DNA of 64,000 nucleotides from assembly GCA_965371355.1 (NCBI GenBank), contig CBDUYD010000001.1:1681-65680 (forward strand). Direction: 5' to 3'. Within the stretch, counting starts at the first letter, position 1, and each line of letters starts with the position of its first letter. The position numbers and the translations under genes were made by a program. Below are positions 1-64,000 of the stretch, piece by piece. The notes beneath the pieces are model-generated. The model made no database searches. It was not told the origin of the DNA and was given only the letters and a program-made list of their open reading frames with translations. This DNA comes from an uncultured Ilumatobacteraceae bacterium. GTDB lineage: Bacteria > Actinomycetota > Acidimicrobiia > Acidimicrobiales > Ilumatobacteraceae.

Positions 1-1097
1 GGGTCATCGTCGCGCTGTTGCTCAGCTCGGCCCTGTTGCTCACCCTCGACGTGAGGGGAAGCGTGGTGATCGATCGGGCCCGAGATGGAGCGTCGCGCGC
101 GATGGAGCCGATCGACGACGCGGTCGACGCGATCACGACTCCGATCGTCAGAGGCTGGAACGGGATCGTCGACTACGACGACCTCGAAAAGCAGAACCAG
201 GCGCTCCAGGACCAGCTCGACCGTCTGGTGGGCACCCAGGCCGCAGCCGAGGCGAGCGTGATCGAATACCAGGAACTGCTCGCCCTCAACAACCTGCCGT
301 CGCTCGCCGGCATCGACACCGAGGTGGCCCAGCTGATCGGGACGACATCGAACAATTTCGATCAGGTCGTCGAGATCAACAAGGGTCGCTCGAGCGGCAT
401 CCAGATCGGCATGCCGGTCGTCAACCAGGCGGGCATCGTCGGCAAGATCACCGCGATCACCGACACGGCGTCGCGCGTGATGCTGGCCACCGACCGCCGC
501 TACACCGTCGCCGTGCGGATCATCGCCGGCACACCGTGCGTCGAGGAGACGCCCGTCGAGACGTCGCCCTCGGGCCTGACCGACGACGAGATCCTCGACC
601 TGTCGACGACGACAACCTCCATCGACGATCGCGACCCCTCGAACGTCGTCACCGACAGCACGCTCCCGGGAGGCGCCGGACCGACGACCACGTTCCCCGA
701 TCTCAGCGGACTCGTGCCGACGACCACGATCGACCCGCTCGACGCCTTGGCCGAGACACCCGCCACGTCGTCGACGACAACTACCACCACCGTTCTCGAT
801 GTGGTCGAGAAGGAGTTCGGCGCGCTCGAGGGGCGGGGCGGTCAACGACTCCCGCAGGTGCGGTTCCTCCAGAACAACCCCTCGCTGACCGAACTCGAGG
901 AGTGCGATCTGGTCGAGACCGCCGGGGGTTCGCAGAGCCTCGCGCCTCAGGGGATTCCGGTGGGCCGCGTCGCCAACCGTGCCGACCGACCGGGGTCGGG
1001 CGGCCCACTGCTCGACGTCGAACTGTACGCCGATCTCGACGCCCTCAACTTCGTCCGGGTCGTGCTGTACAAGCCGCTGTCGGAGATCGACGAGTGA
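1..1097 (+). CDS. mreC: Rod shape-determining protein MreC, N-terminus cut by the window edge
   Basis: The frame is open from nt 3, and the membrane anchor VIVALLLSSALLLTL continues upstream of the listed TTG at 18. Coiled coil DLEKQNQALQDQLDRL. C-terminal MreC-like beta-barrel segments. Followed by mreD, PBP2 and rodA. Confidence 0.85.
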   Translation, partial: VIVALLLSSALLLTLDVRGSVVIDRARDGASRAMEPIDDAVDAITTPIVRGWNGIVDYDDLEKQNQALQDQLDRLVGTQAAAEASVIEYQELLALNNLPSLAGIDTEVAQLIGTTSNNFDQVVEINKGRSSGIQIGMPVVNQAGIVGKITAITDTASRVMLATDRRYTVAVRIIAGTPCVEETPVETSPSGLTDDEILDLSTTTTSIDDRDPSNVVTDSTLPGGAGPTTTFPDLSGLVPTTTIDPLDALAETPATSSTTTTTTVLDVVEKEFGALEGRGGQRLPQVRFLQNNPSLTELEECDLVETAGGSQSLAPQGIPVGRVANRADRPGSGGPLLDVELYADLDALNFVRVVLYKPLSEIDE

Positions 1098-1144
1098 CCA
1101 CTGGCACGCCCGACCCTTTCCGCGCGGCGGGTCGGTGATCGCTG

Positions 1145-1684
1145 ATGCTCGCTGCGTTCGTGCAAGGACCGTTGATCCGGGTGATCCCGGTGGGGATCAT
1201 CCTGCTCGCGCTCCAGCGCACGCTCTTCGTCGAGCTCACCGTCGACGGTGTGATCATCCAGGTGATGACGGCGTTCGCAGCGGCCGCCGGCGCTGTCGGG
1301 GGGAGTGAGCGGGGAGCGGTCGTCGGATTCGTCCTCGGGATGATGTTCGACCTGGTCGAGGGCACACCGCTCGGATCGACGGCGATCGCGATGACGATCG
1401 CCGGTGTGGTCGCAGGTCTGCTCGCGCTGATAGCCCCCGACCCACAGTGGTGGCTGTTCGCGATCTTCACGGGGCTCGGAGCGGCGGCGGCGGAGATCGC
1501 GGCGCCCGTCGTCCGGGTTCTGATCGGCGAGGTGGAGCCGTTCGACGCGAGGCTCGCGGTCGTCGTGCCGACGGTGGCGGTGTCGGCAGCTCTGATGAGC
1601 CCGGTGCTCGTCCCGATCGCGCGATGGTGTCTGCGACTCAAGCCGGCCGAGTGGAAGGAATCGACGGTCGACGCTGCGACATGA
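1145..1684 (+). CDS. mreD: Rod shape-determining protein MreD (polytopic membrane protein)
   Basis: 179-aa hydrophobic multi-TM protein located directly between mreC and the PBP2 gene. The call rests on position and size. Confidence 0.7.
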   Translation: MLAAFVQGPLIRVIPVGIILLALQRTLFVELTVDGVIIQVMTAFAAAAGAVGGSERGAVVGFVLGMMFDLVEGTPLGSTAIAMTIAGVVAGLLALIAPDPQWWLFAIFTGLGAAAAEIAAPVVRVLIGEVEPFDARLAVVVPTVAVSAALMSPVLVPIARWCLRLKPAEWKESTVDAAT

Positions 1685-1793
1685 GTTTCGGTTCCCGGAA
1701 TCTCTGTGGCATGAGACCGGTGACGTGCGCGACCAATCGGGGGTCGAAACTGGGCAGACTGGTACGTCATGAGTCCGCGATCAGAGGCCGTCG

Positions 1794-4004
1794 ATGGCCG
1801 TTGACAAGAGAGCGGCGCGCCTCGGCGTCCTAGCTCTGATCGCCGCGTTGCTGTTCGGGCTCGTCGGTACACGCCTCTGGTTCCTTCAGACGGTCGAGCA
1901 GGAGACGCTCCAAGAAGACGTCGATGCGACCAAACTGCGAACCGTGCCGCTACTCCCCGAGCGCGGCCGCGTCTTCGATTCCGATGGTCGCATCCTGGCC
2001 GACAACGAGCGCGTGCTCACCGTCGGTGTCGACTGGCAGGTCATCCGCAGCACGAGCGACCGCGCAGAGGTCTTCCGGCGACTCTCGGGCTGGATCGATG
2101 TCCCGGTCGACGAGATGGAGGCGCGGTTCGAGAGCGGAATCTACAGCCCGTTCCTGCCGATGCCGGTCGTCGAGGACATCGACGAGCGCACGGCGATCGC
2201 GCTGAAGGAGCGGATCGAGGATCTGCCCGGGGTGGCGATCATCGAGGACTCGCGACGCGTTTACCCCTACGCGCCGCTGGCGAGCCACATCGTCGGATAC
2301 ATGGGTCGCATCACCAAGGAGAACAAGGACCACTACGTCGACGCCGGCTACAACCTCAACGAACGGGTAGGCCAGTTCGGCATCGAGCTGAGCATGGAGG
2401 AAGAACTCCACGGCCAGTGGGGCTACGTCACCTACGAGGTCGACCACTCGAGCCGGATCGTCAGGACCGTCGCCGAGGTCCCGGCGATCGACGGGCAGGA
2501 CGTGCAGATCACGATCGATCTCGATCAACAGCAGTACGCCGAGCAGGCGCTCGAGACACAGCTCAAGCTCCGCCGGTTCCAGACGGCCAAGAACCCGCTC
2601 GATCGCGAAGAGAAGTTCAAGCAACGGGTCTTCCCCGAGTTCCCCCCCGAGGTGCCATACAAGGCGCCGGCGGGCGCGGTCGTCGTCCAGAACCACGACA
2701 CTGGCCATGTGATCGCGCTCGCCAGCTATCCGACGTTCGACAATCGCTGGTTCGAATCCGACCTCGGCGAGGGCAAGTTCGAGGAATTGTTCCCCGCTGT
2801 CGACGAGAACGGCGACCCGATCGATCCCGACGAATCGATCCTCGTCAACCGCGCGATCCAGGGTCGCTACAACCTCGGGTCGACGTTCAAGCCGTTCACG
2901 GCGTACGCCGCGCTGAGCAGCGGTCTGCTCTCGATCGACGACTACTATCTCGATCAGGGCAGCTACAAGATGGAGTCCGTCGCCGACGACAAGTGCAGTT
3001 CGGGCCTCGTGCGTTGCGTCTACAAGAACGCGACGTGCAGCGGCACGGGCAAGCCGTGTGTCTACGGTTGGGTCGACGTCGAGACAGCGCTCGCGGTATC
3101 GAGCGATGCCTTCTTCTACCGCGTCGGCGAGCTGATGATGACCGAGAACGACTACCAGCCGGTGCTGCAGGAGAAGGTCGAACTGTTCGGGTTCGGTTCC
3201 GACACGGGGATCGCTCTCCCGTACGAGTTCGACGGGACGGTGCCGGACGCCGAGCTCAAGGCCGAGTACGCCGACCTCGGAGTGATCAGTGAGGCCGAGG
3301 GCGAGAACTACTTCACCGGCGACAACGTGCAGTTGGCGATCGGGCAAGGGTTGCTCTCGGCGTCGCCACTGCAGCTCGCGAATGGCTACTCAGCGATCGC
3401 CAACGGCGGATTCGTGATGAAGCCCGAGCTGATCAAGGCGATCTACGAACCGGGCGTGCCCGACTCGGCGACGCCCGGCTACGCCGACGTCGCGAAGGGC
3501 CGCCTCGCGACCGAACCGAACGTCACCGGTGAGGTGGTGCGGCAGATCCCGATGCCGCCGGCGATCCGCGCGGAGATCAACAACGGTCTCACCCGTGTGA
3601 TCAGGGGACCGGGCACGACGAGCGACTACTACCACTCGACGACCGGCGAGAAACTGTTCTACTTCTACCCGAGTTCGGCGATCCCGGTCGCCGGCAAGAC
3701 CGGTACGGCACAGGGCGCCGGCAACTACCCGTGGAACGACTCCTCGGCGTTCACCGCCTACAGCCAGGATCCGAACCGGCCCTACACCGTCGCGGCCTAT
3801 CTCGAGAAGTCCGGATACGGCTCGCGCGCTGCGGGCCCCGTCGTGAAGTGCATGTTCCTCCAGTTGTCGGGCATCGCCCTCGCCGACGAGGTCGTCCTGA
3901 GCGACCCGCTCGACATCGAATCGACCGATCCGGCGCCGAACAAGTGGCTGAGCGACACGTCCTGCTTCGACGGCCGCTTCTCGAACCAGACGACTACCGA
4001 GTAG
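1794..4004 (+). CDS. mrdA: Penicillin-binding protein 2 (class B transpeptidase)
   Basis: N-terminal anchor LGVLALIAALLFGLVG. Transpeptidase motifs STFKP (SxxK) and KTGTAQ (KTG). Sits in the mreCD-rodA context. Confidence 0.9.
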   Translation: MAVDKRAARLGVLALIAALLFGLVGTRLWFLQTVEQETLQEDVDATKLRTVPLLPERGRVFDSDGRILADNERVLTVGVDWQVIRSTSDRAEVFRRLSGWIDVPVDEMEARFESGIYSPFLPMPVVEDIDERTAIALKERIEDLPGVAIIEDSRRVYPYAPLASHIVGYMGRITKENKDHYVDAGYNLNERVGQFGIELSMEEELHGQWGYVTYEVDHSSRIVRTVAEVPAIDGQDVQITIDLDQQQYAEQALETQLKLRRFQTAKNPLDREEKFKQRVFPEFPPEVPYKAPAGAVVVQNHDTGHVIALASYPTFDNRWFESDLGEGKFEELFPAVDENGDPIDPDESILVNRAIQGRYNLGSTFKPFTAYAALSSGLLSIDDYYLDQGSYKMESVADDKCSSGLVRCVYKNATCSGTGKPCVYGWVDVETALAVSSDAFFYRVGELMMTENDYQPVLQEKVELFGFGSDTGIALPYEFDGTVPDAELKAEYADLGVISEAEGENYFTGDNVQLAIGQGLLSASPLQLANGYSAIANGGFVMKPELIKAIYEPGVPDSATPGYADVAKGRLATEPNVTGEVVRQIPMPPAIRAEINNGLTRVIRGPGTTSDYYHSTTGEKLFYFYPSSAIPVAGKTGTAQGAGNYPWNDSSAFTAYSQDPNRPYTVAAYLEKSGYGSRAAGPVVKCMFLQLSGIALADEVVLSDPLDIESTDPAPNKWLSDTSCFDGRFSNQTTTE

Positions 4005-4013
4005 CGGTCAGCC

Positions 4014-5168
4014 GTGGCCACCTCGTTCCTCTCGCGCCGACCGGATTCGGGACTCGGCAACATCCGCGCGAGCCCGGGCGCCCCGAGTCGCAACGTCGAC
4101 TGGATCCTGCTGATCGTGCAGTTGGCTCTCACGGTGATCGGTTTCTTCATCGTGTTCTCCGCGTCGCGCACGCGGGTCCTCGACGACCCGTATGCGTTCG
4201 TCACACGTCAGGTGGTCTTCGCCATCGTCGCAGCCATCGTGATGGTCCTCGTGATGTCGGTCGACTACGAGTGGTGGAAGGAGCGCGCGGCGTTCCTGTA
4301 CGGGCTGACGATCGTCCTGCTGTTGCTGCTGTTCCTGCTCGGCATCGCGAGCGGTGAGGACCGGATCTCGTTCGATCTCGGGCCGTTCAACATGCAGCCT
4401 GCCGAACTCGCGAAGTTCACGACGCTGTTGATGCTGGCGAGCTACCTCGCCGAGGAACGCAGCGACGAGGTCTCCTACGCCCGCTTCCTCGGCGGCATGA
4501 TGATCGTCGGCTTCCCCGCGGTGCTCGTGATCGTGCAGCCCGACCTCGGGTCGGCGTCGGTGATCATCTCGCTCGCGATGGGGGTGCTGCTCGTCGCCGG
4601 CGCCAAGACGCGCTACATCGCGATGATCACGATGCTGTCCGTGGCGACGGTCGGCGCCGCCTTCCTCGGCCGCCTGGTCAACGACTACCAGGCGGCCCGC
4701 ATCCGCGCGCTGCTCAATCCGACCGCCGCTGGAACCGACGACACGTACCAGGCCGAAAACGCGATGCGGGCGATCGGCACCGGCGGCATCTGGGGCAAGG
4801 GCTGGTTGAAGGGGCCGCTCACGAACGGCCGCGACATCCCCGTGATGTGGGCCGACTTCCCGTTCGCCGCGGTCGGCGAACAGTTCGGACTCGTCGGCTC
4901 CGCGGTGATACTCGCGCTGATCGCTGTCGCTCTGCTGCGCATCTGGCGGATCGCGCACCTCTCGCGCGATCTGCTCGGCACCTACCTGTGTGCCGGTGTC
5001 TTCACGATGATGCTCTGGCAGGCGTTCCAGAACATCGGGATGACGCTTCGGATCCTTCCCGTCACGGGCCTCCCGCTACCGTTCATCTCCTACGGCGGAT
5101 CGGGACTGATCGTCTACTTCGCGATGTTCGGCCTCGTCCAGAGCGTCCACATGCGCCGCATGCGCTAG
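4014..5168 (+). CDS. rodA: SEDS-family peptidoglycan polymerase RodA (FtsW/RodA/SpoVE)
   Basis: About 10 TM segments. Conserved C-terminal PVTGLPLPFISYGGS motif. Adjacent to the PBP2 gene. Confidence 0.9.
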   Translation: MATSFLSRRPDSGLGNIRASPGAPSRNVDWILLIVQLALTVIGFFIVFSASRTRVLDDPYAFVTRQVVFAIVAAIVMVLVMSVDYEWWKERAAFLYGLTIVLLLLLFLLGIASGEDRISFDLGPFNMQPAELAKFTTLLMLASYLAEERSDEVSYARFLGGMMIVGFPAVLVIVQPDLGSASVIISLAMGVLLVAGAKTRYIAMITMLSVATVGAAFLGRLVNDYQAARIRALLNPTAAGTDDTYQAENAMRAIGTGGIWGKGWLKGPLTNGRDIPVMWADFPFAAVGEQFGLVGSAVILALIAVALLRIWRIAHLSRDLLGTYLCAGVFTMMLWQAFQNIGMTLRILPVTGLPLPFISYGGSGLIVYFAMFGLVQSVHMRRMR

Positions 5169-5174
5169 CGGTTT

Positions 5175-5255
5175 TCGATTGCTCGGGCTGTGTCGATTGC
5201 TCGGATTGCTCCCTCGCGGTCGCGGCGCCGCCTGTTTCTGGCGCTCGGGTCACGC
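5175..5255 (+). repeat. Intergenic direct repeats TCGATTGCTCGG x2 plus partial GATTGCTCC, with a CTGTGTCG box and a GGTCACGC box
   Basis: TCGATTGCTCGG at 5175-5186 and 5193-5204. Partial copy at 5204-5212. CTGTGTCG at 5188-5195. GGTCACGC at 5248-5255. Lies between the rodA stop (5168) and the radical-SAM start (5286). Confidence 0.7.
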
Positions 5256-5285
5256 GATCTGGTGCGCCGGTAGTCTTGTGAGGTC

Positions 5286-7292
5286 ATGACGTCGATCTGG
5301 TCCGAGCTCGAGCCCCTGCTCGCGCGTGTGCAGAAGCCGGCCCGTTACATCGGCTGCGAGGACGGCATGATCGAGCCCGAACACTCCTCCGGAAGCGTCG
5401 CATGGCTGCTCACGTACCCCGACACGTACGAGATCGGGCTGCCGAACCAGGGGCTCCAGATCCTCTACGAGATCATCAACGAGCGCGCCGACGCGGTCGC
5501 CGAACGCGCCTATGCCCCATGGTCCGACCTCGAGGCCGAACTGCGCCGGGCCGGGCTCCCGCTGTTCTCGGTCGACACCCACCGCCCGGCCACCGAGTTC
5601 GACGTGCTCGCCTTCAACCTGTCTGCCGAGCTGGTCTACACGAACGTTCTCAATCTGATCGACCTCGCCGGCGCACCGGTACGTGCCGAACACCGCACGG
5701 CGGGTGACCCGCTCGTCATCATCGGCGGTCACGCGGCGTTCAATCCGGAGCCGCTCGCCGATTTCGTCGATGCGGTCGTCCTCGGTGAGGGCGAGGAGGT
5801 CGTCGGCGAGATCACCGAGGTCCTCCGCATGTGGATCGACGGTGGCCGTACCGACCGCGGAGGAATGCTCAGGCGACTCTCGTCGGTGCCCGGCGTGTAC
5901 GTGCCGTCGATGTACGACGTCACCTATGACGACTGGGCCGACGGCGGCCGGATCCGGTCGATCGTGCCGCGATTCGCCGATGTGCCCGAGACCGTCGACA
6001 AGCGGACCATCGCCGATCTCGGCGAGTGGCCGTACCCGAAGCGCCCGCTCGCTCCTCTGTCGGAGGTCGTCCACGATCGGCTGAGCGTTGAGGTGTTCCG
6101 CGGCTGCACCAGGGGCTGCAGGTTCTGCCAGGCGGGGATGATCACCCGACCGGTGCGCGAGCGGCCTGCCGAGCAAGTGCGCACGATGGTCGCTGAGGGA
6201 CTCGCCCGGACCGGCTACGACGAGGTCAGCCTCACATCGCTCTCGACCGCCGATTTCAGCGACATCGAGGCGTCGGTCGCCGGCATCCTCGCCGACCGTG
6301 AGGCGTCATCGCCGCTCGGATCCGATGGCAACCCGATCGGGTGTCCTACCACGATCAATCTGCCCTCGTTGCGGGTCGACGCGTTCACGGTCGGCCTTGC
6401 CGCCGGGGTGAGTTCGGGCCGCCGGTCGGGTCTCACGTTCGCGCCCGAGGCGGGCACGTGGCGGTTGCGAAAGGTGATCAACAAGCTGATCCTCGAGGAC
6501 GACCTCTTCGGGGCCGTCGAGTCGGCCTTCTCCCAGGGATGGACCCGGATGAAGCTGTACTTCCTGATCGGACTCCCCACCGAGACCGACGAGGACGTAC
6601 TCGCGATCGCCGAACTCGCCAAGCGATGCGTCGCGATCGGCAAGCGGTACACCAACCGGGCGTCGGTCACCCTGAGCGTCGGCGGCTTCGTCCCCAAGGC
6701 GCACACGCCGTTCCAGTGGTTCGGGCAGAACACCCGCGACGAGTTCGCGCGCAAGGTCGATCTGCTGCGCGGCGCGACACGTCGGGCGGCGAGCGTCAAC
6801 ATGAAATGGCACGACCCCGCAGCAACGACGGCCGAGGGTGTCGCGAGCCGCGGCGACCGCCGCGTCGGCCAGGTGATCGAGCGCGTCTGGCGTGCGGGCG
6901 GCACGTTTCAGGAATGGGGCGAGCACTTCGATCTCGACCTCTGGACCGAGGCGTTCGATACCGAGGGCCTGTCGCTCGACTGGTACGTCCACCGGCACCG
7001 CCGCGACGACGAGATGCTGCCGTGGGCGCACCTCTCAGCGGGCCTGCACAGCGACTTCCTGTGGGATGACTGGCAGGCTGCGCTCGCCGAGAGTGGCGTC
7101 GAGGACTGCCGCTGGACCCCCTGTTACGACTGCGGCGTCTGCACCGGCTACGGGATCGAGCACGTCGTCGCCTCGCCGATCCCTCCCGCCGGCGGGAGCC
7201 AGGGCACCGGCCAGGATCTCGGCCGCGGGGTCGAGGTTCGCGTCGATCTCACCCCGAGAGCCGTCGCTCGATCGGTGGGGGTCCCCGCGTGA
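5286..7292 (+). CDS. Radical SAM protein with an N-terminal B12-binding-like domain (TIGR03960-like)
   Basis: CxxxCxxC cluster motif CTRGCRFCQAG. 668 aa. Followed by a DUF2344-type partner, the arrangement typical upstream of actinobacterial rne. Confidence 0.85.
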   Translation: MTSIWSELEPLLARVQKPARYIGCEDGMIEPEHSSGSVAWLLTYPDTYEIGLPNQGLQILYEIINERADAVAERAYAPWSDLEAELRRAGLPLFSVDTHRPATEFDVLAFNLSAELVYTNVLNLIDLAGAPVRAEHRTAGDPLVIIGGHAAFNPEPLADFVDAVVLGEGEEVVGEITEVLRMWIDGGRTDRGGMLRRLSSVPGVYVPSMYDVTYDDWADGGRIRSIVPRFADVPETVDKRTIADLGEWPYPKRPLAPLSEVVHDRLSVEVFRGCTRGCRFCQAGMITRPVRERPAEQVRTMVAEGLARTGYDEVSLTSLSTADFSDIEASVAGILADREASSPLGSDGNPIGCPTTINLPSLRVDAFTVGLAAGVSSGRRSGLTFAPEAGTWRLRKVINKLILEDDLFGAVESAFSQGWTRMKLYFLIGLPTETDEDVLAIAELAKRCVAIGKRYTNRASVTLSVGGFVPKAHTPFQWFGQNTRDEFARKVDLLRGATRRAASVNMKWHDPAATTAEGVASRGDRRVGQVIERVWRAGGTFQEWGEHFDLDLWTEAFDTEGLSLDWYVHRHRRDDEMLPWAHLSAGLHSDFLWDDWQAALAESGVEDCRWTPCYDCGVCTGYGIEHVVASPIPPAGGSQGTGQDLGRGVEVRVDLTPRAVARSVGVPA

Positions 7293-7999
7293 AGCTGCGT
7301 CTCCGCTACGGCAAGCTCGGCAAGGTCCGCTTCGTCAGCCACCGCGACGGTGCTCGTCTGTGGGAGCGGGCGTTGCGTAGAGTGGCTCTTCCAGTGGCGT
7401 ACTCCGAAGGATTCACCCCTCGTCCGAAGCTCGGCTTCGGGCTCGCCCTTCCAACCGGCGCCGAGTCGATCGCCGAGTACATCGACATCGATCTGGTGAT
7501 CGGCGCCGAGGTCGATCCCGGTGACACCTCACTCGTCGACGCGTTGTCCGAGGCGCTCCCCGTCGGTATCGACGTGGCACTCGTCGCCGAACGCGACCCG
7601 TTGGCCGCGTCACTGCAGGAGGACGTCACGTCGACCACCTGGGAACTCTCGGGAGCGGACATCGAGTCCGCTGACATCGACGCGGCGGCCGAACGACTCC
7701 TCGACTCCGACGAGGTGCTCGTCGACCGGGTGCGCAAGGGGCGGAGCAACATCGACAATGTGCGACCGTTGATCCGCTCGCTGGGCGCCGACCCGAGCGG
7801 CACCCGGTTCGTTGCCGAGCTGGTCACGATCGGGCGCGCGCTTCGGCCCTCGGAACTCGCGTCGGCGGCATTCCCGGGCATCGACCCGCTCGGGGTCAGG
7901 GTGCTGCGCACCCACCAGTGGATCGAACACGATGGCGACATGCGAGAAGTGCTCCCGCTGCCGGTCGCCGCCGCGCACGCTCGCGAGGGCAGCGCATGA
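7289..7999 (+). CDS. Radical-SAM-associated protein (DUF2344 / TIGR03936-like)
   Basis: Its GTG start overlaps the upstream stop (GTGA). N-terminus MKLRLRYGKLGKVRFVSHRD is typical of this family as I remember it. 236 aa. Confidence 0.75.
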   Translation: MKLRLRYGKLGKVRFVSHRDGARLWERALRRVALPVAYSEGFTPRPKLGFGLALPTGAESIAEYIDIDLVIGAEVDPGDTSLVDALSEALPVGIDVALVAERDPLAASLQEDVTSTTWELSGADIESADIDAAAERLLDSDEVLVDRVRKGRSNIDNVRPLIRSLGADPSGTRFVAELVTIGRALRPSELASAAFPGIDPLGVRVLRTHQWIEHDGDMREVLPLPVAAAHAREGSA

Positions 8000-8068
8000 A
8001 CGGGCCCGTCAACCGTCGGGCCCGACGAACTGACACGGCCGAGGCCGCGCCGCATCAGCGCGCCGCCG

Positions 8069-9928
8069 GTGGCCAGGAGGTCGGCCTGGCGCCGGGCCTC
8101 CCGAGAAGGGAACATCCCCACCATGGATCATCCGAAGACCGATCAGACCTCGAAGGAGCAGTCGGGCGAACGCGCTGAGCGCGAGAAGAAGCCGACAGAC
8201 TCCGCCGACCAGCGAACGGCTGGCCGCGGGTCGCACGACGATCGCAACGACATCGAGATGCCGAAGCCGCTCAGCGAGGGGCGACCGTCTGTCGCCGCCT
8301 CCGAGAAGGCGCTCGTTCGCAAGCCGAGGATCGGCGACACGATGCCGATTCCGACGTCGCCGCCACCCGGCCCGGCCGACCCGTCGGGCACTGAAGACAA
8401 GAGTGCGGACGCGAAGTCCGACGGTGGACAGAAACGTCGTCGGCGTCGCGGCGGCGGAGGCGGCCGTGGCACGGCGCGCGGCGGTCAGACCGACGACGGC
8501 GGCGGCCGGAGTGCCGAACAGACCAAGCAGCCGAAGTCGAAAGGTGCGCAGCCGCGGAAGGGTCGGCGCGGCCGCGGCCGCGGCCGATCCGAGTCCGATG
8601 GCGCAGCGGATGCCACGCTGCGCGAACGACGCCGAGGTCGCGAGCGCGACGGAAAACCGCTCGGACGGTACTTCATGGCGGTCCAGGTTCGGCCCGGGAT
8701 CTCACAGGTCGCCGTGCTCGAGGGCCGGAGTCTGATCGAGCACTACGTCAGCCGTCCCGCCGACGACGTCTCCCAGATCCACGGCAACGTCTACGTGGGC
8801 AAGGTGCAGAACGTGCTGCCGGGCATGGAGGCCGCATTCGTCGACATCGCGACACCCAAGAACGCCGTGCTCTACCGGGGCGACGTGCAGTACGACCCCG
8901 GAGACATCGAGCAGCGGGGGCGCAATCCGCGCATCGAGGACATCCTCAAGAACAAGCAGCTGATCGCCTGCCAGGTGACAAAGAACCCGATCGGTCACAA
9001 GGGCGCCCGGCTCACCCAGGAGGTGTCGCTCCCGGGGCGCTATGTCGTACTCATCCCGAACTCGAAGACCTACGGGATCTCCAAGCGACTCCCCGACGAC
9101 GTGCGCAAGCGGCTGCGCGGCATCCTCGATCGGGTGAAGCCAGACGAGCACGGTCTGATCGTCCGGACGGCTGCGGAGAACGCGACCGAGGACGAGTTGC
9201 GCACCGACATGACGATGCTGCTCGGCCAATGGGACGACATCGCCACCAAGGCCGCCAAGGCGCAGCGCCCGACGCTTCTCTACCGCGAGCCAGAGCTCGC
9301 CGTCCGCGTGATCCGCGAGGAGTTCAACGCTGACTATCGAGGGGTCGTCCTCGACGATCTCAGACTGTTCGAAGAGGTGCGCGCGTACGTCGAGGCGTTC
9401 AGTCCGGAGCTCGCCGATCGGATCGAGTACTACGACCCCGAGGCCGAGCAGCTCTCCCTGTTCGAGCGCCACCACATCCACGAGCAGGTGCACAAGGCGC
9501 TCGACCGCAAGGTTTGGCTGCCGTCCGGGGGCTCGTTGATCATCGAGCACACCGAGGCGCTGTCGGTGATCGATGTGAACACCGGCAAGAACGTCGGCAA
9601 GTCGAATCTGGAAGAGACCGTGTTCCACAACAACTTGGAGGCGGCCGAGGAGATCGCCAAGCAGCTACGTCTGCGCGACATCGGTGGAATCATCGTGATC
9701 GACTTCATCGACATGGAGATCCGTGACAACCGGGCCAAGGTCGTCGAGGCCTTTCGCAGCGCGCTGGCGCGCGACAAGACCCGCTCGCAGGTGTTCGACA
9801 TCACCGAACTCGGTCTCGTCGAGATGACGCGTAAGCGGATCGGCGAAGGCCTGCTCACCGAGTACTCCGAGCAATGTCCCGACTGCGAGGGGCGCGGCGT
9901 GCTCGTCGACTACGGGATGCTCGATTGA
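8069..9928 (+). CDS. rne: Ribonuclease E/G family endoribonuclease with an Arg/Gly-rich N-terminal extension
   Basis: S1 domain and RNase E/G catalytic core (GNVYVGKVQNVLPGMEAAFVDI, SLIIEHTEALSVIDVNTG, IGGIIVIDFIDM). C-terminal CPxCxGxG zinc link. An alternative ATG start at 8123 (MDHPKTDQ) is plausible. Confidence 0.9.
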   Translation: MARRSAWRRASREGNIPTMDHPKTDQTSKEQSGERAEREKKPTDSADQRTAGRGSHDDRNDIEMPKPLSEGRPSVAASEKALVRKPRIGDTMPIPTSPPPGPADPSGTEDKSADAKSDGGQKRRRRRGGGGGRGTARGGQTDDGGGRSAEQTKQPKSKGAQPRKGRRGRGRGRSESDGAADATLRERRRGRERDGKPLGRYFMAVQVRPGISQVAVLEGRSLIEHYVSRPADDVSQIHGNVYVGKVQNVLPGMEAAFVDIATPKNAVLYRGDVQYDPGDIEQRGRNPRIEDILKNKQLIACQVTKNPIGHKGARLTQEVSLPGRYVVLIPNSKTYGISKRLPDDVRKRLRGILDRVKPDEHGLIVRTAAENATEDELRTDMTMLLGQWDDIATKAAKAQRPTLLYREPELAVRVIREEFNADYRGVVLDDLRLFEEVRAYVEAFSPELADRIEYYDPEAEQLSLFERHHIHEQVHKALDRKVWLPSGGSLIIEHTEALSVIDVNTGKNVGKSNLEETVFHNNLEAAEEIAKQLRLRDIGGIIVIDFIDMEIRDNRAKVVEAFRSALARDKTRSQVFDITELGLVEMTRKRIGEGLLTEYSEQCPDCEGRGVLVDYGMLD

Positions 9929-9949
9929 TCGTTTCGTTCGTCCGACGGG

Positions 9950-11635
9950 TCAGTCACCGAGCGCGGCGAGCGCGGCGAAGTCCGGCGCACCCCAACCCGA
10001 GGCCTGGTCGAGACCGACGTGTGCCTCGCAGCAGTCGAGGTCGAACAAGCGGTTGCCGCCGATCGTGATGTCGCGGGCGACGATCGGGTCGCCCCCTCCG
10101 AGGTCCGCTTCGGCATAGATGAGCGGCGTCACGAGGCCCAGGCGGGGGAGGCCCGACTCGTCGCGCGCCTGGTTGACCAGGGCGAGTGCGCCAGAGGCGA
10201 TGGGCGTCGCCGCGGACGTGCCACCGAGCGCGGTCCAGCCGCACTCGTCGGGGCTCGGGCAGTACGACACCGCGTAGCCGGTGGACGAGTCGGCGAACAG
10301 CGCCACGTCCGGGTATGCCCGACCGTCTGCATCGACGAGTGAGTCCTGCCATCGCGGCCGGTCGTAGCGCTCGCTGACGCCGCCACCGCCGGCCCAGCTG
10401 GTGCCGTCGTTCCACACGGTCTCTGCGATGCCGCCACCCCCGACGTCGATCGACGTCCCGCCGACCGCCAGCACCCATGGGCTCGATGCAGGGAAGTGGG
10501 GATCCGCCGACGTGCTCGCGGGATAGCAACCCGCTGCGCCATGGTTGCCGGCCGCGCTCACCACGGTCGTCCCGACCGCGGCGGCGACGAGCAGGAAGTG
10601 CTCGAGGAGTTCGAGGAGGTGTTCCCGAATCTGACCTTCGCACCATCCCAGACTCGCGCTGAGCACGTCGGGTGGTCTTGCGCCGGTGTTCTGCGGGTCG
10701 GTCGCGGCGGCGATCGCGAACACCGGTGAAGCCAAGCCGTGCGCGGTCGTCTGGAACACGTCGATCCTGTCCAGACCGGGCGCGATCGTCGAGAGCAACT
10801 CGATGTCCATCGCCGCCTCGCCCGTCGGCGGGTGCGGCTGGCCCGACTCGACCAGGTGGAGTTCGGGTTCGACCGCGTCGAGACCGAAGCACGCCGTGTA
10901 ATCATCGATCGCCGCCTGGTCGAACGTCGAGACGGTGATCAGCGCCGCGCTGCGGCCCTCGCCGGTGAGCCCGCTCTCGTGCAACCGGTCGATGCCGTAG
11001 GCCGACATCACCGCCTCGAGATCGGCGGCGGCGATCGCCACGGCATCGTCGCATGGTTCCGCGATCGAGCCGGTCGAGCCCGAGTGGGGCACGACGACGA
11101 GGCTGGCAATGGTGGGTTCGACGACCGGCTCCTCGAACCCGATGATCTCCTGTGCGCCGGAGAGTCCGGACGGAACCGATGGCTCGCGCACCGCCTCGAT
11201 CAACTCTGTTCCCGAACCGTTCTCGAACACGGCGAACTCGGTGTCGAACATCTGCGATGCCTGGGCGACCGTCATCGGCGCGCTGATCAGTGTCCGCGAC
11301 GGGTCGATCGACGCTTCGACGCCGGCGTCGTCGAGGAACCCCAGTATCTCGTCGATCGTCGCGTCGTCGGCCCCGAAGCGCTCACCCACTTCGCGTGCGG
11401 TGATGAATTCGCCGTAAGAGGGAGCAACGGGATCGGACACCTCATCGACCAGTTGGGCGAGCCCTACGTCGTCACGCGGAAGGCCCAGCCCGACGAGCAA
11501 GACCGCATCCGGATCCGCCGCGACGACGGCGGCGCCGTCGGGACGGAGCGACTCGATGCTGTCGTCGGAGGTGCACGCGTTGGCCGCGGTGAGGGCGACG
11601 ACGCAGCCGGCCACGCTCAGGAATCGGGAGGTCAT
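9950..11635 (-). CDS. Secreted S53 (sedolisin/kumamolisin-like) serine peptidase, probable lipoprotein
   Basis: Signal/lipobox-like N-terminus MTSRFLSVAGCVVALTAANAC. Pro-kumamolisin-like prodomain. Acidic catalytic region GEAAMDIELL. Serine motif GGTSAATPIASGA. Confidence 0.8.
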   Translation of the reverse strand: MTSRFLSVAGCVVALTAANACTSDDSIESLRPDGAAVVAADPDAVLLVGLGLPRDDVGLAQLVDEVSDPVAPSYGEFITAREVGERFGADDATIDEILGFLDDAGVEASIDPSRTLISAPMTVAQASQMFDTEFAVFENGSGTELIEAVREPSVPSGLSGAQEIIGFEEPVVEPTIASLVVVPHSGSTGSIAEPCDDAVAIAAADLEAVMSAYGIDRLHESGLTGEGRSAALITVSTFDQAAIDDYTACFGLDAVEPELHLVESGQPHPPTGEAAMDIELLSTIAPGLDRIDVFQTTAHGLASPVFAIAAATDPQNTGARPPDVLSASLGWCEGQIREHLLELLEHFLLVAAAVGTTVVSAAGNHGAAGCYPASTSADPHFPASSPWVLAVGGTSIDVGGGGIAETVWNDGTSWAGGGGVSERYDRPRWQDSLVDADGRAYPDVALFADSSTGYAVSYCPSPDECGWTALGGTSAATPIASGALALVNQARDESGLPRLGLVTPLIYAEADLGGGDPIVARDITIGGNRLFDLDCCEAHVGLDQASGWGAPDFAALAALGD

Positions 11636-11764
11636 GACGCCCGGGTCGAGTGGTTCTCGGCGGTCGAGTCACGAATCATGATGGGGCGCCGTGCCGGTTC
11701 GGGTAGCCGTCACATCGGCCATCCTTGCCGACACGAACACCGAGGAACGATCGCTGTCCGCGAT

Positions 11765-11801
11765 GATCGCAGGCCGGCGCGATCTGCGCCCGCCTGCGAT
11801 C
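11765..11801. promoter_or_regulatory. Imperfect palindrome/hairpin in the divergent intergenic region
   Basis: GATCGCAGGC-c-GGCGC-gatct-GCGCC-c-GCCTGCGATC: 10 bp, a C.C mismatch, then 5 bp around a 5-nt loop. It lies 35 nt upstream of ATG 11836 and about 130 nt upstream of the S53 peptidase start. Confidence 0.5.
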
Positions 11802-11835
11802 TGTCCCGAGGTGCCACGCCGGGTACTCTGGGCCG

Positions 11836-12129
11836 ATGGAGATCGAGATCACCGATGACGCTCGGCGCGTACTCGAAAAGAAGGGCGGAACGATGTCGAT
11901 CGACCTCATCCGCCCGACCGGTTGAGGCAAGGTCGCCGAGGTGTCGGTCGACACCAACGTCAAGGGAAAGAACCTGCAGGCCTACCGCAAGCTCCGTCAC
12001 GGCCGCTATCAGATCCTGATCACGCCCGCCCTCGTCGGGATGGTCGACTCGATGCGCGTCGTCACCAAGGGCAAGCTCACCCGTTCCCTCAAGGTCGAGT
12101 TCACCCCCTCATCCACCTGCGCGTTCTGA
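11836..12129 (+). CDS. Candidate HesB/IscA-like selenoprotein (97 aa) with in-frame TGA at 11923-11925 read as Sec
   Basis: ATG 11836 and the listed 62-aa ORF (11941-12129) share one frame, interrupted only by TGA 11923-11925. G/C-ending codons number 23/29 before and 62/67 after the TGA by my count. A SECIS-like hairpin sits downstream. The peptide MEIEITDDARRVLEKKGGTMSIDLIRPTG-U-GKVAEV...TPSSTCAF resembles A-type carrier proteins. A pseudogene or sequencing error cannot be excluded. Confidence 0.5.
11940..11955 (+). promoter_or_regulatory. SECIS-like stem-loop GGUGUC-GGUC-GACACC
   Basis: 6-bp stem with a GGUC tetraloop starting 15 nt after the TGA. The remembered E. coli fdhF minimal SECIS is GGUUGCA-GGUC-UGCACC, with the same loop and the same GGU...CACC stem ends. 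The loop begins 21 nt after the UGA here versus 19 nt in fdhF. Confidence 0.5.
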
Positions 12130-12180
12130 TCTCGTGAGGATGTTGCGCCGCATGTGCGCAACATCCTCACGAGATCAGAA
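12124..12180. repeat. Perfect 25-bp inverted repeat with a 7-nt loop (hairpin / possible terminator)
   Basis: TTCTGATCTCGTGAGGATGTTGCGC-cgcatgt-GCGCAACATCCTCACGAGATCAGAA. The left arm contains the TGA stop of the 11836-12129 ORF. No U-tract follows. Locally lower GC than the surroundings. Confidence 0.85.
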
Positions 12181-12255
12181 CGGGAGGCAGGAGGTAGGAG
12201 GCAGGAGGGAGGACCGGCCGGGGAGGGAGATCGGGGGAGGGAGTAGCGTCGGGGG
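12181..12255 (+). other. Polypurine (AGGAGG-rich) tract containing a canonical G-quadruplex motif
   Basis: Almost pure G/A on the + strand: GGGAGGCAGGAGGTAGGAGGCAGGAGGGAGG...GGGGAGGGAGATCGGGGGAGGG. The G4-type motif GGGG-a-GGG-agatc-GGGGG-a-GGG is at 12220-12241. The tract ends at ATG 12256. Confidence 0.6.
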
Positions 12256-13536
12256 ATGGCCGACCTGCTGGCACTCTCCTCACGGATCATCGACGACGGG
12301 ATCATCGATCACGACACGGGTCCGGTCAATCGGATCACCAACGAGTTGTCCGAGGTGGCCGATGGGCTGGCGGTCGTCGAGAGCTTCAGCCACAGCGTCG
12401 TGATCGATGCCGGTGACGGTCTGGTCGCATTCGACGCCTCGCACGCGAGGACCGGGCGAGCGGTGGTCGAGGCGATTCAAGGGTGGTCGTCGATACCGGT
12501 GACGCACGTCGTCTACACGCACGGCCACGCCGACCACGTCGGCGGCAGTCCGGCGTTCGGTGCCGCCTACGGCGAGATCGAGGTGGTCGGACACCGCAAC
12601 GTCGCGACCAGGTTCGAGCGCTACCGGTACACCAACGACTGGAACGTACGGATCAACGCCCGCCAGTTCGGCGGCGTCCGCGGCGACTTCGGGATGGGCG
12701 GGCAGGCGGACTTCATCCCGACGGACACGCGGATGCCGACCCATACCGTCGATGACTCCGACACGCTGATGGTCGGCGATCATCGAATCGAGTTGCATCA
12801 TGCCCGCGGTGAGACCGACGACCATCTGTGGGGATGGGTACCCGCTCGCAAGTGGTTGTTCGTCGGCGATTTCGTGATCTGGAACTTCCCGAATGCCGGC
12901 AATCCGCAGAAGGTGCAGCGCTATCCGATCGAGTGGGCGGCCGCCTTGCGCGAAATGGTCGCGCAGGGGCCCGAGCTGTTGTTGCCCGCCCACGGCTTGC
13001 CCGTCGAGGGCCGCGACCGGATCGCGGGGATGCTCACCGACATCGCGGACGCGCTCGACGGGCTCGTCGCGGACGTCGTCGAGATGATGAACGCGGGCGA
13101 GGTGCTCGACACGATCGTCCACAGCGTGCGCGTGCCGGACGATCTGATCGGGAAGCCGTACCTGCTTCCGATGTACGACGAGCCCGAGTTCGTCGTGCGC
13201 AACATCTGGCGGTGGTTCGGTGGATGGTGGGACGGGGTTCCCAGCCGACTCAAGCCGGCCGCCGATGAAGTGCTCGCGGGCGAACTCGCCGAGATGGCCG
13301 GAGGCGCCCACCGCATGATCGAGCGGGCGTCGGCCATCGCCGAGAGCGGTGACTTCCGGCTCGCCTGCCATCTTGCCGACATCGCAGGATCGGCGGCGCC
13401 CGACGACAGGGGGATCCACCGCCAACGAGCCGTCATCTACCGGAATCGGCGCAAGCAGGAGACCTCGCTGATGAGTAAGGGGATCTTCGCCGGGGCCGCC
13501 CGCGAATCCGAGGCGATAGCCGACCCCGACGGCTGA
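12256..13536 (+). CDS. MBL-fold metallo-hydrolase, alkyl/aryl-sulfatase-like (MBL plus dimerisation domain, no SCP2 tail)
   Basis: Metallo-beta-lactamase motif YTHGHADHVGG. The C-terminal helical region resembles the alkyl-sulfatase dimerisation domain. 426 aa. Confidence 0.75.
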   Translation: MADLLALSSRIIDDGIIDHDTGPVNRITNELSEVADGLAVVESFSHSVVIDAGDGLVAFDASHARTGRAVVEAIQGWSSIPVTHVVYTHGHADHVGGSPAFGAAYGEIEVVGHRNVATRFERYRYTNDWNVRINARQFGGVRGDFGMGGQADFIPTDTRMPTHTVDDSDTLMVGDHRIELHHARGETDDHLWGWVPARKWLFVGDFVIWNFPNAGNPQKVQRYPIEWAAALREMVAQGPELLLPAHGLPVEGRDRIAGMLTDIADALDGLVADVVEMMNAGEVLDTIVHSVRVPDDLIGKPYLLPMYDEPEFVVRNIWRWFGGWWDGVPSRLKPAADEVLAGELAEMAGGAHRMIERASAIAESGDFRLACHLADIAGSAAPDDRGIHRQRAVIYRNRRKQETSLMSKGIFAGAARESEAIADPDG

Positions 13537-13542
13537 CGGCTG

Positions 13543-13643
13543 GCGGTTGTCGGTCACGCTGATGGCTGGTGGTCCGGTCTCCGTCTTCTGTGTGAGCAAA
13601 TGCTGCAGATCTCGCGGTTGTCGGTCACGCTGACGGCTGGTGG
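13543..13643 (+). repeat. Two 30-nt direct repeats (71-nt period) flanking a TTCTGTGTGAGCA box
   Basis: GCGGTTGTCGGTCACGCTGA(T/C)GGCTGGTGG at 13543-13572 and 13614-13643, with 1 mismatch. TTCTGTGTGAGCA at 13586-13598. GCAGATC at 13605-13611. Confidence 0.85.
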
Positions 13644-13656
13644 AGACCACCGTCAG
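13630..13656 (+). other. Stem-loop in the rplU 5' region
   Basis: CTGACGG (13630-13636) pairs with CCGTCAG (13650-13656). An inner TGGT/ACCA helix carries a GGAG loop, with one bulged C. Located 44 nt upstream of the rplU ATG. Confidence 0.5.
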
Positions 13657-13699
13657 CCGGTGGGAGGATCACGATCCGCCGCTAGCATCGGTGAACGCT

Positions 13700-14011
13700 A
13701 TGTACGCAGTAATCGCCTCAGGCGGCAAGCAGGAAAAGGTGGCCGAAGGCCAGCAGATTCGGGTCGAATTGCTCGACGCCGAGGAGGGCAGCGACGTCTC
13801 GCTGACCCCGGTGATGGTCGTCGACGGCGACACCGTGCTCGCGACGAGCGACGAGCTCGCCGGAGCCTCGGTGACAGGCCGGATCGTCGGGCGCACCACC
13901 GGACCCAAGATCAACGGGTTCACCTTCAAACGCCGCACCAACAACCATCGTCGCTACGGACACCGTCAGAAGTACCACGTGGTCGAGATCACCTCGATCG
14001 AGAAGGGCTGA
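13700..14011 (+). CDS. rplU: 50S ribosomal protein L21
   Basis: [18 protein letters not shown] is a canonical L21 N-terminus. Internal ATG of the listed ORF 13640-14011. Confidence 0.95.
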
Positions 14012-14049
14012 GTCGGCGGCCGCCGACACTCACAGGAGAGGAACTGGTC

Positions 14050-14307
14050 ATGTCAAAGACAAAGGGTGGCGGGTCCACCCGCAACGGTCGCGATTCCAAC
14101 GCACAACGCCTCGGCGTCAAGGTCTTCGACGGCACCTCGATCACCGCCGGAACCATTCTGGTGCGCCAGCGCGGCACGAGGTTCCACCCGGGGATGAACG
14201 TCGGCAAGGGTAAGGACGACACCCTGTTCAGCCTGGTCGACGGCTCGGTCAAGTACGGACATCGCAAGGGCCGCAAGACGGTCGACGTGCTGACCGCCGA
14301 CGCCTGA
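14050..14307 (+). CDS. rpmA: 50S ribosomal protein L27
   Basis: [28 protein letters not shown] is a canonical L27 sequence. 85 aa. Internal ATG of ORF 13600-14307. Confidence 0.95.
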
Positions 14308-14335
14308 TCGACGACGAATCGACCGCGGGTCGGGT

Positions 14336-15346
14336 TCAGTCCGACCGGTACTCGGCGACGTACTCGTCGAAGTCCCATCCCTCGAGGAACTTCGTCGCCG
14401 CGCTCCGCCCGCTCTCGTAGAGCTTGTCCTGGGTCTCGCGATCTAGATCGAAATCGACGGTTGACACCCCGAGATTGTCGATGAAGATCGTGCGGTCGAT
14501 CACCTCGGGCCTGCCGACGTGCTGTGCGTCGTGGAACCCGGTCATCGTCTTGATCATCGCCTTGACCTGGGCGACCGATCCATCGACGTCCTCACTTCCT
14601 TCGGGTGTCTTGTCCTCGACCCTGGCCGACAGTTTCAGCCCGAACGTGGGCCACCTCGGCGCGGCCCCGTCCTTGCGATCGAAGACGTCGATCGGGAAGT
14701 TCGACAGCATGCCGCCGTCGACGAGCGTGTGGCGCGCGGCCCGTCCTCTGGCTCCGGCCCTCCGCATGTAGAACGGTCGGAAGAAGAATGGGATCGCCAT
14801 CGAGGCCCGGACCGCGGACGCGACGCTGAAGTCGCCCGGATCGACCTGGTAGAGCCGCTCGAGATCCCACGGCAGCCGCACCAGCTCGTTGCGTCTGATG
14901 TCGGATGCCATCACCACGAGTCGGTGGCGCGCTTCGGGTGGTAGGGCCGACCCGTCGTCGGACTCGACCTCGAGCTGATCGAACGTGTCGACCCCCGCCT
15001 TCGACAGCAACTCGCGGAGGTAGTCGAGGAAATAGTCGCCCTCGTACACACCCTGCCGGAAGACGAGGCCGTAGGCGGTGCCGGCGGGGCCCGTGTACTT
15101 CTGGATCGCACTCTCGTCCATGAACTCGTTGAAGTCGGTTTCGAGCATGATCGCCCGAAGTTGCTCGGCGGGCACGCCGGCGGCGACGAGTGACCCCACG
15201 ATCGCTCCGGCCGAGGTGCCGGCTACCCGCGGGAACGCGTAGCCGTGCTCCTCCAACACCTTCAGCGCGCCGACGAGCGCAACGCCTTTGACACCGCCGC
15301 CCTCGAGCACCAGGTCGGCCTTCAGTGCTGGTCCGTTCTGAGCCAT
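14336..15346 (-). CDS. Patatin-like phospholipase
   Basis: Oxyanion GGGVKG, nucleophile elbow GTSAG (GxSxG) and catalytic DGG (LVDGGMLSNFP). Confidence 0.85.
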   Translation of the reverse strand: MAQNGPALKADLVLEGGGVKGVALVGALKVLEEHGYAFPRVAGTSAGAIVGSLVAAGVPAEQLRAIMLETDFNEFMDESAIQKYTGPAGTAYGLVFRQGVYEGDYFLDYLRELLSKAGVDTFDQLEVESDDGSALPPEARHRLVVMASDIRRNELVRLPWDLERLYQVDPGDFSVASAVRASMAIPFFFRPFYMRRAGARGRAARHTLVDGGMLSNFPIDVFDRKDGAAPRWPTFGLKLSARVEDKTPEGSEDVDGSVAQVKAMIKTMTGFHDAQHVGRPEVIDRTIFIDNLGVSTVDFDLDRETQDKLYESGRSAATKFLEGWDFDEYVAEYRSD

Positions 15347-15435
15347 CTCAAGATCCTCTCATCACTTCGCGCCGGGCGTCGCTACGCCGCCACGACCCTA
15401 GTTCGACGTCCGCCCGTCCGAGCGCGCCCGCGATC

Positions 15436-15478
15436 TGTGTCGGCGAAAGTCGATACGCCCCCGATATTCGCCGACACA
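15436..15478. terminator. 12-bp perfect hairpin downstream of pckG and upstream of the patatin gene
   Basis: TGTGTCGGCGAA (15436-15447) pairs with TTCGCCGACACA (15467-15478), 19-nt loop. No U-tract. It begins within a GCGATCTGTGTCGG box similar to other intergenic boxes in this window. Confidence 0.45.
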
Positions 15479-15522
15479 AACCGCAGGACCCGGTCTCATC
15501 GAGAGGCGCGGGCCGTTCGGAG

Positions 15523-17313
15523 TCAGGAGAGCCGGGTCTCGAGCGTGTCGACGGCGACGTCGAGCGATGCCGGGAGGCGGTCGCCGAAACGCGCGTAGTG
15601 CTCGCGGATCTGGGGGATCGCCTCGCGCCATCCGGCCTCGTCGACGCTGAGGAGTTCATCGAGATCGGCATCGGAGATGTCGAGGCCGTCGGTGTCGAGC
15701 GAGTCCCTCGTCGGCAGCTTGCCGATCGCCGTCTGGACCGCGTCGGTGGTGCCGGCGACACGCTCGAACACCCACTTGAGCACGCGGCTGTTCTCGCCGA
15801 ATCCCGGCCACAGGAAACGACCGTCGTCGTCGCGACGGAACCAGTTGACGAAGAAGATCTGCGGCAGCTTGGCCGGGTCGGTGTTCTTCGGCATCGACAG
15901 CCAATGCGCGAAGTAATCGGCGTAGTTGTAGCCGCAGAACGGCAGCATCGCCATCGGGTCGAAGCGGAGGTTGCCGACCGCGCCCTGCTGGGCGGCGGTG
16001 GTCTCCGACGCCATGATCGAACCGAGGAAGACGCCGTGCTCCCAGTCGTCGGCCTCGACGACGAGCGGAACCGTCGTACGGCGACGACCTCCGAACAGGA
16101 TCGCCGAGATCGGCACGCCTGCGGGGTCCTCCCACTCGGGCGCGATCGAGGGGCACTGCGCGGCGGGCGCGGTGAAGCGGGCATTGGGATGGGAGGCAGG
16201 GGTCTCGACCTCGGGTGTCCACGGGTTGCCGCGCCAGTCGGTGGCGTGCGCCGGGGGCGTGTCGGACATCCCCTCCCACCAGATGTCAGCGTCGTCGGTG
16301 AGGGCGGTGTTCGTGTAGATGCAGTTTCCCCACAAGGTGTCCATCGCGTTGGCGTTGGTGTCGTACCCGGTTCCCGGCGCGACACCGAAGAAGCCGGCCT
16401 CGGGGTTGATCGCGTAGAGCCGTCCGTCCTCGCCGAACTTCATCCAGCAGATGTCGTCGCCGATCGTCTCGGCCGTCCAGCCGGGGATGGTCGGGACGAG
16501 CATCGCGAGGTTCGTCTTGCCGCACGCCGAGGGGAACGCCGCAGCGATGTACTTCGACTCGCCGTCGGGGTTGGTCAGCTTGAGGATCAGCATGTGCTCG
16601 GCGAGCCAGCCGTCATCGCGCGCCATCACCGAGGCGATGCGCAGGGCGAAGCACTTCTTGCCGAGCAGGGCGTTGCCGCCGTATCCCGAACCGTACGACC
16701 AGATCTCGCGGGTCGCCGGGAAGTGCACGATGTACTTGTTCTCGGCGTCGCAGGGCCACGGCACGTCGGCCTCGCCCTCGGCGAGGGGAGCGCCGACGGA
16801 ATGCAGGCACGGAACCCAGTCGCCGTCGCCGAGGGCGTCGAGCGCGCCCTGTCCCATGCGGGTCATGATCCGCATCGAGGCGGCCACGTACGCCGAGTCG
16901 GTGAGTTGCACGCCGATGTGGGCGATCGGTGAGCCGAGCGGCCCCATCGAGAACGGCACGACGTACATCGTGCGGCCCTTCATGGCGCCGGTGTACAGAT
17001 CGATCATCTCCGCGCGCATCTCGTCGGGCGCACGCCAGTTGTTGTTCGGCCCGGCCTCGTCCTCGGTCTCGGAGCAGATGAACGTGCGGTCCTCGACGCG
17101 GGCGACATCGCCCGGATCGGAGTGCGCCCAGTAGCTGTTGGGGCGCTTGGCCTCGTCGAGCTTGGTGAAGGTGCCCGAAGCGACGAGTTGATCGCAGAGT
17201 TGCTCGTACTCTTCGGCGGAGCCGTCGCACCAGTAGATGTCGTCGGGCGTCATGATCGACGCCCATTCGTCGACCCAGTCGTGCAAGCGCTGATTCGTGC
17301 TCGTTCCGCTCAT
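15523..17313 (-). CDS. pckG: Phosphoenolpyruvate carboxykinase (GTP)
   Basis: 596 aa. GTP-PEPCK kinase-1a motif [13 protein letters not shown]. Family-typical length and N-terminal region. Confidence 0.95.
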
Positions 17314-17396
17314 CTCGTACTCCTCATCGAGTTTGATTCCGCTGTTGCCGACAACCGTAGGACGGCGACGGAACCGGGGAAAAATGCGCGAGTCCG

Positions 17397-17618
17397 TCAG
17401 GCGGTCGTCGACCCCATGTCGACCTCGGAACCGAGGTGCAGATGGGTCGCGTGACCGGCGTCGTCGAGATCGAAGATCACCCGTTGGCCCTGTCGCAGCA
17501 TGCGGAACAACGAGCCCTCGAGTGCGTTGCGGGCGAGTTCGTACTCTTGCAGATCGGTATCGGTGACGACCGTTCCGTCACCCGTGGCCGGATCGTAGGC
17601 CTTGATGACGCCCTGCAT
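17397..17618 (-). CDS. Small conserved hypothetical protein (beta-rich, cold-shock-like size)
   Basis: 73-aa ORF with GC3-rich codons, co-directional with and 9 nt downstream of rpmB. No motif I can name. Confidence 0.5.
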
Positions 17619-17627
17619 GGAGCCCGC

Positions 17628-17819
17628 TCAGCCCGCCTTGACGATCTTGCCCGACTTGATGCAGCCGGTGCAGACGTTGACGCGCTTGGCGGAACCGTTG
17701 ACGTTGGCGCGCACACGCTGGATGTTGGGGTTCCAGCGACGTTTGGTCCGCCGGTGGGAGTGCGACACCGACATGCCCCACGAGGGGCCCTTGCCGCACA
17801 CTTCACACTTGGATGCCAT
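17628..17819 (-). CDS. rpmB: 50S ribosomal protein L28
   Basis: [34 protein letters not shown] is a canonical L28 sequence. Internal ATG (residue 93) of listed ORF 17628-18095. Confidence 0.9.
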
Positions 17820-17980
17820 TGGATTCTCCTGCAACGGCGCCGGACTCTGCGGCGCGGACGACTTCGATATCGGTCCGATCGAGCGAGGGCGCTCGCCGGA
17901 ACAGCCATTGGAGGCTACCAAGCCTGCGGCGTGACACCACGGGCCGTTCGGTCGGGCGGCGGCCCCGGCGGAGAGGCCTC

Positions 17981-17986
17981 TAGAGT
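17981..17986 (+). promoter_or_regulatory. Possible -10 box TAGAGT giving a leaderless yloV transcript
   Basis: TAGAGT ends 8 nt before GTG 17995, and no SD sequence lies in between. Leaderless mRNAs are common in Actinomycetota. Confidence 0.3.
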
Positions 17987-17994
17987 ATTGAGCC

Positions 17995-19707
17995 GTGTCG
18001 ACACTCGAGCGGTTGAACACCGTTGCCCTGCGCGAAACCGTGCGCACGTTCCGTGACACGGTGCGGGCGCACTCCGACATGTTGAACCGGCTCAACGTCT
18101 ATCCGGTTCCCGACGGCGACACCGGCACCAACATGGCCCGCACGCTCGACGCGGTGGTCGCCGAGATGGAGACCACCGACGCGGGCGATCTCGACGCCAC
18201 CTGCGATGCGATCAGCCACGGGTCGCTGATGGGCGCCCGCGGCAACAGCGGGGTCATCCTCAGCCAGATCATGCGCGGTTTCGCCACCACGGTGAAGGAG
18301 CACGCAGACGTGCGCGGTGCCCGGTTCGCCGATGCGCTCCAGGCTGCCGCCGCCGGCGCCTACCAGGCCGTGCTCAAGCCGATCGAGGGCACGATCCTGA
18401 CCGTCGCCCGCGTCTCGGCCGAGGCGGCACGCGCGGCCGCCGACGCGGGTGGATCGCTCGCCGACGTCGTCCGCGCCGCGAGGGACGCGGGAAAGATCGC
18501 GCTCGACAACACGCCCGAGCAACTCGCGGTGCTGAAGGATGCCGGCGTCGTCGACGCGGGCGGGGCGGGCTACCTCCTCCTCCTCGATTCCGCACTCCAC
18601 GTCGTCGCCGGCGATCCGCTGCCCGAGGCCGAACCGGACGACGGTTCCGCGGGCGCGGTGGGTGAGGCGTTCGCCGCTGTCGCGCATCGCACCTCGGCGA
18701 CCGAGGGCGAGCTCGACGTGAGCGAGCAGCGCTACGAGGTGATGTACTTCATGGACCTCGCCGACGAGCGCATCGACGACTTCAAGAGCGGATGGGGCGC
18801 GATCGGCGACTCGATCGTCGTCGTCGGGGGAGATGCTCTGTGGAATTGTCACATCCACACCAACGACATCGGCGCGGCGATCGAGGTCGCGCTCGACCTC
18901 GACGGTCGGCCCAAGGACATCCGGGTCTCGGATCTCTTCGGTGAGGTCGACGAGGAGCACGCCCGGCGCGAGGCCGACTTCGGAGGCGTTGCCAGTGGTA
19001 CCGGCCGTCCGCCCGCAGATCGGATACCGGCGGCGGGCCTCCCACCGGTGACCACCGCGGTGGTTGCGGTGTGCACGGGCGACGGCATCGTCGAGTTGTT
19101 CGCCCAGCTCGGTGTGCAGGGTGTCGTCACAGGTGGTCAGACGCTCAACCCCTCCACATCGGAACTGCTCGAGACCGTCGAGCACGTCAACGCCGACGAG
19201 GTCGTGATCCTCCCGAACAACAAGAACATCATCCCGGTCGCCGAGCAGGTCGACGCCCTCACCGACAAGCGGGTCGCCGTCGTCCACACACGTTCGATGC
19301 CCGAGGCGCTCGCCGCACTCATGGTCTACGACCCCGAGGCGGGTGTCGACGCGAACGACGAACAGATGGACGAGGCTGCCGCCTCGGTGGTGACCGGTGA
19401 GCTCACACAGGCGATCCGCGACACGATCAGCGAGGTGGGACCGGTGCGCGAAGGGGATTGGATCGGGCTCGTGCGCAACGACGGAATCGTCGCCGCCAAT
19501 GCCTCGATGGAGAAGGCCGCCATCGATCTGCTCGAGGAGATCGTCGGCGACGGCGCCGAGCTGCTCACCGTCCTGACCGGCGCCGATGCACCCGAGGACG
19601 TCACCCGCGCGATCGAGGGCTGGATCGGCGACAACCGCGGCGACATCGCGGTCGAGATCCAGTTCGGCGGCCAGCCGCTCTACCCCTACCTGTTCGGGGT
19701 CGAGTGA
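17995..19707 (+). CDS. yloV: DAK2 domain fusion protein YloV
   Basis: N-terminal DAK2 signature [15 protein letters not shown]. 570 aa. Conserved rpmB / yloV-recG neighbourhood. Confidence 0.85.
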
Positions 19708-21830
19708 CCCCGATCACCCTCCGCGATCTGGCCGCCATCCCGGTCGAGCGCCTGAAGGGTGTCGGCGAGAAGAAGCTCACCTCGCTCGTAGCGGTCGGCA
19801 TCGAGAACGTCTTCGATCTACTCACCACCTACCCGCGGAGGTGGGTCGACCGCACAAACGAGGCACGGGTCGCCGACCTCACCGTCGGCGAGGAGGCACT
19901 CGTACTCGTCACGGTGCGATCGGTGCGCAAACGCATGACCCGCAACCGGCGCACGATGGTCAACGTGAACGTCGGCGACGGCTCGGGGCGCATCGATGTC
20001 GTGTTCTTCAACCAGCCGTGGCGCGAACGGCAGCTCCGCGAGGGCCTCCAGATCGCACTCTTCGGCAAGGTCGACACCTACCGCGGTGGCCTTCAGATGA
20101 CGAACCCGATCGTCGACCTGATCGGCGACCGGACCGGCAAGATCGTGCCGATCTATCCGCAGAGCGAGAAGGCTCAGCTCAGCACCTGGGAGCTCGCGGG
20201 ATGGATCGACGAGGCCCTGCGGCGGTGCGCCGAGCGCGGCGTCGACGACCCGATTCCGCTGTCGATCCTGCGTCGACACGGCCTCACCGAGCGGGGAGCC
20301 GCGCTGCACGGAATCCATCATCCCGACGACATGGTCGAGAAGGAAGCGGCCCGGCGTCGCCTCGCGTTCGACGAGCTCCTGCGTGTCCAGCTCGTACTCG
20401 TCCTGCGCAAGCGGGAGATGGAACGCGAGTCGCGGGGGCTCGTCCACGACGTCGACGGCGAGTTGGCCGACCGCTTCTACGGTGCCCTCGACTTCGCGTT
20501 GACCGGTGCACAGCAGCGCGTGATCGCTGAGATCGCCGCCGATCTCGCCGCGCCACACCCGATGCACCGCCTCCTCCAGGGCGACGTCGGCTCGGGCAAG
20601 ACCGTCGTCGCGGTCGCCTCGATGCTCGCTGCGGTTCAGGGTGGCCATCAGGCAGCGTTGATGGCGCCGACCGAGGTACTGGCCGAGCAGCACGCGGCGG
20701 GCGTGCGCGAGATGCTCTCCGGCGTGATCGTGCCCGACCCGGAGGGCAACCTCTTCGGCGAGCGGCCCTTGCGCGTGGAATTGCTCACCAATCGTGTCAC
20801 CGGCGCCGACCGCCGCGAGATCCTCGCCGGGCTGGCCGACGGATCGATCGACATCGCGATCGGTACGCACGCCCTGATCCAGGATGCGGTCGACTTCCGG
20901 AGCCTGGGCGTCGTCGTCGTCGACGAGCAGCACCGCTTCGGTGTCGAGCAGCGGGCTGCACTGCGTGACAAGACCGACGGCGCGACCGTTCCCGACACCC
21001 TCGTGATGACGGCGACCCCGATCCCGCGCACCGCAGCGATGACGGTCTACGGCGATCTCGACGTGAGCGTCCTCGACGAGATGCCGCCGGGCCGGACCGC
21101 GATCGCGACGCATTGGGCGAACGGGCCGTTGATGGAGACCGGCGTCTGGGCCGACGTCCGCGAGCACGTAGCAGCCGGACGGCAGGCCTACGTCGTCTGC
21201 CCACTCATCGAGGAGAGCGAGAAGCTCGAGGTCGCCTCGGCCGAGGAGACGTTCGATCGCCTGGCGCGCGATGAGCTGGACGGTCTGCGGCTCGGGCTCC
21301 TCCACGGTCGTCTGACTCCGGCCGAGAAGGAACTCACGATGGATCTGTTCCGCGCGGGGGGCCTCGACGTGCTCGTCGCCACGACGGTCGTCGAGGTCGG
21401 CGTCGATGTACCGAATGCGACCGTGATGGTGATCCTCGATGCCGACCGGTTCGGAATAGCGCAGCTCCACCAGCTGCGCGGGCGCGTGGGCGGTGGCCGG
21501 CACGCGTCCAACTGTTGGCTCGACACCCCGCAGACCGACGAGCAGCGGCCGCGGGTCGCGGCGGTCGTCGCGACGACCGACGGCTTCGAGTTGGCCGAGG
21601 TCGACCTCGACCTCCGAGGTGAGGGCACCCTGATGTCGACGGCGCAGAAGGGCCGCAGCGACCTCAAGCTGGCTTCGTTGCGGCGCGATCGCGCACTGGT
21701 CGAGGCGGCGCGCGAGGCGGCCTTCGAGATCATCGACGCCGACCCGGAACTGGCCGGCCAGGCCGCGCTCGCCGACGAACTCGACCTGGTGTTCAGCGAC
21801 CGCGAGGAGGAGTTCCTGGCGAAGGGCTGA
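19704..21830 (+). CDS. recG: ATP-dependent DNA helicase RecG
   Basis: GTG 19704 overlaps the yloV stop (GTGA). Wedge domain. Walker A GDVGSGKT. DEQH box VVVDEQHRFG. Helicase C motifs. Confidence 0.9.
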   Translation: MTPITLRDLAAIPVERLKGVGEKKLTSLVAVGIENVFDLLTTYPRRWVDRTNEARVADLTVGEEALVLVTVRSVRKRMTRNRRTMVNVNVGDGSGRIDVVFFNQPWRERQLREGLQIALFGKVDTYRGGLQMTNPIVDLIGDRTGKIVPIYPQSEKAQLSTWELAGWIDEALRRCAERGVDDPIPLSILRRHGLTERGAALHGIHHPDDMVEKEAARRRLAFDELLRVQLVLVLRKREMERESRGLVHDVDGELADRFYGALDFALTGAQQRVIAEIAADLAAPHPMHRLLQGDVGSGKTVVAVASMLAAVQGGHQAALMAPTEVLAEQHAAGVREMLSGVIVPDPEGNLFGERPLRVELLTNRVTGADRREILAGLADGSIDIAIGTHALIQDAVDFRSLGVVVVDEQHRFGVEQRAALRDKTDGATVPDTLVMTATPIPRTAAMTVYGDLDVSVLDEMPPGRTAIATHWANGPLMETGVWADVREHVAAGRQAYVVCPLIEESEKLEVASAEETFDRLARDELDGLRLGLLHGRLTPAEKELTMDLFRAGGLDVLVATTVVEVGVDVPNATVMVILDADRFGIAQLHQLRGRVGGGRHASNCWLDTPQTDEQRPRVAAVVATTDGFELAEVDLDLRGEGTLMSTAQKGRSDLKLASLRRDRALVEAAREAAFEIIDADPELAGQAALADELDLVFSDREEEFLAKG

Positions 21831-21849
21831 GCGCGGTCGGCGGGCGGCG

Positions 21850-22038
21850 TCAGCCGTCGCCGCGCCGCACGTCCTCGTCGTTGTCGGGCAGCACCAGATC
21901 CCACCGGTCGAGGCAATCGACGCAGCGGTACGCGACGATGTCGCCGGGCTCCCAGCGATCGTCTTCGCGCGGAGCGGTGAGCAGATGACACCGTCCACCG
22001 CAGTCGATGCACATGATCTCGGCATCGGGCTCGAGCAT
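21850..22038 (-). CDS. Small zinc-ribbon protein (62 aa)
   Basis: MLEPDAEIMCIDCGGRCH...YRCVDCLDRW carries two CxxC pairs. Internal ATG of listed ORF 21850-22176. Divergent from rsmD. Confidence 0.4.
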   Translation of the reverse strand: MLEPDAEIMCIDCGGRCHLLTAPREDDRWEPGDIVAYRCVDCLDRWDLVLPDNDEDVRRGDG

Positions 22039-22075
22039 GCCCACAGTCTGCCCGACGCTCCGTATCATCCGAAAG

Positions 22076-22585
22076 ATGAGGATCATCGCCGGAGAGTTGG
22101 GAGGGCGGAAGTTGATCGCGCCCGACGGCACATCGACCCGTCCGACGACCGACCGCGTGCGCGAGGCGATCTTCAACTCGCTCGGTAGCGCGGGAGTGCT
22201 CGAGGGGGCGCTCGTCGCCGATCTCTACGCCGGTAGCGGGGCGGTCGGGATCGAGGCGCTGTCGAGAGGTGCCGAACACTGCGTCTTCGTCGAGCGCGAC
22301 CGGGCGGCGCTGCGAGCCCTCGACCGGAACCTGACCGCCCTCGACCTCACGGCCCGAAGTCGCGTGCTGTCGGGCGACGCGCTGTCGCTGGCGCCGAGAC
22401 TCGACGTCGACATCGTCTTCGCCGACCCGCCGTACGACTTCGATCGGTGGGACGAACTGCTCGAGGCCGTTCGCGCAGGACTACTGGTCGCCGAGTCGGG
22501 CCACGAAGTCGTCGGCGGCGCCGGCTTCACCGTTGTGCGAGCCAAGAAGTACGGCCGGGCGCGCGTGACGTTCCTCGAACGTTGA
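22076..22585 (+). CDS. rsmD: 16S rRNA (guanine966-N2)-methyltransferase RsmD
   Basis: MRIIAGELGGRKL N-terminus, TRPTTDRVREAIFN and the DPPY motif (ADPPYDF). Upstream of coaD. Confidence 0.85.
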   Translation: MRIIAGELGGRKLIAPDGTSTRPTTDRVREAIFNSLGSAGVLEGALVADLYAGSGAVGIEALSRGAEHCVFVERDRAALRALDRNLTALDLTARSRVLSGDALSLAPRLDVDIVFADPPYDFDRWDELLEAVRAGLLVAESGHEVVGGAGFTVVRAKKYGRARVTFLER

Positions 22586-22609
22586 ATTCCCGACCCGGAC
22601 GCCCGAACT

Positions 22610-23134
22610 ATGGTTCTCACTCCGATGAGCCGTGACCATCCGACCCGGGGTGTGCTGTACCCCGGAAGCTTCGACCCGATACATCTCGGACACGTCGACG
22701 TGATCGAGCAGGCGCACGAACTGTTCGGCACGGTCGTCGTCGCGATCATGCACAACCCGTCGAAGCGAACGGGTCTCTTCCCGGTCGAGCAGCGCGCCGA
22801 ACTCGCCAGCGACGCGGTGCGCGGTCTCGATGGCGTCTCCGTCGAACTCCATACCGGACTCGCCGTCCAGGCGGCCGACCGCGCGAACGTCGATTTCATC
22901 GTCAAGGGTCTGCGCACCGCCGGCGACTTCGAGATCGAGCAACAGATGGCCCAGAACAACCACGCCGTCACCGGCATCCGAACCGTGTTCCTCCCGTGCA
23001 GCCCGGCCCTCGGATACATCAGCAGCCGGTTCGTCCGCGAGATCGCGAAGTACGGTGGGGACACGGGCCACCTGGTGCCGCCGACCGTTGCGGCGGCGCT
23101 GAGCACGATCTTCGACGACAGTGATGGGAACTGA
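22610..23134 (+). CDS. coaD: Phosphopantetheine adenylyltransferase
   Basis: YPGSFDPIHLGHVDVIEQA (the H/TxGH nucleotidyltransferase motif) and ISSRFVREI near the C-terminus. Confidence 0.9.
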   Translation: MVLTPMSRDHPTRGVLYPGSFDPIHLGHVDVIEQAHELFGTVVVAIMHNPSKRTGLFPVEQRAELASDAVRGLDGVSVELHTGLAVQAADRANVDFIVKGLRTAGDFEIEQQMAQNNHAVTGIRTVFLPCSPALGYISSRFVREIAKYGGDTGHLVPPTVAAALSTIFDDSDGN

Positions 23135-23137
23135 GCG

Positions 23138-23740
23138 ATGAGCTACGACGACGGTTACCGCGATCAGGGCGACGAGTACGACGAGGCCGACGACTACACC
23201 GACCAGCAGTCGGCGATGGTCGTCGGCGACGCGGAGACGCTGCTCCGCCGGGCGATCGACATCGTCGCGACCGCTCCGACAATGCCGCTGTCGTCGTCGC
23301 CGCGCATCGACCGCGACGAGATCATCGAACTCCTCGAAGAGTCGCTCCATCGGATTCCCGAGGAACTCCGCCAGGCACGGTGGATGCTCAAGGAGCGTCA
23401 GGAATTCGTCGCCAAGACGCGTCGCGAGGCCGACGAACTCCTCGAGGCCGCTCGCGTGCGGGCCGAACGGATGGTCCAGCGGACCGAGGTCGTCCGCGCC
23501 GCCGAGCAACGCGCCCGCAGCGTGATGGAGACCGCCGAGGCCGACTCGCGCCGCCTCCGGCACGAGACCGAGGACTTCCTCGATCAGCGGCTCGGATCGT
23601 TCGAGATCCTCCTCGACAAACTCTCCAAGACCGTCAACTCGGGCCGTCAGCGCCTGTCGATCGGTGGCGAGCCCGACGAGACCACGGCGATCGAGGCTGA
23701 CGACGACCCGACGAACGCCTTCTTCGACCAAGACGACTGA
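23138..23740 (+). CDS. Coiled-coil hypothetical protein with acidic termini
   Basis: 200 aa. Asp/Glu/Tyr-rich N-terminus, long Arg/Glu-rich helical core, acidic tail. GC3-rich codons. No enzymatic motif. Confidence 0.5.
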   Translation: MSYDDGYRDQGDEYDEADDYTDQQSAMVVGDAETLLRRAIDIVATAPTMPLSSSPRIDRDEIIELLEESLHRIPEELRQARWMLKERQEFVAKTRREADELLEAARVRAERMVQRTEVVRAAEQRARSVMETAEADSRRLRHETEDFLDQRLGSFEILLDKLSKTVNSGRQRLSIGGEPDETTAIEADDDPTNAFFDQDD

Positions 23741-23817
23741 CCTGCAGGACGGTCGGCCTGGCTGCACCGCGGCTCAGCGTCGCCTGAACCTCGCCGCGAT
23801 CCCCGTATCGTGAACGG

Positions 23818-24354
23818 ATGACCGATTGGTTGCGGCCGCTGCGCGTCAATGCCGTCGAGTTGCTGCGTCAGCCCGGCGCCACCAAGCGGATCGAGGCGCA
23901 CGTTCCCGCGGACGCGCTCGGCGTCGAGCACCACACGCTCGACGGCGATGTCGACGTGGTGATCGGACTCGAGGCGCTCGACGCCGGGATCATCGTCGAG
24001 GGAACCGCCAGCGCCCGTTGGAAGAGTCTCTGCCGACGCTGCCTGACCGCACTGTCGGGCGCCGCGATCGTCGAACTCGATGAGCTCTACCAGATCGAGG
24101 TCACCGACCCCGATGCGTTCGAGATCGAGAACGGACGGCTCGATCTCGTCCCGATGGTGCGCGAGATGCTCCTGCTCGAACTCGACGGCGAGCGGCTCTG
24201 CGGGCTCGACTGTGTCGGGCTGTGCCCGCACTGCGGCGCCGACCGAAGCGACGCATCTTGTCGATGCGAATCCGACGTGACCGACGAGCGTTGGGCGGTG
24301 CTCGACGATCTCGTCATCGATGACGAACCGGCATCGGACGATCGCAACGATTGA
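23818..24354 (+). CDS. yceD: YceD/DUF177 family protein
   Basis: Cys pairs CRRCL and CPHCG. Acidic protein immediately upstream of rpmF, the conserved yceD-rpmF pairing. Confidence 0.8.
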   Translation: MTDWLRPLRVNAVELLRQPGATKRIEAHVPADALGVEHHTLDGDVDVVIGLEALDAGIIVEGTASARWKSLCRRCLTALSGAAIVELDELYQIEVTDPDAFEIENGRLDLVPMVREMLLLELDGERLCGLDCVGLCPHCGADRSDASCRCESDVTDERWAVLDDLVIDDEPASDDRND

Positions 24355-24486
24355 CGGATGACTTCACCGTCACCGTCCCGAACGGCGGATCCGCCCGATA
24401 TCGTGATGCGGCCGCTGTGACGAGTCCGTCCAGCCCCAGCCGAGACTCGTCGACCTCCGGTCGACAGCGACAACGGAGATCAAGCG

Positions 24487-24666
24487 ATGGCCGTCCCGAA
24501 GAAGAAGACCTCGAAGTCCAAGACGCGCAGCCGTCGGGCCAGCGCGTGGCAGCTCAAGGCCCCGGCTCGGAGCCTGTGCCCGCGCTGCGGGAATGCGAAG
24601 ACCCCGCACACGGTCTGCCCGACGTGCGGCTGGTACCGCGATCGCGTCGCCGTCGACGTCGGCTGA
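24487..24666 (+). CDS. rpmF: 50S ribosomal protein L32 (59 aa, below the ORF-track cutoff)
   Basis: MAVPKKKTSKSKTRSRRASAWQ... with the zinc ribbon CPRCG...CPTCG. GGAG lies 9 nt upstream of the ATG. Confidence 0.9.
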   Translation: MAVPKKKTSKSKTRSRRASAWQLKAPARSLCPRCGNAKTPHTVCPTCGWYRDRVAVDVG

Positions 24667-24670
24667 TCGA

Positions 24671-25654
24671 ATGCTCCCGATCGCCGTCGACGCGATGGGC
24701 GGCGACGACGCACCAGGCGCGATCCTCGCCGGTGCGTACGCCGCGGCCGCCACCGGAATTCCCGTCGTTCTCGTCGGTCCGGCCGACCTCGACACCAGCG
24801 GCTCGGACGGCACGTCACTCGAACTGATCGAGGCATCCGAGATCATCGGCATGCACGACGATCCGGCGCAGGGCGTCCGCCGCAAGAAGGACTCGACCCT
24901 CGTCCGCGCCGCCGAGGCGGTGCGGGACGGTCGGGCAGGCGCCATGATCTCCGCCGGCAACACCGGCGCGACGATGGCGTCTGCACTCCTGCGGATGGGA
25001 CGTATCCGAGGGGTCAAGCGCCCCGCGGTGGCGACCCCGATCCCGGTACCGGGCTCCACACCGACCGTGCTGCTCGACGCCGGTGCAAACGCCGAGGTGC
25101 AGGCCGAGTGGCTGATCGAGTTCGCCGTCATGGGCAGTGTCTACGCGCGGCACCGTTTCGACATCCCCGCGCCGCGCGTCGGCCTCCTCAACATCGGTGA
25201 GGAGCCCGGCAAGGGAGACCAGCTCCGAAAGGACGCCCACGGCCTGCTCGCCGCGGCTCCCGGGATCGACTTCGTCGGCAACGTCGAGGGTCGTGATGTC
25301 ATGAGCGATGCCGTCGACGTCTGTGTCACCGATGGATTCACCGGCAACGTTGTGCTCAAGACGCTCGAAGGGGGGATGAAGGCGGTGATCGGTGGGCTCT
25401 TCGAGGCGTTCTCGTCCGAACCGCAGTACCAGGCGCACGCCGACGCCCTGATGCCGGCGCTCCTTCCCCTCTACGAGACGCTGAACCCTGACACCTACGG
25501 CGGCGCGGTCCTGCTCGGCGTCGACGGGGTCTGCATCATCGCCCACGGTTCCTCGAGCTCGACAGCGATCGAGAACGGCATCGGCGTGGCCCGCGACTTG
25601 ATCGAGCACGAGATCGTCGCGGAGATGGCCGAGGCCATCGCCCTGCTCTCCTGA
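24671..25654 (+). CDS. plsX: Phosphate acyltransferase PlsX
   Basis: MLPIAVDAMGGDDAPGAI is a canonical PlsX N-terminus. Internal ATG (residue 27) of ORF 24593-25654. Confidence 0.9.
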   Translation: MLPIAVDAMGGDDAPGAILAGAYAAAATGIPVVLVGPADLDTSGSDGTSLELIEASEIIGMHDDPAQGVRRKKDSTLVRAAEAVRDGRAGAMISAGNTGATMASALLRMGRIRGVKRPAVATPIPVPGSTPTVLLDAGANAEVQAEWLIEFAVMGSVYARHRFDIPAPRVGLLNIGEEPGKGDQLRKDAHGLLAAAPGIDFVGNVEGRDVMSDAVDVCVTDGFTGNVVLKTLEGGMKAVIGGLFEAFSSEPQYQAHADALMPALLPLYETLNPDTYGGAVLLGVDGVCIIAHGSSSSTAIENGIGVARDLIEHEIVAEMAEAIALLS

Positions 25655-25698
25655 GACCATTTCGCCGCCGGGTCACGGTGCGCGGATAACCTGGCGGA

Positions 25699-25995
25699 GT
25701 GCCAGCAGAGACCCACGTGGAACAGGGACCGATCGACCGCGACGAGATCTTCGGGATCGTCCGCGACCGGCTCGCCGACATACTCGAGATCGAACCGTCG
25801 ACGATCAGCGAGGGGCAGGCTCTCGCCGACGACCTCGACGCCGACTCGCTCGCGCTGATCGAACTCGTCGAGGCGCTCGAGGACGAGCTCAGCGAGCGGA
25901 CGGTCGGGTTCCGCATCGAGGACGAGGATCTCGAAGACCTGAAGACCGTGCGCGACGCCGTCGACTACGTGTACGACCGGGTCACAGCCGAGTGA
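25699..25995 (+). CDS. acpP: Acyl carrier protein
   Basis: Phosphopantetheine attachment motif LDADSLALIELV. Small acidic 4-helix-sized protein. Confidence 0.85.
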   Translation: MPAETHVEQGPIDRDEIFGIVRDRLADILEIEPSTISEGQALADDLDADSLALIELVEALEDELSERTVGFRIEDEDLEDLKTVRDAVDYVYDRVTAE

Positions 25996-26022
25996 CGCTC
26001 ACCCGCGTCAGCCACCGAGCCG

Positions 26023-26733
26023 GTGGTTGACCACACCGCGTCCGAGCGCGAGCGGCTCGAGCGGCTCGCCGAACGCATCGGTCACCGATTCACCGATCTG
26101 TCGCTGCTCTCGCGTGCCCTCGCCCACCGGTCATGGTGCGCGGAGACGGAGGGAGTCGAGAGCAACGAGCGGCTCGAGTTCCTCGGTGACGCCGTGCTCG
26201 GTTGGGTGGTCGCCGACCTCGCCTACAGCGAGTTCGACGAACTGCCCGAGGGCACGCTCACCGACCTCCGCAAGAGCGTCGTCAACGCCCTCGCCCTCGC
26301 TGAGGTCGCCGAGGAACTGGATCTCGGTCCTCACATCCTGCTCGGCAAGGGTGAGATGGGCGCCGGAGGCGCGGAGAAGCCATCGATCCTCTCCGATACG
26401 TTCGAGGCGGTGATCGCCGCCGTCTATGTCGACGGTGGCGCCGACGCGGCATACGAAATGGTGTCCAGGCTCGTCGTGCCGAGGATGAGGAGGTCGGTCG
26501 ACCGTCTCGATCAGCTCGACCACAAGACCCAGCTCCAAGAGCTGAGCGCGCGTCACGGACGGGGGATTCCCACCTATCGGATCAGATCGGCCGGGCCCGA
26601 CCACGCCAAGACGTTCACGGCCGAGGCGATGGTCGACGGGACGGTCCTCGGCACCGGGATCGGCCGTTCGAAGAAGGCGGCGGAGCAGGGCGCGGCAACC
26701 GAGGCGTGCGCGGCGCTCGATCGCTCGGCCTGA
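26023..26733 (+). CDS. rnc: Ribonuclease III
   Basis: Signature NERLEFLGDAVLG and a C-terminal dsRBD (GPDHAKTF...GRSKKAAEQGAA). Confidence 0.9.
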   Translation: MVDHTASERERLERLAERIGHRFTDLSLLSRALAHRSWCAETEGVESNERLEFLGDAVLGWVVADLAYSEFDELPEGTLTDLRKSVVNALALAEVAEELDLGPHILLGKGEMGAGGAEKPSILSDTFEAVIAAVYVDGGADAAYEMVSRLVVPRMRRSVDRLDQLDHKTQLQELSARHGRGIPTYRIRSAGPDHAKTFTAEAMVDGTVLGTGIGRSKKAAEQGAATEACAALDRSA

Positions 26734-26748
26734 GACCGGATCGACCGG

Positions 26749-27585
26749 ATGCCCGAACTGCCGGAGGTCGAGACCGTCAGGAGAGGACTCGAACAACATC
26801 TGGTCGGCCGGCGCATCACCCGGGTCGACGTCGGCCGCGAACGGGTGGTGCGGCGCACATCTCGCGAGGCGCTGATCCACGACCTCACCAACACCGTCGT
26901 CGAGCGGGCCGATCGGCGGGGCAAGTACTTGTTGATGCCACTCGACTCCGGTGACCACCTGATGATCCACCTCCGGATGAGTGGACAGGTACTGCTCGCC
27001 GAGGCTGGTGCCGTCCGACCGCCGCACACGCACGTCGTGTTGTCGTTGGACGACGGTCGCGAGGCGTGGTTCGTCGACCCTCGCACGTTCGGTGAGGTCG
27101 TCGTGTTCGCACCCGATCGCGTCGAGATCGAGGTTCCAGGGCTGGCCCGTCTCGGTCCCGACCCGATCGCCGACGACTTCGATCGTGCAGCGCTGCGATC
27201 GATCGTCCGGTCGACGCGACGGGCGCTCAAGCCGCTGCTGCTCGATCAGCACGCGATCGCGGGCATCGGCAACATCTACGCCGACGAGATCCTCCACGAC
27301 GCGCGCCTCGATCCGGCACGCGCGGCGAACGAGCTCTCGCCCCGCGCCGAGGCGCGTCTGCACACGTCGATCCTCGAAGTTCTGACCGAGGCGATCCGGG
27401 CCGGAGGCTCGACGCTGGCCGACGCACAGTACGTCGACCTGATGGGGAGTGGGGGCAGCTACCAGGACGAACACCGTGTGTACGGGCGCGAGGGGCAGCG
27501 CTGCATCACGTGTGGCCGGGGATGGGTGAGACGGACCACCAGCGGCGGGCGCAGCACCCACTTCTGCCCGGTCTGTCAGCGATGA
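26749..27585 (+). CDS. mutM: Formamidopyrimidine-DNA glycosylase
   Basis: MPELPEVETVRRGL N-terminus, H2TH region and C-terminal zinc finger CITCG...FCPVCQ. Confidence 0.9.
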   Translation: MPELPEVETVRRGLEQHLVGRRITRVDVGRERVVRRTSREALIHDLTNTVVERADRRGKYLLMPLDSGDHLMIHLRMSGQVLLAEAGAVRPPHTHVVLSLDDGREAWFVDPRTFGEVVVFAPDRVEIEVPGLARLGPDPIADDFDRAALRSIVRSTRRALKPLLLDQHAIAGIGNIYADEILHDARLDPARAANELSPRAEARLHTSILEVLTEAIRAGGSTLADAQYVDLMGSGGSYQDEHRVYGREGQRCITCGRGWVRRTTSGGRSTHFCPVCQR

Positions 27586-27598
27586 GGGGCATACCGGT

Positions 27599-30500
27599 GT
27601 GCGCGGCCGGCGCGCGGATATCTTCTGGGTTGCCGTGTTCCTGAAAAGTCTCACCCTCAAGGGTTTCAAGTCGTTTGCCGAGAGCACGACCTTGACGCTC
27701 GAGCCCGGCGTCACCGTCGTGGTCGGCCCGAACGGATCGGGCAAGTCGAACGTCGTCGACGCCATCGCCTGGGTGCTCGGCGCCCAGGCCCCCAAGTCGG
27801 TGCGGAGTCAGAAGATGGACGACGTCATCTTCGCCGGCACGGCGACCCGAGCGCCGCTCGGGCGCGCCGAGGTGGCGATCACCATCGACAACTCCGACGG
27901 GATGCTCGGAATCGAGTTGGGCGAGATCATGCTCACCCGCACGTTGTTCCGTAGCGGCGAGTCCGAGTATGCGATCAACGGTGCACCGTGCCGTCTGCTC
28001 GACGTGCAGGAACTGCTCTCCGACGCGGGCGTCGGCCGGCAGCAGCACGTGATCGTCAGCCAGGGACAGATCGACGGCGTTCTCAACGCCCGTCCGGAGG
28101 ATCGGCGGGCGATCATCGAGGAGGCGGCCGGTGTCCTCAAGTTCCGCAAGCGCAAGGAGAAGGCCGAGCGCCGACTCGACGCGACCGAGGCGAACCTCTT
28201 GCGGGTGCAGGACCTGTTGCGCGAGGTCCGCCGCCAGCTCAGGCCGCTCGAGCGCCAGGCCAAGGCCGCCGAGCGACACGGCACGCTGATCGACGAGTTG
28301 ACCGAGCTGAAGACGTTCGTCGCCGGTCGCGAGATCGCCGGTCTGCGGACAAAGCTCGAATCGCTCGCCGCCGACCGCATCGACAGCGGGCGCGACGAGG
28401 CTGAACTGAAGAGGTCGCTCGCCTCACTCGACACCTCGATCATGGCGATCGAGGCCCAACTCACGGCGCGCGGTGCGAGCGACATCGGTGATCGGCTCGT
28501 CCGCGTCGAGCACCTCCGCGAGCGCTCGAGGGGACTCGCCGCGGTCATCGTCGAGCGTCGACGGTCGCTCGAACGCGACCGCGGGCAACTCCTCGATGCC
28601 GGCGTCGTCGCCAATCTCGAGGCCGACGCGGCGCGCTTCGGCGACGAACTCGTCGCCGTCACCGGCGAACTCGAGACCGTGGCACCGCGCGCCGAGCAAC
28701 TGCTGCTCGACGAGACCGGCTTCGCCGCCGAGCGCGGGCGCGTGATCGAGGCGATCGGTGCCGATCCCTCGGGCAGTCGGGCCGCCAGCGCCGCCGCCGA
28801 GGTTCGCGGCGAACTCCGTTCGGTTAGCGCCTCTCGCGAGCGCGTCGAGGGCGAGGTGCGCCGCCTCGAGTCGCGCGGCGAGGTGTTGCGTTCCCGGTCG
28901 ACCGCGGTCGAGGCCGAGGCCGTCAGGTTCCGTGGTGAGTGTGACGAGGCCGGAACGAGGGAGATTCCCCTGGTGCACGACGTGGCCGATGCCGAGCGGG
29001 CACTCGCCGCCGCCGAGGCGACGCTCGAGTCGCGCCGGGCCGCACGCAACGGGGCAGCCGAGGAGACATCTCGGTGGTCCGCCCGGGTCGACGCCCTGCA
29101 GATGGCACTCGATGCCGCTCGCGAGCGGGCGGGTGCCGAACGTCTGGCCGGAATCGATGGCGTTCTCGGAACACTGCTCGATCTGATCGAGATCGACGAT
29201 GGCTGGGAGCCGGCGGTCGTGGCCGCACTCGGTGAGTCGCTGACCGCCGTCGTCGTGGACGATCCGGGTGCGGGTCGCCGCGCGCTCTACGCACTTCGCG
29301 AATCCGAGACGAGCGGCGCCATACTCGCGCTCGGCGCCAGCATGTCCGCGCAGGACGCGCCGCTGGTCGGCACGCCGGTGCGACCGCACACCCGGTCGCG
29401 CAACGCCCAGGTCGACGAACTGCTCGACGGGCTGATCGGGTCCGCCGTACGGATCGACGATCTCGCGGGCGCTGTCGATGCTGCCCTCGCTCATCCCGGA
29501 GCCACCGTGGTGACACCGGAGGGCGACCGCTTCGGGCTCACCGGATGGCGCCTCGGCGTGGCCGGCGCCGGTGCGACCGCCGCCGCGCTCGACGATGCGA
29601 TCGAACGGGCGACACAGGCCGATGCGCGGCTCGCCGAGGCCGACCGGGAGGTCGATGCGGCGGTCGAGGCGCTCGCCCGAGCGCGCTCGACCGAAGAAGA
29701 ACTCGTGCGTCGGCTCGACCAGAACGACGCCCGCTTCATCGCCGCGTCCGAAGGCCTCGCCCGGGCGCAGGGCGAGCAGCGCGAGATCCGGACCGAACTC
29801 GACGTGCTCGCCACCACGATCTCCGATGCCGCCGGCAACACCTCTCGCGAGATCGCCCGTATCGGAGAACTCGAAGCACTGCTTCCGGCGCTCGAGTCCG
29901 ACGAGCAGGCCGAGGTCGACGCCGCTCGCACGCGCAGCGAGTTGCGCGTCGATCTCGAGGCGCGCGCCGCCGCACTCGCCTCCCGCCGCAAGGATCTCGA
30001 GGTCGCCAATGCGGGGCTGCTCGAACGCCGACAGCTGCTCGAGGGCCACTTGGCCGAGGTCGAGGCCCGGCTGAGGGCCGATGCGGATGCTCGCATGGCG
30101 GCGGAAGGACGACGGGTCGAGGTCGAACGCTCGATCGCCGAGATCGACCGCCTCGCCGAGCTGGTCTCGGCTCACGCTGTCGTCGTCGAGGCCCACCACG
30201 CCGAGCTTGCCGAGCGCCGCCGGCGCTGGAGTGCCGAGGTGCAGGGTCTGACGTCCGATCTCGAACGCGACCGCCGTGATCGCACCGACCACGAGCACCG
30301 CCTCGACGCCACCCGCGAGCGTGCGCGCAAGGCCGAACTCGGCGAGGCCGAGGCGAAGCTGCGCCTCGAGACGGCGGTCGAGAACGTCCGGCGCGAGCTC
30401 GACATCGAGCCGGCGGTCGCCGAGGCCGCCGAGATGCCGGAACTCCCAGACGGTGCCTCGCCCGCCGGTCGCGTGCGCGAACTCGAGCGCGAACTCCGCC

Positions 30501-31126
30501 TGCTCGGTCCGATCAACCCGCTGGCGCTCGAGGAGTTCAACGAGTTGCAGTCCCGGCACTCGTTCCTCGAGGAGCAGCTCGACGACGTGCGCCGCACCCG
30601 ACGCGAGCTGTCCAGGGTGATCGCCGCGGTCGACGGCGAGATCCAGAACGTGTTCGCCGCGGCGTTCGCCGACGTCAGCGACAACTTCACCCAACTCTTC
30701 GCCCTGCTCTTCCCCGGCGGCGGTGGCCGTCTCACGCTGACCGATCCCGACGATCTGCTCAACACCGGCATCGAGATCGAGGCCAAGCCGGGAGGCAAGA
30801 ACGTCAAGAAGCTGTCGCTGCTCTCGGGCGGCGAGCGCAGCCTGACGGCGCTCGCCTATCTGTTCGCCGTGTTCCGGTCGCGACCGTCTCCGTTCTATGT
30901 GATGGACGAGGTCGAGGCGGCCCTCGACGACGTGAACCTGCACCGATTTCTGGGACTCGTCGCGGAGTTCCGCAAGGACGCCCAGCTGCTCATCGTGTCG
31001 CACCAGAAGCGCACGATGGAGGCTGGTGACTCCCTGCTCGGGGTCAGCATGCAGCCGGGTGGATCCAGCAAGGTCGTCACCGAGCGGGTCTCCACCACCA
31101 CGGTCGCCAGCAGCACGGTCGCCTGA
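27599..31126 (+). CDS. smc: Chromosome segregation protein SMC
   Basis: Walker A GPNGSGKSN, long coiled coils, a hinge, the signature LSGGERSLTALA and Walker B FYVMDEVEAALD. The likelier start is GTG 27635 (VFLKSLTLKGFKSF). Confidence 0.95.
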   Translation: MRGRRADIFWVAVFLKSLTLKGFKSFAESTTLTLEPGVTVVVGPNGSGKSNVVDAIAWVLGAQAPKSVRSQKMDDVIFAGTATRAPLGRAEVAITIDNSDGMLGIELGEIMLTRTLFRSGESEYAINGAPCRLLDVQELLSDAGVGRQQHVIVSQGQIDGVLNARPEDRRAIIEEAAGVLKFRKRKEKAERRLDATEANLLRVQDLLREVRRQLRPLERQAKAAERHGTLIDELTELKTFVAGREIAGLRTKLESLAADRIDSGRDEAELKRSLASLDTSIMAIEAQLTARGASDIGDRLVRVEHLRERSRGLAAVIVERRRSLERDRGQLLDAGVVANLEADAARFGDELVAVTGELETVAPRAEQLLLDETGFAAERGRVIEAIGADPSGSRAASAAAEVRGELRSVSASRERVEGEVRRLESRGEVLRSRSTAVEAEAVRFRGECDEAGTREIPLVHDVADAERALAAAEATLESRRAARNGAAEETSRWSARVDALQMALDAARERAGAERLAGIDGVLGTLLDLIEIDDGWEPAVVAALGESLTAVVVDDPGAGRRALYALRESETSGAILALGASMSAQDAPLVGTPVRPHTRSRNAQVDELLDGLIGSAVRIDDLAGAVDAALAHPGATVVTPEGDRFGLTGWRLGVAGAGATAAALDDAIERATQADARLAEADREVDAAVEALARARSTEEELVRRLDQNDARFIAASEGLARAQGEQREIRTELDVLATTISDAAGNTSREIARIGELEALLPALESDEQAEVDAARTRSELRVDLEARAAALASRRKDLEVANAGLLERRQLLEGHLAEVEARLRADADARMAAEGRRVEVERSIAEIDRLAELVSAHAVVVEAHHAELAERRRRWSAEVQGLTSDLERDRRDRTDHEHRLDATRERARKAELGEAEAKLRLETAVENVRRELDIEPAVAEAAEMPELPDGASPAGRVRELERELRLLGPINPLALEEFNELQSRHSFLEEQLDDVRRTRRELSRVIAAVDGEIQNVFAAAFADVSDNFTQLFALLFPGGGGRLTLTDPDDLLNTGIEIEAKPGGKNVKKLSLLSGGERSLTALAYLFAVFRSRPSPFYVMDEVEAALDDVNLHRFLGLVAEFRKDAQLLIVSHQKRTMEAGDSLLGVSMQPGGSSKVVTERVSTTTVASSTVA

Positions 31127-31182
31127 ACCACCGCCCCGCTCTCCCGCCCGTCGTCCTGCGGTGCAGATAGCGTCGATCGGCG

Positions 31183-32304
31183 ATGGGCTTCGAAGTCATC
31201 TTTCTCGTCCTGGCCGTTCTCGTGGTGGCCTTCGGTGTCGGCGTCATCGTCGTCAGCCGCCGCAACGCGCAGCGCGCCGACCGCCGGGCGACGCCGCCCG
31301 CCGCGCCCGACACGCCCCCCCCGAGGGCGCCCGACGGCGACACGCTCGTCGCCGAACCCGAAACGATCGAGCCCGAAGAGGTCGTCGAGATCGCGCCGGC
31401 GACCCTGCGCGACCGCATGTCGAAGGCAAGGTCGACGTTCGCCGGTGCGTTCACCGGTGTGCTCGGTCGTGCGGGGCTGTCCGACGAGGACTTCGACGAC
31501 CTCGAGGAGGCGCTGCTGCGCGCCGACGTCGGCGTCGGGCTCACCGACGAGCTGCTCGGCGAGCTGCGGACACGGGTCGAGAGCAAGGAGATCACCGAGC
31601 CCGAGCAGCTGCTCGACGGCTTGCAGTCCGAGATGACCGCACGGCTCGCCGGATCCGATCGATCGCTGCACTTCGAGCCCGGTGGGCCGGGGAGCCCGAA
31701 CGTCTGGATGTTCGTCGGCGTCAACGGCGTCGGGAAGACGACGACGATCGGCAAGCTCGCCAACCAGCAGGTCGAAGAGGGCCGATCGGTGCTCCTCGCG
31801 GCAGGAGACACGTTCCGCGCCGCGGCGGCCGAGCAGTTGACGACATGGGCCGAACGGTCCGGGGTCGACATCGTGCGCGGTGCCGATGGCGGCGACCCGA
31901 GCGCGGTGATCTACGACGGTGTCGAGCGGGCTGCCTCGCGCGATCTCGATCTCGTGATGGCCGACACCGCCGGCCGTCTGCACACCAAGACCAACCTGAT
32001 GGACGAGCTGCGCAAGGTGCGCCGGGTCGCCGAGAAGGGAGCGGGCCGGGTCACCGAGACGTTGCTCGTCATCGATGCGACCACCGGACAGAACGGCCTC
32101 GCCCAGGCGCGGGAGTTCCGCGAGGCGACCGATGTCACCGGTGTAGTGCTCACAAAGCTCGACGGCTCGGCCAAGGGCGGCATCGTGTTCGCAATCGAGA
32201 CCGAACTCGGTATCCCGATCAAGCTCGTCGGTATCGGCGAGACGATCGACGATCTCGTCCCGTTCGACCCCGACGAGTTCATCGGCGCACTCTTCGACCG
32301 GTGA
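31183..32304 (+). CDS. ftsY: Signal recognition particle receptor FtsY
   Basis: N-terminal TM segment, acidic A-domain and NG domain motifs GVNGVGKTTT, DTAGRL and TKLDG. Confidence 0.9.
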   Translation: MGFEVIFLVLAVLVVAFGVGVIVVSRRNAQRADRRATPPAAPDTPPPRAPDGDTLVAEPETIEPEEVVEIAPATLRDRMSKARSTFAGAFTGVLGRAGLSDEDFDDLEEALLRADVGVGLTDELLGELRTRVESKEITEPEQLLDGLQSEMTARLAGSDRSLHFEPGGPGSPNVWMFVGVNGVGKTTTIGKLANQQVEEGRSVLLAAGDTFRAAAAEQLTTWAERSGVDIVRGADGGDPSAVIYDGVERAASRDLDLVMADTAGRLHTKTNLMDELRKVRRVAEKGAGRVTETLLVIDATTGQNGLAQAREFREATDVTGVVLTKLDGSAKGGIVFAIETELGIPIKLVGIGETIDDLVPFDPDEFIGALFDR

Positions 32305-32330
32305 GCAGCCACCGGTAGCCTCGCACCCTG

Positions 32331-33752
32331 ATGTTCGACAACCTGTCCACCCGTCTCGAAGGGGTCATCAAGAAGATCCGCGGCAAGGGCCGCCTCACCG
32401 AGGCCGATGTCGACGAGGTGATGAAGGAGATCCGCACGGCACTCCTCGAGGCCGACGTCAACGTCACCGTCGTGCGCTCGGTGTGCAACCGGATCCGTGA
32501 GCGTGCGATCGGCGCCACCCGCTCGCAGTCGCTCGATCCGGGCCAGCAGGTCATCAAGGCGGTCAACGATGAACTGACGAGGGCGCTCGGCGGCGAGACG
32601 CTCTCGATCACCTATGCGAGCAAGCCGCCGACCGTCGTGCTGCTCGCCGGCCTGCAGGGTTCCGGCAAGACGACCGCCGCCGCCAAGCTCGCCGCCTGGT
32701 TCAAGGGCCAGGGCCGCCAGCCGCTTCTCGTCGGCGCCGATCTGCAGCGTCCGGCCGCGGTCGAGCAGTTGCGCACCCTCGGAGCGCAGATCGACGTGCC
32801 GGTGTTCTCCGATCCCGAGGATCCGGTGCTCACCGCGGCCGACGGCCTCGACGAGGCGAAGCGACTCGGGCGCGACGTACTGATCGTCGACACCGCCGGC
32901 CGCCTCTCGATCGACACCGAGATGATGGAGCAGGTGCGCCTCATCTCGGGCGCTGTCGACCCCGACTACACGTTCCTGGTGATCGACGCGATGACCGGCC
33001 AGGACGCCGTGCAGACCGCCGTGGCGTTCGATGAGACGCTGCGTATCGACGGCGTGATCATGTCGAAGCTCGACGGCGATGCCCGAGGTGGCGCCGCGCT
33101 GTCGGTCAAGGAGGTCATCGGGCGACCGATCGCGTTCGCGTCGACGGGCGAGAAGCTCAACGAGTTCGAGCAGTTCCACCCCGATCGGATGGCGGGCCGC
33201 ATTCTCGGGATGGGCGACATCATGACCCTGATCGAGCAGGCCGAGCAGGCGTTCGAGGCCGACGAGGCCGAGGAGGCCGCCGCCCGACTGCTCGAGGGTC
33301 AGTTCACGCTCGACGACTTCCTCGAGCAGATGCAGCAGCTCAAGAAGATGGGATCGATCGGCAATCTGGTGGGCATGATGCCCGGCATCCCCAAGGAACT
33401 CAAGGGCGCCAGCATCGACGACGACGACCTCAAGCCGATCGAGGCGATCATCCGGTCGATGACGCCCGAGGAACGTGCCCAGCCGGTGGTCATCAACGGC
33501 AGTCGGCGGATGCGCATCGCCGAAGGTTCCGGAACGCAGGTCGGCGACGTCAACCGCCTGGTCAAGCAATTCGGTGAGATGCAGAAGATGATGAAGAAGA
33601 TGGGCGGGATGGGGTCGGCCAAGCGCGGCAAGAAGGGCAAGCGCGGCAGGGGGCTCCCGCCGGGCATCGACCTCGATCCTTCGTCACTCGACCTGTCCGC
33701 GTTGCCGGGGATGTCCGACCTCCCCGGCCTTCCCGGCGGCCAGCATCGCTGA
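32331..33752 (+). CDS. ffh: Signal recognition particle protein Ffh
   Basis: MFDNLSTRLEGVIKKIRG N-terminus. GLQGSGKTT, DTAGRL and SKLDGDARGG motifs. Met-rich M domain. Confidence 0.95.
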   Translation: MFDNLSTRLEGVIKKIRGKGRLTEADVDEVMKEIRTALLEADVNVTVVRSVCNRIRERAIGATRSQSLDPGQQVIKAVNDELTRALGGETLSITYASKPPTVVLLAGLQGSGKTTAAAKLAAWFKGQGRQPLLVGADLQRPAAVEQLRTLGAQIDVPVFSDPEDPVLTAADGLDEAKRLGRDVLIVDTAGRLSIDTEMMEQVRLISGAVDPDYTFLVIDAMTGQDAVQTAVAFDETLRIDGVIMSKLDGDARGGAALSVKEVIGRPIAFASTGEKLNEFEQFHPDRMAGRILGMGDIMTLIEQAEQAFEADEAEEAAARLLEGQFTLDDFLEQMQQLKKMGSIGNLVGMMPGIPKELKGASIDDDDLKPIEAIIRSMTPEERAQPVVINGSRRMRIAEGSGTQVGDVNRLVKQFGEMQKMMKKMGGMGSAKRGKKGKRGRGLPPGIDLDPSSLDLSALPGMSDLPGLPGGQHR

Positions 33753-33839
33753 TGTCTCGATCACCTATCGCTGACCGGAATCCCGCTCGCCGCCGCTAGC
33801 CTTGCGACGTTCTCGTTCGATCCAGGAGTGACGATTCAG

Positions 33840-34112
33840 ATGGCAGTGAAGCTGCGACTCACACGTGTTGGCAAGACCAAGCAGCCCCAATACCGCATCG
33901 TTGCGGCCGATTCGCGTTCACCTCGCGACGGGCGCTTCATCGAGATAATCGGTCACTACGACCCACGCCAGGATCCGTCGGCCCTCACCGTCGACAACGA
34001 CAAGGCCGTCCACTGGCTCTCGCACGGTGCGCAGCCGACCGACCGCGTTCGCAAGCTGCTCGAGATCTCCGGTGCCATCGAGGCGTTCCAGACCGAGAAG
34101 GCCGCCAGATGA
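33840..34112 (+). CDS. rpsP: 30S ribosomal protein S16
   Basis: [35 protein letters not shown] is a canonical S16 sequence. AGGAG lies upstream. Confidence 0.95.
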
Positions 34113-34360
34113 GCGAGACGGCACCCACCGCAGTCGACGTCTTGACGCACATTGTCAAGTCGATCGTCGACAACCCCGACGAGGTCACGGTCGAGGTCGA
34201 CGAATCGGGCAACCGTCCGGCGCTCAACGTTCGCGTCGGCGACGGCGACCTCGGGCGCGTGATCGGGCGCCGCGGCCGCACGGCAGCGAGCATCCGTACC
34301 GTCACCCGCGCCGCAGCGAGCAAGGACGATGTCGAGATCGACATCGAGTTCCTCGACTGA
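34109..34360 (+). CDS. KH-domain RNA-binding protein (YlqC/UPF0109)
   Basis: ATGA overlap with the rpsP stop. KH GxxG motif VIGRRGRTA. Conserved position between rpsP and rimM. Confidence 0.8.
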
Positions 34361-34841
34361 GAACCCTCCCGAGGGGCTGCTCGAGATCGGGCACATCCGC
34401 CGGCCGCACGGTCTGGCGGGCGATGTGTTCGTCCAGCTCACCTCGAACCTCGACGAGCGGTTGACGGTCGGATCGGTTCTCGTCGACCCCGATGGTGCCC
34501 AGTACGTGGTCGAACGCAGCCGAACAGCCTCCAAGGGGCGCAGGGTCGTCAAGTTCGCACACCTCACCGACCGGGCGAGTGCCGAGCGGGCTCTCGACAC
34601 GCCGCTCTACGGCGAACCGATCGACGATCCCGATGCCTTGTGGACCCACGAGTTGATCGGTTCCGAGGTAGTCGAGGTCGACGGAACCGTGTGGGGACGC
34701 TGCGTTGCCGTGGTCGCAAACCCGGCAGCCGATCTGCTCGAACTGCACACCGGTGCCCTCGTGCCGACGAACTTCATCGTGTCGGCCGACAAGGGCCGCG
34801 TCACGGTCGATACCCCGGACGGCCTCTTCGACGTCCTGTGA
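34329..34841 (+). CDS. rimM: 16S rRNA processing protein RimM
   Basis: [16 protein letters not shown] is the canonical RimM N-domain. PRC barrel at the C-terminus. The exact start is uncertain, since it overlaps the KH gene by 32 nt. Confidence 0.85.
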
Positions 34842-35596
34842 GTCATTCCGACCCGCTCGCGCTGCAGATCGACGTCTTCGCGCTGTTCCCGGGCCTCGTC
34901 GACGATTTCTGTTCCGAGAGCCTGCTCGGCAGGGCGCGGCGGCGCGGTCTGCTCGACCTACGCCTCCACGACATACGCGAACCAACCACAGATGTGCACC
35001 GCACGGTCGACGACGCACCGTTCGGCGGGGGAGCGGGCATGGTGATGCGGGCGCAGCCGATATTCGACTCGATCGAGGCCAGCGATCCGCCTCGTCCGCT
35101 GATCGCACTCGGGCCGACCGGGCGCCGCTTCGACCAGACCATCGCCCACGAACTCGCCGAACTCGACGGGTTCAGCTTGCTCTGCGGTCGCTACGAGGGA
35201 ATCGACCACCGTGTGCGCGAGCACCTCGTCGACGACGAGCTGAGCATCGCTGACGTGGTGCTCAGCGGGGGAGAGGTCGCGGCCTGCGTCGTGATCGAGG
35301 CGGTGACCCGGCTCCGCGACGGAGCGATGGGCAACGCGGAGAGTCCGGTCACCGAGAGCTTCGGCGAGAGCGGCCTTCTCGAGGAGCCCCAGTACACGCG
35401 GCCCGCCGACTTCAGGGGCTGGACGGTGCCCGAGGTGTTGCGCAGCGGCGATCACGCGCGAATCGAGCGCTGGCGGCAGGCGCAGCGCCTCCATCTCACG
35501 CTGGCGCGCCGACCCGACCTAGTCGAGCGTCGGGGCGGCATCTCAGATGATGAGCGCGCGTTGTTGGAAGAGTTCCCCCCGCTCCCGTATCATTGA
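34838..35596 (+). CDS. trmD: tRNA (guanine37-N1)-methyltransferase TrmD
   Basis: GTGA overlap with the rimM stop. [22 protein letters not shown] and [13 protein letters not shown] motifs. Confidence 0.9.
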
Positions 35597-35672
35597 CGGG
35601 CCGCATCGGCGCCGGACCACAAGCCCCATCGATGCGAATCCGACGCCCCAGCTACCACCCAGGGAAGATGCC

Positions 35673-36020
35673 ATGAAAGCCACCGATCTGATCGACAACG
35701 ACTCGCTGCGCGACGACATCCCCGATTTCCGGGCGGGTGACGAGCTCAAGGTGCACGTTCGCGTGGTCGAGGGCGGCAAGGAGCGCATCCAGATCTTCCA
35801 GGGCGACGTGATCGCCCGACAGGGCGGCGGCATCCACGAGACGTACACGGTTCGCAAGCTCAGCTCCGGCGTCGGCGTCGAGCGCACGTTTCCCGTGCAC
35901 ACGCCCACCGTGGCGAAGATCGAAGTGGTGAAGAAGGGCGATGTGCGCCGCGCCAAGCTCTACTACCTGCGCGATCGCAAGGGCAAGGCCGCCAAGATCC
36001 GCGAGAAGCGCGACTACTGA
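35673..36020 (+). CDS. rplS: 50S ribosomal protein L19
   Basis: [35 protein letters not shown] is a canonical L19 sequence. Internal ATG of ORF 35547-36020. Confidence 0.95.
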
Positions 36021-36100
36021 ACAGTCTCCTACCTCGGGTCTCCTGACCTTCGGCTCTATTGCCCGGAGCGTGTCGAGGAGAAGCTCGGCCCGAGTGGTTT

Positions 36101-36134
36101 GTCGAGATCCATGGTCGAGATCCATGGTCGATCC
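36101..36134 (+). repeat. 13-nt tandem duplication GTCGAGATCCATG x2 plus a partial third unit
   Basis: Units at 36101-36113 and 36114-36126, then GTCGATCC at 36127-36134. Located in the rplS-lipoprotein spacer. Confidence 0.8.
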
Positions 36135-36152
36135 TGCGAGTTCTACGGAAGG

Positions 36153-36614
36153 ATGCGATTGATGCAACACGGCCCGAAGCGCCAACGAAGCGAGCACCGC
36201 GTGGGGAGGTGGCTGGTTGCCGCCGGTATCGGGGTGGTCCTGCTCGCGGGATGCGGAAGCGATGACGACAGCGACGGCGAATCAGCCCAGGAGAAGTACT
36301 GCCAGGCGGGCTCCTCGCTCGAAGAGAGCGTGACCGCACTCGCCGACGTCGACCTGCTGGCAGAGGGAACCGATGGGCTCGAGTCGGCTCTCGATGCGGT
36401 GGACGACGACTTGAACACGCTCGGCGACACAGCGAGCGACGCGGCTGCCGACGAGGTCGACGCCCTCGAACAATCGGTCGACGACCTGCAGAGCGCGATC
36501 TCCGACCTCGGCGGCGAGATCTCGTCGGAAAATGTGTCGAGTCTGACCACTGCTGTTCAGAGCGTCGGAACGGCCGCCCAGGGTGTGTACGGCACGCTGA
36601 GCGACTGCCCCTGA
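36153..36614 (+). CDS. Putative secreted lipoprotein (acidic, helical)
   Basis: Signal peptide with lipobox VVLLAGCGSD. Asp/Ala/Leu-rich mature part. The start could be 36153 or 36162. Confidence 0.5.
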   Translation: MRLMQHGPKRQRSEHRVGRWLVAAGIGVVLLAGCGSDDDSDGESAQEKYCQAGSSLEESVTALADVDLLAEGTDGLESALDAVDDDLNTLGDTASDAAADEVDALEQSVDDLQSAISDLGGEISSENVSSLTTAVQSVGTAAQGVYGTLSDCP

Positions 36615-36774
36615 CAACCCGCCCCGTCGCCAGCCCTCATCTCCGGCGTTACGCTCGGCGATGACCACCGGCGAGGGGTGCAGCCCTACGCCGACCTCGG
36701 CCCACCGAGTGGCCGCTCGGTCCATGTGACCCCACATCGTCAACGTTGTCGCCAGGGGCGACGATGGAGGGCAA

Positions 36775-37137
36775 ATGGCAACAGGAAACGCTCACGATCA
36801 CGCCAATCTCGCGCGGGGGCGTTGGGGTGAGGATCTCGCTCTGACCCACTACCGCCGCCTCGGCTATACGCTCGCGGATCGCAACTGGCGTACCGCCACC
36901 GGAGAACTCGATCTCGTCCTGTCGGTGGGAAACACCTACGTGTTCAGCGAGGTGAAGGCGCGGCGAACCGACCGGTACGGTCCACCGGCCACGGCGGTCG
37001 GACGCGCGAAGCAGCACAGAATCCGACGACTCGCCGTCGAGTGGCTGGCAGCGCACGACCTGCGCGGTGTCGAGATCCGTTTCGACGTCGTCGCGATCAC
37101 CGGCAGCAAGGTGAAGGTCTACGAGGGAGCGTTCTGA
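36775..37137 (+). CDS. yraN: YraN family (UPF0102) endonuclease-like protein
   Basis: GRWGEDLALTHYRRLGYTLADRNWR...GELDLV and FSEVKAR match the PD-(D/E)xK-like YraN pattern. 120 aa. Confidence 0.75.
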   Translation: MATGNAHDHANLARGRWGEDLALTHYRRLGYTLADRNWRTATGELDLVLSVGNTYVFSEVKARRTDRYGPPATAVGRAKQHRIRRLAVEWLAAHDLRGVEIRFDVVAITGSKVKVYEGAF

Positions 37138-37144
37138 GCCGGCG

Positions 37145-37255
37145 TCAGCCGAGGAACGCCCAGGCCACGAGCGCGATCGCGAGCAGTACCGCCACGATGA
37201 CGAGCACATAGTCGCCCGGCTTGGCGCGGAACTTCCGGTAAGGGTTGAAGCCCAC
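37145..37255 (-). CDS. Candidate 36-aa single-TM micro-protein (not in the ORF track)
   Basis: GTG start. (M)GFNPYRKFRAKPGDYVLVIVAVLLAIALVAWAFLG. 33/36 codons end in G/C. Basic N-terminus followed by one hydrophobic helix. Confidence 0.35.
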   Translation of the reverse strand: MGFNPYRKFRAKPGDYVLVIVAVLLAIALVAWAFLG

Positions 37256-37278
37256 GCCGCTCAGTATCGTCGGCCGTC

Positions 37279-38067
37279 ATGATGAGCAGCGAACTCGAGA
37301 CGATCGCCATCGATCGCGACGACGGGGTCGTCACGATCACCCTGTGCCGTCCCGAGCGGAAGAACGCGATAAACCGCCGGATGTGGATCGAACTGGGCGA
37401 CCAGTTCCGGGAGATCGCCACGAGTTCGAGCGATCGGGTGCTCGTCCTCACCGGCGCAGGCGGAGATTTCTCCTCGGGTGCCGATCTGGGCGGCGACGAC
37501 CCGGCGGAGAAGAAGCACCAGCTCGCGGCGATGCGCGACGTCGGCGACGTCTGCCTGACACTGCACCGCATGCCACAGCCGACGATCGCCAAGGTCCGGG
37601 GATACGCCGTCGGGGCGGGCATGAACATGGCGCTCGGCTGCGATCTCGTCGTCGCCGGAGAGACCGCGAGGTTCTCGGAGATCTTCGCCCGCCGCGGGCT
37701 GAGCATCGACTTCGGCGGTTCCTGGATCCTGCCCCGACGCATCGGGATGCACAGGGCGAAAGAGCTCGCACTGTTCGCCGACATGATCGTCGCCGACGAA
37801 GCCCACGACCTGGGGCTCGTCAACCGTGTGTTGCCCGACGGCGAACTCGACGCGTTCGTCGTCGACTGGGCGCGCCGGCTGGCCTCGGGCCCGCCGATCG
37901 CCCTCGCGATGACGAAGCGCCTGCTCAACAACTCGCTCAACGTCACGCTCGAGGAGGCGCTCGACGACGAGGGGCTCTCGCAATCGGTCAACTTCGCCAC
38001 GAGCGACACGCTCGAGGCCCTGCACGCATTCATCGAGAAGCGCGAGCCCGAGTTCAAGGGTCGGTAG
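37279..38067 (+). CDS. Enoyl-CoA hydratase/isomerase (crotonase) family protein
   Basis: Crotonase fold signatures VLTGAGGDFSSGADL and VRGYAVGAGMNMALGCD. 262 aa. Confidence 0.85.
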   Translation: MMSSELETIAIDRDDGVVTITLCRPERKNAINRRMWIELGDQFREIATSSSDRVLVLTGAGGDFSSGADLGGDDPAEKKHQLAAMRDVGDVCLTLHRMPQPTIAKVRGYAVGAGMNMALGCDLVVAGETARFSEIFARRGLSIDFGGSWILPRRIGMHRAKELALFADMIVADEAHDLGLVNRVLPDGELDAFVVDWARRLASGPPIALAMTKRLLNNSLNVTLEEALDDEGLSQSVNFATSDTLEALHAFIEKREPEFKGR

Positions 38068-38116
38068 TCCTCTGGGTGCCGCCCCGTCGAGGCCCCCGCT
38101 CACTACGCTGGCGGTC

Positions 38117-38863
38117 GTGACGCGCTCCAAGCTGGCGGACCGCGGCCCGGGCCTGCGGCTGCTGATCGGTTGTATCGTCGGCACGACGCTGCTCGCGGTG
38201 GCGTCCGCATCGTTAGCCTCCGCGTCGCCAGACGACCCGGTCGACAACCAGTCGCGACTGGTGCCCGTGCCGGCGGGTTGCACGGCACCCGAGCCCGCCG
38301 ACGTGGTGTTCGTCGGCACGGCGACCGGCAAGGATCATCGCGATCAGTTCGTCCGCTTCCAGATCGATCAGGTGCGGGCAGGGTCGACGCGACAGTGGGC
38401 GGTCGGTGGGCTCATCGACATCAGGTACGGCGCCGACTACCGGTTCCTCGACGAGGGCGAGCAGTACCTGGTCGGTGCGGGTTTCGATCCCGAGTACGGC
38501 CGCCTCTCGTCGACGGTGCGACCGCCCACACCGTTGTTCGGTGGGAACGACGTGATCGGGCTGGAAGACGCTTCCGTCGAGTGCCCCGAGTTCGAAGACC
38601 CGGTGCGTACGTTGCTCGTCGATGGCAGCGGCGTCGACTCGGGCCTGATGAGCCTGTTGCTCGACGATCGTCGGCTGTTGGCTGCAACCGTCCTGGTGCC
38701 GACCGCGATCGCGTTCGCGGTGCTACTCGCACTCGTGCTCGTGCGCCGGCTGTGGGGATTCGCGATGAAGGGCGTGATGGAGCTCGGACGAAGCGCCGTG
38801 ACGCCCACCCCCGATCACAAGGCAGTGCGTATCCGCGCCCACAACCATCCGGGCGATCCCTAG
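38117..38863 (+). CDS. Hypothetical exported protein with a C-terminal membrane anchor
   Basis: N-terminal signal-like LLIGCIVGTTLLAVASASLASA and a C-terminal TM segment VLVPTAIAFAVLLALVLV. No recognisable domain. Confidence 0.5.
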   Translation: MTRSKLADRGPGLRLLIGCIVGTTLLAVASASLASASPDDPVDNQSRLVPVPAGCTAPEPADVVFVGTATGKDHRDQFVRFQIDQVRAGSTRQWAVGGLIDIRYGADYRFLDEGEQYLVGAGFDPEYGRLSSTVRPPTPLFGGNDVIGLEDASVECPEFEDPVRTLLVDGSGVDSGLMSLLLDDRRLLAATVLVPTAIAFAVLLALVLVRRLWGFAMKGVMELGRSAVTPTPDHKAVRIRAHNHPGDP

Positions 38864-38868
38864 CGTTC

Positions 38869-41800
38869 TCAGGCCACCAGCCGGCGAACGTCGTCGAGCG
38901 CGTCCGGCCAGCCCTCGATCTCGATCTCGTCGGCCGGCGCATCGGGGCGGCACCGCACGAGGATGCCCCCGACCACCGGCTCGCCGAGCGCACCCTCGAG
39001 CGCGACCCCGTAGGCGGCGAGTTGGAGCCGATATCGGGCGATCCGCTCGTCGGCCTGCGCCGATCCCGACCACTGGTCGGTCTTGTAGTCGACGATGACG
39101 AGCCCGTCCGGAGTGCGTACGAGCAGGTCGACGTACCCCTCGAGAACGCGGTCGGCCACGGGAGCGGCGACGAACAGCTCGCGCCAGTGCTCGGCACCCT
39201 CGACGACCCGGCGAACCGATGGCGCCGACAGCGCCGAGCGTGCCAGTGCGGCCACGCGGGCGTCGAGCCCGATGATCCCCTCGGCGGCGCACTGCGCGCG
39301 GGCGAGGGTGGCGATGTCGTCGCCGTGCTCGAGATCGCAGAACTGCAGCACGCCGTGTACAGCGCGTCCGATAGACGTGCCGTACCGCCCGCGACGCCAC
39401 GGCGCGAGATCGACGTTGACCGGGTGCTTGTCGAGTCCGGCATCGTCGACCGGCTCGGCGTCGGCGACCGACCGCAACTCGTCGGCGAGCCGGGTCGCGG
39501 CGATACCTGTGCGGCGCGAGGCCGCGGCGAGCGCCCGGTTTCGTTCGTCCGCCCACGCCTGCGGATCGGAGTGGTCGAGCTGGAGTGGTGCGGCCGTCTT
39601 CGGTGCGAGCGGAACCACTTCGAACGGTGCGGTGACGACCCCGCAAGCCTCGGTCGCACCTCCGACGTACATCAGCTCGGCCGAGGTGAGCGACGTGCGA
39701 TCTTCGTAGTCGGCGTTGTTCTTGGGCGGTACGGCGCGGTGCGTCGAGACGATGAGGTGATCGACGGCACGGGTGCATGCCACGTACAGCAGGCGCCGGC
39801 GCTCGGCGTCGCCCATCTGTTCGTCGATCGATTGATGTGCGCTGAAGCGTCCGTCGTCGCCGCTCCCGGTGAGCATCCACTCGTCGCCGACGAACACCGC
39901 ACGGTTGCTCGCGGTGCCCTTGCGTCTCGTCGTCAGCCCGGCGACGACCGTGATCGGGAACTCGAGGCCCTTGGCGGCATGGATGGTCATGATCCGCACC
40001 GCATCGGCGTCGTGCTCGGGCAGGATCGTCTCGGCCACCCGACCCTCTGCCGCCTGCAATCGGGTCCAGGTGAGATATCTGCGCATTCCGTGACCTCCCG
40101 CGTCGGCCCACGCCCTCGCCTGCTCGATGACGAACCGCACGCGACGCCAGACGTCGCGCGCATCGGGTCGTTCGAGCGCGAGATCGAGCACCCGGCGCTC
40201 GTCGGCGACCGCGGCGAGCAGGTCGGCGGGGGTCGTCCAGCCGATCCGTTCCGCGATCGAACGGACGTGGGCGATCGCGGCCGAGACCGGATGGTCGCCG
40301 AAGCCGGTCGGCGGCTCGCTCCACAGGCTCCACGACCCGCCTGCGGAGCGCCACTCGTAGAGCTCGATGTCGCTGCATCCGTACAGGGGCGACCGCAGCG
40401 TGGCGACGAGCGCGAGATGATCGGTCGGGTCGTCGGCGGCGCGGAGCGTGAGTAGCAGGTCGCGGATCTCGGCCGTCGCGTAGACGACGGAGGAGTTCTC
40501 GGCCCGGTAGGGGATGCCGGCATCGCGCAGCGCGGCCTCGAGCGCCGGAAGGCTCAGCCTGCTCGGGAGCAGAATGCAGATGTCGCCCGGTCGGCACGGC
40601 CGGAGCATGCCGCTCGGGTCGGCATCGGTGCGTTCGACGACCCGCCAGCCCTCGGCGAGCGCGCTCGAGACCGCCGCGGTGACGTCGAGCGACTCGCGGC
40701 GGCGGAGTTCGTCGGCCGGCCCGTCCTCGCCATCCCAGGAACGATCGAGATCGTCGTGGCGGTCGGCACCGAGCACGGTGACCGACCCGTGATCGAGCAG
40801 AGCCGCCGGGCGACAGGCGTCGAGTGGCTGGAAGGAGGGCTGCGCGTCTTCCTCGAACGTGATCAGCTCATCGAACACCGAGTTGGTGAAGTCGATGACC
40901 GAACGCGTCGAGCGGAAGTTCGCCGACAGCGCGACCGACGAGGCGCCCAACTGGTCGGCGGCGCGCAGGTACTGGGCGATGTCGGCGCGACGGAACCGGT
41001 AGATCGACTGCTTCGGATCACCGACGATGAACAGGCGTCCCGGAACCGGCCGCAGATCGCGCCAATCGCGATCCTGCCCGGGATCGTCCGGTTGGGCTGT
41101 GAGGCGAACCGCGATCTCGAGCTGGATCGGATCGGTGTCCTGGAACTCGTCGAGCAGCACGCGCTCGTACCGCTGGTGCAACATCTGGCGGATGTCGGCG
41201 CGTTCGACCAGCAGGCGTCGGGCGAGCACGAGGAGGTCGTGGAACTCGAGTCGTCCGGCACGCATCCGCTCGGTCGCGCCGTCGAGCACGAAGCAGCGCA
41301 ACACGACCCCGACCACGAGCTGACGGTGCGCCTTGACCTGGGCGACGACGCTCTCGATGCCATCGACCACTTCGCCCGCACGGGCGCGCTGTGCACCGAG
41401 TGCATCGTCGCCGCCGAAGTTCTTCCACGACGTCTTGCGGCCGCCGCGGCGCGCCTTGGAGGCCGGTCGCTTCAACTCGGCGAGCAGTTCGAGCGGGAGC
41501 CGGATCCCGTCGTCGGCGTCGAGTTGCTCGAGCCGCTCGACGATCTCGGCCATTTCCGCGAGGTGCTGAGCCTGGGAATCGTCGGGCGGGACGACCACCG
41601 CGGCCATCTGGCGGACGGGACCGACGACCGCTGCGAGGTCGAGTGCCAGCGGCCCGGGATCGTCGGGCGACACCCGCTCGTCGACGAGATCCCAGTTGGC
41701 TGCGAAATCCTCGGCGATGCCGCGGAGGATGCGCTTGATGTTGAACCTGTCGAACTCGCACAGTTCGACGAACTGCCGACCGCCGGCGATCAGGCCCCGC

Positions 41801-42327
41801 TCCGGTTCGGCCTCGGAGAGCAGATCGTCGAGCAAGTCCTCCCAGCGCTCGTCGAAGGCGAGATTGCTCTCGAGTTCGTCGAGGACCGAGAATCCGGGTG
41901 GAATGCGCGCCTCGATCGGGAAGTCGAAGAGGATCCTCCGGGCGAACGCGTGGAGCGTGCCGATCGGAGCGTGATCGAGGCGCTCGAGCGCGGCCCTCGC
42001 GAGATCGGCTATGTCGGGCCGCGAAAGCGCATCGGTCAGACGCTCGCGAACGCGACCGCGCAGCTCGGCGGCCGCCTTCTCGGTGAACGTGATCGCCGCG
42101 ATCCCGGTGATCGGAACTCCGCTCGCCACGAGGTTGACGATCCGCCCGACGAGCGACGAGGTCTTGCCCGCTCCGGCGCCGGCCTCGACGAACAGCGTGT
42201 GATCGAGATCGTCGCGGATGCGCGTCCGCGCGGCGTCGTCGGGGGGAGTGCCGGTCTCGACCCGGGCGGTGGCGTCGGCACCGACGTCGAACGAGAGTTG
42301 CTCGGCATTCTGCGCCTCGCCGGTCAT
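38869..42327 (-). CDS. adnB: UvrD/Rep-type helicase fused to a RecB-family nuclease (AdnB/AddA-like)
   Basis: Walker A EAGAGAGKTSSL. DEFQDT (motif II). UvrD-like C-domain. C-terminal PD-(D/E)xK motif GYVDLLV...VIVDYKTD. ATG 42327 overlaps the upstream stop (ATGA). Confidence 0.85.
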   Translation of the reverse strand: MTGEAQNAEQLSFDVGADATARVETGTPPDDAARTRIRDDLDHTLFVEAGAGAGKTSSLVGRIVNLVASGVPITGIAAITFTEKAAAELRGRVRERLTDALSRPDIADLARAALERLDHAPIGTLHAFARRILFDFPIEARIPPGFSVLDELESNLAFDERWEDLLDDLLSEAEPERGLIAGGRQFVELCEFDRFNIKRILRGIAEDFAANWDLVDERVSPDDPGPLALDLAAVVGPVRQMAAVVVPPDDSQAQHLAEMAEIVERLEQLDADDGIRLPLELLAELKRPASKARRGGRKTSWKNFGGDDALGAQRARAGEVVDGIESVVAQVKAHRQLVVGVVLRCFVLDGATERMRAGRLEFHDLLVLARRLLVERADIRQMLHQRYERVLLDEFQDTDPIQLEIAVRLTAQPDDPGQDRDWRDLRPVPGRLFIVGDPKQSIYRFRRADIAQYLRAADQLGASSVALSANFRSTRSVIDFTNSVFDELITFEEDAQPSFQPLDACRPAALLDHGSVTVLGADRHDDLDRSWDGEDGPADELRRRESLDVTAAVSSALAEGWRVVERTDADPSGMLRPCRPGDICILLPSRLSLPALEAALRDAGIPYRAENSSVVYATAEIRDLLLTLRAADDPTDHLALVATLRSPLYGCSDIELYEWRSAGGSWSLWSEPPTGFGDHPVSAAIAHVRSIAERIGWTTPADLLAAVADERRVLDLALERPDARDVWRRVRFVIEQARAWADAGGHGMRRYLTWTRLQAAEGRVAETILPEHDADAVRIMTIHAAKGLEFPITVVAGLTTRRKGTASNRAVFVGDEWMLTGSGDDGRFSAHQSIDEQMGDAERRRLLYVACTRAVDHLIVSTHRAVPPKNNADYEDRTSLTSAELMYVGGATEACGVVTAPFEVVPLAPKTAAPLQLDHSDPQAWADERNRALAAASRRTGIAATRLADELRSVADAEPVDDAGLDKHPVNVDLAPWRRGRYGTSIGRAVHGVLQFCDLEHGDDIATLARAQCAAEGIIGLDARVAALARSALSAPSVRRVVEGAEHWRELFVAAPVADRVLEGYVDLLVRTPDGLVIVDYKTDQWSGSAQADERIARYRLQLAAYGVALEGALGEPVVGGILVRCRPDAPADEIEIEGWPDALDDVRRLVA

Positions 42328-45300
42328 GAGTGGGCTCCCGTCTCGGCTCCCGTGTCGACGATGTCGTCGGGGGCGAACCACCGGGCGATCGTGGGGTCGT
42401 GACGCTTCCGGTTCCACTCGCCCCAGCGGTCGCCGGGCCCCAGATGATCGGGCTCGCAGTACTCGCACTCGACGAACATCCGGAATCCCGGTCTCATCGG
42501 CCGGTTGGGGTAGTAACCGCCCTCGATGCCGTCGATGACCGTGTCGAACCCAGCCCCGACACGGTTCCAGACCTCATCGGTCAACTCATAGCCCTCGCGC
42601 TGGTAGCCGCCCTTGGCGAGGAGGCTGTACTCGGCCAGCACCCGAGCGTCGGCCTCGCCCGTCAGCACCCGCGCCGCCGCCGCGTATCCCGGAAGCTGAA
42701 ATGCGGAGCCCTCGAGGGTCGGGTCGTCCGGACCGAGATTCGAGTACTTGTTCGCACCGGTCTTGTGGTCGGTGACGATCAGCATCCCGTCTGCGGCACG
42801 GTCGATGCGGTCGACCGCTCCGGTGATCGCGAGCGAACGGCCCGAGGGGAGTGCGAGGCGGACGTCGTCGCCGGAAAAGCGGTACTCGGTCGCGATCACG
42901 CTCGATCCGCGCTCGGCCACCCGCTCGCCGTCGTGCTCGAGCCACTCCAGGAGGTCGGCCTCCATCCGTTTGCGCTCGTCGGCCCAGTAGGCCGGCCTGC
43001 CGGTGCGGCCCCGTCGCTCGGATCGGTCGCAAACCTCGGTGAGGAATCTGCTGAGCGCGCAGCGGTGCACATCGCTCCACCCGGTCGAGGTCGGCTGTGG
43101 AAGGTCGCCCGCGATGACGGCCCTGTGGAACAGATCGAGAGCGTCGTGGTGCAGGCTGCCGCGTTCGAGCGCAGTGATCGTGATCTCGCTGTCGGGCTCG
43201 TCGATCGGCCTCACCCCCAGCATGTACCTCATGAAGTACGCGTGCGGGCATGCGGTCCACAGCTCGAGCCGGCTCGCCGACACGGCGCGGTCGAGGCGCG
43301 GCACACCGACCGACGACAGATTCCCGTCGTACTCGGTGAGCAGGTCGGAGCGCCGACCGTCGAGCAGGCCGACGCCCCGCTGGAGCACCGCATCGTCAGC
43401 AGCGCCCGAGGCCTCGGCGACCATGCCACCGGCGAGAACGTGGCCGTATCGCGTGCGCAGCCGGTATTCGGCCGGCGACGACGGGAATGCCGTGCCGACG
43501 AGTCCTGCCATGTGCGACTCGACCGTCAGCGCGGGTTCGCTCTGGATGAAGGGCGCGATCCATCGCGACGCGAGGCGCGTGGACGTCGACCGGAGGTCGC
43601 CGCGCGGAACGGTGATCGTCGTGTCGGCGGTGGCGAGGACGGCGTGGAACCGTAAATGGAGACGCAGGGAGCGCTCGTCGGAGCCGGCGAGCCCGGCGGC
43701 ACGACGATCGGCGTCGGATACCAACGGGTCGCTCCGGGGCACCGGCGGGAGGATGCCCTCGGCCGCCCCGACGATGACGGCCACGTCGATGTCGAGGCCG
43801 ACCGCACCCTCGAGTGGTCCGATCGTGACGCCGTCGCCGATACGGCCCTGGCGCGGCAGCATCGTATCGAGTTCGGCTGCCAGCGTGGAGCGGAAGCGGT
43901 GCCGGGTGACGGGGTCGCCGACGGGATCGAGGTGCCGCAGGCGGTCGAGGGCGGCGGTCAGCGACTCCCACGCCCGGTACTCGGGCTCGGCCAGCCGCTC
44001 GAGCGTGTGGCGCCCGATCCAGCGTTCGAGCTGTGCTTCGCACCACTCGGCCCAGTGCCACCAGCGCCGCGTGGCGTCGCGGTGACCGAGCGAGCCGCGC
44101 AGATCGGCGACGAACGCCGAGAGTGCGGCGGCATCGTCGCCCCAGCGCTCGTGATCGGAGAGCGCGGCGAGGCGGGGAACCCAGTCGGCGTCTCGGGCGA
44201 TACCCGCTTCGCGGCTGAGACGTTCCCACGCCGCGCTCGGGAGGTAAAGCCCGTCGGGGTCGCGCGCGGGAACGTCGGCGAGTAGCGCGAACAGGTCGCG
44301 CCTGCGGAGTCCGCGTTGATCGAGGTCGAGCAGATCGAGCAGCAGCCGGCAGACGAGGCGTTCGCTCAGCCCGGTTCCGGGTCGGCCGTTCCAGCGGATG
44401 TCGGCGGCGTCGAGATGGTGCTCGATCAGCCGTGCGTAGGGCTCGTGCGCCGGCCAGAGTACGGCGATTCGTTCGAGCGGCGTGCCCGCCCTCGCCGCAT
44501 CGACCACCGAGCGCGCGGCGATGCGCGCCTCGTCGTCGGCATCGGTGGTCGACACGATGCGTTGGGGCGTCGGGTCGGTTCGGGGTTCGCTCGAACGACC
44601 GTCGGCGAGAGCGTCGATCGCGTCGAGGCCGGTTGCCGTGCCGAACTCGTCGAGCAGCGCGTCGCCGTTCGATTCGACGAGGATGCGCACTTCGATCTGT
44701 GACCCGAGCGCTCGGAGGAACGCGAGCGGGCGCCCGCTGAGATCCTGCGGGAGGTACACGACGACCCGCCGCAGCCCGCGCATGGAGCCATCTCCGACCG
44801 CGCTGGTGGCGCCGACGTAGAGATCTGCCTCGTCGTACCAGTCGTGGCGGAGGCGCTCGACGACGGCGTTGCTGACGCGGACCGCCTCGGCCCCACGGCG
44901 CGACGACGCGGAGAGCGCGGCGACGGCGTCATCGCCTGCCAGTCGGAGCTCGGTGTGCAGCCCGCGGAGCGCGACGATCGTCGAGGGGTGGTCGGCGACG
45001 TCGGCGAACGATCCGGGCCGATCGGAGAGGACCTTGGCGATCGCGAGGTCGACGACCGGTGCGGAGATGGGGGAGCGGTCCGCGGCCGCGAGTGCGGGTC
45101 CGGCGATGAGTTCCGCGAGCCGGTTGAGCGTGACCATGTCGATGCCGACGACGCCGCCGCGGCGCCCCAGCCAACGCCTCGCCATCACCCCGCACGCGTT
45201 GGTCGGCACGATCACGGTGACCGGCGCGAGCAGGTCGTCGCGCTTCGCCCCGCGGATCTCGCGCGACAGCGCATCGAGAGCGGCCTCGGGGGTGACCGCG

Positions 45301-45347
45301 GCCGCGGTGAGTGACATGGATCCGATCGTATTGAAGGGGTGTGGCAT
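42324..45347 (-). CDS. adnA: AdnA/AddB-like helicase-nuclease subunit with a PD-(D/E)xK nuclease C-domain
   Basis: C-terminal nuclease motif GAVDRIDRA...LIVTDHKTG and CEYC near the end. I could not find a canonical GxGKT Walker A in the N-terminal region. Translationally coupled to the downstream gene. Confidence 0.7.
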   Translation of the reverse strand: MPHPFNTIGSMSLTAAAVTPEAALDALSREIRGAKRDDLLAPVTVIVPTNACGVMARRWLGRRGGVVGIDMVTLNRLAELIAGPALAAADRSPISAPVVDLAIAKVLSDRPGSFADVADHPSTIVALRGLHTELRLAGDDAVAALSASSRRGAEAVRVSNAVVERLRHDWYDEADLYVGATSAVGDGSMRGLRRVVVYLPQDLSGRPLAFLRALGSQIEVRILVESNGDALLDEFGTATGLDAIDALADGRSSEPRTDPTPQRIVSTTDADDEARIAARSVVDAARAGTPLERIAVLWPAHEPYARLIEHHLDAADIRWNGRPGTGLSERLVCRLLLDLLDLDQRGLRRRDLFALLADVPARDPDGLYLPSAAWERLSREAGIARDADWVPRLAALSDHERWGDDAAALSAFVADLRGSLGHRDATRRWWHWAEWCEAQLERWIGRHTLERLAEPEYRAWESLTAALDRLRHLDPVGDPVTRHRFRSTLAAELDTMLPRQGRIGDGVTIGPLEGAVGLDIDVAVIVGAAEGILPPVPRSDPLVSDADRRAAGLAGSDERSLRLHLRFHAVLATADTTITVPRGDLRSTSTRLASRWIAPFIQSEPALTVESHMAGLVGTAFPSSPAEYRLRTRYGHVLAGGMVAEASGAADDAVLQRGVGLLDGRRSDLLTEYDGNLSSVGVPRLDRAVSASRLELWTACPHAYFMRYMLGVRPIDEPDSEITITALERGSLHHDALDLFHRAVIAGDLPQPTSTGWSDVHRCALSRFLTEVCDRSERRGRTGRPAYWADERKRMEADLLEWLEHDGERVAERGSSVIATEYRFSGDDVRLALPSGRSLAITGAVDRIDRAADGMLIVTDHKTGANKYSNLGPDDPTLEGSAFQLPGYAAAARVLTGEADARVLAEYSLLAKGGYQREGYELTDEVWNRVGAGFDTVIDGIEGGYYPNRPMRPGFRMFVECEYCEPDHLGPGDRWGEWNRKRHDPTIARWFAPDDIVDTGAETGAHS

Positions 45348-45386
45348 CTATTCGGGCTTCACTCGGGCCAGCTACGGTCGGATCGC

Positions 45387-45968
45387 GTGATCCGCCTCTC
45401 CACTCCCGACGACCGCCGGCGGCTGTGCACCACCGCGATGCGCGCGTTCGTCGACGACCCGGTGATGCGCTGGCTCTATCCGGACGACGACGTGTTCCTC
45501 GCGCCCGGTGGTGAGGTGTTCCGCGGCGCGATGGTCGGCTGGCAGACGAACAACGAGGTGTGGTGCACCGACGACATTGCCGCGCTCGCCGTGTGGATCC
45601 AACCCGGACGCCCGTCGGACGAGGTTGTCGTCGAACCGCCCGTCCCAGCTCCGTCGCCGGAACTCGTCGAGCGGTTCACGACGCTGGGCGGCTTCATGGC
45701 CGACAACACCCCGCCCGAGGAGCACTGGTACCTGCAACTGTTGGCGACCCATCCCGATTGGCAGCGACAGGGATTCGGGGCGCGCATGATGCACGCGATG
45801 TTCGAACGCACCGACGCCGAGGGATTGCCGTGCTATCTCGAGACCGAGACCGCCGAGAACGTCGCGTACTACCGGCGCTACGGGTTCGACGTTCGTTCGG
45901 AGTGGGACGTGACCGACGGACCGCACATGTGGGGGATGTTGCGGCCACCCGACGCCGATCGGTGCTGA
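45387..45968 (+). CDS. GNAT family N-acetyltransferase
   Basis: Acetyl-CoA binding motif HPDWQRQGFGARMM and C-terminal YYRRYGF. GTG 45387 is preferred over the listed start at 45339, which would overlap adnA. Confidence 0.8.
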   Translation: MIRLSTPDDRRRLCTTAMRAFVDDPVMRWLYPDDDVFLAPGGEVFRGAMVGWQTNNEVWCTDDIAALAVWIQPGRPSDEVVVEPPVPAPSPELVERFTTLGGFMADNTPPEEHWYLQLLATHPDWQRQGFGARMMHAMFERTDAEGLPCYLETETAENVAYYRRYGFDVRSEWDVTDGPHMWGMLRPPDADRC

Positions 45969-46025
45969 GCTCCGAGCGTCGAGCGGTGATCGTCGATCCG
46001 CCGGTGTCGAGCCAGTGGTGCTGAA

Positions 46026-46706
46026 CTATTGGTGCTGAGCGGCTTCGGCGCGCGATCTGAGGTCGCTCACCGCGTGGCCGAGACCCTCTGGATCGCGATA
46101 GAGAGCGCTTCCCGCCACGAGCACGTCGGCGCCCGCCATCACCGCGCCTGCGACGGTCGAAGGACCGATCCCCCCGTCGACCTCGAGACCGATCTCGTAC
46201 CCCGACACGTCGATCATCCTCCGGATCTCGACGATCTTGGGCTGCATCGTCGAAATGTAGGACTGGCCCCCGAAACCCGGGTTGACCGTCATCACGAGCA
46301 CGAGGTCGACGAGGTCGAGCACGTGTGAGATCGCCACCGCCGGAGTCGCCGGGTTGAGCGCGACCCCCGCGCTCGCGCCGAGCGACCCGATGTTGCCCAG
46401 GGTGCGGTGGAGATGCGGGCACGCCTCGGCGTGCACGATCAGGCGCGAGCAACCCGCGTCGATGTAGGCCGCGGCCATCGCATCGGGGGCGTTGACCATC
46501 AGGTGCGCCTCGAACGGCACGGTGCAGTGGGATCGGGCGGCCGCGATGATGTCGGGTCCGAACGTGAGGTTCGGTACGAACTGCCCATCCATGACATCCC
46601 ACTGGATGAGATCGACGCCGGCGTCCTCGAGCGCCCGGACCTCGTGGCCGAGACGCGAGAAATCGGCGGGCAACACGGACGGAGCGATCTGGATCGGGCG
46701 GGCCAT
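46026..46706 (-). CDS. rpe: Ribulose-phosphate 3-epimerase
   Basis: IAPSVLPADFSRLG, DVMDGQFVPN, MTVNPGFGGQ and VDGGI motifs. These are the 226 aa at the 3' end of the artefactual 1012-aa ORF. Confidence 0.95.
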   Translation of the reverse strand: MARPIQIAPSVLPADFSRLGHEVRALEDAGVDLIQWDVMDGQFVPNLTFGPDIIAAARSHCTVPFEAHLMVNAPDAMAAAYIDAGCSRLIVHAEACPHLHRTLGNIGSLGASAGVALNPATPAVAISHVLDLVDLVLVMTVNPGFGGQSYISTMQPKIVEIRRMIDVSGYEIGLEVDGGIGPSTVAGAVMAGADVLVAGSALYRDPEGLGHAVSDLRSRAEAAQHQ

Positions 46707-46717
46707 CGGGTCGCACG

Positions 46718-46927
46718 TTACCGATCGTGTTCGGCCTGTCCCGTCTCCCACTCGTCGTCCGCCTCGTCCCACGACTCGTTGCGCGACTCGACCTTGTCCC
46801 TCCAGTGCTGGGCCTCGTTCCGGCTCGGATACGGACCGAGCATCTGATCGCCGGGACCACGCTCGTCGGCGGTGACGGCAATGCCCCGGTCGAGATCCCA
46901 GTACCACTCGACCTGCTCGTTCTCCAC
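46718..46927 (-). CDS. Small conserved hypothetical protein (Trp/acidic-rich, 69 aa)
   Basis: MENEQVEWYWDLDRG...GPYPSRNEAQHWRDKVESRNESWDE. GC3-rich. Co-directional with rpe and 11 nt upstream of it. Confidence 0.55.
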   Translation of the reverse strand: MENEQVEWYWDLDRGIAVTADERGPGDQMLGPYPSRNEAQHWRDKVESRNESWDEADDEWETGQAEHDR

Positions 46928-46964
46928 GAATCAAGTGTTGCACAGTGGACCGTACGATGGCTGT

Positions 46965-48179
46965 GTGAGTCCAACACTCCGAGTCGATCGCCTGGTCGCC
47001 GGTGGCGACGCGATGGGGCGCGACGATGACGGTCGGGTCGTCTTCGTCCGCGGTGCCTTGCCCGGTGAACTGGTCGAGGTCGGGATCGAATCCGAGAAGC
47101 GGGACTTCGCACGGGGGCGAACGATCGAGGTGGTCGAAGCGTCGCCGGACCGCATCGTTGCATCGTGCGCACACCGCCTCGCCGGATGCGGAGGGTGCGG
47201 CTGGATGCACATCTCGATCGACGCGCAGCGGCGGGCGAAGGCCGAGATCGTGCGCGAGTCGCTCCGCCGGATCGGGCGGCTCGACGCCGATGAGATCGAG
47301 CGGATCGTCACGATCGGTGGCAGCATCGACCCGTCGGGAGCGCGAACGAGCCTGCGGGTCGTCGGCGACACCGAAAGGCGTCCGGCCTTCCGGCGTGAGT
47401 CGAGTGACGACACGATCGGGCTGCGGTCGTGCGAGGTCGCCCACCCGAACTTCGACCGCATCCTGCCGACGCTCGACATCGAACCGGGTCTCGAGGTGGA
47501 GTTGCGCACCTCGGCCTCCACAGGAGGGGTCACGGCGCGGTGGAAGCGTTCGCGGACCGGTTCGTCGGCAGGCCGAGTGAGCGGCCTGCCTCCGGATGTG
47601 CACATCGGCGACCGCGCCTGGCTCATCGAGACCGTCGACGGGCACGACCTGCGCGTCTCGGCGGCGTCGTTCTTCCAATCGAGTGCGCAGGGCGCTGAGC
47701 TGCTGGTCGACGCCGTACGGCGTCACGCGCCCGAACTCGCAGCCGGCGGCCATGTCATCGACGCCTACGGCGGCGTCGGTCTCTTCGCGGTGACCGCCGC
47801 ATCGGGCGCACGTCTCGTCACCGTGGTCGAATCGTCGCGCTCGGCGTGCTTCGACGCCGAGCACAACCTCGCCGGCCGCAACGCCCGCGTCGTCCGCGGC
47901 GAGGTGGGCCGTTGGAAGCCGGACGAAGATGCTCCGGTCGATCTCGTAATAGCCGATCCCGCTCGGCCGGGACTCGGCCGACCGGGCGTCGCCGCGCTCG
48001 CCGCGGCGTTCCCGGCTCCGATCGTGCTCGTGAGCTGCGACCCGGTCTCGCTCGCACGGGACGCGGCGCTCCTGCGCGAGTCCGGCTACCGCCCCGTGGC
48101 GGTCGAGGTCATCGACCTGTTCCCGCACACCCCACACGTCGAGACGGTGACGCGCTTCATCCACGCCGAACCGACCTGA
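46965..48179 (+). CDS. TRAM-domain class I SAM-dependent RNA (uracil-5) methyltransferase, RlmD/RumA-like
   Basis: TRAM-like N-terminus (VDRLVAGGDAMGR...GELVEV), a Cys cluster, SAM fold DAYGGVGLF, DPARPGLG and nucleophile region VSCDPVSLARD. GTG 46965 is preferred. Confidence 0.8.
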   Translation: MSPTLRVDRLVAGGDAMGRDDDGRVVFVRGALPGELVEVGIESEKRDFARGRTIEVVEASPDRIVASCAHRLAGCGGCGWMHISIDAQRRAKAEIVRESLRRIGRLDADEIERIVTIGGSIDPSGARTSLRVVGDTERRPAFRRESSDDTIGLRSCEVAHPNFDRILPTLDIEPGLEVELRTSASTGGVTARWKRSRTGSSAGRVSGLPPDVHIGDRAWLIETVDGHDLRVSAASFFQSSAQGAELLVDAVRRHAPELAAGGHVIDAYGGVGLFAVTAASGARLVTVVESSRSACFDAEHNLAGRNARVVRGEVGRWKPDEDAPVDLVIADPARPGLGRPGVAALAAAFPAPIVLVSCDPVSLARDAALLRESGYRPVAVEVIDLFPHTPHVETVTRFIHAEPT

Positions 48180-48209
48180 CCACACGACGAGCGACGTACC
48201 CTGTCGCCC

Positions 48210-49115
48210 GTGCTGACGCCGATTCGTTCCGCCGAGGTCACCGAGACGCTCGCCGCCGGCGGAGCGGTAGTCGCGCTCGAATCGACGATCTTCTCCAACC
48301 TCGGTCTCCCCTCGCCGGCAAACGCCGAGGCTCTCCGCCGGTGTCTCGACGCCATTCGCGGGTCGGGTGCCGTCCCCGCCGTGACGGCGGTACTCGACGG
48401 CGTGGTCAGGGTCGGTCTCGATGCGACCGAGCACGAACGCATCCTCGGGCCCGCTCGCAAGGCGGCCGAACGCGACGTTCCCGTCGCCGTGGCGCAGCGC
48501 TGGGATTTCGCGGCGACCACCGTGTCGGCATCGGTCGCGATCGCGGCCGCCGCGGGGGTGTCCGTCTTCGCGACAGGTGGCCTCGGGGGCGTCCACCGCG
48601 GAGCAGAGGTGAGCGGCGATGTCTCCGCCGACCTCGATGCGCTCGCCAACCATCGCGTCGTCGCCGTCTCGGCGGGGGCCAAGGCGTTCCTCGACCTCCC
48701 GCGTACCATCGAGTACCTCGAGACCCTCGGCGTCCCCGTGCTCGGTTGGCGACACGACTGGTTCCCGGCGTTCTACACCCGGTCGTCGGGGCTCCCCGTT
48801 GCGCATCGCGTCGAGTCGGCGGGCGAGGTCGCCGACATCTTCGGATCGCTCACACGAACGTCGTCGGGGATGCTGCTGACCGTGCCGATCCCCGCCGACG
48901 CGGCGCTCGATCCGGCCGAGCTCGATGTCGCTCTCGAGGGGGCCCTCGGCGAGTGTGAACGGGCGGGGATCACCGGCGCCGCGATCACCCCGTTCGTGCT
49001 CGGCCGCATCGCCGACGCCACCGAGGGTCGCAGCGTGCCCGCCAACCTGGCGCTGGCGGAGCACAATGCCGCCGTGGCCGCCGAGGTCGCCGTCGCAATC
49101 GCCGAGAGGGACTGA
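48210..49115 (+). CDS. psuG: Pseudouridine-5'-phosphate glycosidase
   Basis: VVALESTIFSNLGLP N-terminal signature. IndA/PsuG-like length of 301 aa. GGLGGVHRG motif. Confidence 0.85.
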   Translation: MLTPIRSAEVTETLAAGGAVVALESTIFSNLGLPSPANAEALRRCLDAIRGSGAVPAVTAVLDGVVRVGLDATEHERILGPARKAAERDVPVAVAQRWDFAATTVSASVAIAAAAGVSVFATGGLGGVHRGAEVSGDVSADLDALANHRVVAVSAGAKAFLDLPRTIEYLETLGVPVLGWRHDWFPAFYTRSSGLPVAHRVESAGEVADIFGSLTRTSSGMLLTVPIPADAALDPAELDVALEGALGECERAGITGAAITPFVLGRIADATEGRSVPANLALAEHNAAVAAEVAVAIAERD

Positions 49116-49166
49116 TTCGGTCCGGCCCGGACCGGCCTACCCGGCCCGGTCCCGCCTGATCCGGGA

Positions 49167-49282
49167 TTCTGTGTGAGCACAAACGTCTTTGTAGCGGATT
49201 GTCGCTCACACTGAATCGGACTGCTGCGGCCCAAGTGGTCAGCGTGAGCGAATACGCGCAGATCGTGGGTTGTCGGTCACGC
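49167..49282 (+). repeat. Second copy of the bipartite intergenic element (TTCTGTGTGAGCA ... GCAGATC-N3-GGTTGTCGGTCACGC)
   Basis: The 13-mer at 49167-49179 is identical to 13586-13598. GCAGATC at 49258-49264. GGTTGTCGGTCACGC at 49268-49282 is identical to 13545-13559 and 13616-13630. Internal hairpin GTGTGAGC (49171-49178) / GCTCACAC (49204-49211). Lies between convergent genes. Confidence 0.8.
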
Positions 49283-49361
49283 AGAACGGGAGGAGGTGGG
49301 GCGGCGAGAACACCGGTGTAGCTGTCGGCTCGGGGATGCGCGACGATCACGGCCGCGAGCA

Positions 49362-50156
49362 TCACGAGTGGTCTTCGGTGCGCAGTGTCAGCAACTGCGT
49401 GATCGCGACGATCGAGAGGAGCAGCGCAAACAGCGCGTTCGAGAGCTGATCGCCCATCCGGTCGGCGATGATGCTGCCGAACACGGCGCTGATCATCCCG
49501 GTGAGCCCGACGACCGCGGCGATCCGGAGATCGACGTTGTCGTTCTTGCGGTTGCGGATCGTGCCGGTGAGTGAGGTCGGCACGATCACCGCGACCGACG
49601 TGCCCTTGGCGACGACCGGGGCGATGTCGTAGAAGACGACCATCGCCGGCACCATGATGATGCCGCCCCCGACACCGAGCATCCCGGCCACGATTCCCGT
49701 CACCACCCCGATCACGACGAGGAGCAGGGCAGACGTCAGGGTGATGTCGGTGCGCCCCGTCGTCTCGGAGGAGAACACGAGGCGGACTGCGGCGGCGAGC
49801 ACGATGACGACGAAGGCGATGGTGAGCACCCGCTTCGAGACGACCTGGAGGAGATGTGTGCCGATCACGGCACCACCGATCGTGCCGACGGTGAGGAAGC
49901 CGGCGACCACCCAGTCGACGTTGTCGTTGACGATGTAGGTGATCGCGCTGGCGACCGCGATCGGCAGCGTCGCGGCGAGCGAGGTTCCGTGGGCGAGACG
50001 TCGATCGAGCTTCACGACGCCGATCAGTCCGGGCACGAGGATCAGCCCACCACCGACACCGAACAACCCGCTGAGCGCCCCGGCGCCGAGTCCGACGAGC
50101 ACGACGTTGAGCATGTTCACGTCCGCGCGCCGCGCCGTCGAGATCGTGCCGGACAT
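49362..50156 (-). CDS. Sulfite exporter TauE/SafE family membrane protein
   Basis: Two internal repeats, each with GxGGG (LFGVGGGLILVP, MLGVGGGIIMVP), and about 8 TM segments. 3' portion of the artefactual 630-aa ORF. An alternative start is at 50114. Confidence 0.8.
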   Translation of the reverse strand: MSGTISTARRADVNMLNVVLVGLGAGALSGLFGVGGGLILVPGLIGVVKLDRRLAHGTSLAATLPIAVASAITYIVNDNVDWVVAGFLTVGTIGGAVIGTHLLQVVSKRVLTIAFVVIVLAAAVRLVFSSETTGRTDITLTSALLLVVIGVVTGIVAGMLGVGGGIIMVPAMVVFYDIAPVVAKGTSVAVIVPTSLTGTIRNRKNDNVDLRIAAVVGLTGMISAVFGSIIADRMGDQLSNALFALLLSIVAITQLLTLRTEDHS

Positions 50157-50216
50157 CGCCGCGACCCTATCGACCCGGGATCGTGGGTGGATCGAGTGGC
50201 GCGGTACCTTGCGGCG

Positions 50217-50936
50217 ATGACCGAGCAAGACCGGATCGCAGCCACCGTCGCGGCCGACGATCTCTTCGATCACGGGTCGGTCCTGCCGCCCGACCCGGTC
50301 GATGCGGATGGACGGGCACTCCCGGTGCTCCACGATCGCGAGTACCGCGTGCGGGCGTTCCGGCTCGCCGATGACCGGGTGCTGATCCGAGGGGCCGTGC
50401 GCGATCAGAAGCCACCCGGGCTGTACATCCGGGTCGATCCCGAGCCGCTGACGATCCACCACATGCAGATCGACATCGAGGTCTCGTACCCGACGCTCGA
50501 GATCCTCTCGGCGAAGGTGGACTTCGAGTCGTTTCCGCAAGACGGTTGCACCGGCATCATCGACCACTACGAGAAGCTGGTCGGCCTCTCGATCGCACGA
50601 GGCTTCACACACCGGGTCCGGGAACTCTTCGGCGGCCCGCGCGGCTGTACGCACACGACAGCGCTGCTGCAGGCGATGGCTCCCGTCGCCGTGCAGTGCT
50701 TCTTCTCGCTGCGTGCGTCGAACGTGCAGCGCTCGGGTGATCGTCACGCTCCTACGCGGCATGAGCGCGCCGAGATGTGGCGTGTGAACCTCAACACGTG
50801 CCACGTCTGGGCCGAGGACTCCGACGCCGTCGCCGGGCTGCGCGCGGGAGCCTCGATGGGGGTTCCCGTGTTTCTCCGCGGGCGGCTCGCGGAGCTCGGG
50901 CTCGAGCCCGACGACTGGGCTCCCTGGGCGGACTGA
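50217..50936 (+). CDS. DUF2889 family protein
   Basis: GPRGCTHTTALLQAM matches the conserved GCTH..ELL-type motif I associate with DUF2889. Internal ATG of ORF 49854-50936. Confidence 0.65.
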   Translation: MTEQDRIAATVAADDLFDHGSVLPPDPVDADGRALPVLHDREYRVRAFRLADDRVLIRGAVRDQKPPGLYIRVDPEPLTIHHMQIDIEVSYPTLEILSAKVDFESFPQDGCTGIIDHYEKLVGLSIARGFTHRVRELFGGPRGCTHTTALLQAMAPVAVQCFFSLRASNVQRSGDRHAPTRHERAEMWRVNLNTCHVWAEDSDAVAGLRAGASMGVPVFLRGRLAELGLEPDDWAPWAD

Positions 50937-50995
50937 GTCAATCCATCCGTCTTCGGTGATCGCGCTTTCCGATCGATTTCCGCGAGGATTGGGCC

Positions 50996-51871
50996 GTGGC
51001 CGGAGGATCCCCGTCGAAACGTGATCCGGCGCTCCCGGTCGACCCTTGGGCCGAACAGGCGACGCGCCGCGATGCCGCTGCGCGCCGCCACCGCATCCGG
51101 TGGATGATCGGCGCCGCGGCCGCGGCGTCGATCGTGGCGGCGGTCGCGCTCGCGTACCTCGTGCGCGACGGGGCCGGAGCGGATGACGACGACGCCGTGG
51201 CGCCGACCACGCCCGCATCGGACGAGGTCGTACTGTCGCCCGCGCCAACGCCAACGTCGTCGGAGGTCGTCACCGTCGCGTCGACCGTCGAGACGCTCGA
51301 GAACGCGTCGTTCGTCCACCTCGACGAGGTCTGGTTGCTCGATCGGCGGGACGGCACGTTCCAGTGGGGCGTGACCGTGCAGTCGACGGCGGGCGAGGAT
51401 CGCGGACCGATCACGATCGGGGCGAGTCTCCGCGACGGCGCCCGCGCCGAAGTGGGACACGTCGACGAGACGATCGACGAGCTCGCGGCCGGTGCCCGTG
51501 TCACGGTCGGTGGGGTGGTCGACGATCTCGGCGGTGAGCCGACCAGGCTGGTGGTCGACGTCATGGTCGGTGAGCCGATGACCGAGCCGGCGATGGCGCC
51601 CGACGATCTGCGGATCCTCGCGGTCGAGCGCCGCCGAACGGCGGGAGAAGGCGGGGATGTCGTCGTCGGGCGGATCCGATCGGACGTGGGTACCGACGTC
51701 GCGGGAGTTCGGCTGGTCCTGCTGTGGCGCGACGAAGGCGGTGATGTCGTGGCGGCGGTGTTCCACGATGTCGAGCGGATCCGCCCGGGGGTCGACGCGC
51801 GGTTCGAGATCCCGGTCGGTCACCTCGTCGGCGCCGACGGACCGCCCGGCGAGGTCACCTGGTCGCACTGA
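50996..51871 (+). CDS. Hypothetical membrane-anchored protein with two beta-rich repeats
   Basis: TM segment MIGAAAAASIVAAVALAYLV, then a Pro/Thr linker and two similar Val/Asp/Gly-rich segments. GC3-rich. Confidence 0.45.
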   Translation: MAGGSPSKRDPALPVDPWAEQATRRDAAARRHRIRWMIGAAAAASIVAAVALAYLVRDGAGADDDDAVAPTTPASDEVVLSPAPTPTSSEVVTVASTVETLENASFVHLDEVWLLDRRDGTFQWGVTVQSTAGEDRGPITIGASLRDGARAEVGHVDETIDELAAGARVTVGGVVDDLGGEPTRLVVDVMVGEPMTEPAMAPDDLRILAVERRRTAGEGGDVVVGRIRSDVGTDVAGVRLVLLWRDEGGDVVAAVFHDVERIRPGVDARFEIPVGHLVGADGPPGEVTWSH

Positions 51872-51951
51872 CGGGATCGTCGACCGATCCGCCGCTTCGG
51901 CGTATCGGATGTGCCGAACCGTTCTCCGCCTGGCAGACTGTCGCTCTCCAT

Positions 51952-52028
51952 GGTGGCCATAGCTCAACAGGTAGAGCACCAGGTTGTGATCCTGGCGGTT
52001 GGGGGTTCAAGTCCCCTTGGCCACCCCA
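51952..52028 (+). tRNA. tRNA-His (GTG) with G-1 and encoded CCA
   Basis: Cloverleaf drawn by hand. G-1 plus acceptor GTGGCCA/TGGCCAC. D arm GCTC/GAGC. Anticodon arm CCAGG-TTGTGAT-CCTGG. T arm GGGGG-TTCAAGT-CCCCT. Discriminator C followed by CCA. Confidence 0.93.
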
Positions 52029-52095
52029 CGCAGCAATGCGGCAGACCTGGCGGGGTGCGCAGCGAAGCATCGCTTGCTACCCTGTCAGGTCGCTT

Positions 52096-52167
52096 GCTTC
52101 TCTAGCTCAATGGCAGAGCAGTGGACTCTTAATCCATTGGTTCAGGGTTCGAATCCCTGGGGAAGCA
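52096..52167 (+). tRNA. tRNA-Lys (CTT)
   Basis: Acceptor GCTTCTC/GGGAAGC. D arm GCTC-AATGGCA-GAGC. Anticodon arm GTGGA-CTCTTAA-TCCAT. T arm CAGGG-TTCGAAT-CCCTG. No encoded CCA. Confidence 0.93.
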
Positions 52168-52176
52168 CACGGTCGG

Positions 52177-52983
52177 CTACCGGCTCCAGCGTTGCTGTTC
52201 GCGGAAGCGACCCATCGAGAGGGGCGTCGACTGACGTCGTTGCCGCAGGCCGCCCGACACGTAGAGCAGCCCGATGGCGATCGCCCCGGACGTGAGGGCA
52301 AAGGCCAACGTCAGTGTGCGGAAGTGGTTGGCGAGTTGCGGGAAGAGACCCATCCACGTCGTCTGCGAGAGCGCCGGCAGCGCGACGAGTGGAGCGAGGT
52401 AGCCGAACACGATCAGCAGGCCCGCCAGCGTTCCGAACCCCGTTGCGACGGCGAACGGCGCCTCGCCTCGCTCGGGTCGCATCACGATGCCGACGACGAG
52501 CGCGAGGATCCCGAGTACCCCACTGACGATCGTTATCCAGCCGGCCAGTTCGTTGACGATCGTCAGCGATCCGACCTCCTGCACCGGAACGGTGACCGCC
52601 GCCATCGTGGCCACGCGCTCGTCGCGCACGATCGTGACCTGTGCGGGGCCGGAGATGCGGACCGGTTCGTCGAGATCGCCGATCAGTCGGGCGTGGGCGT
52701 CGGCGACGACGTCGGTCATCAGTGCACTCCCGGCCCGGAGCCCGACGATCTGCTCGATGAACTCCTTCAGTTGGGTTGGGGATTGGCCGAGTACCGGGGC
52801 GTCGGCGCTGGCGACGACCGTCGCCACCTCGGCCCTGATGTCGGGATCGGCCAGGATCGCGTGCGCCCTGTCGGCGTCGGCGGAGGGGGTGAAGGCGACG
52901 CGCTGGAACCACCAGGTACTGATCGACAACGCGATCAGCACCCCCGAGATGATCAACATCAGGCCTGCCGGTGAACGCCGCAC
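52177..52983 (-). CDS. Hypothetical integral membrane protein
   Basis: N-terminal TM segment MLIISGVLIALSISTWWF and 3-4 C-terminal TM segments. GC3-rich. The start may be 52959. Confidence 0.5.
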   Translation of the reverse strand: MRRSPAGLMLIISGVLIALSISTWWFQRVAFTPSADADRAHAILADPDIRAEVATVVASADAPVLGQSPTQLKEFIEQIVGLRAGSALMTDVVADAHARLIGDLDEPVRISGPAQVTIVRDERVATMAAVTVPVQEVGSLTIVNELAGWITIVSGVLGILALVVGIVMRPERGEAPFAVATGFGTLAGLLIVFGYLAPLVALPALSQTTWMGLFPQLANHFRTLTLAFALTSGAIAIGLLYVSGGLRQRRQSTPLSMGRFREQQRWSR

Positions 52984-53411
52984 CGGGAGAGTCTGACAAA
53001 TCCGAGCCGTACGCTGCGACTGTGACCCGTCCGAGCCTCCCGCGGATGCTGTCGCGGGGAGCTTCGTGGCGGTGTCCGTGGTGCGGTGAACGGCGGGCGT
53101 TCTTCACCGGATGGTTCGCCAAAGAGCCTGCGTGTCGGGGATGTGGACTCCGCTGGCGGCGCGGGGATGACGGCTTCGAACTCGGTGCCGCGACCGTCGG
53201 TGCGATCGTGACGCTCGGCGCCCTGGTCGTCGCGCTCGGAGCCTCGCTGGTGCTCACATGGCCCGAGGTGGCGGTCCCTGCACTGCTGATCGTTCTCGGT
53301 ACCGCGGCGGTGCTCGTCCCGCTCGCGATCTACCCGATGACGTACACGGTGTGGCAGGCGCTCGATCTCGTGATGCGCCCGGTGAGTCCTGCGGACTTCT
53401 CCGACGAGTGA
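52971..53411 (+). CDS. DUF983-like zinc-ribbon membrane protein
   Basis: CPWCGE...CRGCG zinc ribbon followed by two TM helices, the architecture typical of DUF983. Confidence 0.6.
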   Translation: MNAAPGESDKSEPYAATVTRPSLPRMLSRGASWRCPWCGERRAFFTGWFAKEPACRGCGLRWRRGDDGFELGAATVGAIVTLGALVVALGASLVLTWPEVAVPALLIVLGTAAVLVPLAIYPMTYTVWQALDLVMRPVSPADFSDE

Positions 53412-53487
53412 TCGGTGGGCCCCTCTCGACCGCCGCGGCTGACCCCACCAGAGGCATCGGGCGTAGTTCGTGCGGTCGGTGCTTGTG

Positions 53488-53507
53488 CGAACTACTGTTC
53501 GTAGATT
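53488..53507 (+). promoter_or_regulatory. LexA (Cheo-type) SOS box CGAAC-TACT-GTTCG abutting a TAGATT -10-like hexamer
   Basis: The GAAC-N4-GTTC palindrome at 53488-53501 matches the Gram-positive/actinobacterial LexA consensus. TAGATT at 53502-53507. About 110 nt upstream of recA. lexA itself is present at the window end. Confidence 0.7.
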
Positions 53508-53613
53508 ACACTCGTGTCATTCGACCCGCCCAGGGGGATTCACGCAAGACCGTGACACCCCCTCTCTACGGTGATCAGCACCACATCGACAACACCGCTC
53601 GAAGGAGTACGAG

Positions 53614-54702
<1,089 letters not shown>

Positions 54703-54711
54703 GATCTAGCC

Positions 54712-55152
54712 ATGACCGTGCCGCAGCGAATCTCGATCGTCACGCTCGCCGTCGCCGACGTGGCGGTGTCGACCAGCTTCTACGAGGCGCTCGGGTGGCA
54801 GCGGTCGTCGTCATCGCTCGACTCGATCACGTTCTTCCAGACCGACGGATCCGTTCTCGGCCTCTACGAGCGCACGGCCCTCGCCGACGACGCGGGCGTC
54901 GACGCGGCCGGTTCCGGGTTCAGCGGTGTCACCTTCGCGCTCAACTGCGCCTCGACCGACGAGGTCGACGAGGTGTTCGGTTCGTGGGTGGCCGCCGGCG
55001 CGACGCCGATCAAGAACCCCCAGGATGTGTTCTGGGGTGGGTACTCGTCGTATGTCGCCGATCCCGACGGCCACCTGTGGGAGATCGCCCACAACCCGTA
55101 CGCCTCGATCGGGCCTGACGGCCGCCTGCAGATCGGCGATCCGGCCGGCTGA
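54712..55152 (+). CDS. VOC (glyoxalase/bleomycin-resistance) family protein
   Basis: 146-aa paired beta-alpha-beta-beta-beta pattern. C-terminal DPDGHLWEI motif typical of VOC proteins. Confidence 0.8.
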   Translation: MTVPQRISIVTLAVADVAVSTSFYEALGWQRSSSSLDSITFFQTDGSVLGLYERTALADDAGVDAAGSGFSGVTFALNCASTDEVDEVFGSWVAAGATPIKNPQDVFWGGYSSYVADPDGHLWEIAHNPYASIGPDGRLQIGDPAG

Positions 55153-55180
55153 ACGACCGGCGACCGGCGACCGCGGCGGC

Positions 55181-56188
55181 TCAGAGCCGGTAGACGCGGG
55201 TGGCGGTTCCCGAGAACATCGCGTCCTGTTCGTCGTCGCTGTACTCCGACGCGATCTTCTTCAGAGCGTTCCACAGCACCGGATACGAGATCGACAGGCG
55301 ATCGACGGGGAAGTTGCTCTCGAACATGCACCGGCCCGGCCCGAAGCTCTCGATCGTGTGCCGGTAGTACCGCCCCTGCGCCTCGACGAGTTCGCCGGAC
55401 GTGGCGGGTCGTTGCGCGGTGTGCCAGCCGAATCCGTTGTCGGGCATCGCCAGGCCACCGATCTTGGCGACCACGTTCGGGCACCCCGCCAAGTCGGTGA
55501 TCCCGATGCTCCACTCGTCGAAGATCTCGTCGCGTCGGCCGGCGAACCGTCCGACGCCGACCGGCGTGCTGAAGTGGTCGAGCACGATGACCGTCTCGGG
55601 CGCGATGCGGGCGAGGTCGACGAGTTCTGGGAGCTGGTAGTGGTACTGCCACGTGTCGTAGGTGAGCCCGCGCGCGCCGAGGAGCCGCACCCCGGAGCGG
55701 AAAGCGGGGTCGGCAGCGAGTGCTTCGGGGGCACGTCCGGCGATCGTGAGCGCCTCGGGTTCGACGGCGTGCGAGGTCGAGTGGCGGATCCCGCGGAACA
55801 GCCCGCCGGCAGCGTCACGATGCGCGTCGAGGGTCTCGCCGAGGTGTGCGCCGAGGGTGAGATCGGCGTGGGCAACGATGCCCGCGATCGGGGGAGCCGA
55901 GGGGTGGCGGCGGGCGAGGTCGGCAGCGTTCTCGGCGACGAACGCGGTTTCGCCGACGGGGCGGAGGTGTTCGGGTCGATCGGTGCGGTACGCCGCTCGG
56001 CACTCGACGAAGACGGTCGAGACCACGTTGTGGCCACTCGTGGTGTCGGCAACGAGTTGGTCGACGCCGTAGGGCATCGATCCGCCCGGCGGCCAGAGGT
56101 GGTGATGCGGATCGACGATGCGTCGTCCCGGGTCGACGATCGGTTCCTCGACCTGATCGAGCCACTCCTGGCTACCTGGTTCCATCAT
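55181..56188 (-). CDS. Amidohydrolase-2 (TIM-barrel metal-dependent hydrolase) family protein
   Basis: N-terminal metal-binding IVDPHHHLW motif, LDHF motif and C-terminal FESNFPVD. Confidence 0.8.
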   Translation of the reverse strand: MMEPGSQEWLDQVEEPIVDPGRRIVDPHHHLWPPGGSMPYGVDQLVADTTSGHNVVSTVFVECRAAYRTDRPEHLRPVGETAFVAENAADLARRHPSAPPIAGIVAHADLTLGAHLGETLDAHRDAAGGLFRGIRHSTSHAVEPEALTIAGRAPEALAADPAFRSGVRLLGARGLTYDTWQYHYQLPELVDLARIAPETVIVLDHFSTPVGVGRFAGRRDEIFDEWSIGITDLAGCPNVVAKIGGLAMPDNGFGWHTAQRPATSGELVEAQGRYYRHTIESFGPGRCMFESNFPVDRLSISYPVLWNALKKIASEYSDDEQDAMFSGTATRVYRL

Positions 56189-56236
56189 CGGATCATCCCA
56201 GATCCGGCGGCGAGCGGGTCGACTCGAAGGGCGGAT

Positions 56237-56665
56237 CTACTTGAAGACCGTGTCTCCCGGCTTGAACACCATCAGGAAGAGGGCGACGATCAACAGGAGA
56301 TGGGTGATACCGATGCCGGCGGACATCTTCTTGCGCGCGCCGTTGCCCTCGTCGACGAGGCCGGGGCGGATCAGGAACCAGCTGATCGCCAGCGTGACGA
56401 GCCAGACCAGGATCGACACGGTCATCCACGGGGTGCTGGCCATGTCGTACTCGCCGACGCCGGCCATGCCCATCCCGAGCACCCAGACGAGTACGAGCGC
56501 TGGCATGACGAGCCACATGTGGAGCTTGGCGATCGTCTGGGTCTCACCGGCGCGCTGCAGCACGGGATACAGGAACAGCGGACCGAACGCCACGATCGCG
56601 GCGAGGATGTGCAGCAGACCGAGGATCTGGTATCCGGTTCCGAGGAAGTCGAAGATGGCAAGCAT
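56237..56665 (-). CDS. Small integral membrane protein (4 TM, 142 aa)
   Basis: Hydrophobic 4-helix pattern. 3' part of the artefactual 639-aa ORF 56237-58156. ATG at 56665. Confidence 0.55.
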   Translation of the reverse strand: MLAIFDFLGTGYQILGLLHILAAIVAFGPLFLYPVLQRAGETQTIAKLHMWLVMPALVLVWVLGMGMAGVGEYDMASTPWMTVSILVWLVTLAISWFLIRPGLVDEGNGARKKMSAGIGITHLLLIVALFLMVFKPGDTVFK

Positions 56666-56713
56666 TGCGGGCGACGATACCGCCACGAGCGGGCCACCGT
56701 TAGCCTTGTCGTG

Positions 56714-58135
56714 ATGTCTCGGAGCTATGTCGTGCGCACCTTCGGGTGCCAGATGAACGATCACGACTCCGAACGGATCGCGGGGTTGCTCGAGGCCGAC
56801 GGTCTCGTTCTCGCCGACTCCGAGGACGACGCCGACGTGGTCGTGCTCAACACCTGTTGCATCCGCGAGAACGCCGACAACAAGCTGTACGGCAATCTCG
56901 GGCACCTCAAGACGTGGAAGGGTCGCCGCGAGGGGCGTCAGATCGTCGTGTCGGGGTGCCTCGCCCAGAAGGACCAGGATCTGGTCGCCGAGCGAGCCGG
57001 GCACGTCGACGTCGTGATGGGAACCCACAACGTCCACCGGGCGGCCGAACTGCTCACCGAGGCGCGCGCCTCGTCGACTCCGATCACCGAGATCCTCGAC
57101 GCGGCCGTGATCGACGACCACGCCATGTTCCCATCGGCGCTTCCGGCGCGCAGGGTCACGTCGTACAACGCATGGGTCACGATCCAGATCGGATGCGACA
57201 ACAATTGTGCGTTCTGCATCGTTCCGGCCGTGCGGGGGCCCGAGATCAGCCGTCCTTACGACGACATCGTCGCCGAGGTCGAACAACTCGCCTACGAGGG
57301 GGTGACCGAGGTGACGCTGCTCGGACAGAACGTCAACAGCTACGGGCGCGATCTCCAGCTCGCGGCGCGGCGCGGGGGCGACTCCACCACCGGCCTCGGC
57401 CCGCTGTTCGGCCCGTTGCTCCGCCGCGTGGGAGCCGTCGAGGGCATCCAGCGGGTTCGCTACACGAGTCCACATCCCAAGGACATGCGGCCCGCGACGT
57501 TCGAGGCGATGGCCGGGACACCGTCTGTGTGCGAGCACCTGCACTACCCGCTCCAGTCCGGCAGCGACCGTGTGCTGGCGGCCATGCACAGGGGCTACAC
57601 CGCCGAGCGCTATCTCGAGCGTCTCCGCGACGCCCGGCGGATCGTGCCCGACCTCGCGGTCTCGACCGACATCATCGTCGGCTTCCCCGGTGAGACCGAC
57701 GACGACTTCGAGCACACGCTCAACGTGGCCGCCGAGGCCGACTACGACTACGCCTACACGTTCCTCTTCTCGCCGCGACCGGGCACAGAGGCTGCGGCGA
57801 TGCACGATCGGTTCGTCGATCCCGCGGTCGCGGGCGACCGATTCCAACGCCTGCGCGTCGTCGTCGAGCGTTCCGCTCTGCGGCGTCACGAGGCCCGTGT
57901 CGGTCGCGTCGAGGAGGTGCTCGTCGAGGGGCCGAGCAAGAAGGACCCCTCGGTGACGAGCGCGCGGACGCGCCAGAACAAGCTGGTGCACTTCACCGCC
58001 CGGTCGCCGATCCGCGTCGGCAGCTACGCCAGCGTCGAGATCACCCGAGCCGCACCCCACCACCTGGCCGGCGAGTTCCGCGAGCTGATCTCCGAGCCGA
58101 CCCACCGGTTGCGGATTCCAGTCGCAGCGCGCTAG
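56714..58135 (+). CDS. miaB: tRNA-2-methylthio-N6-dimethylallyladenosine synthase MiaB
   Basis: UPF0004 domain cysteines (FGCQMN, NTCCIRE, SGC). Radical SAM CDNNCAFC. C-terminal TRAM domain. Internal ATG of ORF 54926-58135. Confidence 0.93.
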   Translation: MSRSYVVRTFGCQMNDHDSERIAGLLEADGLVLADSEDDADVVVLNTCCIRENADNKLYGNLGHLKTWKGRREGRQIVVSGCLAQKDQDLVAERAGHVDVVMGTHNVHRAAELLTEARASSTPITEILDAAVIDDHAMFPSALPARRVTSYNAWVTIQIGCDNNCAFCIVPAVRGPEISRPYDDIVAEVEQLAYEGVTEVTLLGQNVNSYGRDLQLAARRGGDSTTGLGPLFGPLLRRVGAVEGIQRVRYTSPHPKDMRPATFEAMAGTPSVCEHLHYPLQSGSDRVLAAMHRGYTAERYLERLRDARRIVPDLAVSTDIIVGFPGETDDDFEHTLNVAAEADYDYAYTFLFSPRPGTEAAAMHDRFVDPAVAGDRFQRLRVVVERSALRRHEARVGRVEEVLVEGPSKKDPSVTSARTRQNKLVHFTARSPIRVGSYASVEITRAAPHHLAGEFRELISEPTHRLRIPVAAR

Positions 58136-58186
58136 TGCTCTGGTGCTCCAGCACATGGCATGGGCCGAACGATAGGTTCGTCACCG

Positions 58187-58489
58187 ATGACCGAGCCGGC
58201 AACCGATCCGCAACTCGTCGAGTACCGGCGCAGCATCGACAATATCGACGCCGCGCTCGTCCATCTGCTCGCCGAGCGGTTCAAGATCACCAAGGCGGTC
58301 GGTAGATACAAGGCAGCCGTTTCGCTGCCTCCCGCCGATCCCGCACGCGAGCGCGTTCAGCTCGCCAGGCTCCGCTCGCTCGCCGAGGAGGCCGGACTCG
58401 ACCCGGCGTTCACCGAGAAGTTCCTCAACTTCATCGTGGCCGAGGTGATCCAGCACCACCAACGGATCGCGGAGGGCGAGTCGCTCTGA
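58187..58489 (+). CDS. Chorismate mutase (AroQ class)
   Basis: YRRSIDNIDAALVHLLAERFKITKAVGRYK matches the AroQ helix-1 pattern R-x-ID-x-ID-x-L-x-LL-x-R. About 100 aa. Confidence 0.8.
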   Translation: MTEPATDPQLVEYRRSIDNIDAALVHLLAERFKITKAVGRYKAAVSLPPADPARERVQLARLRSLAEEAGLDPAFTEKFLNFIVAEVIQHHQRIAEGESL

Positions 58490-58491
58490 CC

Positions 58492-59409
58492 GTGCCGCCA
58501 CCGCCGGCTCCGCGGGTGTCGCTCGTCGGATCGACCGCGACCGGCAAGTCGAGCGTCGCGATCGCGGTCGCAGCCGAACTCGGCGATGTACACCTCATCT
58601 CGGTCGACAGCATGCAGGTGTACCGGGGGATGGACATCGGCACCGCCAAGCCGACCGCGGTCGATCGTGCGCTCGTCCCACATCACGGCATCGACATCGT
58701 CGACCCGTGGGAGGACTTCACCGTCGCCGAGTTCCGCGAGGCTCACGACGAAGCGCTTGCCGAGATCGCGGCCACGGGTGGACGGGCACTGCTCGTCGGC
58801 GGGACGGGTCTGTACCACCGTGTGGTCGTCGACGACTTCGACCTGCCGGGGCAGTGGCCCGAGCTCCGTGCGGAACTGTCGAGCGAGGATCCTGAATCAC
58901 TCCACGCCCGGCTCGCAGCACTCGATCCGGTCGCGGCGGGGAAGATCGAGTCATCGAACGCCCGGCGCCTCGTCCGCGCTCTCGAGGTCTGTCTCGGCAG
59001 CGGTCGCCCGTTCAGCAGCTTCGGTCCCGGGGTCGATGTCTACCCGCCGACGCCGGTCGTGCAGATCGGGCTGCGCCTACCGCGCCAGCGCGTCTCAGAG
59101 CTGATCGAGAACCGGGTTCGCCGGATGATCGACGACGGGCTGATCGAGGAAGTTCGATCGCTGCTGCCGAGAGGTTTCTCGCGCACGGCCGGCCAGGCGC
59201 TCGGCTACAAGGAAATCGTCGAGCATCTCGAGGGTCGGATCGGCGAGGATGAGGCGATCGAGATGATCGTGACGCGGACCCGCCGGTTCGCCACCCGTCA
59301 AGACCGCTGGTTCCGGCGCGATCCCCGCGTACGCTGGATCGACGTCGAGGGCGATCCGGTGGCGGACGTCGGTCCGACAGTCATCGCCGCCTTCGAGTCC
59401 CTCACATGA
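58492..59409 (+). CDS. miaA: tRNA dimethylallyltransferase MiaA
   Basis: P-loop GSTATGKS, DSMQVYRGMDIGTAKP and GGTGLY motifs. Confidence 0.9.
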   Translation: MPPPPAPRVSLVGSTATGKSSVAIAVAAELGDVHLISVDSMQVYRGMDIGTAKPTAVDRALVPHHGIDIVDPWEDFTVAEFREAHDEALAEIAATGGRALLVGGTGLYHRVVVDDFDLPGQWPELRAELSSEDPESLHARLAALDPVAAGKIESSNARRLVRALEVCLGSGRPFSSFGPGVDVYPPTPVVQIGLRLPRQRVSELIENRVRRMIDDGLIEEVRSLLPRGFSRTAGQALGYKEIVEHLEGRIGEDEAIEMIVTRTRRFATRQDRWFRRDPRVRWIDVEGDPVADVGPTVIAAFESLT

Positions 59410-60233
59410 ACGATCTCACGATGACCAAGCACCATGGCCTGGGCAACGACTTCCTCGTCATGTTCGCGGTGCCGACAGACCCGGCCGCCATGGCGCGTCG
59501 CGTGTGCGATCGGCGCCGGGGCATCGGTGCCGACGGACTGCTCGTCGGCGAGGCGGCCGACGGCTATACGGCGCGGATGACCCTCTACAACGCGGACGGG
59601 TCGCGTGCCGAGATGAGCGGCAACGGGATCCGCTGCTTCGCGCAGGCGCTCGCGGAGAGGCACGGGACCCTCGACGACCAGTTGATCCTCACCGACGCCG
59701 GCGACCGGCGCGTCGTGCTCACGGCCACCGACGATCAGTCCACGATCGAGGCGAGTGTCGAGATGGGCGAGATCGGCGTGCTCGCCGAGCCGGTCGGATG
59801 GAGTGAACTGGCATGTCATCCCGATCGGCCGGTCGCCCACCTCGGTCTCGGCAATCCGCACAGCGTGGTCGGCGTCGACGAGGTGGCAGCCGTCGATCTG
59901 GCCGACCTCGGCGGGAAGGTGCCGCACATCAACCTCGAGATCGTCGAGCCCGGCCCCGAACCGACTGCGATCACGATGCGCGTCCACGAACGGGGCGCCG
60001 GCATCACCGAGGCATGCGGCACCGGCGCCTGCGCAGCGGCGTTCGCTGCGAGGAGCTGGGGACTCGTCGCCGCCACGACCGCCGAGGTGCTGGTGCACAT
60101 GAAGGGTGGCACCGGCCGCGTCGCGTTGGAGGGGGCGAGTCCGACGCGCGCCGTACTCACCGGACCGGCGACGTTCATCGCGTCGGTCACCATTCCCGAC
60201 GACATTGCTTGCCAGGAGATTCCCGCATCATGA
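59406..60233 (+). CDS. dapF: Diaminopimelate epimerase
   Basis: HGLGNDFLV N-terminal motif and the two catalytic Cys regions SGNGIRCF and EACGTGACAA. Confidence 0.9.
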   Translation: MNDLTMTKHHGLGNDFLVMFAVPTDPAAMARRVCDRRRGIGADGLLVGEAADGYTARMTLYNADGSRAEMSGNGIRCFAQALAERHGTLDDQLILTDAGDRRVVLTATDDQSTIEASVEMGEIGVLAEPVGWSELACHPDRPVAHLGLGNPHSVVGVDEVAAVDLADLGGKVPHINLEIVEPGPEPTAITMRVHERGAGITEACGTGACAAAFAARSWGLVAATTAEVLVHMKGGTGRVALEGASPTRAVLTGPATFIASVTIPDDIACQEIPAS

Positions 60234-61570
60234 CCACTCCGTACGACGAGGCGCTCGCCGGCACGCTGATCGACCGCACGATCCGCGAGCGGATAGTGCT
60301 CGTGTCGGTCGCCCTGCCGGACGACGATGACGCGGCGGTCGACGCCGGTATCGACGAGCTCGAGTTGCTCGTCGACACCGCTGGCGCCGATGTCGTCGGT
60401 CAGCTCACCCAACGCCGCGATTCCCCGGATCACACCTGGTTCCTGGGCAAGGGCAAGGCCGAGGAGTTGAAGGCTCTGTGCCTCGCGCTCGACGCGGACA
60501 CCGTCGTGTTCGACAACGAACTCTCACCCGCTCAACAGTTCAACCTCGAGAAGCTCCTCGGAAGGACGGCGATCGACCGTACGGCGGTGATCCTCGACAT
60601 CTTCGGGCAGAACGCGCACACCCTCGAGGGCAAGGCGCAGGTCGAGCTGGCGCTCCTGCGGTACCGCCTGCCCCGCTTGCGGCGCGGTGCCAAGGCGAAG
60701 CTGTCCCAGCAGCGCGGCGGCGTCGGCGCACGCTTCGGCGGCGGCGAGACGCGCATCGAGACCGACCGAAGGCGCATCATGCGCCGGATCAACAAGCTCG
60801 AGCGCGACCTCGCGTCGCTCGCCGAGACCAGGGCGCTCCAGCGCAAGGGCCGCACCCTCAGCGGGCTCGCCTCGGTCGCGGTCGTCGGCTACACCAACGC
60901 CGGCAAGTCGACCCTGCTCAACCAGCTGACCGATTCGGGGGTGCTTGTCGAGAACCGGCTGTTCGCGACTCTCGACCCGACGACCCGACGCCTCGCACTC
61001 CCCGGAGGCGAGCCGGTGCTGCTGACCGACACGGTCGGCTTCATCAGCCGCCTCCCGCACGGTCTGGTGGAATCGTTCAAGGGCACCCTCGAGGTCGCCG
61101 CCCGCGCGGATCACCTCCTCCACATCGTCGATGCGAGCGCCGCCGATCCCGAGCGTCAGATCGAGGCGGTGCACCTGGTGCTCTCCGAGATCGACGCCGC
61201 GTCGGTGCCCGAGCTTCTCGTCTTCAACAAGTCCGATCTCGCGCCGGGGAGGGCCAAGGAGCTCGTGGCCGACCATCCCGGTTCGGTCGCCGTCAGCGCG
61301 GCGATCGGCGATGGCCTCGACACGCTGCTGCGCACGCTCGCCGACCGTCTCCGGGCGCACAACGTCGTCTACGGGTTGAGCGTGCCCTACGACCGCGGCG
61401 ACGTCCTCGCCGCGGTGCACCGCGAGGGTGAGGTTCTCTCCGTCGAAGATGGCGAGGCCGCATGGCGGATCGAGGCGCGGCTTTCGGACGCGTCGGTGGG
61501 TCGACTCGGCGAGTTCCTCGTCGACGGTCTGACGGTGACACCGGAGGACTCCGACGGTCGGGCATCATGA
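60230..61570 (+). CDS. hflX: GTPase HflX
   Basis: ATGA overlap with the dapF stop. HflX N-domain (QLELALLRYRLPRL-type). G1 GYTNAGKST, G3 DTVGF and G4 NKSD. Confidence 0.92.
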   Translation: MTTPYDEALAGTLIDRTIRERIVLVSVALPDDDDAAVDAGIDELELLVDTAGADVVGQLTQRRDSPDHTWFLGKGKAEELKALCLALDADTVVFDNELSPAQQFNLEKLLGRTAIDRTAVILDIFGQNAHTLEGKAQVELALLRYRLPRLRRGAKAKLSQQRGGVGARFGGGETRIETDRRRIMRRINKLERDLASLAETRALQRKGRTLSGLASVAVVGYTNAGKSTLLNQLTDSGVLVENRLFATLDPTTRRLALPGGEPVLLTDTVGFISRLPHGLVESFKGTLEVAARADHLLHIVDASAADPERQIEAVHLVLSEIDAASVPELLVFNKSDLAPGRAKELVADHPGSVAVSAAIGDGLDTLLRTLADRLRAHNVVYGLSVPYDRGDVLAAVHREGEVLSVEDGEAAWRIEARLSDASVGRLGEFLVDGLTVTPEDSDGRAS

Positions 61571-62691
61571 CATCGATGCGTCCGGCCTTCGCACCACCGC
61601 CCTACCCCTACGATCGTCTCGACCCGTTCCGTGCGATAGCCGACGAGTTCGACGGGGGAGCGGTCGACCTCTCGATCGGAACCCCCTACGATACGCCGCC
61701 CGAAGCGGTCGTCGCTGCACTCGCGGCGAGCGACGCCGAGCGTGGGTACCCGCCGAGCAAGGGGTCGGTGATGCTGCGTGAAGCGGCGAGTCGATGGATG
61801 GGCCGCCGGTTCGCGATCGATGTCCCGGCCGAGCACATCGGCGCCTCGATCGGCACGAAGGAGTTCGTCGCCGGCCTGCCGCAGTTGATGCGCCTCCGGA
61901 CACCGGATCGCGACACGGTGCTCTCCCCGTCTGTGGCGTATCCGACCTATGCGATGGGTGCGACGCTCGGCGGCTGCCGGTCGGTCACCGTAGCACCGCG
62001 GTCCGACGGCACACTCGACCTCGAGTCGATCGATCCGGGCGATGCCGAACGTGCCCTGATGCTCTGGGTCAACAGTCCGAGCAACCCGACGGGGGCGCTC
62101 GACGATCTCGGGGCGGCGGCGCAATGGGGGCGCGAGCACGGCGTGCCGGTGTTCTCCGACGAGTGCTACGTCGAGTTCACGTGGACCGGTGACGGGCGGA
62201 CGATTCTCGAGAACGGGCTCGAAGGCGTCGTCGCCGTGCACTCGCTCTCGAAGCGTTCGAACCTGGCCGGGGTGCGGGTCGGCTTCTACGCAGGCGACCC
62301 GGAGATCGTCGCCTACCTGCAGCTCGTGCGCCAGCACGCGGGGATGATGGTTCCCGGTCCGGCTCAAGCGGCCGGTGTGGTGGCGCTCGACGACGATTCC
62401 CACGTCGCGCGACAGCGAGAGCGGTACCGCAGCCGACTCGATCTACTCGCCGCGGTGCTGATGGAGTGGTCGGGGCGTGAGGTGACCACGCCCGCCGGTG
62501 GGTTCTATCTCTGGATCCCTGTCGACGACGGCTGGGAGTTCACCGAGCGACTCGCCCGTGACGGTGGCGCGATCGTGAGTCCAGGCGAGTTCTTCGGCGA
62601 CGACGGCGCCGACTTCGTGCGCGTCGCGGTCGTGCAGCCCGACGACCGGATCCGGTTGGTCGAAGAACGCCTGCGAGTTGATCGTGGCTGA
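61567..62691 (+). CDS. dapC: Succinyldiaminopimelate transaminase (actinobacterial DapC-type class I aminotransferase)
   Basis: ATGA overlap with the hflX stop. PYPYDRLDPF N-terminus. PLP lysine motif SLSKRSNLAGVRVGF. Confidence 0.8.
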   Translation: MTSMRPAFAPPPYPYDRLDPFRAIADEFDGGAVDLSIGTPYDTPPEAVVAALAASDAERGYPPSKGSVMLREAASRWMGRRFAIDVPAEHIGASIGTKEFVAGLPQLMRLRTPDRDTVLSPSVAYPTYAMGATLGGCRSVTVAPRSDGTLDLESIDPGDAERALMLWVNSPSNPTGALDDLGAAAQWGREHGVPVFSDECYVEFTWTGDGRTILENGLEGVVAVHSLSKRSNLAGVRVGFYAGDPEIVAYLQLVRQHAGMMVPGPAQAAGVVALDDDSHVARQRERYRSRLDLLAAVLMEWSGREVTTPAGGFYLWIPVDDGWEFTERLARDGGAIVSPGEFFGDDGADFVRVAVVQPDDRIRLVEERLRVDRG

Positions 62692-63613
62692 GCCGTGGTG
62701 GTCGGCCCCGCCGTCGTCGACCACGACCACGACCACGACAACGACCACAGCCACGCGAAGTACCGGGGCAACGACGACGGGGACCGCTCCGACCGCGGTG
62801 ATCACCACCGCCGCGACGGCGTCGACGACACGCCCGCCTCGAGGTCGCCTTCCACTGGTGCTCGGCGGCATCGTCATCGTGCTCGCGGGCGTGATCGGTG
62901 CCAGCACGCTGTGGTCGCTCGCCGAGCGGCGACACGATGACACGGTCGCCGACTTCGCGCGGGCGCCCGCCGGCTGCGACACGACCCTCGCGTTCGAGCG
63001 TGAGGGCCGCTTCCTCCTGTACGTCGAGACGGCCGGACAGCTCGACCGGATCGACGGCGACTGCGACGCCGCGGGCGCGTTCTCTCGCAGTGACGACTCG
63101 AACCCTGCATTCGAACTCGCGATCATCGGTTCCGACGGCGAGCAACTCCCGCTCGGCGGCCACACCGGAATCGCCTACGACACAGACGGCTATGTCGGCT
63201 CGTCGGTGGGATCGGTACAGATCGACGGCCCTGGCGAGTACGTCATGCGGGTGGCCTCGGCGGCGGACGATTTCGTCGTCGCGGTGGGCACCGATCCCGA
63301 CGAGGATGCGGGGGTGCTGAGGCTCGGCGCGATCAGCCTGCTGATCGGCGGCCTCGTCGTCGGCGGAACGGCGCTCGTGCTGGCCGCACTTCGGGGCGAC
63401 CGAGTGTCGACCGACGGTGCGGTCGTGCCTGCAATCTGGCCCGTTCGGATCGACGGGCCGCCGCTCGCTCAGCACGGCGCGGCATGGGAGCAGGCCGCGG
63501 GACCACCCGCCAAGGCACCCGGGATACCCGGCGAGGCGCTCCAGCCACCTGGACGGCCGTCGGCATGGGCCCCGCCGCCCGGCGAGGGCGAGTGGCCGCC
63601 CGATGGTCAGTAG
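62678..63613 (+). CDS. Hypothetical membrane protein with a poly-Thr N-terminal region
   Basis: Run STTTTTTTTTTATRSTGATTTG. TM segment LPLVLGGIVIVLAGVIGAS. Second TM segment LGAISLLIGGLVVGGTALVLAAL. Pro-rich tail. Its 3' end overlaps the lexA stop by 7 nt. Confidence 0.45.
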   Translation: MIVAEPWWSAPPSSTTTTTTTTTTATRSTGATTTGTAPTAVITTAATASTTRPPRGRLPLVLGGIVIVLAGVIGASTLWSLAERRHDDTVADFARAPAGCDTTLAFEREGRFLLYVETAGQLDRIDGDCDAAGAFSRSDDSNPAFELAIIGSDGEQLPLGGHTGIAYDTDGYVGSSVGSVQIDGPGEYVMRVASAADDFVVAVGTDPDEDAGVLRLGAISLLIGGLVVGGTALVLAALRGDRVSTDGAVVPAIWPVRIDGPPLAQHGAAWEQAAGPPAKAPGIPGEALQPPGRPSAWAPPPGEGEWPPDGQ

Positions 63614-64000
63614 CGCCGCATGACTGTGACCACCCGCCCGTAGAGTTCGACGGTGTCGGCGGTGAACGTCATCGGCTCCATGGTGTCGTTGGCCGGCGTG
63701 AGCGTGACGTCGGCACCCGATCGGGAGTAGAACTTGACCGTGCCCTCGCCCCCGGGGATGCCGGCGACGACGATGTCTCCGTTGTTCGGGTGGGTGACCT
63801 GGGTGGCCACGACGTAGTCGCCGTCGAGGATGCCCGCCCCGATCATCGAATCGCCCCTGACCCTGAGCATGAAGAGCTCACCCTCGCCGGCGAAGTCGAC
63901 GGGGACGGGGAGCAGTTCTTCGATGTTCTCCTCGGCGAGTACGTCGGTGCCGGCGGCGACATCGCCCACCAGTGGGACGTGACGGACCGGTCGACGTTCC
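63607..64000 (-). CDS. lexA: LexA repressor, C-terminal S24 peptidase domain (N-terminus beyond the window)
   Basis: The frame is open to nt 64000. VPLVGDVAAGTDVLAEENIE contains the Ala-Gly cleavage site. Catalytic VRGDSMIGAGILDGDYV. A Lys region follows downstream. Confidence 0.9.
   Translation of the reverse strand, partial: ERRPVRHVPLVGDVAAGTDVLAEENIEELLPVPVDFAGEGELFMLRVRGDSMIGAGILDGDYVVATQVTHPNNGDIVVAGIPGGEGTVKFYSRSGADVTLTPANDTMEPMTFTADTVELYGRVVTVMRRY

What the first reader, a model, noticed from the sequence alone, without database searches (positions are those of the whole stretch)
11836..12129. Split small ORF with an in-frame TGA and an fdhF-like SECIS: candidate HesB/IscA-like selenoprotein
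An ATG at 11836 opens a frame that is interrupted only by TGA at 11923-11925. The same frame then continues through the listed 62-aa ORF to the stop at 12127-12129. Codon bias stays coding-like on both sides: 23/29 G/C-ending codons before the TGA and 62/67 after it, by my count. Fifteen nt after the TGA lies GGUGUC-GGUC-GACACC (11940-11955). As I recall it, the E. coli fdhF minimal SECIS is GGUUGCA-GGUC-UGCACC. The loop is identical, the stem ends match (GGU...CACC), and the loop begins 21 nt after the UGA here versus 19 nt in fdhF. The joined peptide has the layout of A-type Fe-S carrier/HesB proteins. Its ...IRPTG-U-GKV... segment sits where IscA has its first invariant Cys (...SGCSG...), and there is a C-terminal Cys (SSTCAF). 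HesB-like proteins are a described prokaryotic selenoprotein family. Selenoproteins are uncommon in Actinomycetota, and standard callers would report only a fragment.
Basis: partly seen in the sequence, partly recalled or inferred. Interest (0 to 1): 0.75.

Follow-up and report, generated by a model that had tools for sequence, protein, structure and literature searches.

The report
Small HesB-fold selenoprotein gene with SECIS
This is very probably a real 97-codon gene whose internal TGA encodes selenocysteine, guided by a conserved RNA hairpin just downstream; it belongs to a catalogued small (seleno)protein family with an iron-sulfur-carrier-like fold, which gene callers routinely cut in two.

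Summary
ATG 11836, in-frame TGA 11923-25, stop 12127-29 and the hairpin GGUGUC-GGUC-GACACC (11940-55) are all present.

Sixty-one related genomes, mostly Ilumatobacteraceae/Acidimicrobiia, keep the same in-frame TGA with conserved coding sequence on both sides. Ten full-length homologues carry Cys (TGT/TGC where the DNA was read) at that position and have lost the hairpin.

The six hairpin codons are invariant at synonymous sites. Distant members change the stem only in pair-preserving ways, including one U-A to G-C swap. The loop GGUC and its spacing match E. coli fdhF.

The window holds no Sec machinery. Published tables list SelD, SelA and SelB in Ilumatobacter, including a genome that carries this gene.

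The family assignment needs correcting. The protein is not a member of the described HesB-like selenoprotein family: it has no PF01521 or TIGR01911 match and no UxGP motif. It is a sub-threshold, divergent branch of the "CC/Se motif family" (NF041239/PF28096).

Verdict: a genuine but mis-annotated selenoprotein, and a new member of a known kind.

The parts
11836..12129 (+). Complete selenoprotein CDS: 97 codons plus stop. MEIEITDDARRVLEKKGGTMSIDLIRPTG-U-GKVAEVSVDTNVKGKN...SSTCAF.
   Evidence: The start codon column is ATG/GTG in 53/53 orthologues. In many relatives the RNase E/G match ends about 5 nt upstream of this start. Full-length Cys homologues of 100-102 aa are colinear with it.
11923..11925 (+). 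In-frame TGA, read as selenocysteine (residue 30).
   Evidence: TGA is present in all 62 motif-bearing sequences (the window and the 61 loci), in 53/53 clean orthologues and in six distinct distant members. Cys (TGT/TGC) sits at this column in the full-length homologues. It is the conserved Cys column of NF041239: C30A costs 5.2 bits.
11940..11955 (+). bSECIS apical hairpin: stem 11940-45 / 11950-55, loop GGUC 11946-49. It lies inside the nucleotide-invariant block 11938-11957 (GAGGTGTCGGTCGACACCAA).
   Evidence: It is the RNAalifold consensus. Codons 35-40 use one codon each in 53/53 sequences, while neighbouring invariant residues use 2-4 codons. 84/84 cells are paired, with 1 compensatory and 4 wobble-preserving changes. 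The loop is identical to fdhF. The Cys forms lack it.
12118..12120 (+). TGC, the invariant C-terminal-tail Cys (C95) and probable partner of Sec30.
   Evidence: Invariant in the 24-sequence alignment A1. Aligned with the C-terminal Cys of 10 Cys-form homologues. It lies in the low-confidence, flexible tail of the model and outside the NF041239 model.
12122..12182 (+). Very strong stem-loop overlapping the stop codon; likely a transcript 3' end or stabiliser.
   Evidence: dG -55.9 kcal/mol, z -10.7. Strong hairpins of different sequence sit at the same place in several relatives. No T-run follows.
11636..11835 (.). 200-nt divergent intergenic region between the S53 peptidase gene (minus strand) and the selenoprotein start.
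   Evidence: No sigma-70-like site was found on the + strand. This spacer exists only in the window and L045; elsewhere the gene abuts rne.

Best explanation
Positions 11836-12129 are one gene for a 97-residue selenoprotein.

Decoding (inferred mechanism): during translation the UGA at 11923-25 is decoded as selenocysteine. SelB carrying Sec-tRNA(Sec) binds the mRNA hairpin GGUGUC-GGUC-GACACC, which starts 14 nt downstream. The same codon, TGA, terminates the gene at 12127.

Protein: it is a divergent actinobacterial branch of the 'CC/Se motif family' (NF041239/PF28096). It adopts a HesB/IscA (A-type carrier)-like fold. Sec sits in the beta2-beta3 loop, topologically where IscA has Cys35. An invariant Cys sits on a flexible C-terminal tail.

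Function (inferred, about 40% confidence): the Sec30/Cys95 pair, probably across a dimer as in IscA/SufA, ligates a metal or Fe-S cluster, or cycles through a selenenylsulfide. That would make the protein a small carrier or redox module.

Shown: the gene structure, TGA conservation, the Sec/Cys pair, the RNA constraint and the fold.
Inferred: SelB dependence, Se incorporation and the biochemical role.
For: 1. TGA is in frame in all 61 related genomes, with the N-terminal 29 residues and the C-terminal part both conserved down to about 50% identity.
2. An exhaustive HMMER search of 1.84 billion representatives finds 49 relatives. Almost all are fragments starting just after the TGA. Two full-length proteins have Cys at that column. 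A profile search adds eight more Cys forms, all G-C-G-[KG]. The DNA shows TGT/TGC and no hairpin there.
3. All six hairpin codons are nucleotide-invariant in 53 sequences, whereas 16 of 17 other invariant-residue codons vary synonymously. My Fisher arithmetic gives p of about 7e-5.
4. Distant members change the stem only compatibly: U-A to G-C (L062), U-G (L065, L068) and G-U (L065, L077). 84/84 cells are paired, against 80% and no covariation for the competing MFE hairpin.
5. The loop GGUC and the spacing match the verified fdhF SECIS.
6. 50 of 60 orthologues also end in TGA, so TGA is a normal stop in these genomes.
7. Peng et al. 2016 list SelD+, SelA+ and SelB+ with 10-15 selenoproteins for I. 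coccineus and I. nonamiensis YM16-303; the latter carries the gene (L034).
8. All 31 tested members align end to end with NF041239. The Cys forms carry PF28096.
9. An AF2 model (pLDDT 83) matches SufA, IscA, HI1723, DsrR and Aq_1857.
Against: - No tRNA-Sec, selA, selB or selD is in the window or in 1.09 Mb of relatives' flanks. The source genome's Sec trait is therefore unverified.
- Within the close clade the hairpin is invariant, so covariation rests on a handful of distant sequences; 33 of 500 shuffles reach the observed score.
- The stem lacks the bulged U of fdhF.
- NF041239 scores (19-36 bits) are below the 40-bit cutoff, and the 'CC'/'CxxU' second Cys is missing.
- The modelled protein is a Cys homologue at about 39% identity, not the window's own protein.
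- hhalign to IscA is weak (probability 6%).
- Two distant members (L065, L074) lack the C-terminal Cys, which weakens a strict Sec-Cys pair model.
- There are no expression or Se-incorporation data.
Confidence: 0.85

Rival explanations
1. The gene is a member of the described 'HesB-like' selenoprotein family (TIGR01911/PF01521), with Sec replacing the first IscA cysteine.
For: The fold of a Cys homologue is SufA/IscA-like. A weak hhalign alignment puts C/U30 on IscA Cys35. There is a C-terminal Cys, as in IscA.
Against: No PF01521 or TIGR01911 hit at E<=10 or E<=1 for 31 members. No PDB IscA/SufA sequence is hit by family profiles at E<=10. The motif is G-U-G-K, not UxGP. Only one C-terminal Cys is invariant, instead of C-x-C. 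The only consistent sequence match is NF041239.
Confidence: 0.07
2. The TGA is read through, or recoded, by something other than Sec: near-cognate Trp/Cys/Arg/Gly insertion or a suppressor tRNA. In that case the hairpin merely stimulates read-through.
For: No Sec machinery could be shown for the source genome. No proteomic evidence exists.
Against: The Sec/Cys alternation at the column is the hallmark of Sec, not of Trp or Gly. The hairpin has the fdhF loop GGUC at fdhF-like spacing. The genus has SelA, SelB and SelD and other selenoproteins. TGA is the ordinary stop of the same gene in 50/60 orthologues.
Confidence: 0.05
3. The TGA is a true stop. The locus is a pseudogene, or two separate small ORFs: a 29-aa peptide and the 62-aa GTG-11941 ORF that callers report.
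For: All public gene calls are such fragments.
Against: A pseudogene would not keep TGA, both flanks and the frame across 61 species-level genomes at 50-97% identity. Cys homologues are continuous 100-102-aa proteins. The predicted fold needs both halves: beta1-alpha1-beta2 lie before residue 30. The 'GTG start' is simply part of the invariant hairpin.
Confidence: 0.02
4. The invariant 20-nt block reflects only amino-acid or other DNA-level constraint, such as a protein-binding site or codon preference, and is not a SECIS.
For: The encoded EVSVDT is also invariant at the protein level in the clade. Covariation data are few.
Against: Neighbouring equally invariant residues vary at synonymous sites while the six hairpin codons never do. 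The Cys forms change exactly these residues (SEAAIDT, PEIALDT) and lose pairing. The stem changes seen in Sec forms are all pair-preserving.
Confidence: 0.03

Closest known systems
[quoted passage not shown]
   Same: It is the only sequence family matched, and the match is end to end (residues 1-88 against model positions 1-89 of 91) for all 31 members tested. The Cys homologues of this clade carry PF28096. The Sec sits on the model's conserved Cys column. Both are small proteins of about 90-100 aa with both Sec and Cys forms.
   Different: Scores of 19-36 bits are below the 40-bit cutoff. The motif is a lone G-U-G, without the adjacent Cys ('CC', model column 31) or the Cys at -3 ('CxxU', column 27) that the model favours. 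An extra invariant C-terminal-tail Cys lies outside the model. Sec forms greatly outnumber Cys forms. The clade is actinobacterial (Acidimicrobiia) rather than Moorella/Firmicutes.
HesB-like selenoprotein (TIGR01911, motif UxGP) and A-type Fe-S carriers IscA/SufA/ErpA (PF01521)
   Same: Same predicted fold: SufA 2d2a TM 0.71; IscA 1s98 TM 0.66-0.68. Both have a reactive Cys/Sec in the loop after beta2 and a Cys on the flexible C-terminal tail. The N-terminal pattern I-x-[IL]-[TS]-D-x-A is similar.
   Different: There is no detectable HMM-level homology. Structure-aligned identity is 12-19%. The motif is G-U-G-K, not UxGP or S-G-C-S-G. There is one tail Cys rather than C-x-C, so a monomer offers 2 ligands, not 3.
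E. coli fdhF SECIS (bacterial SelB-binding hairpin)
   Same: Apical loop GGUC and stem ends GG...CC. The loop begins at nt 21 after the UGA here, against nt 19 in fdhF. Both elements lie in the coding sequence immediately 3' of the UGA.
   Different: The stem here is 6 perfect pairs without the bulged U of the fdhF upper stem. No conserved lower helix was found: the alternative and extended pairings are broken in relatives. No Rfam model matches.

Membership tests
Bacterial selenoprotein gene (Sec-decoding UGA) | In-frame UGA conserved in orthologues, with coding conservation on both sides | tested here: met
   All 62 motif-bearing sequences have TGA. In 53/53 clean orthologues codon 30 is TGA and both flanks are conserved. 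Six distinct distant members also have it.
Bacterial selenoprotein gene (Sec-decoding UGA) | Homologues with Cys aligned to the UGA codon | tested here: met
   P0125, P0136 and P0139-P0146 all read G-C-G-[KG]. The DNA shows TGT (L066) and TGC (L070).
Bacterial selenoprotein gene (Sec-decoding UGA) | Stem-loop (bSECIS) shortly downstream of the UGA with G/U in the apical loop, under RNA-level selection | tested here: met
   Hairpin 11940-55, loop GGUC. Synonymous sites are invariant. 84/84 cells are paired, with 1 compensatory change. The hairpin is lost in the Cys forms.
Bacterial selenoprotein gene (Sec-decoding UGA) | selA, selB, selC and selD in the same genome | not testable with these tools
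   None is in the 64-kb window or in the loci flanks. The rest of the source genome is unavailable. Literature: SelD, SelA and SelB are present in I. coccineus and in I. nonamiensis YM16-303, which carries the orthologue L034.
Bacterial selenoprotein gene (Sec-decoding UGA) | Selenium actually incorporated at the UGA position | not testable with these tools
   Needs 75Se labelling or mass spectrometry.
HesB-like selenoprotein / A-type carrier (TIGR01911, PF01521) | Significant match to the PF01521 or TIGR01911 model | tested here: not met
   No hit at E<=10 (Pfam) or E<=1 (NCBIfam) for the window protein or 30 relatives.
HesB-like selenoprotein / A-type carrier (TIGR01911, PF01521) | Sec motif UxGP (PMC13188914) | tested here: not met
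   The window reads G-U-G-K-V. Relatives read U-G-[KG]. Motif source.
HesB-like selenoprotein / A-type carrier (TIGR01911, PF01521) | HesB/IscA three-dimensional fold | tested here: met
   AF2 model of the Cys homologue P0125: pLDDT 83.4, pTM 0.72. Ten of the top 11 PDB matches are SufA, IscA, HI1723, DsrR, Aq_1857 or 2p2e. The window's own sequence could not be submitted.
HesB-like selenoprotein / A-type carrier (TIGR01911, PF01521) | Sec/Cys equivalent to IscA Cys35, plus C-terminal C-x-C ligands | tested here: inconclusive
   hhalign places C/U30 on IscA C35, but with probability 6% and E 0.006. The loop position is the same in the model. Only one tail Cys is invariant; C-x-x-C or CC occurs in some members only.
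CC/Se motif family (NF041239 / PF28096) | Score at or above the curated cutoff (40 bits) | tested here: not met
   The window protein scores 24.8 bits. The best of the 24 clade members has E 3.2e-7. The Cys form P0125 scores 35.6 bits.
CC/Se motif family (NF041239 / PF28096) | Colinear full-length alignment to the model | tested here: met
   Residues 1-88 align with model positions 1-89 of 91. All 31 members match.
CC/Se motif family (NF041239 / PF28096) | Cys/Sec at the signature column | tested here: met
   In-silico probing of the HMM with P0125 variants: C30A costs 5.2 bits.
CC/Se motif family (NF041239 / PF28096) | Second Cys of the 'CC' / 'CxxU' motif | tested here: not met
   The model rewards Cys at column 31 (+4.0 bits) and column 27 (+2.8 bits). 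The window has Gly31 and Pro27. Motif source.
CC/Se motif family (NF041239 / PF28096) | PF28096 hit | tested here: inconclusive
   Precomputed PF28096 hits exist on all 11 full-length homologues. The local Pfam copy lacks the model, so the window protein itself could not be scored.
fdhF-type bacterial SECIS | Apical loop GGUC and a UGA-to-loop distance close to fdhF | tested here: met
   In the window the loop GGUC starts at nt 21. In fdhF it starts at nt 19, verified in E. coli genomes.
fdhF-type bacterial SECIS | Bulged U in the upper stem | tested here: not met
   The stem is 6 contiguous Watson-Crick pairs with no bulge.
fdhF-type bacterial SECIS | Binding by SelB | not testable with these tools
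   Needs a binding assay or an in vivo reporter.

The most novel reading that the evidence does not exclude
This would be a distinct, Sec-dominant actinobacterial clade. The CC/Se family would turn out to be a remote, two-ligand offshoot of the A-type Fe-S carrier (HesB/IscA) fold. In Ilumatobacteraceae it is fixed inside the rne-rplU-rpmA housekeeping cluster and carries one of the most rigidly conserved bacterial SECIS elements known (20 nt invariant at about 50% protein identity). That would imply an essential selenium-dependent metal, Fe-S or chalcogen-trafficking step that has not been described, and that no current annotation captures.
Probability: 0.3. Interest if true: 0.5.

Novelty: new member of a known kind. 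Interest (0 to 1): 0.35.

Why it matters
- **Annotation.** Every public gene call I found for the Sec form is a fragment: 61-77-aa pieces among the close relatives and 29-aa N-terminal stubs next to the C-terminal fragment. The ones that carry a name, including the NCBI entries, are called 'hypothetical protein'. The curated NCBIfam cutoff misses the clade. The gene is thus a concrete case for lowering or splitting that model and for rescuing a widespread Acidimicrobiia selenoprotein.
- **Fold.** Linking the functionally blank CC/Se family to the SufA/IscA fold gives a testable hypothesis: a metal or Fe-S ligand pair, or a selenenylsulfide.
- **SECIS.** The invariant hairpin gives a clean SECIS consensus for finding further selenoproteins in this class. 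Rfam has no model that detects it.

Tried and rejected
- **Single-sequence MFE fold.** It prefers another hairpin (11932-52). I rejected it because GCA and ATC variants break it and it shows no covariation.
- **Lower stem pairing UGA with UCA (11960-63).** Not conserved: codon 42 varies GTC/GTG/GTA.
- **Pfam and PDB sequence searches for HesB/IscA.** Negative.
- **Rfam, gathering and permissive thresholds.** No SECIS. The only hits are spurious miRNA-type matches to the 3' palindrome.
I worked around this with a C-terminal profile (A3) and a Cys homologue (A7).
- **The listing of cluster members with 'U' in the sequence.** I therefore could not check whether RefSeq already holds a full-length U-protein.
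- **Motif and Pfam scans for selA, selB and selD, and ARAGORN for tRNA-Sec.** Nothing in the window or the loci.
- **Scan for other TGA + GGUC-hairpin genes.** None in the window. One artefact (L040) in 1.1 Mb of relatives.
- **Neighbourhood as a clue to function.** rne, the MBL/alkyl-sulfatase-like gene and rplU are syntenic within the family. Distant members have unrelated neighbours: DUF302, DUF305, AhpC, PPK2. No functional inference was drawn.

Full report
**1. Observation**

The sequence is exactly as described.
- ATG is at 11836 and the only in-frame interruption is TGA at 11923-25.
- The frame then continues through the caller-style 62-aa ORF (GTG 11941) to TGA 12127-29.
- G/C-ending codons number 23/29 before the TGA (my count) and 62/67 after it (GC3 0.93).
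- GGTGTC-GGTC-GACACC lies at 11940-55, 14 nt after the TGA.
- The recalled fdhF element is right. TGA + 11 nt + GGTTGCA-GGTC-TGCACC matches under fdhF in 5,420 of 5,426 E. coli genomes, with 5,413 records at >=99% identity. The loops are identical and begin at nt 19 (fdhF) and nt 21 (here).
- In the whole window this is the only TGA followed by a >=5-bp stem with a GGTC loop and open, high-GC3 frames on both sides.

**2. Is the TGA conserved, and what replaces it?**

A first protein search returned 89 relatives, and every one is a fragment. There are 86 C-terminal pieces starting at the V/M of 'VSVDTNVKGKN' and 3 N-terminal pieces ending at '...IRPTG'.

A scan of one genome per species found 61 loci. 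They are mostly Ilumatobacteraceae/Acidimicrobiales MAGs, plus cultured Ilumatobacter nonamiensis YM16-303.
- All carry TGA at the same codon, with both flanks conserved down to about 50% identity.
- A few loci have unrelated frameshifts elsewhere (L044, L049, L060, L061).

An exhaustive HMMER search of 1.84 billion representatives, using a profile of the post-TGA part, found only 49 relatives.
- Nearly all again begin right after the TGA.
- Two full-length proteins, P0125 and P0136, have Cys at the Sec column.
- A profile search added eight more. All ten read G-C-G-[KG] and also keep the C-terminal Cys.
- Their DNA shows TGT/TGC.

This is the textbook Sec/Cys signature. Fifty of 60 orthologues also terminate in TGA, so TGA is an ordinary stop in these genomes and needs a local signal to be recoded.

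**3. The RNA element**

In 53 clean orthologues, codons 35-40 (GAG GTG TCG GTC GAC ACC) each use a single codon. Sixteen of the 17 other invariant-residue codons vary at synonymous sites. My Fisher arithmetic on that table gives p of about 7e-5.

RNAalifold selects that hairpin. The single-sequence MFE prefers a competing hairpin at 11932-52, but that one is only 80% paired across relatives and shows no covariation.

DNA of six distinct distant members shows the TGA retained and only pair-preserving stem changes:

| Locus | Stem change |
|---|---|
| L062 | U-A to G-C |
| L065, L068 | U-A to U-G |
| L065, L077 | G-C to G-U |

- Overall, 84/84 cells are paired, with one compensatory pair and four extra pair types.
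- The shuffle control is only moderately strong (33 of 500), because the element is so conserved.
- L076 has one extra codon between the UGA and the stem, so the spacing tolerates +3 nt.
- The Cys forms have diverged in exactly these codons (SEAAIDT, PEIALDT) and cannot form the stem.
- Differences from fdhF: no bulged U and no conserved lower helix. Rfam has no matching model.

**4. Sec machinery**

None is in the window.
- ARAGORN and Rfam find only tRNA-His and tRNA-Lys.
- Pfam on 25 ORFs shows housekeeping genes: mreC, PBP2, rodA, rne, rplU, PEPCK, recG, smc, ftsY/ffh, recA, hflX and others.
- There is none in the 1.09 Mb of relatives' flanks either.

The source genome therefore cannot be tested here. 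Peng et al. 2016 (PMC5029168) list SelD+, SelA+ and SelB+ for I. coccineus and I. nonamiensis YM16-303 in Table S1, and 15 and 10 selenoproteins in Table S2. The latter genome carries the orthologue L034. A 2026 preprint reports universal Sec machinery in another Acidimicrobiia order, Actinomarinales.

**5. What family?**

Pfam PF01521 (HesB/IscA) and TIGR01911 (the described HesB-like selenoprotein, motif UxGP) are not matched by any of 31 members. PDB sequences give nothing.

The only consistent hit is NF041239, 'CC/Se motif family (seleno)protein'.
- The match is colinear over the full length but scores 19-36 bits, against a cutoff of 40.
- The full-length Cys homologues carry precomputed PF28096 'CC_Se_fam' hits. 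The local Pfam copy lacks that model.
[quoted passage not shown] Peng's Table S3 lists that family in 8 organisms.

I probed the HMM with point variants of P0125:

| Variant | Change in score |
|---|---|
| C30A | -5.2 bits |
| G31C | +4.0 bits |
| G27C | +2.8 bits |
| C99A | 0 |

So the window's Sec occupies the family's conserved Cys column. However, the clade has a reduced G-U-G motif without the neighbouring Cys residues. Its invariant tail Cys lies outside the model.

**6. Fold and likely function**

The AlphaFold2 model of the Cys homologue P0125 has pLDDT 83.4 and pTM 0.72.
- It is a beta-alpha-beta unit followed by a beta-sandwich.
- Residue 30 lies in the beta2-beta3 loop.
- The Cys-bearing C-terminal tail is disordered.

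Foldseek against the PDB returns SufA (TM 0.71, E 1.4e-4), HI1723, IscA (three entries), DsrR, Aq_1857 and 2p2e as ten of the top eleven hits. A weak hhalign alignment to E. coli IscA places C/U30 on IscA Cys35; I verified that IscA sequence against 1r94.

By analogy (inference), Sec30 and the tail Cys form a ligand or redox pair, probably across a dimer. Some distant clades end in HxHxxxCxH tails, which hints at metal binding. Two distant members lack the tail Cys.

**7. Context**

In 48 loci the gene lies downstream of RNase E/G, and in many the RNase match ends about 5 nt before the start codon. It is followed by an MBL/alkyl-sulfatase-like gene in 39 loci and then by rplU. In the genus Ilumatobacter, rplU follows directly. 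Only the window and L045 have an S53 peptidase gene inserted upstream. Distant members have unrelated neighbours, so context gives no functional clue.

**8. Verdict**

This is a genuine, systematically mis-called selenoprotein gene with a well-supported SECIS. It is a new (sub-threshold, reduced-motif, Sec-dominant) member of an already catalogued family, in a genus already known to use Sec.

The novel elements are modest: the HesB/IscA-fold link for the CC/Se family, the extremely rigid SECIS, and the fixed position in the rne-rplU cluster. Interest 0.35.

Noticed in passing
window 12122-12182: A near-perfect stem-loop of about 27 bp overlaps the gene's stop codon (dG -55.9 kcal/mol, z -10.7), with no T-run after it. 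Several relatives (L012, L038, L015, L016, L037, L025) have equally strong hairpins of unrelated sequence at the same place. That suggests a position-conserved terminator or 3' stabiliser.
   Followed up: partly
window 12183-12245: A long purine-rich tract with repeated GGAGG/AGGAGG units lies between the hairpin and the ATG (12256) of the MBL/alkyl-sulfatase-like gene.
   Followed up: no
window 11920-11922 (codon 29, GGT): The Gly codon immediately 5' of the UGA is GGT in 53/53 Ilumatobacteraceae-clade sequences, despite about 90% G/C at third positions. Distant Sec members use GGC, TCC or GCC. This may be a UGA-context effect on recoding efficiency. It remains unexplained.
   Followed up: partly
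P0147 (JGI metagenome protein): This homologue shows 'W' both at the Sec column and at the C-terminal Cys column, while keeping the hairpin-encoded EVSVDT. It is probably a TGA=Trp gene call. The second TGA could be the true stop or a second Sec.
   Followed up: no
L068, L072, L077 and fragments P0116-P0130: Distant Sec-containing clades end in His-rich tails (HRHGAHCNH, HRHTSACGH, DHFHSPACRH) instead of the acidic DDxCxI tail, which suggests metal binding. L065 and L074 lack the C-terminal Cys altogether.
   Followed up: partly
window 9950-11635 (minus strand): A sedolisin/kumamolisin-type S53 peptidase gene (Pro-kuma_activ + Peptidase_S8) is inserted between rne and the selenoprotein gene. 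Of the 61 related loci, only L045 shares it.
   Followed up: partly
L058 (WHTH01000005.1, labelled Pseudonocardiaceae MAG): This is the only locus not labelled Acidimicrobiia or as unclassified Actinomycetota. It carries a typical Sec form with the identical hairpin. Possible explanations are a binning or taxonomy error, or horizontal transfer.
   Followed up: no
L062/L063 and L068: DUF302-domain genes lie within a few kb of distant Sec-form members, in two otherwise different contexts. L063 also has DUF305, and L070 (a Cys form) has an AhpC/Redoxin gene nearby. This is too sparse to interpret.
   Followed up: no
window 51953-52168: tRNA-His(GTG) and tRNA-Lys(CTT) are the only tRNA genes in the window. 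There is no tRNA-Sec.
   Followed up: yes
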